The notes below the pieces were generated by a model. That model ran no database searches. It was not told where the DNA came from and worked only from the letters and a program-made list of their open reading frames with translations. From contig OX597821.1 of the NCBI GenBank assembly GCA_951406725.2, positions 57,970,001 to 58,034,000 of the forward strand: a stretch of DNA of 64,000 nucleotides, read 5' to 3'. Below, in pieces: positions 1 to 64,000 of this stretch (position 1 is its first letter; each line of letters opens with the position of its first letter). The DNA comes from Octopus vulgaris. Taxonomy: Eukaryota. The position numbers were made by a program, and so were the translations under genes.

Positions 1-308
1 TAATGTATATGTATATACATACACACATGCATACATACATACATACCTACACACACACACATACACATACATATATGCATGCATAACATTGATGGCATTT
101 CCTGCATTAAGGCAAATCATGCAATGCATGTCCGAGATATGTATACATGAATGCACATGAATCAGATTCTTAAGTAAATCTTTGATTTTTATGAGACGCA
201 GCTGGGAGAGCATACAGACTTGTTATCTGCACCCTGTTTTCATTTGTAATGTCTGTCTTTGATTCTTTTAAAATAGACTGTTCTGATTTATGTATTGAAA
301 TTACTCCT

Positions 309-353
<45 letters not shown>

Positions 354-629
354 TGACAAACATACATACATAAATAGATACATACATACGCATTCATATT
401 CATATATAAGTAGGTAGGTAGGTAGGTAGGTGGGTGGGTGGGTGGGTAGGTGGATAGATAGATAGATACATACATACATATGTAGATAGATAGACAGACA
501 AACAGACAGAAAGACATAGATACATGCACGCATACATACATAGGTAGATAGACAGACGGACAGACAGATAGATGTATACATACGACAGACAGACAGACAG
601 TCAGACAGATACATGCTTACATACATAGG

Positions 630-661
<32 letters not shown>

Positions 662-1708
662 TACATACATACATACATGCTTACATACATACCTGCTTAC
701 ATACATACATGGTTACATACATAGGTAGATAGACAGACAGACATACAGACAGATAACTAGATCGATAGACAGACAGACAGACAGATAGATACATACGTAC
801 ATACATACATACATACATACATACATACATACATACATACATACATACATACATACATACATACATGCATACATACATACATATTTATCAATACATCTTT
901 TGATATAATGTAATAGTTACAGGATATTCAGTAACCGAAATGAGAGCTAAAATAACGTTATCAGCTACAAAGCAGAACTATGCAAGAAAACTACACCGAA
1001 AAGAATAGATATTAATATTAAATAACGATTTCGCCTAGATGCGTATCTGTTTCAATTGCTAACTCTGTCTCATCAGCTGAGAAAGAGAGCTGTGTTCGTA
1101 CAGCAGCCATTTAAATATATTTTCGAGGTATTCTATGTTATTAGCAGTGAGTTGGTAAGACTGTTATTTTACAAACTGCTTTTGATTTCCAATGATTGAA
1201 TTTTAAAGAGAACAAGCACGCTATTTGCTATGATGTTCTATACTTAAAAATAGCTCTAAAGGTTTTAAATCTGGAAGCTTAATAAATGTATTTCTCAATG
1301 CATGTTTCGATATATTTTCATGTAAGATTCACAATGTTGAAAGTAGAGTTAAATTAACGTAATCTAATAAACGGATGCAAGAGTATATATGTAAGAAGCT
1401 CAGATGTTAATCGCTAGGTTAAATTGTTCAACTTATAATTATGTTTGTTGGTTTGGTGATGCAAACCGGAAAAATAGGCTCAAATCATGAGTACCTTTTA
1501 TCGTTTCCTTCTTTCAGTCATTTGGCAGCGGCCATGCTGGAGCGCTCATTGAAAGAATTTTTTTCAGTCGAATGAATTGATCCCAGTACTTATTCTTTTT
1601 TAACCCTGGTACTTATTTTATCAGTCCTTTTTGCCGAACAGCTAAGTTACAGGAACGTAAACATACCAACATCGTTTGTCAAGTTGTGATGAGGAGCAAA
1701 CACACACG

Positions 1709-1802
<94 letters not shown>

Positions 1803-1853
1803 GACAGAGAGACAGAGAGAGACAGAGAGAGACAGAGACAGAGAGAGACAGAC

Positions 1854-1914
<61 letters not shown>

Positions 1915-3286
1915 TAGATACAGACAAACGGACAGAGAAAAAGAGAGGGGCAATTATACAGATAGAGAAATTAAATATATCAAATTTTAATAGTTTTGGT
2001 ATGAAATACAAAATATGTATATATGTATATATGCAAAACAAAAGAAAGCAAAAAGTGGAGACTTTCAGACGATGAATGTTTAAGTATGAATATCTACGTA
2101 TTTACATTAACTAGTAAGATCCGTGAATATTTCACAGAATTAATAGTAAACCTATTGATTCATTCTTGTAATCTTTATCCAAAAAAAACTGAAAACGTAG
2201 TCTGTTTTGTGTCTGTATCAAAAGATAGTCGCTCGTCTGCTATTCATTGAAAAGTGAAGGAAATTTGAATACGATGATTACTTAATGCACAGTTAATACA
2301 TAAATAATATACTTTATACAAAATTTTATAGACTTAATACACAGCAGTCATAAAATATATATTCGCTCTTATTTTTTCTATTTTTCCCATAAACAGAAAA
2401 AAATTACATTTTAAAATTTTCATGGTTACAATTTCATATCAAGAAAACAATTTTTTTTATACAAAAGAAGTTATTTTATATACAAAATATAAGGATCGCA
2501 ATTTCACAGGGGTAAAAATTTAACGCAACATGGCATACTCTGAAAACCACATCGTTAGTAACTAGAAGCCAAGACGATGGGTCAGTGCTAATACACAGTT
2601 CGATTTGCAGATGATATAAAAAAAAACTTAGTTCAATTAAAACAAAATTACTTTTCACTATGCACTCACCATCATCCCACCTCCACCACCACTACCATCA
2701 CCATCATCTCTCACTCTCACTCTTTCTCTTTTAGTCTCTCTCTCTCTCTCTCTCTTTCATCTCACCATTAGAACATCTCCCATCTGCTAAAATTATATTT
2801 CTCACTTTCCGCTATATCACTACCTTCAACTCACTTTTTTAACCGCGTAATAAATATTACGTTCCCCCTACCACATGTCATGGACGCTTCTCTCTCCGTC
2901 TTTTGTTTCTCCATCTTTCTGCTTCACTCTTCGCCTTATTCTCTTTTTCTCTCTTTCCCTCTTTTTCGCTAATCATGTGTAAGTGTTACTGACGGGCTAA
3001 ATAACGCAATGACAAGCAGAATTATTACAAGATAGATCGAACTTACACAGGGTAAAAACGACAAAGAAAATTAAAGGGCTGGAAGAAAAGGTGTTATAAG
3101 TCCTATTAGATTTAATATATCTAATTTATCTGCATAATTGTCTCTATATCTGCTGAACTTGATCTCTCTTATGGTCATTCTTTACCCTCTGGATTAGACC
3201 TTATGTAAAGACATCGGAGTCTAAGTTTGATTCATTTGAGCACTACTAAATATCTTTTATACTGAGAATCTAAACATCTCATCTGT

Positions 3287-3362
<76 letters not shown>

Positions 3363-3390
3363 AAAAAAGCAACAATAATGGATCAAAATA

Positions 3391-3475
3391 TCGGTACAAT
3401 TGTTTCGTACGAAGACATCTTTAATAAGGCTACAAAAATTGCAGTAAATATAGATGGCTCGTACGCATCAGCCGA
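3391..3475 (-). ncRNA. Hammerhead-like ribozyme in a short TA-flanked insert
   Basis: Minus strand tcgg-CTGATGC-gtacga...tcgtac-GAAA-caattg-TA-ccga; three stems close, A9 replaced by C. Confidence 0.65.
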
Positions 3476-4581
3476 AAAAACATCCGAGATTTCCAAACAT
3501 CAAAGGGGGTAATGTTACAATCGTGAAACATCATGGAGAGTTCTATAAAAGTGGAAAAATTTAGATAACAAATTGGTTTCTAAGATTTCAGTTAGTATTA
3601 CATAGTATTACATAGTCATATATATATATATATATATGTAGTCTCCCGCCTCCCTTTTCCCCTCACTTACCACCCCACGACCCTACGTCTCCAACGCACC
3701 ATTCTTCGAGCTTTCCGTCGTCTCCAGTCCGACCCGTCCACTTCACACCTCTTCCCTAACCGACCCCTCCCCTCTTTCAAACGAGCCCACAACCTTCGAG
3801 ACCTTTTGGTCCATAGCTCCTTCCCTGACCCTACCTCCCAACCCGGCTCGTTCCCCTGCTCCCGCCCACGTTGCCGCACTTGCCCTTACCTCTCCAACAC
3901 CACCCGCCTCACTAGCACCCACCATCGACCCTATCCCATCATCCACTCCTTCACCTGCACCTCCAGCAATATTATCTATTGCATCTCTTGCTCTCTCTGC
4001 AATTCCTTGTACATCGGACAAACGGGACGCCGCTTGGCTGACCGGTTCGCGGAACACCTTCGTGACATCCACCTTGCGAACGACACACCGGTCTCACGCC
4101 ATTTCCGCTCCACCGGTCACTCCTTGCAACACCTATCTGTGTTCGGTTTGTCCTTACACAGAGGCCATCCGGATTCCCGTTTGCGCCGTGAACAGGAATT
4201 AATCTTCTCTCTTCGCTCTTATACGCCATTTGGTCTCAACTCTCCCCCCTCCTCATCTAACCCCCTCTCCCCCTCCTCACCTATCCTTTCTCCCCCCGAC
4301 CCCCACTTCTTCAGTCCTTCATCCTTTCACCCCTACTCCCCTTCCCTTCTTCCCTCTTTCTCCCTCCCTCTTCCCCTTCCCTCTGCTCCCTCACTCCCTC
4401 TCTCCCCTTCTCCCTCTTTCCTCCTTCATCCCTCTCCTCCCCTTCCTTCTCCCCATCCTCTCCTCTTCACCCTCCCCTCCCCCTCTTCTTCCCCTCCCCT
4501 TCTCCCCCTCTTCTCCCCTCCCCCTCTTCTCCTCACTACACCACATGACTTTACACATCACATCACATATGATGTGCCATA

Positions 4582-4910
4582 CTAATACACACACCAACTA
4601 ATACATACTAATACGTACTAATACATACTAGTACATACTAATACTTACACCAACCCTATACATACACACGTCCAGACCCCGCATACGCACTTATACTCTC
4701 TCACACACACACACACACACCTATACATACCAATACGTACTAATACATACTAATACATACTAATACATACACCAACCCCATACATACGCACGTCCAGACC
4801 AATCCCACGCACTGATACTCTCTCATACACACACACACACACACACACACCCTTATACATACTAATACATACACCAACCCTATACATACACATCCAGACC
4901 CCTCCCACGC
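4582..4910 (+). repeat. Nested repeats in PLE 3' UTR (tactaataca 10-mers within ~120-bp units); second copy near 9064-9392
   Basis: Repeated tactaataca and three acaccaacc(c)..catac..c(g/a)tccagacc units. Confidence 0.8.
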
Positions 4911-5072
4911 ACTTTTAGCTGGTCCCTCAACCCTATTATCTCCCCTTATTTCGCTCTCGCGTCTCATGTTTGATCTTTGACCTCTGGCCGAAATCAGATC
5001 GCCATGTTGATTCGTTAGCTACTGCACGCATTTTTTTCTCTCCTTCTTTCTGTGTTTTTCTCTCTCTGTGTA

Positions 5073-5110
5073 TCTTTCTGTTGAAGAGCGTAGGCTCGAA
5101 ACGTTAAAGA
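5073..5110 (+). ncRNA. Minimal type I hammerhead-like ribozyme, variant core
   Basis: tcttt-CTGTTGA-a-gagc(gtag)gctc-GAAA-cg-TT-aaaga: stem I, stem II hairpin, palindromic stem III. Confidence 0.65.
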
Positions 5111-5834
5111 CTTGTTTTATTTATATTTCCTGAGCGCCATACTAATACAATTGTTCGTTTGTTTTCCACCTGCCTTCGTCTTTTGTTTATTTTCATAAAG
5201 CTTCCCGTTATATATTATGCGCTCACGTGGTCTCACTTTCATCCTATATTCTACCAATACCACTATCAACACTTACCTCTACCTTGGATTTTCTTTACCT
5301 CTTGGATACTTACCATCGGCTGCACCTCTCTTTCGCGGATCAAAGTGACTTTGCATTGATGTGAAATCCTTAAAAAATATACCACGACGTCTACACATTT
5401 CTCACCTTGAACTTTCAACCTTGAACTTGTTCGCATAAACTGTCCCGTTTGTTGTATTTTTATTTTCTCTTATATTACCACTTTTTTTACATTCATTTCA
5501 TGCTTTCCACATTTTCCTGAATTTTTGTTCTCCTTTCCGTCTTTCTTCCCTCTCTGGATGTCCATACTCCGTTTCCTCTGCCTGCACCCCCTTTTTTTTG
5601 CCTCCCCCTCTCTCTGCTTCCCTTCTTTCTTTCCCTTTTCCGTTTGCCCCGTCTTTTCTGCCCCTATCGCTTACTTATCTAGTTTTTTCATACGATTATT
5701 ATTTTTTTATTTTTTTATTTTTTTTGTTTTTTTTGAACGTTTGTTTTTTCCCCTTTTTTCTATTTTTTTCATACGATAATTTTTGTTTTTTGTTTTTTTT
5801 GTTTTTTCGAACGTTTTTTTTCCGCTATCCCATC

Positions 5835-8800
5835 ATGCCGGATCCTAGGTCCTACCTCCTCACCCTCAATCACCGTTTGAAGGATCATCTACGTTCGCTT
5901 CCTGTATATCGCCTTCAGCCGTCCGTTAATCTCTCTCTACTTCTTTTTAAAAAAACCCGCTTCTCTAGCCATGTCTCTTTCCTAAGCCGCTGCCTACATC
6001 ACCGACTCATCCCTAAAGGTTTCCGCCTCCACTTCCACCCTGCTCTCCACTCGGATTCTTCCATCCTACCCATACTCCGCACCACATCTTACCGCCTTAT
6101 GCGGGCCACCATTCGCTCCAATCTCTCCAAACTACAAGCCATCAACCGCCTTCTTCCTCCTGCTTTCTCCACCTTCTTCTCCTCTCTGCCGCCTCTCTAT
6201 GCTCCAAACACGCTACGCTTCATTATCCATTTGAATCAACTCTTCCATCAATTTCTTTCTGATACCAAACTTCGTAAACTCCAATCACTCTTCCATTCCA
6301 CCCTACCCGACGCCACTACCCCAACTCCTCCACCACCCTTCTCCCCTCCCGATAGGCTCCATCCACCCACACCTAACCCCACTGCCCCTCCCTACAACCC
6401 CTTCTCCCCTCCCGTTAGGCTCCATCCACCTACACCTAACCCTACTGCCCCGCCCAACCACCACCCACACACCTCCCCAATCCCTCCCCCTCAGACCTCC
6501 ACGAGACCTACCACCCCTCCTACTTCTATTCCACCCACCCCTTCTCCACTTCCGTCTGTTGTTACCATTCCCCCCGATCTTCCCCTCTCTGCGGCTGAAC
6601 GCTCCGTCCTTGGTAGGGGTCTGCGTTTCATCCCCCTCACTCCATCCTGTAAGGAATTCCAGACGCGAGTTGATGTCCACAGCTTTGTGCGCCGTGTCCG
6701 GTTGGGGGCGCATTACCACGACTCGCCACCCACACCCAACGAAGAGGACGACTGCTTCACTGGCCTGGGCCGCCGACCATCCCCGTGGACGCCTGCCCCT
6801 GGCCAGATCCTAGCAGTGGATCTTTTCGCGGGCGCTTGTCAGCGTGCATTGGAGCGGTTCAACTTCTCCAGGCGCCAACGCCGCCTCAACATCTCCCCGG
6901 CTGAGCTCTTGGCTCTTCGTTCCCTCCAACGGCGCGCTGACATTATCATCAAACCGGCTGACAAGGGTGGAGCTGTAGTGGTGTGGCGCGCGGACCTCTA
7001 TAGGGCCGAGGCTTTCCGCCAACTCAATGACACCTCCTTCTATTCCCCTCTGCCCTCTAACCCCACACGTAGCTACCAACAGACGGTATCCTCTACTGTC
7101 CAAGACCTCATCTCGTCCTCCCGTCTCCCCCGCACCGCATCCAACCTAATTGTACGAACCCCACGTACCCCCACCATTTACTTCCTCCCCAAAATCCACA
7201 AACCCAACAACCCTGGCCGCCCCATCGTCTCCGCCTGTAACTGCCCCACGGAGCTCATCTCTAAATACCTCGACCGTGTCCTTGCCCCCCTAGTGGCATC
7301 TCTTCCCTCCCACATCCACGATACCAACCATGCTCTCCGGCTTTTCAACTCTTTCTCCTTTCCTCCCGGCTCCTCCAAAATCCTTTTTACTATGGACATC
7401 CAAAGCCTCTATACTGTTATCCCTCACCACGAAGGACTGCAGGCCCTTCGACACTTTCTTGACCTCCGCTCTAACCCTGTACCTGACACCTCCACACTCA
7501 TTCGTCTGGCCGAACTTGTCCTTACTCTGAACTGCTTCTCGTTCGCGGGCGAGTTCTACCATCAGGTCTCGGGAGTGGCCATGGGAACGCGAATGGGCCC
7601 CAACTATGCGAACCTGTTCGTTGGCTATGTTGAGGCCCAAATATTCTCTACTTTCACTGGTCCCACTCCTGAACTATATGGTCGTTATATTGACGACATT
7701 ATCGGTGCCACCTCACTCTCCCGCGAACATCTAGATTCCTTCCTCTCTTTCGTCCAATCTTTCCATCCAGCCCTCCACTTCACTTCCACTATCTCCAACA
7801 CCTCTGTCTCCTTCCTCGACATTTCGGTTAGCATTCTTGACTCCACTCTTACCACCTCCATTCACTACAAACACACAGACTCACACTCATACCTCAACTT
7901 CTCTTCCTCCCACCCAGAACACACCAAGCTTTCCATCCCCTATTCCCAATTCCTCCGTCTACGTAGGCTCTGTAGTGACGACCATGACTTTGAGACTCAG
8001 TCTCAACGTATGGCTCACCACTTCACCCTACGTGGATACCCCCTCACCACTATCCACACCGCCCTTGCCAGAGCACGGTCCGTGGACCGTGTATCTGCTC
8101 TCTCTCCCCGAACCCGCCCTGTAGTCTCCCGCCTCCCTTTTCCCCTCACTTACCACCCCACGACCCTACGTCTCCAACGCACCATTCTTCGAGCTTTCCG
8201 TCGTCTCCAGTCCGACCCGTCCACTTCACACCTCTTCCCTAACCGACCCCTCCCCTCTTTCAAACGAGCCCACAACCTTCGAGACCTTTTGGTCCATAGC
8301 TCCTTCCCTGACCCTACCTCCCAACCCGGCTCGTTCCCCTGCTCCCGCCCACGTTGCCGCACTTGCCCTTACCTCTCCAACACCACCCGCCTCACTAGCA
8401 CCCACCATCGACCCTATCCCATCATCCACTCCTTCACCTGCACCTCCAGCAATATTATCTATTGCATCTCTTGCTCTCTCTGCAATTCCTTGTACATCGG
8501 ACAAACGGGACGCCGCTTGGCTGACCGGTTCGCGGAACACCTTCGTGACATCCACCTTGCGAACGACACACCGGTCTCACGCCATTTCCGCTCCACCGGT
8601 CACTCCTTGCAACACCTATCTGTGTTCGGTTTGTCCTTACACAGAGGCCATCCGGATTCCCGTTTGCGCCGTGAACAGGAATTAATCTTCTCTCTTCGCT
8701 CTTATACGCCATTTGGTCTCAACTCTCCCCCCTCCTCATCTAACCCCCCTCTCCCCCTCCTCACCTATCCTTTCTCCCCCGACCCCCACTTCTTCAGTCC

Positions 8801-9083
8801 TTCATCCTTTCACCCCTACTCCCCTTCCCTTCTTCCCTCTTTCTCCCTCCCTCTTCCCCTTCCCTCTGCTCCCTCACTCCCTCTCTCCCCTTCTCCCTCT
8901 TTCCTCCTTCATCCCTCTCCTCCCCTTCCTTCTCCCCATCCTCTCCTCTTCACCCTCCCCTCCCCCTCTTCTTCCCCTCCCCTTCTCCCCCTCTTCTCCC
9001 TCCCCCTCTTCTCCTCACTACACCACATGACTTTACACATCACATCACATATGATGTGCCATACTAATACACACACCAACTAA
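5835..9083 (+). CDS. PLE polyprotein: reverse transcriptase, Cys-rich linker and GIY-YIG endonuclease
   Basis: First in-frame ATG at 5835 (MPDPRS) of ORF 5598-9083; motifs IKPADKGG, FLPKIHK..PGRPIVS, TMDIQSLYT, GVAMGTRMGPNYANLF, RYIDDI, FLDI, CSRPRCRTC, NIIYCISC..C..LYIGQTGR..R..EH, REQELI, PFGLN. Confidence 0.95.
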   Translation: MPDPRSYLLTLNHRLKDHLRSLPVYRLQPSVNLSLLLFKKTRFSSHVSFLSRCLHHRLIPKGFRLHFHPALHSDSSILPILRTTSYRLMRATIRSNLSKLQAINRLLPPAFSTFFSSLPPLYAPNTLRFIIHLNQLFHQFLSDTKLRKLQSLFHSTLPDATTPTPPPPFSPPDRLHPPTPNPTAPPYNPFSPPVRLHPPTPNPTAPPNHHPHTSPIPPPQTSTRPTTPPTSIPPTPSPLPSVVTIPPDLPLSAAERSVLGRGLRFIPLTPSCKEFQTRVDVHSFVRRVRLGAHYHDSPPTPNEEDDCFTGLGRRPSPWTPAPGQILAVDLFAGACQRALERFNFSRRQRRLNISPAELLALRSLQRRADIIIKPADKGGAVVVWRADLYRAEAFRQLNDTSFYSPLPSNPTRSYQQTVSSTVQDLISSSRLPRTASNLIVRTPRTPTIYFLPKIHKPNNPGRPIVSACNCPTELISKYLDRVLAPLVASLPSHIHDTNHALRLFNSFSFPPGSSKILFTMDIQSLYTVIPHHEGLQALRHFLDLRSNPVPDTSTLIRLAELVLTLNCFSFAGEFYHQVSGVAMGTRMGPNYANLFVGYVEAQIFSTFTGPTPELYGRYIDDIIGATSLSREHLDSFLSFVQSFHPALHFTSTISNTSVSFLDISVSILDSTLTTSIHYKHTDSHSYLNFSSSHPEHTKLSIPYSQFLRLRRLCSDDHDFETQSQRMAHHFTLRGYPLTTIHTALARARSVDRVSALSPRTRPVVSRLPFPLTYHPTTLRLQRTILRAFRRLQSDPSTSHLFPNRPLPSFKRAHNLRDLLVHSSFPDPTSQPGSFPCSRPRCRTCPYLSNTTRLTSTHHRPYPIIHSFTCTSSNIIYCISCSLCNSLYIGQTGRRLADRFAEHLRDIHLANDTPVSRHFRSTGHSLQHLSVFGLSLHRGHPDSRLRREQELIFSLRSYTPFGLNSPPSSSNPPLPLLTYPFSPDPHFFSPSSFHPYSPSLLPSFSLPLPLPSAPSLPLSPSPSFLLHPSPPLPSPHPLLFTLPSPSSSPPLLPLFSLPLFSSLHHMTLHITSHMMCHTNTHTN

Positions 9084-9554
9084 TACATACTAATACGTAC
9101 TAATACATACTAGTACATACTAATACTTACACCAACCCTATACATACACACGTCCAGACCCCGCATACGCACTTATACTCTCTCACACACACACACACAC
9201 ACCTATACATACCAATACGTACTAATACATACTAATACATACTAATACATACACCAACCCCATACATACGCACGTCCAGACCAATCCCACGCACTGATAC
9301 TCTCTCATACACACACACACACACACACACACCCTTATACATACTAATACATACACCAACCCTATACATACACATCCAGACCCCTCCCACGCACTTTTAG
9401 CTGGTCCCTCAACCCTATTATCTCCCCTTATTTCGCTCTCGCGTCTCATGTTTGATCTTTGACCTCTGGCCGAAATCAGATCGCCATGTTGATTCGTTAG
9501 CTACTGCACGCATTTTTTTCTCTCCTTCTTTCTGTGTTTTTCTCTCTCTGTGTA

Positions 9555-9592
9555 TCTTTCTGTTGAAGAGCGTAGGCTCGAAACGTTAAAGA
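9555..9592 (+). ncRNA. Second copy of the minimal hammerhead-like ribozyme
   Basis: Identical to 5073-5110. Confidence 0.65.
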
Positions 9593-9689
9593 CTTGTTTT
9601 ATTTATATTTCCTGAGCGCCATACTAATACAATTGTTCGTTTGTTTTCCACCTGCCTTCGTCTTTTGTTTATTTTCATAAAGCTTCCCG

Positions 9690-9739
<50 letters not shown>

Positions 9740-10089
9740 GATGGGATTCTTTCAGTTTCATTTACCAAATCTATTTACGAGGATTTGGTCTGCCAGAGGC
9801 TATAGAAGACACTTTCCCAAGATGCCACGCAGTAGAACTGAACCTGGAACCATTTGGTTTGGAAGCAAGCTTCTAATCACACAGCCACGCTTGTGCTTAT
9901 TGTAATTCTGTGTCTGCGTGTGTGTGTCTGTGTGCTTTATTAATAGTCGGCAGGATTTATAGAATGGTTCAAGGACCGAGAGTTTCGACCATTGAATCAC
10001 CTGTAAATTCTAACGATTATTAATAAAAAATCATTTACACTTGCAATAATATACGAATGTTTTGCGTACGTATTATTACTTGTACATAT

Positions 10090-10510
10090 TAAGGCAGCGA
10101 GCTGGCAGAATCGTTAGCTAGCCGGACAAAAAAAGCTTAGAAACATTTCCCCCGTCTTTACGTTCCGATTCAAATTCCGCCAAGTTTGGCTTAGCTTTTC
10201 ACACTTTTAGGCTCGATAAGATACTAGTTGTGTACTGAGGTCGATGTAATCAACTTCCCCATCCCTCAAATTTACTGGTCTTGTACCAAAGTAAGAAAAG
10301 AAAGCATTAAGGCAGCGGACTAATAGAATAGTTACTGCGCCAGACAAAATACTTGGTGGGATTTCTACCAGCTTTACGTTCTAAGTTCAAATTTCGCCGA
10401 AGTCAACTTTCGGCGTCGATGAAATAAATACCAGTTAATTACTGGTATCGATATAATTGAATATCTCTTCCGCCAAAATTTTGTTACTTGTGCCTGTAGC
10501 AAAAAGGATT
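10090..10510 (+). mobile_element. SINE family 2, two copies; others near 17990-18420, 29010-29300, 29555-29720, 49075-49300, 54915-55130
   Basis: ggc.gcgagctggcagaatcgttagc..gttcaaattccgccgaggtcgactttgcctttcatcc. Confidence 0.85.
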
Positions 10511-10519
10511 ACTACTATT

Positions 10520-10900
10520 GAGTGGTAGTGTGGTAAGTAGCTTGCTAACAAACCACATGTTTCTGGGTTCAGTCCCACCGCGTGGCATCTTGGGCAAGTG
10601 TCTTCTGCTATAGCCCCGGGCCGACTAATGCCTTGTGAGTGGATTTGGTAGACAGAAACTGAAAGAAGCCTTTCGTATATATGTATATATATATATGTAT
10701 GTGTGTGTATGTGTTTGTCTCCCTAGCATTTCTTGACAACCGATGCTGGTGTGTTTACGTCCCCGTAAATTAGCGGTTCGGCAAAAGAGACCGATAGAAT
10801 AAGTACTGGGCTTACAAAGAATAAGTCCCGGGGTCGATTTGCTCGACTAAAGGCGGTGCTCCAGCATGGCCGCAGTCAAATGACTGAAACAAGTAAAAAG
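10520..10900 (+). mobile_element. SINE family 1; other copies near 1497-1700, 9738-9890, 19415-19825, 25147-25570, 26220-26645, 39250-39550, 42715-43000, 45430-45790, 47230-47400
   Basis: tgtggtaagtagcttgct..gggttcagtccca head and ccagcatggccgcagtcaaatgactgaaacaagtaaa tail recur through the window. Confidence 0.85.
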
Positions 10901-11046
10901 AAAAAAGAAAAGAATTTAAACTTCTCTTTACAACACTGAGTACTCAAGGATCATTATAAAGAGGATAATCCTTAAAATATAATTAATTCTATAGGCTGAA
11001 TCCATCTTCAGTTTCTACATATATATGTTCGTCGAGCAGTAGCCAG

Positions 11047-11270
11047 TGGAGGTGCGTGGCTTCGCGGTTAGGGTCTTGGACTCATAATCATAAGACTATG
11101 GTTTTGTTTCCTGGACTGGGCGATATTTTGTGTCCTTGAGCAAGACACTTCATTTCACATTACTCCAGTTCACTCAGCTGGCAAAAATGTGTAATCTTGC
11201 AACGGAGCGGCGTACCGTCCAAGTGGGAAATAAACCGGGCAACCGGACCTTATGACTCGAGAAAGTAACT
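11047..11270 (+). mobile_element. SINE family 3; others near 16477-16832, 19848-20080, 29303-29550, 34457-34755, 49840-50150
   Basis: ggaggcgcgtggcttagtggttag head with gtgtccttgagcaagacactt core. Confidence 0.8.
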
Positions 11271-12051
11271 TACGAGTCGGAGAGTGGCCGTAACGAAGCA
11301 AAGCAATTCGAAATTCAAAACTAACTACTCATGACTCCCAAGTCAATATATGTGTGTGAGGAGTTATGCGCATGAATGCACAAATGTCTATGTGTGTACG
11401 TATATGTATATAAATATATGTGTGTGTGTGTGTCTATGTGTACATATATATATACATATGTACATACAGAATATAATACTCATCGCACACATAATTACGT
11501 GCATTTAAAGACAGGAGAGAGAGAGAGGGTGACTGTGTGTGTGTGTGTTGGTGTCTAAGAAAGGAGAATTGATAGAAAGGGAAGATGATTGACAGAAACT
11601 ACTTAAAAGAAGCATTTTGGATCCTTAAAGCAAGTGAAGAGAAAATCGGAAATTTTCTCTACTTGCCGTTACCAATGTCAATCCCTTCTAGAAACTATCA
11701 TGTCAAATCGTCACCTAATTAGATGGTGCGCTGTAGAGTAGCTACCCCTGACAGTCGCATATCAGATTTAAGTGCTTTCCCTTACATTGTAGCCGTTAAA
11801 ACCCGCAGCAACAATATTCTATCGCATATTTGCGAAACTTGCAATGAGATTTCACCAAACAAATCATTATTCAGTACATCTCTTTCGTGCAGTTTACTCA
11901 ACCCTGAATAAGATGAGCAACTTCTCTGCGAAGTCAATCGATTTCTAATAAATATAAAAACCGACGACGTATATTGAGTACGGTTCTCTTCGCTTTGTGA
12001 ATAAATCGTGTACTTTTATGCTCCCCTACCCCAAATATATACATACATATA

Positions 12052-15000
12052 TATTCTAGCCATCACTCAACACCATCCTATGCTACTACCCCAGTGCACC
12101 AATTCCCCACATTGCTGTCACTAACACACAAAAAAAATCCAAGCCCCCTGCAACAGTCAAAACCAGCCACTACACTAACCTCCACATTTCTGCTCAATGC
12201 ACAAGGTGTCAGCCCTTCCATCAATGCACAAAAATGGAAGGTCCAATTCATTGAAGACTGGGTTGGTAACCATCCACACTACATCCCTTTCTTCATCCTC
12301 ACTGAGACCCACCTTGACAACTCCCATTTGGAAGCCGAAGTGAGAGTGAAGAATTTCACAACCATCCGCGCGGATCGTATCGGCAGAAGGAAGGGTGGAA
12401 CTGCCATTTTCCTGCATGATTCGTTTACGGCACATGGAAATAGCATATTCTCCAACGGCTACTGTGAATCAGTCACCGTGCACAACAAAGCCAATGACCT
12501 GACAGTAGTTGGGCTCTATAGGCCACCCCAAACACCCATACTGCGTTTTAAAGAATGCCTCAACAGCATTAAGTGCTTTATTCAACAGTGCCATTCTAGC
12601 AACCTACTCATGATGGGAGACTTCAATCTACCCTGTGCTGACTGGACTACAAACTGTTTGAAACCAAGCTCTCCCGCCTCAACCGCTGACAAAGAAGCAG
12701 TAGAGTCACTTTTCGACTTTATGAATGAGTTTTTCTTGTCCCAACTTGTCCTTGCACCAACAAACATCAGAAGAACATTTTGGACTTAGTGTTTAGTAAC
12801 CACATTAACACTATACATAACATTACAGTAGAAAAAACCCTTCTTTCAGACCATGACATGGTTCTCTGTAACATGAAATTCCACCAGCCGAAAGCTAATC
12901 CTAGTGACCTCCCTCCAGCCCACCCATTTGATAACATGGATCTCCATAATGCCAACTGGGATGCAATCAGGAACGAGCTATCACATGTTGACTGGTCTTT
13001 TACACATACACACATCTCCACCAACAATAAAACATCTTGGCAGATCTTTGTAGACACCGTCACAAACATATGTGCAAAACACTCCCCACCAAGACCTGTG
13101 AACAAAAAGTGCAGAATCCCCCAAAACAGAAAAACTATTATCAGAAAAATAAAAAGAACAAAAAAAAATTAACAAACTAAAATACTGCCAACAGCAACAC
13201 ACACATTCGACAGCTATCGCACTGCTTGAATCCAAAAAATATAACCTCCAACAATGCATGAAGACCCTCATCAATAACCAAAGATCAGTTGAGGAGAAGT
13301 GGGCCATTGAAAAAATTAAACTCAACCCCAAAGTGTTCTTTTCATTTGCGAGGAAATACAGGGTCACTGTCTCCACTGTTGGCCCTCTAATTGATGAAAA
13401 TGGCACTCTCCAAGATAATGCCAAATCCATGGCCGAGATACTGCAGAAACAATACTGCTCTGTTTTCAGCAATCCTGATATGGCCGATCTGGGCTGTATC
13501 AGTGATGTCAACCCCCAACACACTATATTGGACATAACGTTTGGTGCCCCTGATGTCTTAGCGGCGATAAACGAAATAAAACACAATTCAGCAGTAGGCC
13601 CCGATAGGTTCCCAGCTTGTGTCCTGAAAGTGTGTCGACACCAACTTGCATCTCCCCTTGCTAATCTGGGGAGAAACTCACAGTCTGTTGTCCCAGTTTT
13701 CAAAAAGGGAAACAAGTCCCTTGCAGTGAACTACCGTCCGATCTCACTCACCTCTCATATCATCAAGGTATTTGAGAGGGTGGTGAGATCTCGAATAACC
13801 CAATTTCTAGAAAGCAACAGACGGCTGATCTCTAACCAACATGGGTTCCGTAATATAAGGGACTGCCTAACGCAGCTCCTGCATCACTTTGATGACATTT
13901 TGAGAGCTTTGGGAGAGGGCTCCAACCCCGATGTCATCTACCTTGATTTCAGCAAGGCCTTCGACAGGGTTGATCACAAGATCCTATTGAAAAAACTATC
14001 CAACATTGGTGTCTCTGGAAAGTTACTGAAATGGATCAAGTGTTTCCTGACAGACAGATCTCAACATGTAGTTGAAGGAGTAAAATCAAGCCAGCCAAAG
14101 TCAGTAGTGGCGTTCCGCAAGGCACTGTGCTGGGCCCACTTCTTTTCATCATCTACATTAATGACATTAATGACATCATCAAGCACAGCAACATAAAAAT
14201 CTTTGCAGATGATTCCAAGCTCCAGAAGGTCATAAATGAGGCGAGTGACCGGACATGCCTTCAGTCAGATCTACTGGCTGTTATCCAATGGGCAGAAAAG
14301 AACAATATGCTGCTGAACGAGGATAAATTCGAGTTAATCCACTTTGGAAAAGAGGATGCCCTGAAACTCCCATACTCCCTTCCTTCAGGTGAAACACTCG
14401 TGGCATCCAACAACATCAGAGACTTGGGAGTAATTGTGGACAACAACATAAGCTGGGCCACTCATATAAACACCAAAGTTGACATGGCCCGCAGAATGTG
14501 TTCCTGGATTCTCAGAACTTTCCAGTCGAGAGATATCCACACCATTATCCTTCTCTTCTCCACTTTTGCCCGACCCCACCTTGAATACAGTTGTCCACTG
14601 TGGTCTCCCCACACAAAACAAAGTATCATAAAAGTTGAAGTCAATCACAAAAAAGATAGATGGCATGACAGGCCTCGACTATTGGGGTCGACTAGAAAAG
14701 CTAAAACTTTATTCTCTCCAACGTCGCCGTGAGCGCTACATCATCTGCATGATGTGGAAAATATTCCATCAGCATTGCCCAAATGATGTTGGCATCACCT
14801 TTAAGGTACATCCAAGGCTTGGGCCCCGTGCCATCCGCCCACAACAAAAATCGCACTCTCATCTCATAACAACAATACGGCACAATTATTTCACCTCAAT
14901 TGGCCCCGCTCTCTTTAACATTACACCAAAACACATTAAAATAGAAACAGACCCTATAGGGTTCAAGAAGTCTTTGGACAGATTCCTTCAAGAAATTCCG

Positions 15001-15160
15001 GATAAACCCCCTACATCCGGATATGTCTCTGTAAACAATAACTCTACTAGCATGGGCCATAGTGCCCAAATTCTGACTTGAAAGACTTCACCAGGTGGTG
15101 CTATTAAGTTAGACATGGCCTGGGCCAATAATGGCCGAAACCTATCAAAGTATCAAAGTA
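12052..15160 (+). mobile_element. CR1-group LINE, 5'-truncated, ORF2 (APE endonuclease plus RT) frameshifted
   Basis: ORF pieces 12094-12789 (LTETHL, GLYRPP, MGDFNLP), 13258-14196 (NYRPISLTS, QHGFR, YLDFSKAFDRVDH), 14127-14732 (LGPLLFIIYIND, FADDSK), 14635-15081 (LYSLQRRRERY); tail (tatcaaag)2 followed by TA-rich repeat. Confidence 0.92.
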
Positions 15161-15462
15161 TACATATATATACATACATATATATATATACATACATATA
15201 TATATATATACATACATATATATATATATATACATACATATATATATATACACATACATATATATATACACATACATATATATATATACACATACATATA
15301 TATATATACACATACATATATATATACACATACATACATATATATATACACATACATACATATATATTTACACATACATATATATATATATACACATACA
15401 TACATATATATTTACACATACATATATATATATATATATTATGCATATATATGTATGTATGC

Positions 15463-15511
<49 letters not shown>

Positions 15512-15917
15512 CATACATGTGTGGGGGTGTAATAATTCTAGCTGTTCTCTCAAGCATAAAACACACCAACACATTCCAGTACTCAAGCATAAGTATGCAG
15601 ATGGTTTATTTTGAAAGACAAATGCATACATACTACTCGAACGTCCTGTTGAAACATGTTTGCAAAGTATATCAAGAATGTACCAAATTATTATGTTTTG
15701 TTTATATATATATATATCGGAGATTATATGCTTGGCAAGTGATTTCATTTAATACGTTGTGTTGAAACTAAAACGATTGCAGTTGGGAAGACAAATATTA
15801 GCACTTCAAAAAACACACAAAAATGGTTAACATCACTCACACGATTCCCGCAGAATGTGTTCCTGGATTTATTTATATATTTATATATATACACGTATAT
15901 ACATGCATATATATGTG

Positions 15918-15974
<57 letters not shown>

Positions 15975-16340
15975 TTACACATATATACATATATGTAAGT
16001 GCATATATATTTACATATATGTATATTTGTATAGATGTATATATAAAGAGTGAGAAGGAGAGTAATTCATACTCTTTCACTCTTACGCTTTTTCTTCATC
16101 TCTCTCCCCCTCTCTCAATCTCTCTCTAAAAAATATGTTTCCATATATCAATATATATATATATATATATATATCTGTCTTTATACATGTACACTCTTTG
16201 CTGTGTATTTATCAAGAATCTATAAACAAAAATGTGCAGTGCAGAGCAGACACAGAAACGCCAGAACTTTGAGGGCATACCTCAACGTTCTTATACTTCA
16301 ATTTATATATAAACATTAATGTTTACATATATAACATACG

Positions 16341-16430
<90 letters not shown>

Positions 16431-16836
16431 CATATACACATAAACACGCACACATGCATGTATATGCATTAATTGGAGGAGGAAGAGGAGGAGGGGGAGA
16501 TCCCCTTCGGTCATGAATGACCATGGGATTGCACCTTACAAAGTTACCCTCTGAGGCACAAGTCCGGGCAAGGTTGTTTTCATGGAAGACCAGCAGTCGC
16601 CTATGCATACGGCCTCCCCTCTCCATGCCACCTGTGTTATCCAATTGAATGGCAAAGGGCAATGCATTTGGCACCAGTGATATCGCAACTCATTTCTACG
16701 GTTGAGTGTACTGGAGCAACGTGAAATAAAGTGTTTTGCTCAAGAACACAACACGCAGCCCGGTCCGGGAATCGAACTCACAACCTTACGATCGTAAGCT
16801 TGACGCTCTAACCACTTAGCCATGCACCTTCACAAT

Positions 16837-16959
<123 letters not shown>

Positions 16960-17076
16960 GACGATAATTTGAAACTCCGAGTACTGTTATGACAACTGAT
17001 TGTCTTAAACTATACATATATAGATAATCCCCTACTTACCTAATATCGAGGTCTCATTCTTTTGTTGTCATTTTAC

Positions 17077-17186
<110 letters not shown>

Positions 17187-17769
17187 TCTTTTACTGGTTT
17201 CAGCCCAGGGCTGAGGTTGTGCTGGTGCACCAGGCCGATATATGTGTGTGTTTGTGTATGTGTATGTATGTGTGTTTGTATATTTTGTTCGTGTGTGTGT
17301 TCAACATAGAAATACTTATGTTTACCATTAGATATGCATTCAACATTCAGACTTATAACCAAATAAATATCCTATCAAAATTTAAACACTATTTCATGAA
17401 TAGATATACGAACAGAATAACAAAATAGAAATACAGTATCTGCTTTTGTTTTTCGGGGTTTATTTCCTCTTTTAAGAAACAGATATACAAAATACAAACA
17501 CATTTTTTTTAGAAATAGACAAAACACAAACACACATTTGTGTACATAGAAAGTACACACGTTTGTTTCTAAACATATACGCACATAGAATTAAAACACG
17601 TTTGTTGACTCGCCGGTGTACATATGAAATATAAAAACATGTTTACAGCGAGATATACATTGCAAGTTCGAAGTAGATGTATATCATCTTTTGTCTTTTA
17701 CTTGTTTGTTTTGTAGGATTGTAGCCATGCTGGAGCACCGGGCTGAAGTTTTTAGTCAAACAAATCCCC

Positions 17770-17960
17770 CTGTTCTTATGTTCGTACTTATTCAGTTGAT
17801 TATGATTTTATTCAGCATATTCCCCTCTCAGGTTCACACAGTTATTGCGGTGGTCCTTTAGTTTTTCTAAGCCCTGTAAAAAAAAAACTCGGAGGTTTGG
17901 GTATCCACCCAGGTCTTTCGCGTCACCTTAAAACCAGAACCCCTCGTATGTTTACCAACA
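17770..17960 (-). mobile_element. mariner transposase 3' fragment
   Basis: Minus strand reads approximately WVDTQTSEF..GLEKLKDHRNNCVNLRGEYAE*. Confidence 0.6.
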
Positions 17961-18661
17961 TACAGACTTAGTTAGAAACAGATATACTTTCTTTTCTACT
18001 CTAGGCACAAGACCCGAAATTTGGGAGGAGGCGACCAGTCAATTAGATCGACCCCAGTACGCGAACTGGTACTTAATTTACCGACCCCGGAAAGATGAAA
18101 GGCAAAGTCAACCTCGGCGGAATTTGAACCTAGAACATAAAAACAGGCGAAATACCGTTAACCATTTCGCCTGGCGTGCTAACGTGTCTCATTTCTTTAT
18201 TGCCCACAAGGGGCTAAACACAGAGAGGACGAACGAGGACAGACAAACGGATTAAGTCAATTATATCGACCCCAGTGCGTAACTGGTACTTAATTTATCG
18301 ACCCCAAAAGGATGAAAGGCAAAGTCGATCTCGGCGGAATTTGAACTCAGACGTAACGGCAGACAAAATACCGCAAAGTATTTCGCCCGGCGTGCTAACG
18401 ATTCTGCCAGTTCGCCGCCTAAGAAACAGATAAATATTCAACACAGAATGCACATGTTTACAAAATGATGGATGTCAAATATAGAAAGGCATGTGACGGA
18501 TGTACTAAAGAAATATATATATATACGCAGGCTTATCAATCGCGGTTATATATACGTGAATTATTCACTTGATAGAATTGTTTCATATGTAAATAAATAC
18601 ATATGATTAGATACATGCATTCGATCATAAACACAATAACAAAGTAACTCAAACCACACAC

Positions 18662-18770
<109 letters not shown>

Positions 18771-18778
18771 GACAGAGT

Positions 18779-18812
<34 letters not shown>

Positions 18813-18846
18813 TAGATAGATAGAGACAGAAGACAGACAGACGGGC

Positions 18847-18931
<85 letters not shown>

Positions 18932-20306
18932 TATAAAGTTAATCCAAACTTGAAAGCACACAAAAAAACACAACAACGCGAGAACGTATATATGTATATA
19001 TACACACACATATATATACACGCATATTTGTGCACACACATAGGCAAACATAGAGGCACAAACACATACACGTGAACACACACACACGTGCACTTATTTA
19101 CGACAACACTTTGCTTTGATGCAAACGTATGTAAGAATGTGTACTAGTGTGTCTGTGTGTCTGTGTTTGTGTATGTATATGTGTATATGTGTGTGTGTGT
19201 GTGTGCGTGTGTACACATACAGATACATATATGGACATGTGCACATCAAACACTAATAATTAAAGATGTAAACACACACACACATCATGCTTAAAGCGCA
19301 CATACGTACACAGCAGGTAGACACATCGTTACGTTCGTTTCACTCTTAACTCTACTTTCACATTCACTTTCCCAATAACAATATTCTTTCTCATCCCATG
19401 AAGTTCGTGTATATACTCTTTACTTGTTTCAGTCATTTGACTGCGGCCATGCTGGAGCACCGCCTTTAGTCGAGCAAATCGACGCCGGGACTTCTTTGTA
19501 AGCCTAGTACTTATTCTATCGATCTCTTTTTGCCGAACCGCTAATTTACGGGGACGTAAACACACCAGCATCGGTTGTCAAGCAATGCTAGGGGGACAAA
19601 CACAGACACACAGACACATACACACACACACATATATACATATATACGACGGGCTTCTTTCAGTTTCCGTCTACCAAATCCACTCACAAGGCATTGGTCG
19701 GCCCGGGGCTATAGCAGAAGACACTTGCCCAAGATGCCACGCAGTGGGACTGAACCCGGAACTATGTGGTTGGTTAGCAAGCTACTTACCACACAGCCAC
19801 TCCTGCGCCTATACAGCCACTCCTGCGCCTATATATATATTTATATATGGAGGCGCGTGGCTTAGTGGTTAGGGTGTTCAACACACGATCGTATGGTTGT
19901 GGTTTCGGTTCCTGGACCGAGTGATGCAAAACACTTTATTCCACGTTGCTCCAGTCCATTCAACTAGCAAAAATGAGTAATGCAGCGATGGACCGGCGTC
20001 CCGTCCAGGTGGGGAATTTCTACGCCACTGAAACCGGGAAACCGGCCCTTATGAGCCAGGCATGGCTCGGGAAGGAACATTTATATATATGTATATATAT
20101 ATATACACTTGCATGCAAACATACGTCATGCAGGCCTTTCTACAATGTATACATATGCACGCTAGCGTTTGCATATAATTTCATCCACGTTTTACTGTAT
20201 GCGCCTTCACATTTGCACTTTAACGTGCCTGTTACTATCTGTATGCAGTTATATACACATGCATAATTGAAAACAATACTTCACGGACTAAAAGATACAT
20301 ATACAA

Positions 20307-20355
<49 letters not shown>

Positions 20356-20489
20356 CGAGAGAGAGAGAGAGCATGTGTGCGTACGTTTGTGTTCATTTGA
20401 TAAGTGCAGAAACACCAAACTCTCGTTCCTTGAATCACTCTGTAATGTCTGCAGCTTAATAATAATAATAATAATAATAATAATATATA

Positions 20490-20532
<43 letters not shown>

Positions 20533-20595
20533 GGAGAATTCACAAAAAAAACAAAAGACGAAGACAGGTGGTGTAGACAACAAACATATGTGTGC

Positions 20596-20626
<31 letters not shown>

Positions 20627-20827
20627 CGCGCACAGACATACACACTCACACCACACACGCACGCACACACTGTCTCAGATACACACACATATATATATGC
20701 GTATGTGTAAGCACACATACACACTCTTGCCACCTGTGATGCAGATACAGTGTACACATAAACGCACATGTTATATGTGTGAGTGAGAGTAGAAATGTAC
20801 GTATGCATGCATATATGTGTGTACGCG

Positions 20828-20870
<43 letters not shown>

Positions 20871-20958
20871 TTTTATTTGTTTCAGTCATTTGATGTGGCC
20901 ATGCTGGAGCACCACCTTTCTCCACCTTGTTTCACAATTTATGCGCTTACTCTGTAAC

Positions 20959-21050
<92 letters not shown>

Positions 21051-21688
21051 ACGTGTTTGTGTGCGGGCGTGAGTTTGTGCGCGCACACGTCTGAATCTAT
21101 TTCTTTTTTTAGATACGTACTGGTATAGAAGTATGTATGAATGTGTGTGTGTATATATATATATACATACACGTATTCATATACACTAATACACACACAC
21201 GTTTTCGATTACACGCACACGCACACAAGCGGCGTGCACATTTGCTTACGTTTAGCAAGAGATATAAAGAAATACAAACTCACTAATACAAACTGAATAA
21301 CAAAACTCTGGCACACACGCAACCATAGTCACATGCATTCATTCGTACATAAACATATACGCATAAATTCACACACATGCACACACCACACCGACACATA
21401 AACACACACGCACGTATACACACACACACACACACACGCACACGTACATAAGCACGCACTTTTACACGACCTCCAACACACGCGCACACGTATGTAAGCA
21501 CGTAAGCATCAACGGTTTATTTTGTAAGCAGGCAAACACGCGTACGCATTGCTGCGTGCGCATATCACACACATAATTGCAGAGTAACGTACAAAGAAAT
21601 TTTCCAGTTGATTAGAAAGCAGGACAGCTAACTAAGCGAATAAGAAGAAAGGTATTCTTCATCCGTTTAAAACAAGAACTATACTTAC

Positions 21689-21791
21689 CTGTTATAATAA
21701 AGTAACCACCAACAACGTAACTTTCACGAGCTGTCCATACGTACTCCATGTTACTGCTGTTAGCAGACGATATTTCACTGACATTTTCCAT
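21689..21791 (-). CDS. Probable first coding exon of a peropsin/RGR/retinochrome-like opsin (GPCR)
   Basis: ATG to CAG|GTAAGT, 103 nt (phase 1): MENVSEISSANSSNMEYVWTARESYVVGGYFIIT-G; N-glycosylation sequons NVS and NSS followed by a TM1 start resembling peropsin. Confidence 0.6.
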
Positions 21792-22087
21792 GTTCCAAAC
21801 GGTCGTTACTTTTTGAAATTGTTTATTTTTTTAATTAATAATAGATATCAATTTTGTTTTGTTGATCTTTCTGTTGTATTTTAACTTGAGATAGAGGTAT
21901 ATTTGATATATATATATATATATTTATATCCGTATAGATTTTTTTTTTAATTTCAAAACGTGAAGTTATTTTCGTAAAAGTAAGCGGTTTGTGATATTAA
22001 TATATGATGGTAGTGATGATCATGATGATGCCGACGACGACGATTATGATAACGATAGCGGTGATGAAAATTATATAATAATAATAA

Positions 22088-22118
<31 letters not shown>

Positions 22119-22933
22119 AAGAAGAAGAAGAAGAAGAAGAAGAAGAAGAAGAAGAAGAAGAATGATTATAATTATAATTCGTTTTTATATTTCTGTTGTA
22201 GGCACAAGGCCAGCACTTTTGCGGGGAGGGGGGTAAGTCGATTACATCGACCCTAGTGTTCAACTGGTACTTATTTTATCCTGTCTGAGGTCCCTTGTTG
22301 CTGCTACTTGATTAAAAAGTACAAACCCCCGGTAGATACAATATCTTCAATCAAAAACCTCGCGATACTGTATACCGTGTGGCGTCTATTATAACAATAA
22401 CAATAATTGTGATAATTCTTTTGAGTGGCAAATTTCAGATGGTTTGCTTTTTTTTATTATTATTATTATTATTCTTGTGCGTACGTGTTGCTTTCCTTTC
22501 GAATTTCTTTGCTCCCAAGTATAAATATAAGTTTCCTTCTTTTTTTTTTTTTTTTTGTCTTTCCTGCAACCTCGCGACTTAACTTTACACGTCCCTCATG
22601 ACTATCGTCTGCTCAGTTCTCCTCCAACTTTTCCTCTTTATTTGTCTGTCTATCTGTTTATCTCTTCATCGCAGTATTTGTCTCTACGATTTTTTACCTC
22701 TCTCTCTCTCTCTCTCTCATTCACTTTGCCTCTCTGTTATTCTCTTTCCCCTCTCATTTTCTCTTTTTCTCTGTCTTCTTTCGTTCTCTCTCTCCCTCTC
22801 TCCTTCACTTTTTCTATTTATTTATCTGATGTATTATTCCCTCTCCTTCAACTTTCTTACTTTCGTCTCTCCCTCTTCACTTCTTTCTACATGTTACACC
22901 ATTCTTCACGTATATGTGCGTGCGTGTATATAC

Positions 22934-22996
<63 letters not shown>

Positions 22997-23653
22997 TAAC
23001 TATATATATATAGTTAATCCAAACAAGAAAACACAAAAAAAAACAACAAAAAAACACAACAACGCGAGGACGTGGAACAAATAAAGTATTATTGGACGCT
23101 CAGGAAAGAAGGGAAGAAGGAATATATATATACATATGCATACACAGTGTGTGTGTGTGTATTGTGTGTATGTTCCTAATTCTATTTTGCTACAGCATTA
23201 ACTCTGTTGCGTCCCCCTTGCAAATTTTCTTTCTCCTTCTCTTAAACTGTTTCTTAGCTTAATACCTCTCTCAATCACACTCTCTCTTTCTGTGTGTGTG
23301 TCTCTCTCTCTTTCACACACGCCCCTCTTTCTCTCGCTTTCCCTCCCCTATCTCTCTTTCTCTCTCCATGCACACAGGACCCACTGACACCGCCTTACTT
23401 CCATTCTATCCTATTTTGATATTTCTCTCACACACGCACTCTTTATCTTTCACTGGCTTCTTTATTAATCTACACACACACACACACTCCCACTCTATCA
23501 CACACACACACTCCCACTCTATCACACACACACACTCCCACTATATCACACACACACACAAAAAGAAACACGCCGAAACTACTTTCTTGTTTTACTTTCA
23601 CTATCTTTTGGGCTATTCCTACTCTTCATTCTTCACCAATTTCACCTACCTAC

Positions 23654-23766
<113 letters not shown>

Positions 23767-24037
23767 CTTCTTGCAATCTATCTTCTTGCAATCAGTCTTC
23801 TTGCAATCTATCTATATATCTATCCATCTATCTATCCATCTGCCTATCTATTTATTCCTCTCTCTCTTCCCTTATGATGCTCTCACTATACATATATATA
23901 TATATATGTATGTATGTATGTATGTGTGTCTATATACCTATATTCTTGCCAGTTCATCTCCTTGTGTACCCCTTCGTCATTCTATCTATTACTCTCTCCT
24001 TATCTCTCTCCCTCTGTCTCTCACCTTAAATAAATTA

Positions 24038-24134
<97 letters not shown>

Positions 24135-24221
24135 TAAGGGCTCTCATAAATATACAAAGGTAGACAAGCAGATACGCACACACATGCAGATACATATATA
24201 TTTTTAGACAGACAGACATAT

Positions 24222-24470
<249 letters not shown>

Positions 24471-24779
24471 GACATGCACGTATGTATTTCCTTATTATAT
24501 TGTTGATCTATTTATATACATCAGCATGTTTTCGCTTCACTGAAGACTTTCGCATTACAGCGTTAGAGAGAGAAAAACTAAAAAGAAACAACAATACTTG
24601 TTCAAATTTGTTTTTAGAAAGCCTTATAGAAATATTTTTCCAAACAAATTCCAAACCCGAGTTAAGCTGTTTTGCTGTTGTTTCTTTCGTAAATATATTT
24701 GACTTATCTTGTCCTTCTATTAATTTCTTCTTTTCTTTCGGGACATCATTTTCTTTTATTCTCTCTCGATCTCATATGT

Positions 24780-24849
<70 letters not shown>

Positions 24850-25292
24850 TTTTCACACCTTCTCTCTTCCTATTTCTACACATATAGGCACACTCACAAG
24901 CAGACACAGTACACACACTCACACACACACACAAAGTTATATCTGAGTATATGAAAGGGGACAGCATATTTCGCAGGAAGGACTCAATACTTTTGGAAAG
25001 TAGAGCATGTTATAATCACGATATCTTGCGGCGGTGTGCCAGTTAAAGTGATACTTTAAAGATATTCTACGAAGTAAATTGTGAAACGAGCTTGCAGGCC
25101 AAAGTTATTATTCTCAATTATGCACCTAAACTCACACATACATATATGTGGTAAGTAGCTTGCTTATCAACCACATGGTTCCGGGTTCAGTTCCACTGCT
25201 TGGCACCTTGGCATGTATTTTTTACTATATCCTCGGGCTGACCAAAAACTTTATGGGTGGATTCGGTACACGGAAACTGAAAGAAGCTCGTC

Positions 25293-25339
<47 letters not shown>

Positions 25340-25570
25340 TGTATGTGTGTGTGTGCGTGTGTGAGTGTATGCATGTATTTATCTACTTGTGTGGGTGTGT
25401 GTGTGTGTGTGTGTGTTTCCCCGCTTTACAACCGATGCTGGTGTTTATGTCCCTGTAACTAGGCTTACAAAGAATAAGTTCTGGGGTCAATTTATTCGAC
25501 TAAAACCCTTCAAGGCGGTACTCCACCATGGCCGCAGTTATATGACTGAAACAAGTAAACGAATAAAAGA

Positions 25571-25653
<83 letters not shown>

Positions 25654-26157
25654 CATGTATACATACATACATACATACATACATACATACATACATACAT
25701 ACATACATACATACATACATAAATACATACATACATATTCATATATATGTATGTATATACCACAGTTATAGCTCCAATCGTAACTACTTTTGAGTTCCCT
25801 GCTCTTACACTAGATGTTACGGCCTGCACAAACTTTTCGGGAGACCATATAAGAATATTTTCTTCCATTAAGATTGGATAACACTACGCCTCATAGTATT
25901 TATCAGTTTTATCTGCTATGTTTGCAGAAGGATCTTTAATGTTTCCCCAGAAAAGGATGTATTTGTAGGAAGGAAAATAAATATTTCGAGGGAATACCTG
26001 AAAGTTGATAGGAAAAGGAAAAATAAACTGAAATGATACTGCATGGTGTGTGTCATTTCATATAAATATGTGTGTATATGTAGGTATGTTTGAGTGTATA
26101 TATATATGTATATATATACATACATGTATATATCTATGTATATATATATATGTATGC

Positions 26158-26220
<63 letters not shown>

Positions 26221-26419
26221 CTCTTTTACGTGTTTCACTCATGTGACTGTGGCCATGCTGGAGCGCCGCCTTTAGTCGAGCAAATCGACCCCAGGACTTA
26301 TTCTTTGTAAGCCTAGTACTTATTCTATCGTATATTTTGCCGAACCGCTAATTTACGGGGACAAACATGTTGGGGGGACAAACATAGACAATCAAACATA
26401 TACCCATATATATATATCT

Positions 26420-26482
<63 letters not shown>

Positions 26483-29400
26483 TACGACGGGCTTCTTTCA
26501 GTTTCCGTCTACCAAATCCACTCACAAAGCTTTGGTTGGCCCGAGGCTATAGAAGACACTTGCCCAAGGTGTCACGCAATGGGGCTGAAGCTGGAATCAT
26601 GTGGTTCGTAAGCAACCTACTTACCACACAGCCACTCCTACGCCTATACATATATATATATATATGTACATATGTGTGTTTGCGTGCGTGCGTGCGCGCC
26701 GTTCTGAGTCTTCTTAAGTGTCTGGTGCCTTTCCACCTTTGTATCTCTCAAGACTTAATGTAAAAAGCATATTTAAAGAATTTGAAGAAATATTAAAATA
26801 ATTACTTTTCTAGTTAAACCAAACCAAATAATTACTGGATATTATTAATGATGCTCTTGTTACTGTTATTACAATTACTGGAAAGTTATTTATTAAACAA
26901 TCAGCATACATCCCTTTATTATTTTTTTAGCCTTTCTTCTCGAAACACTGTCTCACATATGCTTTGTTTAAAAATGCAACACATACACACACACTTACGG
27001 GGACACACATACACAGGCATATAGATTCAAAATGAAAAAAAAGCAGCATCTCAAATAGCCAGTCACAAAACATCCTTTTTCCAAAACTGAAGAAAAATGG
27101 AACTCTTGATCGATTGCAACTAACTCAGGATAACTAAGGATAACGGTGAGAGTGTCTCTAGACCGAAAAATCTTGAGGATCCAGGTTACGTCAACTTAGC
27201 TATTTCCGTCAGCATTTCAGTTTAAGTTGTTGTCGACAGTTACTCTAAGATCTGTTTGATGACGTCAAAGATGTCATTCATGCAAATGCATCATAAAGTA
27301 CAGCACACATATATATTCCTATACTTTAAGTTGGAAGCGGCTTTGGCAAATAGGAAGTTGCAACAGGAAGTTCACTTTCCAAGAAATACATAATGATTTG
27401 TTTTTAACATTTGAGGTGCGAGTGCGCGCGTGTATGCGAGGCTGTGTGGGCTGGAAAAATGCCTCTCATGATTATAAACCAATTTATAGCAACGAATGTC
27501 GAAGAAAGTATTCAATACATATTATATCATATCTACCTATATTAAGTGTAATTTCTCTTTCTTGCCTCAGATTTCACGCCATTTCGATGTTCAGGCGAGA
27601 ACTATCTTCGTTCGATATTCACCTGGTTTTATGTAAAATGAAACAAGTTAATTCTTTTGTCTATAATTATTTTTCCTTGGCCTGTTCCTGTTGTTGTTAT
27701 TAGAATGTTGTATAAAAATGCCGCTCTTTCATTTGTTAAGAAACCTGAATATCAAGAGAGGGCAACTGTCATTTGAATGTTGTAGTGACGTAAAGTAAGA
27801 CGTAAGACGAAAATCAGATGCGTGTGAATAGGTGTATATGCGTATGTGAGTTTGTGTATAAAAATAAAAACTGATAAAAAACGATAAAAAGCTAAATCAA
27901 ATTAAATATGTGATTTCTGTGTTTCTGTGCATGACGTATTCCTTAATTTCAAATTCAACTTATTTATACTGTTTCATTTTGTAAAAGAACAGCTACCTCC
28001 CTTGTATTCACGGCCATTACTAGACGGAACCACACTGACACACACACATGTACATATGGCAAAATAGATACAAACGACTTGGCAAGAAATAGGTGAAATA
28101 TTTCTAAACTGGTGTTCGCGACTGACATTTCCGAGAATTACTCAGCTGACAGTGAGGTATTGGAATATATGGATGGACAGTTCAATCGTTTGCATATGAA
28201 AAAAATTGTGCGTAGGTTTTGATGTTATAAGAGAGAGAGAGAATAGGATTTCTTCACGGAAATCGGGTAATGTGTGTGATTTTGTGAGGGTGATAGTGTG
28301 AAAATGGTAAGCAAATTAGCGTAGGTTGGGAAGGTGTGAATTTTTATTTCTTGATGGAAAATGAGATGATACTTATGATTTAGTCGCTAATATGGCGGAC
28401 TTATTGTCTGGAACGGAAATACGTGATAGTGTAATTGTGGCTTTTGATAGATGTATGATGACTTCTGCCTTGCTGAGGGGAATTGTAAGGGTGAATACGG
28501 TTTTTCTTATTGCGTAATTATTTTGCACTTTCTTGGTATATTAATGGAATTAGATGAAGTAGGAAGTGGCTTTTTTAAAGAATCTAAGCTAGGATTTGAT
28601 TAATGAGATTTATGTCGCTTGTTTAATGAGATCTTAGTTTTTGATACTATAACTGGTGCGTAAGGATCTAACAACTCATTTACTTTTGTTTGTCTAAGTT
28701 AAAGGTTAGAATATAGGTTATTCAACGTGATTGATTTATAGCCTAAAATCAGGAATTTAGTATGTCATGCGAAATTGAGACAAACTCGTTGTATTATTTC
28801 ATTCTAATCAATAAACATTTTCTAAATTTACAGTTTTACAGTTTCAAAGCGAGAATCTTATAACAATTCTGTTTAAAATTACTACCGCATGAAAAATAGA
28901 TGTTCTTCTAAAATGTGTAGTTCTGAATTCCGTTCCATAACTATTTGCCAAGTTTTCTTCCTGATGAAGTAAGCCGGTCTTACTGTTATGCCTCTATGCG
29001 ACCATCTACCGCACTGGGGTCGATATAATTAACCTAATCTGTCTGTCTGTCCTTGTTTATCTCCTCTATATTTAGCCCCTTGTGGGTAGTAAAGAAATAA
29101 GTATTTCGTCTGCCATTACGTTCTGAGTTCAAATTCCGGCCGAGGTCGAGTTTGCCTTTCATCCTTTCGAGGTCGATATAATAAATACCATTTACGCACT
29201 GGGGTCGATATAATCGACTTAATTCGTTTGTCTGTCCTTGTTTGTCCTCTCAGTGTTTAGCCCCTTGTGGGTAATAAAGAAATAGATATTTCGTCTGTTT
29301 ATGGAAGCACATGGCCTAGTGGTTAGAGCAGCAAACTCGCGGTTGAGGCATCGCGGTTCGAATCTCAGATCAGGCTATGTGTGTGTTTATGAGCGAAACA

Positions 29401-29719
29401 CCTAATCTCCGCGAGGCTGGGGCAGAAGGTAATGGCGAACTTCTGCTGACTCTTTCGCGACAATTTTCACTCTTTTCTCCTGCATCTAACAGCATGAAAC
29501 CTGGAAACCAGCCCTTATGAGCCAGGCATGGCTCGAGAAGGAACAAACAACAACATTTCGTCCGTTGCTATGTTCTGAGTTCAAATTCCGCAGTAGTCGA
29601 CTTTGCCTTTCATCCTTTCGGTGTCGATTAAATAAGTACCAGTCATGCACCGGAGTCGATGTAAACGACTTAATCCCTCCCCACAAATTTTGGGGCCTTG
29701 TACTTCCAATAGAAAGGAT

Positions 29720-30990
29720 TATTGGTATAATAATAAATGTATATAAATTTATCACCTCGATATAGAAGCAGTGAGTTGCGAAGTAGATGCCCATAATATC
29801 TTCTTTCTCTTTGATTTTCAAAGAGATATTCATGTCAACAGGACAGCTGACCTCTATGACCACATATACTATTTTTCTCAGTTCCAAACAACAATATCCG
29901 GTCCGTTATGTTTACACTTAATAAATGTTTTGGTGAGAATGTTCCATCAGTATTCCTCGTGTTGATATTTGTGCATGTAGTCAATGACGGGAAATTTTTT
30001 ATATTTATTCCAGGACACTCTTTTATCCGGATGGCATTTTATATTGTTTCTGCGACAACGGTGTATCGCATAGGGCGATAGTACCTTGATTACATATTTG
30101 GACAGCTACTAATCACATGTGTAGTATCTTCCACAAAAAACATGACATTTTCTAAATTTTGCGGTTGCATCTTGGAGCTCCAAGGACTTCACTGTCCCTT
30201 TTGTTCATAAGGTATTTTGTAGCAATCTGCTGTTTTTGGATCGCAAGCGTGATGTGACGTAGCGGTCACGATTCAAGAGAGGTTTCGCTTCATGTTGATA
30301 TTACTGTCTTCTTCCATGTCTTCAAGAAGCATATCCATGCATGGTCCTTTTATTCTTTTCTTGTTTCTTTTTTTTTATATATGCTGACTGTTTCACATCC
30401 AGGCCTTCTCTGAGGTATGTTATTTGGGGGTGGGGCTGTATGGGAGGTCATCAGGAAGAGAGTGCTTCCTGTGCAGCTCACTGCTGTCCTCCTCGCTTTT
30501 CAGCACTAAGTTTATATATTTATTTTTGTCGCTGTTATTCAACAAGTGATGTCTGCGAAGGCTGTCTGCACTGATCTCACTGTTCTACCTCCTTCATTTA
30601 TTCTTAGCTTGTCGATATCACTATTTCTGTGGAGATTTCCTGTTGATGTCAGTATCTTGCGGGTTTTAAAATCTATAGAGTGGATTTACTCTGAACAACA
30701 GCTAAGTTTGCCAGATGCTGGGATCGGCACTGGTACTGCAAATGCATTATGGGATATTGTCTTCTTGTAAGAGGAGAGTTACGTCTGCCATATTTTTCCA
30801 AGTCTGGCATAGTAGTCTCGAGTCACTCGATTTTTATTCACCGTACCATTGTGTGATATATTTTCATCAATGCCTAGTTACTTGTAGCATTCTTTGTACG
30901 GAACAGGATGGTCAGTATTGGGTCTGGGACACTGATTTTCCACGATCAACAATCAAATATGAACGTTTCTTGTGGCCAAATTATTTTCCT
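29720..30990 (-). mobile_element. Degenerate R4/Dong-like RLE non-LTR fragment
   Basis: VIEVSCPVDMNISLKIKEKED; homologous to 59030-60682. Confidence 0.8.
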
Positions 30991-31539
30991 ATGTATGTGT
31001 GCATGTATGTATATGTGCATGTATGTATGTATGTATGTATGTATGATGTAGTTTCCAGCTTCAGCCAGGAAATGATTTCTAATTAAAACATTTGTTTAAC
31101 ATCTGTTAAAGAAGAATTTGGACAGAATTATATAGGCACATAGGTCGTGCACATTCCTTCAGACAGAACATCACATGCTGGTTGATATGAATTTTGATAG
31201 ACTCGATAATGAAGAGTCTCTTCATTAGAGAGACATGACTTAAACCTGATGGCCTCGTGCAACAATGCAACATTGTAGTTGTATAATAGATTTCAGGTGA
31301 GTGAATATGGAATTCAATAAACAAATTTCTTCATCGATTTCACATGGTAAAGAAGCCATTGTTGAAACGTGAGAAAACAAGTGAGAACTACGATTTAACC
31401 TACTTTAACCCTCCATTGATTTGATATTATACTTTAAATCTAATATTCAAAATATGTCTATACGTGAGTGTGTTTGTGTGCGTGTGCGGGCTCGCATGTG
31501 CGTGTGCGGGCGCGAATGTGCGCGTGTATGTGCGATAGG

Positions 31540-32331
31540 TAAATTGTCGACATTATACATTTTCAATTTTGCGCATTGTTTTTGGTTTTGTCGAATACAC
31601 AGTATGGTAGGATCAGAAAAACAGCACCATGATACAATTCAGTCAACCAGAAATTTGGAAACGACGCACTGTTCAGTTGGGCATTCGCACCGGAAGCTCG
31701 AATACGAACATTTCAGTGTTGGGTGTCAATCTGAGTCCCTAAAAGAAGTACCGAGAGTAATAAAAATCAAACATCCAGTCAACTTCATGGTGTTTGTAGT
31801 GATCACTAGTGATGGCGACGCTATACCTCCGTTCATCTTCTCACACGGAGGTAGTGCTGCCCTGGGTCAAGAGGGTAGCTGTTGGAAAACCCTATGTCTG
31901 GCAATAGGACTCTGCACCATGTCATACAAGCAGGAAAACCGAGTCATGGCTGTCAGACAATTTCTGCGACCACATCACCCCTAACATCTAGCCACCTAAA
32001 TCCCCAGACTGCAACACCCTTGGTTATTATGTGTGGAGTGCAGTTGTGTGAGAGACCAACAAAATTCCTTGTGACAGCCAAGATGAACTGAAGACAAAAA
32101 GTATGGCAGCAATCACCAACTTAAACAAGGAGACCTTCCAAAAGATTTGCAGTAGATTCCGAATTCGTCTGGAGTCCGTGGTTGAAGCCAATATGGATTT
32201 TCTTGAATAAATTTACTCTTTAATATTTCAAGATATGTTTATGTAATTTTGGTAAATATATCTGTTAAAATGAGATGTCAGTGTTATTTTCATTTTTGCG
32301 CGATTTAGACAATTCATTTACCTCACCCAGT
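31540..32331 (+). mobile_element. Degenerate Tc1/mariner-superfamily transposon
   Basis: KHPVNFMVFVVITSDG..PPFIF, then P..SPDCN.L.YYVW and C-terminal RFRIRLESVVEAN.DFLE. Confidence 0.75.
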
Positions 32332-33450
32332 ATATATATATATACATAAATGTATGTATGTATTTTTACGACCTGGTGCCTATAACCCGAATTTACACAA
32401 CCAACAATGATGGGGTGAATCCAAAACAACAACTCACCATGAAGTTTTTTTTTTCATAGTATTAACAATTAAACAATTAGGTGTCAGCATACACAAACAC
32501 CCTACATACAAAACAAATATATACGAACAAAATAAATTAATGCAACATTAGACGTGCGGTCAAAATATTTATAAGGGTAAAATATATATAGTTCAGAAAT
32601 TGGGACTCAGAAACCTGGCTTCACCAAATTGATTTCACAAACTTGGATTCACAAATTTGGTTTTCAAAAAAATATCGATTCCGAAAATTTGGATTCACAA
32701 ATTCGGTTTTCGAACCTTGGACCTAAACATAAATAAATCTAATGTCAAAGCAACCATTTAAACTAAAAGTTCATAACACAAAACGGCTGCCGGACCACAT
32801 CAATAATTATAGTTTAAAAAATTAAATAATCAAACAAAAAATCCAGTTCGCTTTAAATTCACACAAAACTGCTTCATACAAACTTGTGAGTAACCATTAT
32901 ACAAACTTTATAGTTAGTTGTTTAATACAAAAACCTTGGCTACATGAAATTTTAATTCATATACCCTCTAGCTATTTATGCAAATTTTTCAACATTTATC
33001 TTAACAGAAAATAGCTAGCAAAGTTACTACACAACCTGCCACAAATGCAGGGTTCAAAATTCACATAAGTATTACAGTAACATAACTTAAGAAATTTTTG
33101 TACTCACCCAGATGTGACACAGAAATTATTTTAAAACTGACAAGCAAAAAGTTCTGGCGAATTCCGCGAGCATAAAATAATTCCATAAATGCCTAACAAA
33201 GCACAAGATGCATAAATTAAACAGGGAATCATAGCTTCCAGAATCCAATTGAACCTTGTCTCACAAAAAAAAAAAATCTGGGTGTACAATTATCTCTGCT
33301 TATAAAGGTTTGCTAAGGTATAGCCAATTTGTTATAATTTCACAGTTTGGCTCATAACACCTAGCTTCCCCCATTTTGGCAATGTACGACATCCTGACCT
33401 TACAGTGCAGCATGAAAATCTGCCGTCTTATATAATTTCCTAACAGTATA

Positions 33451-33523
<73 letters not shown>

Positions 33524-33572
33524 ATGTGTGTATGTATATATAAATATATATATATATGTGTGTGTGTGTGTG

Positions 33573-33631
<59 letters not shown>

Positions 33632-33636
33632 CTGTG

Positions 33637-33827
33637 TCAAAATAAGCAACAAGGATATCCAGAGGTAATGCAGTACGATCGTTTCATGCGACTCCATTTA
33701 ATTGAACAATACAAATATTACATCAATTTGTAACAAATTGATGTAATATTTGCATTGTTCAATTAAATGGATTCGCATGAAACGATCGTACGACATTACC
33801 TCTGGATATTCTTGTTGCTTATTTTGA
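33637..33827. repeat. Fold-back palindrome (~95-bp arms), inverted PLE end
   Basis: Arms centred on 33732; each contains GAAAcgatcgTA, the 3' half of a hammerhead. Confidence 0.9.
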
Positions 33828-33918
33828 TTGTAATCACCCCATTTTTAATTATATGGATAATACCATACTAAATTCTAGTACCTTTAAACTAAGTATCATA
33901 TTCAACTGTATCTAAATT

Positions 33919-33975
<57 letters not shown>

Positions 33976-34040
33976 GGAGTAAACACATAAATGTGAAACA
34001 AGGTGGAAAAAAGAGTACTCAAATACCAGTGGTAGAGTAA

Positions 34041-34123
34041 TATGCTTTATTTAAAGCAGCAGAAAATTCAACAAAACCTGTTTTGTAACAGGTTTTGTTG
34101 AATTTTCTGCTGCTTTAAATAAA

Positions 34124-34128
<5 letters not shown>
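34041..34128. repeat. Fold-back palindrome (~42-bp arms) in a TA-flanked insert
   Basis: gctttatttaaagcagcagaaaattcaacaaaacctgtt and its reverse complement. Confidence 0.9.
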
Positions 34129-34184
<56 letters not shown>

Positions 34185-34321
34185 AGTCGTCAACTAAACA
34201 AGAGTGTTAATAACACCTATATCGCTAGAAATAGGAGCTAAAATGCTCCAATCCTGCTACAAAGCTCATAATAAATATTTTGATTGGAACTGCAATTGCA
34301 CCGAACACCGAACCGAGAATT

Positions 34322-34373
34322 CCTTAGCCTGACCCGCCAGTTTCGGCTATTTCGGTAGCCATCTTCAGTAAGG
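34322..34373 (-). ncRNA. Hammerhead-like ribozyme
   Basis: Minus strand cctta-CTGAAGA-t-ggcta(ccgaaa)tagcc-GAAA-ctggcggg-TC-agg; stem I imperfect. Confidence 0.55.
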
Positions 34374-35284
34374 TCAGCTCATTCAGTTCATTCCGTGCTA
34401 GCTCGCCTATCAGAGTATATATATATTCACCATAATGGTGATTAATTTTTTTAATTTTTATGCGCCCTTTTCAAGCTTAGCCAGGTTCATGGGCCCGGTT
34501 TCCCGGTTTCTTTGGCATATGTGCCCCCCCACCATCTGAACGAGACGCCAGTCCTTCGCAGCGTTACTCAAGAAACTGGAAGGAAGAGTGAGAGAACGTT
34601 GGGGCGAAAGAGTACAACAGGGGTCGCCACCACCCCCTGTCGGAGACTCGTGTTTCTGCTCCATAAACACACACAACTCCCGGTCTGAGAATCGAAACCG
34701 TGATCCTCCAACCGCGAGTCCGCCGCTCTAGCCACTGGGTCATTGCGCCCCCACCTGGATTATTTAGCAGATTGCTAATGTGTATACAGAAAATTAATAA
34801 ATAAAAACAGCTGTTTACAATATTTTACCGTAAATTACTAAATGTCTCTCAGTCCATTTTCAGTTTTTTTTATTCTATTTGTGTGTGTGCGTATGTGTGT
34901 GTGCGCGTGCGTGTGTGTATCTATGTGCGTGTGTGTGAGTGTCTGTGTGTTTATGTGTGTTCGTATGTAGATAGATAGAGAGAGAGAAAGATAGCGTTAT
35001 AGCAGGGTATGTAAGAAATATATAGTTAAAATTATCTACATATCTGTTGACGTGAGGAAAGGCGTAGGTGGGAGCATAAAAATTAAGAAATAGAAGTAGT
35101 AATCAAAACGAATTCGTCAAAAGTTTAATGGTGTCTGTTAAATATGTAGAAGGATAATTGATGAAAACAGAAATAATTAAGACTATTCAGACCACCTGAA
35201 ATATATTGAAAAATTACCTATGAGGCGAAATCACACACATGCATGCATACATACATGCATATATATATATATATATATACATGT

Positions 35285-35422
35285 GTGTCTGTGTCTTCTC
35301 TATTCCATTCCGTTAAAGAGCGTAGGCTAGAAACGTAAAAGACTTTTTCATGTTTCCCAAACTAATACACATGGTTGTTCTTCATATACCCGTGTTTTTT
35401 CTTTTTCTTTAAATTTCAACTA
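35285..35422 (+). mobile_element. Diverged solo 3' end related to the large PLE; another remnant on minus at 20530-20590
   Basis: aagagcgtaggctagaaacgtaaaagact matches the 5073-5112 motif. Confidence 0.7.
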
Positions 35423-35901
35423 TATATATTATATAATTAATTTTATTTTTTCTATGTTTCTTACATATTGGTGTTACCATTCAAAGCGATGTATGCATGG
35501 ATTAAAATTTTATAAAACTTTTATCTTCTTTTCTCCCTCTTTAATCGTTTGTTGAGTTTACATAGGATACATGTTCTATAAATGCTCATAACACACCTTA
35601 TACTTGTAACATTTTCGTATTTTTTTAAATACTTACAAGAGTAAGGTACTAATTCAATATGAAGAATCTCTCTCTCTCTATATATATATACATATATTTT
35701 TTATTTTATAGAAGGAGTTTCTACAGGACTAGAACTGTTTCATTCAGATGAAAAACACCTTTTACCAAGTCAAAATGAACAATTAAATTACACGATCTAG
35801 AAAATTACATATAATAGAAATATTTCAAATAAAATAACAATAATATACCGATGATTAAGTAAATTGCAAAATAATAATAAAAACGTATATATTTGGTAGA
35901 A

Positions 35902-36005
35902 TAAAGACACGTGTTTCGTGGATATATTTAAGAAATGATTATAGTAAAAAAATTAATAGTAGTAGTAAAATCACTTCGATATAAATATATCCACTCATCA
36001 GGTTA
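35902..36005 (-). ncRNA. Hammerhead ribozyme with canonical core and long stem II
   Basis: Minus strand CTGATGA-gtggatatattta...taaatatatccac-GAAA-cacgtg-TC; GUC site; stem I weak. Confidence 0.7.
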
Positions 36006-36065
36006 AAGATAAACTAGAATAATAAAATAATTAATTAATAAATATACGTAAAAATAAATATATTC

Positions 36066-36593
<528 letters not shown>

Positions 36594-36681
36594 TTAATAA
36601 ATTTAACCTTTGAAGGTGTTTTTTGATATGCTGGCCATTGATAAAACATTTTTGCCGAAAAAAAAAATTATCCTACATTAG

Positions 36682-36734
<53 letters not shown>

Positions 36735-36759
36735 ATACTAAATATGCATTAAGGGAAAA

Positions 36760-37191
36760 CTAAAAACAATGCTTAAATTATTACTTTCTTATGATTTTGA
36801 GACTTTTAATAAACATGCACCTTATTATAATAAAGCCCTGAATGAGGCAGGATACAATAATAATATTAAATTCTTTAATATTTGTTAACATAGTTATAAT
36901 TTAAAAGATAATAGTTTTAATGATTTTTATAATGATAAACCTAATTATCTGAATTATGATAAATTTTATTTAGGTATTTATCGTCTTAAGAATAATAGGA
37001 ATTTTGATGATGTAAATCATAAATTTAATATTAGAATAAAAAAAATAAAAAGAATAGTAATCATAATAAAAATAAAAATAAGATAAAATTTTATTCAATT
37101 AATGAAGATAATAAATTTAATAATATTACAAATAATTATAGTAATAATAATGATAGTAATAATAACAATAATAATAATAATGATAGTAATA

Positions 37192-37278
<87 letters not shown>

Positions 37279-38010
37279 TTAATTATAATCATATTATAAC
37301 AGATAAAAATAAAAATAAAATATGGTTAATCATTCCTTTTGGGGCTCAGGTTAAAACAAATCTTATTAAAGAGATTTTTAAATATAATTGAAGTATTTAT
37401 TAGGGATAATAAAAAAATATTTTTTTTCTAAAGATAATTTTGGAATTGGTTATTCAACTACTAATAATGTTGGTAATATTATTTATTCATGTAATATTTT
37501 TATATTAAAGAAATTCTATAAAGATAGATTAAATATTGATTCCAATAATAATAATAAAGACCAAGAGTTAATTTATTGTACATGTAGAGATAAGTCTAGA
37601 TTTAAATTTAATAATTATTGTAATTTAGATCATGTAGTCTATAAGTGTATGGTAACTACAATAGATGATAAGAATTTGAATTATCTTAATTTAAATACTA
37701 TTTATATAGGGTCCACTATGAATAAAATTAAATCTAGAATTTCTCAACCTATGTAATCTTTTAGGAATAAAAATCTTATAAATTCAACAGGTCTCAGTAA
37801 ATATATTTGGGACCTTAAATCAAGATCTATTAAATATAAATAAATTGGGATATTATTTGTAGGGCTAAATCATATACTATAGGGAGTGATAATTGTTCTC
37901 TTTGTAATAACGAATTTAAAGAAATATTATTTAATAACAATTATGCGTTGGTAAACTCATTGGAGAAACGTAAAATTAAATGTAAACAAATTAAAGTACC
38001 TTTATAATAG
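36760..38010 (+). pseudogene. Degenerate, very AT-rich PLE 3' part (RT thumb, linker, GIY-YIG) of a different PLE clade
   Basis: ETFNKHAPYYNKALNEAGY, KIWLIIPFG, CTCRDK, VVYKC..IYIGST..KSRIS, TGLSKYIWDLK, NCSLCNNE. Confidence 0.8.
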
Positions 38011-39198
38011 ATTTAGCTAATAAATAAATAATTATATTGTTTTTAAATATATATTTATTATAGTAATATAAATTGATTTCAACATAATATATATTTATTT
38101 GATTTAATTACTTATTATTTAGACTTAAATTTATAGTAAATAGTCATTTAAATTAAATGCTTTGTCGATATAAAAGTTGGGTTAACGTCTTTCGACTTAT
38201 TTCTCGCGTGTAACTGTTCTGCTTTTATTTCTCAAACAAACTTTAGTCTTTCAACTGATTCTTTACAGCTAATTAACTGATATCTACATATTTCATTTTT
38301 CAACCCACGTAAATTCATAAATTTATACATTTTTATCTTTATGTTAATACTGTTTATTACTTGTACAAATTTCATTATTCTAGAATGCTCATTTCTTTAA
38401 TTGTTTATGCTAATACCATCTTCCTGTCAGCACGTGGACCACTTTCCCTCTAATTTTTTCTCTCTACTTGATTTTTCTTTTGTTTTATTACATTTTTTTC
38501 TTTTCTTCTCCGTCTTTCTTTTCCCTCCCTCTCCCCTAGAATTTCTTATAAAAACGTAGCTAATCAGCGGTTCTACCTTAAATTATTCCCCCGTCTTATA
38601 AATAGCTCGATCTTCGTTAAATTATGCTAATATTATCTTAGTTCGGTGATATTCTTTTGGAACACTCTTATCATGATTAATTAAGTTAATAAACAACTAA
38701 CGCTGACTTTAAAGTATTATAGTACAATAAATGACTCTCAGAGCTGCGTTGGCAGATGACTTCGAACATTTTGACATGGTCAAACGTCATGCTTGGCGCA
38801 TATTGCTTGCTGTATTCTAGTAAATCCTGCTACTATTGGCCTTTGCTGACGAGGTCGCTACTCTTAGTTACTTCATTAGGATATAAATGCATTTACCTAC
38901 CCTTATATTTACGACCTTATTCCACTATCTACCCGTCTAAATTGACAGGTTGGAGACATACCCAACATTAAATTTCTTAAATCTTTATATTTCTTATTTG
39001 AAATTTTGTTTATTGATGATCTGTTGATTATGTAACATGTTACGCATCTAACTGTATTATGTTTATACTACAATAAAGACTCCTACTGAAGCAATTGTAG
39101 CAATAATACTAGATAATCCATTCGTCTTTTTTTATAATGTATATATATATGTGTGTGTGCGTGTGCGTGTATACATACATGCGTACATATATACATAC

Positions 39199-39232
<34 letters not shown>

Positions 39233-39553
39233 ATATCTTTTATCTTCTACCCTTTACTTGTTTCAGTCATTTGACTGCAACCATGCTGGGGCACCACCTT
39301 GAAGGGCTTTAATCGAGCAAATCAACCCCAGGACTTTTTTACGGGGACGTAAACACATCACCACCGGTTGTTAAGCAGTGGTGAGGGGCAAACACAGACA
39401 CAGAGACACACACACATATAAATCCACTCACAAGGCTTTGGTCGGCCCGAGGATATAGTAAAAGACACTTGCCCAAGGTGTCACGCAGTGGGACTGAGCC
39501 CGAAACCATGCGGTTGGGAAGCAAGCTTCTTAACACACAGCCATGACTGCACC

Positions 39554-39596
<43 letters not shown>

Positions 39597-39597
39597 T

Positions 39598-39646
<49 letters not shown>

Positions 39647-39647
<1 letters not shown>

Positions 39648-39813
39648 TCGTAATGAGACAAATAACCAAGGCCGTGTAGATTTTAAAACATTTATAAATC
39701 GGTCTTACAGCTGTTTCTAGGATATGTATTATCTCCCTTCATGGGAGACTGTAAGACCTATTTATAAATGTTCTAAAATCTACACAGCCTTGTTTTTTTT
39801 ATCTAATTACGAA
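39647..39813. repeat. Inverted repeat enclosing a degenerate minus-strand hammerhead remnant
   Basis: Arms about 39668-39710 and 39749-39792; minus strand ATGAAggga...tcc-taGAAAcagctgTA. Confidence 0.8.
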
Positions 39814-39965
39814 AAGATTTTACATACACACGCTGATATATGACCTAAGTTGGACCCCTAATTCTCATAATCATCGAATCTGGAACTTAATTATGGTCTA
39901 TCCATAGCACTTATTCAGCATTACCTGACACATTTGGGTCTCATTGACATCATTGCCTCTCATAA

Positions 39966-40058
<93 letters not shown>

Positions 40059-40941
40059 AATGAGAGACGGAAGATGGAAGACATGAGAATTTTTATTAAT
40101 CATTACAATTGTTTCGACGATCTAGTATCGATCCCTCACCAGTGGAATGTTTAACAACTGGTTCAGGAGAATCTGGTGGTGCAGATGTCTTTCCGGGTGA
40201 TAAATCGATAGATATAACTCGTTGAAATAACAGTTCCGTAATGTATCTTCTCATTTCGTTCAAAGAAATGCGGAAAATTAAAGGATATAGCTTTATTTAT
40301 ATAGAAGATCAATAATAAAACAACAGATGCAAAATAGAAACGAACAAGTAATACAGCGAAGAAAGTATTAAAAATAAACGTAAACGGATATGGATGTATA
40401 AACACCTTCGCGTAGGTTGTATGACGCATGTAAACTCGCTCATACAAACATCCACAAATACTCAAGCGTATTCAGCACACATACGTTAATATAGCGAGTT
40501 AAATAGCTACTTTGTGTTTATAAGAAGGTGGAGGTTAAAGCTAAACTTAATTCAACCACACCTTAAAGTAAATTGTGTTAACAGTTATTCAAATTCAATC
40601 CCACTGCATTGTGCGAATGTACATTTATATACATGCAAGCATCTTGGGAGTCCTTCAGAAATTCTATTAATGAACTTTTCATGGGTCCACTGAATAAATA
40701 GGGGTTCCTCGGAGCAGAGACGGCATCTCTTGGAAATGCTATTATAAGGTTTGCTCAAACCAAGTTATGTTATACTTCATTTTGTCTTCCTTAAGTCGTC
40801 ACGCAAAATCGGTTTTTTGGCCCTTTTTTCCTCTAATGTATACCTGCTAACTCAAAAGCCTACTACAGATCCCTGGCTCCAGCCTCAGCTGTGAACTTGG
40901 AACCTAACCTATTCATCTAGATCACTAGTGAACTAAGCCCC

Positions 40942-41019
<78 letters not shown>

Positions 41020-41429
41020 TAAATAAAAATATATGCATACATACAAACATATATGTACGTACCTACATCTACATGTATATATACATGCATATATAAATAA
41101 ATATACGTAAGTACAAGACACCACAACAAGACGTAGAAACGGGAAAAACAAAAATTTTTTACAACAAGAAAACAAGTACAGGACATGCTACACAAGGAAA
41201 AATCCACCGTCATCAGCTGTCGCTAGTTAACTCAGGCGTGTTTCGAAGGCAAGAAAGGACACATCGTCAACTAGGCCTTCCTGCGAGAGAATTAAAATAA
41301 AATTCCAAGCAGAGGGGTAAAACGGGTAAGAACACAAACAGGATGTAACAATGAAACTGCACAATAAAATACAAGATAAAAATACATGTACAAAAAAATA
41401 CAAGATACATATATATATACATACGTACA

Positions 41430-41616
41430 TATTAAAATTATAATTTAGGGTATCTAAGAGATACCTCCACGCTGGAAAAAGTAGCCAAAACTTGACTCTA
41501 AAGCCACATTAAATGTTCATACCGCATGAACATTTAATGTGGTTTTAGAGTCAAGTTTTGGCTGCTATTTCCAGCATGGAGCTATCTCTTACATACCCTA
41601 AACTATAATTTTAATA
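41430..41616. repeat. Fold-back palindrome (~91-bp arms)
   Basis: Centred at 41523; followed by a conserved terminal motif and TA repeat. Confidence 0.88.
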
Positions 41617-41751
41617 ATAATTATTACCTTTGAAGGTTTTTATTACCATGCTGGCCACTTGATAAGATCGATAATTAAATTAACGCTCATATCTTTATTT
41701 ATATAAATTTATACATAGATACATACATACATACATACATACATACATACA

Positions 41752-41787
<36 letters not shown>

Positions 41788-41901
41788 TGTATAAAAATTA
41801 TATATAAAAAAATACAAAATGGGACAAGAACTTTAGACAGTTCAACTTATCTTAGCTGGCGTATTTGGAAATAAAACAGTTCTTTTCTTGCCTCTGATTC
41901 T

Positions 41902-41942
<41 letters not shown>

Positions 41943-43229
41943 ATAAGAGAACAAGATGTACGTTACGCCGCAATAATATATGTATAAAAATTATATATAT
42001 AAAAATACAAAACCGGCAGTGAAACTATTTTTATCAGATCCCCAAATGGGGCTCATGACAGGCAATGGTTTAAACACATTGACTTTGTAGTATATTATGG
42101 TTGCATAAGGAAATAGGGTATTCCTACAGGTCATTAATGTTTTTGCCGTAGGAAAATTCGCCGCCAGAAATTTCGTTTCAAATAACTTCTTCATGTTTTT
42201 TTTTTAATGTCTGACGCTGAATAAAAATTCGCTTATTTAATACTTTTATATAAACCGTTTATCATTGACTTTTATTTTTATTTTTAAAAATGCTAATATA
42301 ATACGCTTTATCATTGTTCATTCAGGCGAATTTTCCAATACGGTTAAGTTTCTTACGAAGAATTTACCGGACACGATCAAAGGTGATGTTTGTACAAATA
42401 TTAAAACATTCAGACACCTTATGAACAAGGATAGGTAAAAAAAAAAAAACTACTACAAAAAGAAAAATATTAATAGAGAACAAAAGATATGATAGCGTGA
42501 ATATTATATTCAAAGTCGTAATAACAAGAAATGTGTGTCAGTGAAGAAGTCACAGCCAAGATTTATACTTGCTGAAATGAAGTTACTGTTAAACAAATTA
42601 TGCGTTAGTGAAAGAGAAAAAAAAATGGAAAAGCAGCTTTGTTCGTTTATATCGTAATTGATTAGGTAACTGGAAGTGAAACCGGTTAGGAATTATTGTT
42701 TTGTTTTTGTCGTTTACTTCAGGCATTCGATTGTGGCCATGCTGGGGCACCACCTTGAAAGGTTTTAGTCGAACAAATCAAAGCTAGTATTTATTAGTTT
42801 TAAATCTGTTACTTATTCTATTGATAACTTTTGCCAAACTGCTGTTTACGGAAACGTAAACAAACCAACACAAGTTGTCAAGCGGTATACGGTGGGGGTA
42901 ACAAATACAAACACAAAGACATATAATCACCTAGACATATATATATATATATGTGTGTATACGACGGGCTTCCTCGCAGTTTCATTCTACCAAATTCACT
43001 CACTCACAAATCTTACGGCATCCAAATCTCCGAATAAACTGACTCCGCTGAAGTTCGATCAGGCCGAAGCCCGATCTTGCCGAAATTCAGATTTGGGCCG
43101 AAACTTTGAGTTGTTGAATATTTCCTTCCGAGCGCTCCAATTCACAAATTCCGAGGAACTTCGAAACCTCACGAACATGAAACCCCTCTCTCTAATATGG
43201 ATTTAGTTTTAAATTAGCTGCATTGCAAA

Positions 43230-43530
43230 CATTTTTTAAATTCACAAAATTTTGGTATTACTTTAAATTCAGTTTACATGAAAAACTTACAAGTTAACAA
43301 ATTTTTGGAGTTCTTTTAAAATTTGAATTTTCAACTGTTAGCATACAACCACTCCTCATCCAGACCTGATCCCAATGCTAGATGTTCAAGAACCAAATAA
43401 AGGGCAGATTTTCAATCCAGGGATCATGATTCCAAAATGATATATGTCAATGTAAAGAGAATTTAGTCGGAGACACAGGGGTTGCGGACGGACAGAAAAA
43501 ATTTCGCGTTTATTATAATAGTATAAAGTA
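43230..43530 (+). mobile_element. Possible Helitron/Helentron-associated non-autonomous element 3' end
   Basis: Ends cggacggacaga..ttcgcgtttattataatagtata, reminiscent of DINE/HINE termini. Confidence 0.35.
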
Positions 43531-43903
43531 TTTGTATCGTAGTATCCTTTTTAATGTTTCATACATGTTTCTATATAAACATTCTGACGTCACCTTACGA
43601 ATAATTTTCATATTTATCACTGAATGCATTGAGATATGTAATTTTCTTATTATGTGTGTGTGAGTGTGTGTGTGTCAATTTATCAGCAATTTTGTTTGCA
43701 CATACGTATAAGTATGGTAAAGTGTTTTAGACGTTTCTATTACTATAAAAGGAAATTTTTGTACATTTCTATATGCGTTCTTCTTCTTACCGCTTGAATA
43801 TGAATGAGTAATCTTATGCTACTATGTGAGTCAACAGATTTGAAGCATGTATATGTGTGTATACACATACATACATATACATATATATATATATAAATAT
43901 AAT

Positions 43904-43999
<96 letters not shown>

Positions 44000-44501
44000 G
44001 ATATAAGGATAAAATCTATATAAGAATTTATCAAGTAGTCAGCGTGAAAAACCAGTTAAGGGAAAAATTTATACAAAATATATAATTAAGTTATTCCCTT
44101 TAAACACATTTATTATATTAAGGGCATTTACGTGTAGTAATATACGCACACATATGCACACACACTCACACACATTCATTTATATGACTCCCAGGACTTG
44201 ATCTTTAATAATGACTTAATTACTTTTATAATCACTTTTTATCGTAGATAGATGTGTCCGCATCAATATGTTAGTATTAATGTGTTAGTGCACTGGGTTT
44301 TGAGCGTTCAATGTTTCGAAGTGACACTTGTTAATACTAGCTCACGGTTTTCTTTTTTCTCCCCTTTTTCGAATATATTTGCAAATATTACTTCTTGTAT
44401 GAGTCATTTAACTTTCGTCAGTTGTAGTAGCATTTGTATTGATCTAAACATATACATATAATGGTATTTGTGTTTACTCTCTCTCCTTCATATATATATA
44501 T

Positions 44502-44580
<79 letters not shown>

Positions 44581-45263
44581 TAGATATAGATATATATAAT
44601 ATTCATATACAATATATAAGTATATAAACATAATATCATATAATATATATATATATATGTCTATATATACTACGTAGATTGAGCTATAATCCAATCTGTG
44701 CCCTCGTGAAGCATATTTGTATTTTCCAGTGCTTCAAAATTGTATGTAGATGTCATAATTGTGTGGAAAATGTATAAGAGTTGAAAAATACTGGAAACTA
44801 GTTTCTGCAGAGTAATTACATATCAAAAAAGAAAACTGGAAAAACATTTTGATGTTATTTGTTCTCCATTACATGTGTTCCATTTGCTAATAGGAGGTAG
44901 AAAACTGTACATGTAGGTAAGGCATTAAGATAACTCCTATCAGAAATTCTTCAGACTGAGAATCAAATAATTTTATTAGCAAATATTATATGTATTTGAT
45001 TCTCTATCTGAAGAATTTCTAATACGAGATATCTAACATGATTTACATTACATGCACAATTTTCTAACTTCTGTTAGTAAATGAAACACGTGTAATGGTG
45101 ACTATATAAAGCCAAAATTTTTTTGCAATACATGTATATACATATACCTATACGCACGCACACACATAAATATATAAATGTACATAAATGCGCACACATA
45201 TATGCATATATGTGTGTGTATGCATATGCACACACGTGCATAAAAATTTATGTGCATTTGTGC

Positions 45264-45307
<44 letters not shown>

Positions 45308-45530
45308 GCAAATGTCAAACGATGAAAATGAGTGCTCAACACCGCATTGGTGGATATAATTTCTTTACTTGTGAATTAAAAGTACCATTGGTTTCATGTT
45401 AAGAAAAGTAGGAAAATGACAAGAAAAATTCAAATATATATCTTCCTTTTTTAGCTGGTACTAAAATGGTGATTTTACGATACCTTGCGAGTGAATCTGG
45501 CAGATTGAAGCTGTATGGAAGCCCGCCGCA

Positions 45531-45561
<31 letters not shown>

Positions 45562-47437
45562 GTGAGTGTGTGTGTGTGTGTGATATCGTGTCTGTGTTTG
45601 TCTCCCACACCGCTTAATTGGTATTGGTTTGTTTACATCACGGTAACCTGTCAATTCAGCAAAAGATTTCGATAGAATAAGTACCAAACTTTAAAAGAAA
45701 CGCAAGTGCTGGTGCTGATTTGTTTCACTAAAACTCTTCAGAGCAGTGCCCCAGCATGGTCTCAGTTTAATGACTGAAACAAATAAAAATAAAGAAATAC
45801 AAAACAGTATTTCATTTCCAATCATTATTTTTATAAGATTCACCTCTTGTCGGAAATGTATGTTACATAACAATAATCTGCAATCTCTATATTGCTTAAT
45901 GACATAGACATCTAGAATATTCTGCATATTTATTTCAACGAATATGTGAGATGTGTTAATATTTTACAGTTTGCTGTTTTTGCTTTATTTACTCAGATAT
46001 AAATTTTTTTCTTTTGAATTCTCTACTGGAGTTAACATAACTAAGGCTATATTTTCTTAACATGCAGAAATACCTATTTATTCCCTAATTAAGTAACATG
46101 AATTCTATAAGTATATATAGAATAAGTATATATAGTATAAGTATATATAGAATATAACTTATTTCCATGAAAATACGTCGTAAAAACCAGCATGTGATTT
46201 ATCTGCAGAACCGACATAGCTACAGCATTAAATATTATTGTACGTTGTAAATTCCAGAGCCGTCATTTATCTCCGTGCCTTGATGTTAACTGACCGCACC
46301 CTTTTAAGGCAAACGATGGTTATAGGGGCAGGGCACAAGGAGTAATATTTACTGCATTTTTTTTTACTTTGGGAGAAAATATATTTTCCACGAATGTTCA
46401 CTACTTTACAAAAATATCAGCTAAGCAAATAACCTTCCCTAAATGCCTTAAAAACTCTTTAACATATTTAGAAAACTATTTCAGAAAATCTCTGTTCTTT
46501 TTGAACATATAAAAGAGAAATTTAGATGGGGTAAAATTATTAAGTAGTGATAAGGTAAATTTGTGTACTCAGTTATCCAGAATTACATTTGAGAAAAGAC
46601 TCCTACATCAGAAAGATCAGAAATGCAACAAAACTTTTAAATACCTAATGAAAGAGGATCACGATAGATAGCACATGAAATGAAATTAACAAAATTCGAT
46701 CAAATCATAAAAACCCAACATAAAACATTCTCTTTAGCTTCTTCACGGTCTGCTGGAATAGCCATCTCCTTGATGTTTCTACGCAAAATGCAATTAAAGA
46801 GAAGAAATTATTGAAATTAGTCATTTCTCATTTTGTCCCAGTTTAGACATCACATTTTGAAAATAGAAAACTATCAAATCAGACATTATTGTGGTAAAAA
46901 AAAATTAGCTTGGAATCCAACAGAGAAAAGAATATTGGTTGTTAAAGACTAAAATTTATCCAGATAACTTAGTAATCTCAACTACAATCGACTCAAAGCT
47001 GAGGAAAAATTTCTTGAAAAAAAAATACCTGTCACCCGTTTCAAACCCTCTCAACTTCAACAATAATACCAATGCTGGCCAATATTAACTCCTAAAGATG
47101 GTGCAACAGTACGAAATGATGATGCTATACTTGCAATGTAACGGTTTCAAACATGAAGAGAGAAAATAACGAAAAGTCAGAAGTTACTCACTAGGTCATT
47201 ATTACTGTCTTGTAAACAAAATATTCTTTTACTTTTTTCAGTCATTTGACTGCAGCCATGCCTTTAGTCGAACGAATCGACCCCCGGACTTATTCTTTGT
47301 AAGCCTAGTACTTATTCTATCAGTCTATTTTGCCGAACCGCTAGGTTACGTGATGTAAACGCACTAACATCGGTTGTCAATCGATGGTGGGGATAAACAC
47401 AAACATATATATATACATATATAAATATGTATATATA

Positions 47438-47645
47438 TTGTGACCGCGTGTGTACCGTTGGCGATATTTTTCCTCCGTCTTCCCTTCATGGATCTTTCCT
47501 TTTCCTATGTTTCTGACAAAGAGCTTCGCTCGAAACGTTGAACCCTCCTTCTTTCCTTCTTTCCTGAGCGTCCAATAATACTATACTTGTTCCACGTCCT
47601 CGCATTGTTGTTTTCTCTTTGTGTTTTCATGTTTGGATTAACTAT
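47438..47645 (+). mobile_element. Solo PLE 3' end with hammerhead-like motif (47509-47543); shorter minus-strand relatives at 18936-18990 and 23011-23120
   Basis: gttt-CTGACAA-a-gagc(ttc)gctc-GAAAcgTT-gaac, then ttcctgagcg as in the large PLE; TA-flanked. Confidence 0.7.
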
Positions 47646-47967
47646 AAATACATATATATGTATATATATTATTACGAATTTTTTTCAGTAAGTCTTATTC
47701 AACAAAACGCCAACCAGAAATTGAAGTAGATATGTGAATATGCGCCGGAATAATCATTTAAAGATGTTTTTGTTGAATGTTGTTATTGCTTTTGTTGAAT
47801 AAAATTTATTGAAAAAAGGCGCCATCAACCTAATACACAGACACACACACAGAGGTACACATACATATGTATTCAGGTACACATTCATATGTATTCATAC
47901 ATACACACCCATGCTTATATATACAGATACGTACAAACATAAGCGCGTGTGTGTGTGTACGTGTGTG

Positions 47968-48039
<72 letters not shown>

Positions 48040-48360
48040 CGTGCTCGCGCAGGCATGTTCGTTTAAATGGTTTTGAAAAATCGCTGAAAACTTCACGCCA
48101 GCAACTTCTAGTTTCGAAGATGTGTGAAATATATTATCCTTTACTTCGAAAAAGAATGAAGGATTAGTGTCAAGAAGAGCAGACAGACTCCAACGAAAAA
48201 CAATCACGTAAAAGAGGTAAAAAAAAAAATGAAAGAATATGTATATATATACAATTTTAAAATGATACATAATCGATAACAGTTTGAAAAGAATCTAGTT
48301 TATCGAGTTACATATGTATGTATGTAATGATGTATGTATGCATGTATGTATGTATGTATG

Positions 48361-48394
<34 letters not shown>

Positions 48395-48675
48395 TGTATG
48401 TATGTATGTATGTATGTGTATGTATGTGTCTATGTATATATGTGTGTGCATCTGTGTATAAATGTATGTATTTAAGTATTATGTAGTTTCGTGTGTATGC
48501 ATGTATATATGTATGTATGTACTATGTATTTATCTATGCATATGTGTGTATGTATGTATTTAAATATGTAGGTATGTATGCATGCATGTATATAAGTGTT
48601 TATGTATGTATGTGTATGTATGTATTTAAGTATTAGGTATTTTTAGATGTATATATGTATGTATGTCTGTATGTA

Positions 48676-48719
<44 letters not shown>

Positions 48720-50429
48720 CATGTATGTATGTATGCTGCCACATCCCTGATCCTTCAACTCATATCGGCACCATACATCTTGCTCCAGCTTGTCTCTGGA
48801 TAATGTCAATAAAGTGGAGAGGGCCTACGAGGTGTCGCGCAAGCCTTATTGAACCTAAAACACTACACAGGAATTGCTGACCTCTCCTCGATATGTACTG
48901 CTTTCTACCGCACCCCACTCCAAGAGCGCACAATGTTCCTGAAGGTCAGCAATGGTCTTCCTCGGTCACGAGTGAACGGCCATCATGTATGCGTGTGTGT
49001 GCGTGTCTGCGTGTGTGTACGTATGTATGTTCGCAGTTATTTATATATGTATGTGTCAGCTACACATATGTATGTTAAGGGCGACGAGATGTCAGAATCG
49101 TTACCACACCGGGCGGAATGCTTAGCAGTATTTCGTCTGTCTTTACATTCTGAGTTCAAGTTCCGCCGAGGTCGACTTTGCCTTTCATCCTTTCGGGGTC
49201 GAATAAGTACCAGTTACGGACTGGGGTCGAGCAATCGACTTAATCCATTTGTCTGTCCTTGTTTTTCCCCTCTGTGTTTAGCACCTTGTGGCTAATAAAG
49301 AAATATATATGTATGTGTCTTTTATTTTCTACTTGTTTCAGTTATAGTCTGTGGCTATGCTGCGAGCGAATGTACAGGGACAATTTATGCATCGCGTGTA
49401 AATGTTAGCGAATGGAAATGTTTTGTTATGTGTTCGGTTCAACTTTTGATGTGTGTGCGTGTGTGTTTGAAGAAAGCAATGAAGTAGAATCAAAAAATAT
49501 ATATAAATGTTTAAATAAGCAAACAAATGATAAGAAGAAGCATTGAAAAGAGGTAGCTTATAGGCCTTTGGGAGCACAACATGGCTGCCAATAGACTTCG
49601 AGAATTCGCGAGAAAACGCATTGTGTATGAGCAAATATAATACATATTGTGAGACCAGTGAACGTCGGTCAGTTGTGTGTTTGAGTGTGTTTTGGCTTAC
49701 CCATCGCGTGATTATGTATTACTGCGGTGACCTTGATGCATGAAGACTATATTAGATTGTTTACGTCACAACCGCGATAATGGAGGAATTACTGTATATG
49801 TGCATAAAAGCACATGTATTTATTATATTGTATGTAATTTAAGGTGCGTGGCTTAGTGGCTAAGGCATTCGGCGCATGATCGTAAGGTCTTGAGTTCAAT
49901 TCCCGGCGACGCGTTGTGTCCTTGAGCAAGACACTTTATTTCATGTTGCTCCAGTCCACTCAGCATACAAAAATGAGTAGTACCTGTATTTCAAAGGTCA
50001 CACTCTGTGTCACGCTCAATTCCCCTGAGAACTACGTTACGGGTACAGGTGTCTGTGGAGTGCTCAGCCACTTGCACGTTAATTTCACGAGCAGGCTGTT
50101 CCGTTGATCGTACCAGCTGGGACCCTCGTCGTCGCAACCGACGGAGTGCTCCTATATTGTGTGTATGAACTGGCCGTAGTATAGGCCTAGCAGACTGAAG
50201 CTTTCTACGTTCGCCACTATAAGTGTGTGCATGTGATTGGGTGTCTGTACACCTGTGGTTACACTTATGCGCGTATATTCTATGCGTAATTGCAAGCAGT
50301 GTTCTCGTATGGAAGCGTGTTTAAGCCTTCTCTTGTACTCTTTTACTTGTTTCAGTCATTTGACTGTGGCCATGTTGGAGCACCGCCTTTAGTCGAGCAA
50401 ATAGACCTTAGGTGAAAAGATAGATAAAT

Positions 50430-50726
50430 GCAACCCTCTTAAGTTAGAATTAGCCTGGCTGTGGAAAATGAAGGTGAAGACAGTACCAATTATCATAGGG
50501 CTCTTGGGAACAATATCAAAGGGCATCAAGGGGAATATAAAGGAAATTGGAATAGAGTACCCAGTAGAACTGTTAAAAAGGTTTGCATCCTTGGCACCGC
50601 CAGAATAATCGGGAAAGTATTAGGTTTACTGAAATGAATGGATAACATGGTACCGTGGGCTGCAGACAGCAAGCCCTCTACACATGTAAGACTCCAGGAG
50701 CACCAACAAAACCTGTGATAAAGAGA

Positions 50727-50727
<1 letters not shown>
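50430..50727 (+). mobile_element. R4/Dong-type 3' fragment (second family)
   Basis: LELAWLWKMKVKTVPIIIGALG..LGTARII; ends at (AAT)n. Confidence 0.75.
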
Positions 50728-51648
<921 letters not shown>

Positions 51649-51930
51649 GAAGTAACTCGAATGTGGAATCTAAAATCAGAAACAATTCTTATCATAGTGG
51701 GCACATTAGGTATGCTAAAAAAAATATTCAGACAAATACATAACAAAAACACAAGGACTTACAACTATATACAACATACAGAACATTGTACTACTGGGCA
51801 CTGCACACATCTTACGTAAAACACTTTCAATACAGTAGCAATAAGGGCATCGCAGCAAACCACATCACATATCCAAGGCACACAGAGCTGCGCTCGGTAG
51901 TGAAAGCACGTTATTCAAATAAAACTACTG
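51649..51930 (+). mobile_element. R4/Dong-type 3' fragment (third family)
   Basis: EVTRMWNLKSETILIIVGTLG..LLGTAHILRKTLS; ends at (AAT)n. Confidence 0.8.
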
Positions 51931-54900
51931 AATAATATGAATAATAATAATAATAATCCTTTCTACTTGAAGCACTGGGCCTGAAATTTGGCGGGGCGTG
52001 TTACTCGATTACATCGACAGCAAGGCTCAAGTGATATTATTTTATCGATCGAAAGGATAAACGCAAATCTGTTTACACGGCTTCAATTATCACGGGGAAT
52101 TTCTGAACCAATTTACCGTGTAAACCGAGTGATAACTTAACATATATCTGTGTGTGTATATGTACGTATATGTGTACCTATACGTATGTGTATGTATTTA
52201 AACATGCATGTGTCTATCTACTTATCTTCTCTTTTGTGTGAATTAGCGTCATTAACATTTGAAGATGAACTTCAAAAGTCGATTGTTAAATAACTGGAAA
52301 GTAGTCGTTTTTTATTTAGCATTCTCTGCCCTTGCCTATAATAGTAACGTATCCATAATTATCCATACACTTTTACTTTACTTTTTTGTAAACGACAATT
52401 CGTTTCGTTTGTTTTGGTATCTAACAAAATGCAGTATAATCCGCCATGTCTTGTCATATATATTTGCACCAATTAGTCGCATTGTTTTTATATGATACGG
52501 TAAGGTGGGGTTTTTTCTAAGCAAATATATACGAACTAGTATTTATTTGAATGATGCATTTCGTGACAGATAATGTAGCTATACCTCTTGGTTGTGTAAA
52601 GAATTAATTAATTCTGATTTATAGCATATAATTGTACAATTATATTTTCAATATACAATAAGATGTACGTCAGAAATGAAAACTGTAGAGATCCAAAGTC
52701 GAAGTGTGCACTCAAAAGCTTTATGAAAATCTTTCCATTCTGTACTTAAATCGCAGCATCAGTCAAACGTAAAATAGTTCATCAATATTCTACTGATTAT
52801 TAATGAACTCTTACAATGATGTACGTCTACAAATGTGGCTGAAGTGAGTTTGTTTCTCTTTAAATGAAGAAATACACTAAGGAAAGTTGGACGTTGAATA
52901 TATTATGTCTCAATATGTTTTGAGAATTTTATGTTTTGTTAAGTGTTTATACGTCTAAGTTATCAGATTTTATCTGATATTGTCCCTTTTCAAAAGAAGG
53001 ATACATGAACCGTCATTTTAACGAAAGTCGGTTGTAGTTATTGGTTGTTTATGAATTTATATAATAATTAACTAGAAATTTGTAATTATATTCCATCCAC
53101 TTTCTCTGTACACTATTCCTGGAATGGTCATAGGTATAGTGTCCCCAGGCACTTCTCCATAGGTCCTATCAGTTTGATTTCCAAGCGTGACCAACTGACT
53201 CTATGGATATTACCCAACTATCTCGTTCTTAGTCTATTCCTAAGTCTCCTGCCGGCTAACTTGAAAAATCTGTCCTGTGATTCTTTCCTATGACATGAGA
53301 AGTAACGACTCGGCATATACATTCAGAAGCCTAAGCCGTGGTAGTAGCAATAGAGGATGTTGAAGGAGAGAACAGTACATTTAGTGTGTTGGTGAATGCA
53401 TATGTTACCAGTCAGTTTGATGCCTTACTTTTGAATGTAGTCTACAGCGTTAATGAATGTAATAGTATTAATGTTATAGATATGCAAGTAATTCTTCAAT
53501 GTGAGTTTACTTAAGCTTTGTAGGTCAGCAACGATCAGAACTATTATTACAAATGAAAATTTATTTTGTAATGCAACTCAAAGTTATAAAATATTTAAAG
53601 AAAAGGAAACAAATACAACTGAATTATGTATCTTGATCAAACAGTACAATATCAACTTATTTGATTTATGATCTTTTAGAATACAGTAGGTTAAGGCAAA
53701 TAACTTGAATAATATAATTTAAAATGAACACGAATAAACTATTTCACAAGCTCGGTTTCCATGATTAAATATAAGTTTACCTGAATTTCTAAATATTTTC
53801 TTTTTGTGTTTTATTTTTATTCATAGACTATATATATTTGATGAGCAATTGTTATGATCGATCAATTTAGAATTCTTAAAAACATAAATATTTTTAGAAG
53901 CATTGTGATTCACACATCAACGATGCTATTAGATTACACTAATACAATTATGTGGTGTACATACGATGTGATACATTTTGAGAAAATGCATTTAATAAGA
54001 TACTTGACTGGAACAGAGAGAAAATTCATTGCATTGATATTAAAAACCGACAGATTCTGTCATCAGCTGTAAAGGATATCGACAGGCTTTATCATATAGA
54101 AAGCACGAGAAAAGGCTTTAAAACTGATGAGAGAAACATTTTACGAGGCAGGAGCAAAGTTGTCTACAATATTCCAGAAATCCAAAGAACTGTTGAACAT
54201 ACATATCTTTCAAACATTTAGCGAAGAAACGTTCTACATATCAACATAAGAAAGTTCTTGCCAACATCGATAGAAAATATAATATCTTACTAACTCGTGA
54301 CTGTTACATAGCGTCACAATTTGAAGGTTTTTACTTTCCAATTTAAGAACCAAAAAAATAGTTAATGACCATCAGCTGAAGCGGCCGAAAATGTCTATTT
54401 CGCCAGATAATTGCAGAAGACATTATACGTGTGATCAACAGCTGCCCAACCATTTACATGTGTCGTATGCGACACACTTTATAAGTTGATATTGTGTTCT
54501 TTGATCAAAATATATAATTCAGTTATATTTGTTTCCTTTTCTTTAAATATTTTATGACTTTGAGTCGCATTACATAATAAATTTTCATTTGTAATAATAA
54601 TTCTGATCGTTGTTGACCTGCATATCTATAACATTAAAGTGTCGTAGGTATGTTGCTAAAACGATATATAAAACCATATAGAGGAAGAAATCACTGCCGG
54701 AAGAAATATAAAAATATAATTCATTTTTAACAGTGCAACTCGAAGTAGATAAAGCTATAAATAATATTAAATGAATATCGGGTTTGAAAACCTTAGGATA
54801 GAAATAGTCGAAGGCTGCCCGTCGGACTAGAACCCACATTTTTCTGTAAACATCACCTAAGCAGCCTATGTCTTTTTCTATCTAAAGGGTCTTTTAATTC

Positions 54901-56779
54901 AATAATTACATATTAGTAAGGTGACAAGCTGGCAGAATCGCTAGCATGCTAGGCAAAATTCCTAACAGCATTTCATCCGACTTTACGTTCAGTGTTCAAA
55001 TTCCGTTGAAGTAGACTTGCCTTTCGTCTTTTCAGGGTCGATATAATAAGTAACAGTTGAACACTGTGGTCGATGTAATCGACTTACCCGCCACCCCAAA
55101 ATTGTTGGCTTTCTGCTAAAATTTGAAACCGATATATACATGCTATTATTTATAGATTTATCTACTTCGAGTTCCAGCTATTGAAATCGAGTTATTTCCG
55201 TCTCCCGAAATTCCTTATGGTGGAAATAAAAATAATAACTTATACATTCATACATAAGTAATTCTGTAAGAACATGGCCATCCAAACTGCCTCTAAATAC
55301 AAACATAACACACTTGATACAGTGGTTTGCGATAATAATGGAAAACTGCATACTTTTGTTGAGGTCAGCCGCCAAATAAATTTTATTCAAAATTAATGAG
55401 GAAAACCAAGATACAGCCAACAGCGTCGAAACCTGCAATACACAGACTATAAGTACATTTGTGTCGATAATCAGTGAATGACTTGGCTCTACTGGTTAGT
55501 ATGATACATTAGAAATGATCCGAAAGAGTGCCTTCTGCAAGGACATTCAGACGAACATAATGTGGTAAACCGAATTTAAATCTTAAGCACTCGAAATTGT
55601 AACTGTAATGAGATGGAAAGTCATAATTACTCTCTAAAGAGGTAAGGGAGATAATTCTCCAAATGTTCAACTGACCAGAAAACGTAAATGAAATCATACT
55701 GGAGGTGAATGCATGATTTTAATCTTTGGTAGCTATGGTGAGTATTCTGGTCATATTTCGATCCTATTAGACTCTTTCTGCTAGGACTAGTTAAAACACA
55801 GCTACGAGAACGCGTAATAACTAGAGAATCTAGTGTTGAGTGGAAAAGATAATTAACTGATATGGCTTACATAGTTTGTCTTGAATCCGAGGTTTCAGAG
55901 TCCGGAATTTAACCCAGTTTTTAATAGCAACTTCAACATGGCATTGATTTGCCATGAGACCGTCGAGATGAAGGAAGTAGAGCTGTGAGATCAGTGCAGG
56001 CGACCTTCGAATGTCGATGACTGTCTTTCTGACTAAACCTGCTAAAAAACATTAGCAAAAATAAATACATAAACTTTGTGCTGAAAAGCGAAGTGAACAA
56101 CATCCTATGTGTCAGTAGTAAGTTACTCAGGAAGCATTTTCTTTCTGATAACTTCCGATAAAATCCCAAAATATTTGAGGTTTTTATGGAAAGTCATGAG
56201 GAAGACAGCCAGACAACACATACTTTAAAGAAGACAGAAATGTGAAGCGCTCAGCATACTAAAAAAACTCTGCAGACTGACTGTAAGAATACAGTAATAT
56301 CGATATGAAGCGAAACCTTTCTTTAACTCGTAACGGCTATATCACAGAAAGCAATGTATTTGCAATCCAAGAACAGGAGATTCTTACGAAATATCTAATA
56401 AACAAAAAAGACAATGAAGCCCTTGGAACCTCAAGATGGAATCTAAAATGTAAATAATATCATATTTCTTGGACGACATCACACGCGACAAACAGCTGTC
56501 CAAAAATAGAAGAAGGCCAAAGAGATAAGATCCGCGGTATGTTAGAGGCCATAACCACTTTTAATATGAAATATTACAAGTGGAATGTCCAAGTGGAAAC
56601 CTAAATAAAACGCAAACATAATGGACTGGACATAGTGATTTGGGGACGCGACGGGAAACCATGTAAATCAGCTACGCAGCGGAAAAGAAAGCACCAACGC
56701 TGAACGCTGCCCAAAAATATCATCAAAGTACTACATTGAAATTAATATAGAGAATTACACTGTTATTGAATGCATATAG

Positions 56780-58214
56780 GAGGAGCACTCCGTCGGTTGC
56801 GACGATGAGGGTCCCAGCTAATACGATCAACGGAACAGCTTGCTCGTGATATTAACGTGCAAGTGGCTGAGCACTCCACAGACACGTGTACCCTTAACGT
56901 AGTTCTCGAGAAGATTCAGCGTGACACACATAATGTGACAAGGCTGGCCCCTTTGAAATACAGGTACAAGAGAAACAGGAAGAAAGAGCGAGAGAAAGTT
57001 GTAGTGAAAGAGTACAGCAGGGTTCACCACCACCCCCTGCCGGAGCCTCGTGGAGTTTTAGGTGCTTTCGCTCAATAAACACTCACAATGCCCGGTCTAG
57101 GAATCGAAACCGCGATCCTCCGACCGCGAGTCCGCTGCCCTAACCACTGGGCCATTGCGCCTCCACAAACATTGAATATTGGTGGATCATTTCTAAGAAA
57201 ACTTCTGCTTAGTGTAAACATAAGATGCAGGATATTCTCGTTTGGAGCAGACAATTAAAAGTATGCACCTTCATAGACGTCAATTGCCGTCTCAGTTGTG
57301 GCGCTCCGTCGGTTACGACGACGAGGGGTCCAATTGATCCGATCAACGGAACAGCCGGCTTGTGGAATGAACATTGCAAGAGGTTGAGCACTCCACAGAC
57401 ACGTCTACTCTTAACGTAGTTCTCGAGAATATTCAGCGTAACACAGAATGTGACAAGGCTGGCCCTTTGAAATACAGGTACAAGAGAAACAGGAAGAAAG
57501 AGCGAGAGAAAGTTGTAGTGAAAGAGTACAGCAGGGTTCACCACCACCCCCTGCCGGAGCCTCGTGGAGTTTTAGGTGTTTTCGCTCAATAAACACTCAC
57601 AATGCCCGGTCTGGGAATCGAAACCGCGATCCTCCGACCGCGAGTCCGCTGCCCTAACCACTGGGCCATTGCGCCTCCACAAACATTGAATGCATACACA
57701 AACATTGAATATTGGTGGAACATTTCTAAGAAAACTTCTGCTTAGTGTAAAAATAAGATGCAGGATATTCTCGTTTGGAGCAGACAATTAAAAGTATGCA
57801 CCTTCATAGACGTCAATTGCCGTCTCAGTTGTGGCGCTCCGTCGGTTACGACGACGAGGGGTCCAATTGATCCGATCAACGGAACAGCCGGCTTGTGGAA
57901 TAAACATTGCAAGAGGTTGAGCACTCCACAGACACGTGTACTCTTAAAGTAGTTCTCGGGGAGATTCAGCGTAACACAGAATGTGACAAGGCTGGCCCCT
58001 TTGAAAGACAGGTACAACAGAAACAGAAAGAGAGAGTTAGAGAAAGATGTGGTGAAAGAGTTTCAGCAGGATTTGCCACCACCCCCGGTCGGAGCCTCGC
58101 GGAGCTTTAGGTGTCTTCGCTCAATAAACACTCAACTCCCGGTCAGGGAATCGAAACCGCGATCCTCCGACCGCGAGTCCGCTGCTCTAACCACTGGGCC
58201 ACTGCGCCTCCACA
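56780..58214 (-). mobile_element. Three tRNA-derived SINE copies with a duplicated spacer
   Basis: Heads ggaggcgca(a/g)tggcccagtggttag..gtttcgattcc (A and B boxes) ending near 57166, 57680 and 58214; spacer repeated at a 533-bp offset. Confidence 0.88.
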
Positions 58215-58314
58215 GCTGCCGTCTAATGTGCATGTGAATATCTCTTTAATAATTAAAGAGAAAGAGGATAACTACAGACATCTGCTTCGAAACTTTCAAC
58301 TTCTATATCTAGAT

Positions 58315-58725
58315 CAGCGGTTTTTCAACCGAGACCCATATAGCCCTTGGAGGTGCATATAAGATTTTGTTGTTAAAGCTTATCTGCAATTAATTAGTTT
58401 TATTCCAATACATAAAATATTTTAACAATAAATTCAACTTACGATGAAAGTAAACAAGCAATGTTTGCTATAGAAACGTTGAGATGTATTGAAATATACA
58501 GAAATAATTTATTCTCAAACACATGATAATGTGTTGTATAAGCATTATCATGCGTTTGAGAATAAATTATTTATGTATATTTTAACAATATTTTAATACA
58601 ATTCCTAATGATATTTAATTACAGAAATATAATAGAATTTTTTGAACATCGAATGGTTATGGGGATCCAACAGAGTAAGACAGAAATGAAAGGATCCAAA
58701 GGTAAAAAATGGCTGAGAACCACTA
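58315..58725. mobile_element. hAT (Charlie-like) MITE
   Basis: Imperfect TIRs cagcggtttttcaacc / ggctgagaaccacta; 8-bp TSD atctagat/acctagat; internal palindrome 58492-58582. Confidence 0.8.
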
Positions 58726-59029
58726 ACCTAGATTATAAATTCACAATTATGCCAATAATAATTGCTACACTTGGTTTTGTAACAATCTAGAAAAGATAGG
58801 GTTTTCAGGTAAAGTAACCAACCAGCTTACACGGACATTACGAATACAATCTGTAAGAGGAACAGTACAAATATGCAAGATTTTTCTCAAGTTTAAGAGG
58901 TGACATTGTTTTTGTTATCTACATTCTAACGATGGGGCATTGTATATTTGTTAGAAACCATCTGCTTTCTTAGAGGAAGTTTTCAAATAATTACAAACAG
59001 AAGAAAAGCGCACACATACATACATTCAT

Positions 59030-60682
59030 ACATACACAACAGTCTCTCTATCGCCCCCATTCCACACAAAGAATTTTAACAATACCAAAAAACAACTGGA
59101 ATTAATAACATTTTCAGCTGATATAGGCATGGAATTTGGCCAAAAGGAATGTTCATATTTGGTTATAGAGCAAGGAAAGTCAGTCTCCCAAACCCAAAAC
59201 CTGTGCATCAACGATCTCTCTATCTCCCTATTCCACACATAGAATGTTACATGTACCTAGGCATAGACGAAAATGCATCATATGAAGGAACTGTGAATAA
59301 AGATAGAGCGACCCGAGAATAATACATCAGACTTAGGAAAACATGAGTCGGAACTCTCCTCTTACAACAAAAATATATCCCACAATGCATTTGCAGTACC
59401 AGTGCTGATCCGAACATTTGGGACACTTGATTGGTCTGTAGAGGAAATCCACTCCATAGATATCAAAACCCGCAAAATCCTGACAACAACTAGCAACTTC
59501 CACAGAAACAGTGATGTTGTTAGGCTCTACCTAAGAAGAAATGGAGGTGATAGAGGCGTGAGATTAGTGCAGACGGCCTTCGAATGCCGTATGGTATCAC
59601 TCAGGCAGCACCTGCTAAACAACAGCAGCAAAAATAAATATATAACTGCAGTGCTGAAAAGTGAATTCAGCAGCATTGTACGAGTTGGTAGTGAGCTCCT
59701 CAAGAAGCACTCTCTTCCTAATTATCTCCTATACAGCCCCAAAACAGTTGGGCTCACTTACCTCAGAGAAGACCTGGATGGAAAGCACTCAGCATACAAG
59801 AAAAAGACTACGCATGGGTATGTTGCCCGGAAGCTTGAAAAAGACAGTAGAATTGACACGAAGCATAGCCTCTCTTGGACACAAGACCACTACATCACAT
59901 CACACTGAGGGATATGCGTTTGCAATCCAGAAACTGGAGATTACCACAAAGTACCTGGTGAACAAGAGAGACAATGACAGTCTTGCAATCCCAAGATGCA
60001 AGCTCATGCGTTGGCTATGTCATGTTTCTGTGGAAGACATCATGCATGTGATTAGCAGCTGCCGTCACGGTACTACCTCCCTATGCGGCACGATGTTGTT
60101 GCTAAAACAATTTATAATGTCATCCGCAAAAAAGACTCTCCTGAAATAAACTTAGGAAATCCCTCTGTTATGGAATACATTCATAAACACCAACTCAAGG
60201 AATACTGAAGGAACATTCCTATCAAAACTTCTGTCAAATGTAAACATAACAGGGCGGATATTGCTGTTTGGGACAGAGATGCAAAGCTATGTACCATCAT
60301 AGAGGTCAGCTGCCCAGCAGATATAAATACCTGTTTGAAAATCAAAGAAGAAGCGGATGTCTATGGACAACTGCTTCGAAACCTCCAGCTTCTATATCCA
60401 GATTACGAATTCATATTCGTACCAATAATAATCGGAGCACTAGGTTTTGCTAGTAAATGCTTAAAGGAGAATCTAGATAAACTGGGATTTTCAGAAAGAG
60501 AAATCAACCGGCTGATTCACACAAGTGCAATCTGTGAGTGGAACAGTAAAAATATGCAAGACTTTTCTCAAGTTCCAAATGTGAATTTTTTTGTGTTAAC
60601 TACATCCCAAAAATGGAACCTTGTATTATTGTTGGAAACCGGCTCCCTCCTCAGTGGAAGATTTATAATAATTAAAAAATAG
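59030..60682 (+). mobile_element. R4/Dong-like RLE non-LTR element, truncated and frameshifted
   Basis: DIGMEFG, NAFAVPVL..TFG.LDW, RLYL.R.GG.RG, KHNRADI, IEVSCP, VPIIIGALG. Confidence 0.88.
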
Positions 60683-62419
60683 AAGAGACAAACATATGTG
60701 TGCGTGCATGCGCATGTGTCGCCCTTGTGTCGCGCATACATGAAGCATAGCAGACAGTAGCGAAAACTATAGTATAATGCTTCAAAAGCGAGAAAAGTGT
60801 TCTATTTAAATGCCAAATCTTGTTTGAAGCCTTATACTGACAAAAATTTACTAGATTGCTTGCATCAACATGAGTTGATAGATATAAAGTCAGATCAGAA
60901 GTCAGAATTTCACCCCACTAATGAACAGGTCGAGTTTTCACAATAAACCGTATAAATAACAAGGGGATTATATGTCCATAAAAATGTCAACACCAGCAGA
61001 AATAACACGAACAGTTACAAGGAATAAGTGATCTAGTTTATATCAGTATAATTACCTGCTGTGTCTATAATCGATATTCTGTTAAAAGATATCATAAATG
61101 TCAGAGGTTGTCTTACATCGAAGGAAAAGAAAGAAACAATCTCCTGCTGCCCCCTGTGTTGATGAAATCCAATACCAAAAAATGTTAAAATAAGAGTCAA
61201 GTGTATGAAGTATAGTAGTGGTAAACTAATATACATCTAACAGATGTCATCATTTGTTGGTAGTACAATTATGAGCAAAGAGGAACAGCTAAAGCTGCAA
61301 CAACTAATCAGGATTTAATAACATTGATGATATGAAATGCTCGATTGATCCATACCAAAATAGCAATCGTTGTATCAATGTTAGAAGACAATGTTGTAGG
61401 TGTTGCTTTCATCCTAGAAACTTGATTCACTTCAAACGAAACACTTTTACACGGCAACACTCAATAGTTGATAAGCTTTCATTTTTATCATATATTTTGG
61501 AAAATCACCTATGAAATTTTATTCCGAAATAAACTAATCGATAAATCTCAATTCTTTTCATGTTTTGGATGTGTTGTTTGCAAGGTTGCATTTTTATCAA
61601 GCAAAAAATTCGATAGTATGTTACACTTACAAAGCTTGTAGCATTAGCAATCTCCATCATGAATTCAACAACTTATTCGACTTCGTTTCCACTCTAACAT
61701 ACGATCATTATCTTCAGTCACATCAACATTTATTAAAATAACACTCTAACACTTATTGACAAGTTGAAAGATCTCTTCCTGCTACAAGTAACCGACAAAT
61801 CTACCAATAAGATGGTTAACAACATATATGTTTATTTAACAGCTTTCAGATTTTCCTTCAATTGCATCGAATTAATAGACCCATCTGACACTGACTGCGG
61901 CGAATATGCTACAGCTACACAACAGAAATCTTCGTTCCTCAAAATATATCAATATTCGTGACTGTAGAAATACAGATGAACATCCAGATTTATATCGAAA
62001 TTAAATTACTTCAATTTCTCGGGTATTTCATCCTTTATTATTAGTTTCTCATGGCGCAGGAAGCAAATCTAGATATTCATGAAACCGTTTTACAAAAGTA
62101 ATTGCATGAAAATACCCCAATAGCAACGTTGCATGTTGTATTGTGTATGGACATATAATGTGAGTATATTATGCATGAATTATATATCTATGTATAACGT
62201 ATGTGTGTACGTATTTATGCATACATGTATGCGCGTTATATGCATGTATGCATGTATGTGCATCCTTGAATAGCAAGAGCAAAGAAGATAAAAGGAAACC
62301 ATACAAAAATGGGTTAGGTGAGAAAAGCTATCAAAAGAACGAATCGTCTAGAAGTGAACTCCTTGACTAGGTGATTGTGGAAAAACCAACCATACGACTG
62401 TCACAAATTACCTAAACCA

Positions 62420-63060
62420 AGTCAAGAATCCTTGTTTAGTCCTCTTCTTTCTACTAGGCTGGAACTTTTGACTCATCGCCAAAATATATCTTTGTTATAT
62501 CTTTTCAATAAGTATTTCCATGGACATTACTTTGATGAAATTTCCGGTCTAGTACCCTTTGTCAAGACATTTAACCCTTTCGTTACCTACCCGGCTGAAA
62601 CCGGCTCTGGCTTTGTAATACAAATGTCTTGTTTTCATAAGTTTTGAATTAAAATTTTCCACCAGACCTTAGTCACAATTTATGTTCCTAATGATAACGA
62701 AGTTATTTTTACTAAATTCTTTGTTATGTCTAAACTAATTGAAAGAAACACAGAGCATCTCAAAACAAATACAGTAACGAAAGGGTTAAACGTGACACCC
62801 GCTTCTCTTTCTAGGCGTATCGTTTCTCTGAAGAGTTTCCTGTAAGTCATATGTTCTTTTATTCCAGTAGCTTCTTTCCTCGAGCTACAGCTCTCTGGAA
62901 TTCATTACAATCATCTTGTTTTCCTCTGGACTATGATATTCAGTCCTATAAGTTTACTTTCAATCAGCAACTTTTCGATTTATAAGCCCCTTCTTTTCGT
63001 TTTTTGTAGTCCCTTATGCTACAATGGCCTCAAGCCTTATTTGGGATAAAATATAGTGTA
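62420..63060 (+). mobile_element. LINE (CR1/Jockey-group) 3' remnant interrupted by the piggyBac MITE
   Basis: LELLTHRQNISLLYLFNKYFHGHYFDEISGLVP, continuing after the MITE (SFPRATALWNSL). Confidence 0.65.
62575..62785. mobile_element. piggyBac-type MITE
   Basis: TTAA-CCCTTTCGTTAC...GTAACGAAAGGG-TTAA. Confidence 0.9.
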
Positions 63061-63141
63061 AAATAATGTTTCACTGGTAGAGTCTCAACAAAGCAAGGTA
63101 TACCTTTCTCTAGCGTGAACACATTACAGACTAGCAACATA

Positions 63142-63704
63142 TTGGGTTGTCCGGAAAGTTCATGCCGATTTTTAAAGGTAAGGAAAAAGTCAATAAATAC
63201 TTGCTATTACATTTTTAATCAAGAAAATATGAACCATTTTGTTGCACAATGCGTCTCCATCTTTCCTTTAACTTGAAAATACCCTCTTCCCAGAATTGAC
63301 GTGGTTTCATGGCAAAGAATTCATCAAGGTGTCTTTTTACGTTATCCAAGGAATTGAAATGTTTACCATTAAGACTATTCTGCAGAAACCTGAATAAGTG
63401 GAAATCTGAAGGAATATCTGGTGAATATGACGGGTGGGGTAACACATCCCAGCCGAGCTGCAGCAATTTTTGTCTGGTTCCCAAAGCATCAAGTGCCGAA
63501 AATGAACTTTCTTATCTTCCATTTTAAAGGGTTACAGAATTAACGCAGGTTATAGGAACATAAACCTTCTTCCACGAAAAGATAGCTTAAACTGTGCTCT
63601 AAATGGAGGGGCAGTTAAATCTTATTTTATGGACTCAACCATGTTCTAAACTAAGTCGAAATGTAAGCTACTATAAAGCAGCACGAACTTTCCGGACAAC
63701 CCAA
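63142..63704 (-). mobile_element. Internally deleted mariner transposon
   Basis: TA-flanked TIRs ttgggttgtccggaaagttc / gaactttccggacaacccaa; MEDKKVHFRHLML joined to LGWDVLPHPSYSPD..SDFHLFR. Confidence 0.92.
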
Positions 63705-64000
63705 TATTATGAACGATCATTTAACGATAAAACATGCGCTTGGATTTCTTCTCTCTTGCTACCGTAAAATGAAATCATCTCTGAACTAGCTAATTATGAA
63801 AACTCTATACTAGAAATTACAGTCAAATTACACTCTACTGCCTTAAAATGGACAGATACTTTGGATAGTGTATTCCGAGATAAAATATATTTGTAAAAGA
63901 AACAAATATGATTACATTTTCTGACGACCTTACATATTAGCCCAGGTCTGAAATGGAGCCAAATACGGAAACTTTTGATGGTTGTTTCTTTTTTTATGAT

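Follow-up and report, generated by a model that had tools for sequence, protein, structure and literature searches.

Penelope-like elements (PLEs) of the Neptune clade carry (Arkhipova 2006 via PMC8557442) one open reading frame (ORF) in which a reverse transcriptase (RT) is followed by a C-terminal GIY-YIG endonuclease, with a DKG motif, a CCHH finger and a CX2-5CxxC linker. They are found in microsatellites as partial tandems of pseudo-LTRs, with a minimal hammerhead in each repeat. In the Neptune element of Acropora digitifera, the two hammerheads lie 3033 nt apart (PMC4209133 Table S1), and the motif has a 4-bp stem II, an extra A after A9 and an ACGU palindrome. The octopus element described here shares this architecture and these details of the motif. 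It differs from Neptune-clade PLEs in a U at position 6 of the hammerhead core (U6), a longer unit (4482 nt), a Pro-rich insert of about 80 residues and a 119-residue C-terminal extension, which is possibly an artefact.

Another kind of PLE is Poseidon of Anolis carolinensis (PAc; PMC11167929). Like the octopus element, it has an AT-rich target, an end about 90-110 nt past the cut and a tandem structure. However, it lacks the zinc linker as a feature of its clade, its hammerhead overlaps the start codon instead of lying 730 nt upstream. Its RT start site also shows no homology to the target; the octopus unit, by contrast, ends in 7 nt that match (TA)n. Similarly, the Naiad elements (PMC8557442) share (TA)n targets, the CX2-5CxxC finger and partial tandems, but they are defined by an N-terminal endonuclease and DKA and have no canonical hammerhead. 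With its C-terminal endonuclease and DKG, the octopus element is not a Naiad.

Animal non-LTR retrozymes (PMC7229834; bioRxiv 10.64898/2026.07.22.740005) also have type I hammerheads in direct repeats and are thought to be mobilised by PLEs. Their units measure 170-400 nt and encode no protein, their hammerheads are canonical and efficient, and their circles have been demonstrated, whereas the octopus element is autonomous, with a minimal variant motif and a hypothetical circle. A coding unit of 4482 nt falls outside a class of short non-coding tandem units with circular RNA. The element is, in fact, an ordinary further intact Neptune-type PLE, whose architecture is already published, as is the circle hypothesis. 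The new details are the U6 core, common to a 77%-identical remnant, and an ORF that runs 119 residues past the usual stop of its homologs. For an octopus genome, PMC13282606 (Table 1) gives 336 recently active PLE insertions in 31 families.

A partial tandem inside a TA repeat

The window analysed is a stretch of 64,000 nt from Octopus vulgaris contig OX597821.1; its features are collected in Table 1. The insertion at 3638-9697 is, with near certainty, an intact PLE, and it is likely recent. It has the canonical partial-tandem layout, a 5'-partial copy followed by a full copy within a TA repeat, and amounts to 1.35 tandem units inside (TA)n. T3637 can be counted with either the (TA)10 flank or the element, which leaves 3637 or 3638 as the left end.

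Table 1. Features of the element and of its older remnants (positions within the window)
Feature	Position	Strand	Remarks
(TA)10 target microsatellite	3618-3637		left of insertion; target-site duplication not discernible
5' pseudo-LTR, 5'-truncated upstream unit	3638-5215	+	starts inside ORF (~residue 763), then endonuclease, 3' region, hammerhead
Internal 122-nt tandem	4587-4872	+	86% matches over 2.3 copies; present again at 9069-9354
Minimal type I hammerhead motif 1	5073-5110	+	predicted cut after 5105; layout compared with PMC4209133 Fig. S3
Post-cut segment, 110 nt	5106-5215	+	ends TATATAT (5209-5215); equals element 3' terminus, putative reverse transcription start
Unique 5' untranslated region	5216-5834	+	48% T; four upstream ATGs: 5217, 5359, 5500, 5558
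Single ORF, RT + C-terminal GIY-YIG	5835-9083	+	1082 aa; ATG 5835, stop 9083
3' pseudo-LTR, 3' third of full unit	8121-9697	+	from repeat alignment
Pro/Ser/Leu low-complexity extension	8724-9083	+	119 residues, after conserved PxGLN motif
Minimal type I hammerhead motif 2	9555-9592	+	same sequence as motif 1; cut predicted after 9587
(TA)24, right end	9691-9738		overlaps element's terminal TATATAT
Right flank, dispersed SINE-like repeat	9739-9900		78-81% identity to four other window sites
Short remnant, post-hammerhead segment only	20526-20600	-	between TA runs
Remnant, 92% identical to 47.5-kb remnant	23005-23121	-	begins 6 nt past its family's predicted cut; TA runs both sides
Older remnant of element's 3' end	35278-35428	+	97/126 aligned bases identical (77%); decayed hammerhead with U6; in TA runs
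Older remnant	47483-47650	+	103/132 aligned bases (78%); hammerhead with A6; in TA runs

The two repeats (3637-5215 and 8120-9697, about 1.58 kb each) align in four gap-free blocks of 624, 31, 222 and 700 nt, and no substitution is present among these 1577 aligned bases. They differ by three single-C indels (extra C at 8744, 4292 and 4515), all of which lie within C runs. A preliminary description of this DNA had reported such repeats, together with an uninterrupted RT-endonuclease ORF and identical hammerheads 4482 nt apart, and each of these was reproduced. It had also called the element very young, for which the very low divergence of the repeats speaks. Activity and polymorphism are plausible.

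Homopolymer indels are a typical long-read error pattern. As the repeats differ in such indels only, the duplication, or the perfect identity of its copies, could be an assembly product, either a false duplication or two older copies homogenised by polishing or gene conversion; this is very improbable. The element has clean ends with TA on either side, and its layout follows the pattern known from the literature (PMC8557442). Its reading frame stays open over 963 codons up to the last conserved motif, with its catalytic residues complete. Furthermore, 20 of the 24 listed runs, which come from 6 studies, carry 0.68-0.83 of 501 sampled 31-letter words from 3365-8119. Near-identical sequence thus exists outside the assembly (in 5 studies, if one of the six was its source). 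Among the runs that carry it, none is recorded as RNA, which does not bear on expression.

The hammerheads had been said to bracket exactly one unit. Their spacing is indeed 4482 nt, both for C3 (5078 and 9560) and for position 17 (5105 and 9587). Along the alignment, the repeat period is 4482-4484 nt, and within the repeat's final 700 nt all features are 4482 nt apart. Such a spacing is an automatic result of the duplication and, therefore, tells nothing about excision.

The ORF and its clade

The ORF is free of stops and frameshifts through the RT and the endonuclease, and all the catalytic motifs are there. The protein begins with a helical domain and a Pro-rich disordered linker (residues 157-234), followed by the GxRF and DKG motifs, the RT, a thumb/linker region, the zinc linker and GIY-YIG. 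Pfam RVT_1 covers residues 454-643 (E 1.4e-7, above cut-off) and GIY-YIG residues 874-907 (E 0.006, below cut-off). The endonuclease residues Y876, Y887, G889, R898, H902, E947 and N963 are conserved in at least 90% of 84 aligned proteins. D376-K377-G378 is invariant, G262-L-R-F265 is a motif of the GxKF/Y type, and C880, C883, H917 and H923 make up a CCHH finger inside the endonuclease; these are features of canonical EN+ PLEs (PMC8557442).

A zinc-finger-like CX4CX2C linker (C836-X4-C841-X2-C844) is located upstream of GIY-YIG. The CX2-5CxxC linker is a mark of Neptune and Nematis, while Penelope and Poseidon are without it (PMC8557442); by this motif, the element would belong with the Neptune/Nematis clades. 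The conserved stretch of about 100 residues from thumb to finger fits the unreduced type of linker, which may point to Neptune rather than Nematis. The predicted structure (pLDDT 88.6) retrieved telomerase RT at ranks 1-5 and 8 of the Foldseek PDB top 10, at low TM-scores of 0.26-0.29 on the query. The modelled RT thus appears closest to telomerase RT, as in canonical EN+ PLEs. A PDB sequence search with the protein gave no match at E 0.1; among the proteins found, the closest relatives share only 55-57% identity.

The usual stop point, that of 102 of the 105 homologs, lies 119 residues before the end of the ORF, and a stop in another frame occurs five codons past the PxGLN motif (8741). A run of six C precedes 8741, as it does the matching position 4258 in the upstream repeat. 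The C-terminal extension may represent a real frameshift or a consensus error shared by the copies, and is possibly an artefact.

A hammerhead motif with U at position 6

The hammerheads were detected with a relaxed descriptor; Rfam returned none at gathering score across the window, and at a limit of E 10 its 21 matches in 3500-9800 likewise included none. In motif 1, stem I is formed by 5073-5077 and 5106-5110, the core occupies 5078-5084, and an extra A (5085) is followed by stem II (5086-5097), GAAA (5098-5101) and the palindrome ACGU (5101-5104). This layout upholds the predicted cut sites named earlier. Stem I, the extra nucleotide between 9 and 10.1, G10.1-C11.1, GAAA, the palindromic 15.2-16.2 and UH all match the consensus of PMC4209133. 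The core, however, is CUGUUGA-A, with U at position 6 (5081 and 9563) in place of the A6 of the consensus CUGANGA. The two motifs had been taken for minimal ribozymes; each repeat does hold a minimal type I motif of the dimer type, but its non-canonical core places it, by sequence, among hammerhead-derived core variants.

A6 is found in 56 of 56 published motif representatives (counted by eye in the PMC4209133 set, which was made with a descriptor demanding the conserved core) and in all 6 palindromic motifs that the relaxed descriptor found in 80 related loci. Changes of A6 are known to lower hammerhead activity (PMC3088659), and minimal hammerheads, even with A6, cleave poorly as dimers (PMC4209133). 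The U6 change likely slows self-cutting of the predicted ribozyme. The exact U6 motif had no occurrence in viral contigs, and a titles-level literature search on A6U hammerheads and octopus Penelope hammerheads returned no report of the variant.

Other readings of the motif were rejected. The register UUGAAGA would restore A6 but has no stem I and one stem II pair, and homology with the 47.5-kb remnant fixes the register. A fold in which U6-U7 would trap the core in an inactive hairpin is predicted (47% of the ensemble, z -1.29), but the A6 relatives resemble it in the pairing of the core and in their dimer penalties, so that it does not discriminate. U17 is not counted as a second defect, since many of the 56 published motifs have it. 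Another hammerhead-like stretch at 4955-5020 has a misfit core and a fold no better than shuffles (z 0.38). The non-palindromic U6 matches of the descriptor at loci L032 and L033 (3-pair stem II) are probably due to chance, as shuffles gave 0-2 of this kind.

How the insertion was templated

Between the predicted cut site and the right end of the element, downstream of it, there are 110 nt, and all four older remnants end at the equivalent point. Both repeat copies and two of the four remnants continue across the cut site, the latter reaching about 58 and 110 nt upstream of it (by eye). Since the insertion and the remnants end past the cut, the template was continuous across the ribozyme, as an uncut tandem RNA, a circle or through a template jump.

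It is probable that the template was an RNA that the hammerhead had left uncut, and that the insertion was hammerhead-independent. It was likely made in one event by target-primed reverse transcription, the most likely source being a read-through transcript of a tandem donor. Family knowledge and the five TA-flanked insertions in the window suggest that the GIY-YIG domain nicks (TA)n. The nicked end would anneal and prime at a site inside the unit that is always the same, 103-110 nt past the hammerhead, and that reads TATATAT. From there, the RT would pass one hammerhead, copy all of the 4482-nt unit, pass the other hammerhead and halt 1.47 kb further, within the ORF of the upstream unit, where the insertion is seen to end. 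The presumed RT start has no stable hairpin (z 0.20 and 1.79).

The U6 core, the 3' ends past the cut and the continuity of the sequences across it support an uncut template, as do the Naiads, which lack hammerheads and yet arrive at the same partial tandems (PMC8557442). In the anole element, the RT starts 85-92 nt past the hammerhead cut (by subtraction from +26 and +111-118 in PMC11167929), which also supports it. In the only in vitro system, which is a Poseidon and not a Neptune element, ribozyme mutants had no effect on insertion, and the anole RNA-seq data contained no read with its end at the cut (PMC11167929). The hammerhead is then likely a slow U6 motif, possibly protein-assisted or partly decayed, that is dispensable for insertion.

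Certain points speak against an uncut template. A promoter inside the pseudo-LTR, as reviewed in PMC6765202, cannot yield a template that extends 1.47 kb upstream of the first hammerhead; a donor of at least two full units or a host promoter is, therefore, needed, while a circle or a jump needs one unit only. The anole ribozyme cuts with the element's protein present (PMC11167929), so weak intrinsic activity is no proof of an absence of cutting. One remnant, moreover, begins 6 nt past a predicted cut site. Both stems, I and II, and the palindrome have stayed perfect, a sign that the fold may be under selection.

The role of the PLE hammerhead is still an open question (PMC8557442). Excision, circularisation and reverse transcription beyond one unit were put forward by Cervera and De la Pena (2014; PMC4209133), so that the circle invoked in the preliminary description for the partial tandem is not a new idea. 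Here, the hammerheads would pair via their ACGU palindromes and cut at 5105 and 9587, and the RT would start 110 nt past the junction of the ligated 4482-nt RNA and circle it 1.35 times. The insertion is exactly what such copying would leave, but its ends 110 nt past the cut fit an uncut RNA or a jump equally well. We consider the circle unlikely, given the U6 core, cut sites 4.5 kb apart, the dispensable ribozyme and missing RNA ends of the anole element, and a literature search that found no demonstrated circle of a full autonomous PLE. In its favour, a single-unit donor suffices, and animals, including molluscs, do have small circular retrozyme RNAs whose type I hammerheads are canonical (PMC7229834). 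The predicted dimer can be drawn with full stems; relative to two folded monomers its stability is lower by 6.7 kcal/mol, which does not discriminate, as the penalty in relatives ranges from -0.1 to 13.1 and the element's motif is not singled out.

A 4482-nt circular RNA made by the natural U6 hammerhead as a protein-assisted dimer, and primed by nicked (TA)n annealing to TATATAT, is a doubtful combination. If true, it would be the first demonstrated circle of an autonomous PLE, and the core variant would be one that is tolerated and has persisted in lineages that differ by about 23%; short TA-flanked pieces that start just past the cut would then be traces left in the genome by cleavage in vivo. 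Divergent RT-PCR, as proposed, would give the same product for a circle and a tandem transcript, as the ligated junction would have the same sequence as the genomic repeat.

A linear unit RNA is another candidate. The hammerheads would cut, and the RT, starting 110 nt from the 5' end of the RNA, would run off at the cut and jump to a unit RNA's 3' end, be it that of the RNA just copied or of a different one; stem I, which links the two ends of the unit RNA, would aid the jump by pairing, and failed jumps would leave short solo pieces. The remnant at 23121-23005, TA-flanked on both sides, fits such a piece, and the remnant at 20600-20526 is wholly past the cut site. Nevertheless, there are only four remnants, of which two cross the site, random 5' truncation likewise yields short pieces, and the remnant that begins at +6 is of the A6 family and not of the main element's own. 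No scar or extra base is seen at 5105/5106 or 9587/9588. The jump is accordingly held to be improbable.

The element is of modest value as test material. With its fixed 3' end and visible TA match to the target, it offers a Neptune candidate for in vitro work, where only Poseidon has been studied so far. It also places a young U6 family beside an older A6 family in one genome, which allows a cheap comparison of the two for a pile-up of 5' truncations at the cut site.

Anatomy, affiliation and age of the element

The Penelope-like element (PLE) consists of a full unit of 4482 nt preceded by a partial upstream copy. The preliminary description had reported two repeats of about 1.58 kb differing by single-C indels, an uninterrupted RT-EN ORF and identical hammerheads 4482 nt apart, and this anatomy is borne out. 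In local alignment, the repeats fall into four gap-free blocks (1577 nt in total; offsets of 4483, 4484, 4483 and 4482, in order) with 0 substitutions, and they differ only by a single extra C at 8744, 4292 and 4515. In the hammerhead-like motifs, position 17 falls at 5105 and 9587. Their spacing of 4482 nt equals the offset of the last repeat block and is, therefore, uninformative on excision.

Features of the element and of the rest of the window (window positions)
Feature	Position	Remarks
(TA)10	3618-3637	left flank of element
Element	3638-9697	between two TA runs
(TA)24	9691-9738	right flank of element
Repeats	3637-5215; 8120-9697	
ORF	5835-9083	1082 aa, starting at ATG 5835
Hammerhead stem I	5073-5077/5106-5110	
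Rest of hammerhead		core CUGUUGA, extra A, stem II GAGC-GUAG-GCUC, GAAA, palindrome ACGU, U17
Older remnants	35278-35428; 47483-47650; 23121-23005; 20600-20526	
LINE	12001-15081	+ strand, frameshifted, with endonuclease and RT; presumably CR1/L2-like
Fragments	50646-51329; 59297-60682	presumably akin to the restriction-like endonuclease region at the C-terminus of R2/R4/Hero-type retroelements
Fragment	31409-31984	presumably resembling Tc1/mariner transposase

Alignment with 14 homologs places the first Met of the ORF at their starts. In this alignment, and also across 84 sequences, the DKG, the RT motifs (IDD at 619-621), the CX4CX2C linker, the CCHH finger and the EN residues R, H, E and N are all kept; these are features listed for Neptune and Nematis in PMC8557442. 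In its presumed way of working and in the defining features examined, the element matches canonical C-terminal EN+ PLEs with the Neptune/Nematis linker; Neptune appears the likelier clade. Table S1 of PMC4209133 already contains a Neptune whose two hammerheads lie about 3 kb from each other, and a microsatellite bias of Neptune elements is noted in PMC8557442.

With Pfam, RVT_1 scores above its cut-off and GIY-YIG below. When residues 240-965 were used as a query, 368 of the 8000 scored candidates had E <=1e-20. Among the 120 matches listed, the top identity is 55-57% and named homologs are few (shark, snails, coral, anemone, sea urchin). The predicted structure of residues 1-966 has a mean pLDDT of 88.6 and one disordered Pro-rich stretch (residues 157-234); telomerase RTs take the first five places among its PDB matches. 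An in-frame, two-copy 63-nt duplication (90%) is seen inside this Pro-rich linker at 6336-6462.

A terminal PxG[LIMVC]N motif is present in 105 of the 120 listed homologs, which end within 10 residues of it in 102 cases, within 30 in two and after 115 in one. The ORF continues for 119 residues beyond the motif (or 114, if read in the upstream copy's frame), and in both copies a stop in another frame lies five codons past it, directly beyond a six-C run. The tail would be either a genuine frameshift or an error in the consensus that both copies share. The term 'intact' is valid for RT and EN, while the true C-terminus is uncertain.

The 0 substitutions in 1577 nt place the 95% upper bound of repeat divergence at 0.19%. 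If the host is an octopus, as the character of its microsatellites and SINE-like repeats would suggest, and the rate quoted in PMC13282606 (0.0036 per site per million years) holds, the copies have been separate for under about 0.26 million years; such a recent split would also be imitated by gene conversion or polishing. That the repeat or its identity is an assembly effect is considered very improbable. In 20 of 24 listed runs (6 studies, 3 organism labels), a fraction of 0.68-0.83 of the 501 words sampled from 3365-8119 is present, equivalent to about 98.8-99.4% identity provided that substitutions alone remove words; one of the studies may be the assembly's own source. These matches represent a homogeneous family in other samples and say nothing on presence or absence at the element's locus. 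The near-identical sequence under three labels may stem from species close to one another, from variant labels or from a recent transfer.

Insertion end and template

The right end of the element lies 110 nt past the predicted hammerhead cut. Positions 5209-5215 of the unit are TATATAT, and at the right end these 7 nt run on into (TA)n. All four older remnants stop at the equivalent point, with TA-rich sequence on both sides (flank windows chosen by eye). The two shorter ones (23121-23005 and 20600-20526) score 33.4 and 16.2 bits with the first profile, built without them, and the one at 20.6 kb reaches 13.6 bits with a query of one sequence, where 20 shuffled windows gave 7.9 at most. Relative to the cut site, the remnants' 5' ends are about 110 and 58 nt upstream and 6 and about 30 nt downstream (partly by eye); four are too few for a decision. 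The common end point of element and remnants indicates that reverse transcription begins at a fixed internal site and not at the ribozyme cut. The Poseidon element of Anolis carolinensis is alike, with the hammerhead cut at +26 and the RT start at +111-118 (PMC11167929). The 64-kb window carries four of these short, TA-embedded remnants of related PLE 3' ends, derived from two or more older families; pieces of this kind may be very abundant genome-wide.

From a linear RNA with both sites cut, a cDNA of 110 nt would result. The 6060-nt insertion requires a template continuous over both motifs: a tandem RNA left uncut, an RNA circle or a template jump. Most probably, the RT copies an uncut read-through RNA spanning both hammerheads. 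This is favoured because, in the only in vitro system, hammerhead mutants left insertion unchanged and RNA-seq was devoid of ends at the site (PMC11167929), because Naiads produce the same partial tandems without hammerheads (PMC8557442), and because of the U6 core defect (U at core position 6). Against it, the donor must hold two or more units or use a host promoter, the hammerhead retains intact stems, and in the anole the element's protein activates the ribozyme (PMC11167929).

The preliminary description had instead proposed an excised circle. Circular RNA was offered in the discussion of PMC4209133 to explain the tandem arrangement and was restated in PMC6765202. In the literature searched, circles were found for short retrozymes only (PMC7229834); a circular template is regarded as unlikely here. 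The observed anatomy stands; the interpretation is partly supported and, the circle model being already published, not new. Cutting by the hammerheads followed by a template jump of the RT is somewhat less likely again. The cut RNA would be capless, with 729 nt and four upstream ATGs ahead of the ORF; for viral hammerheads, self-cleavage is reported to aid translation (PMC13725137). A possible intron in the 5' UTR at 5345-5682 (GTGACT, pyrimidine tract, TAG; by eye) would remove three of the four ATGs.

The U6 hammerhead core

The motif matches the minimal PLE hammerhead consensus of PMC4209133 throughout, with the sole exception of U at position 6. Lacking the core A6 of a minimal PLE hammerhead, it is classed as a hammerhead-derived variant. 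By eye count, A6 occurs in 56 of 56 motifs in Fig. S3 of PMC4209133, a set biased towards A6 as its descriptor demanded a conserved core. Our own descriptor, with positions 6 and 7 unconstrained, gave eight matches in 80 related metagenome loci. Six of them, two from near-identical contigs, have a palindromic stem III, and all six carry A6. The two non-palindromic U6 matches look like chance, since ten shuffles gave 0-2 matches, none palindromic.

Within the window, the remnant at 47.5 kb is A6, and that at 35.3 kb is U6 (77% identical, decayed at four other positions). Judging from this single remnant, U6 is probably a long-standing trait of one lineage and not a private mutation. A natural A6C hammerhead cleaves at <0.1 per minute, in agreement with earlier mutagenesis (PMC3088659), and minimal PLE hammerheads are weak even when A6 (PMC4209133). 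Folding energies fail to set the U6 motif apart from relatives with A6. In the literature text searched, A6U was not found reported for any PLE hammerhead.

At about 36410-36470, the descriptor matches both strands, which suggests an inverted repeat containing the core-like word CUGAAGA; stem III is non-palindromic there. One related element (unit of 3191 nt), in which our descriptor found no hammerhead, is assembled with a 127-nt terminal repeat (L037:1-127 and 3192-3318), such as a tandem or circle would give. In another locus, a 98-nt segment (L021:3471-3568) directly follows the hammerhead and is absent from the 99.6% identical L022.
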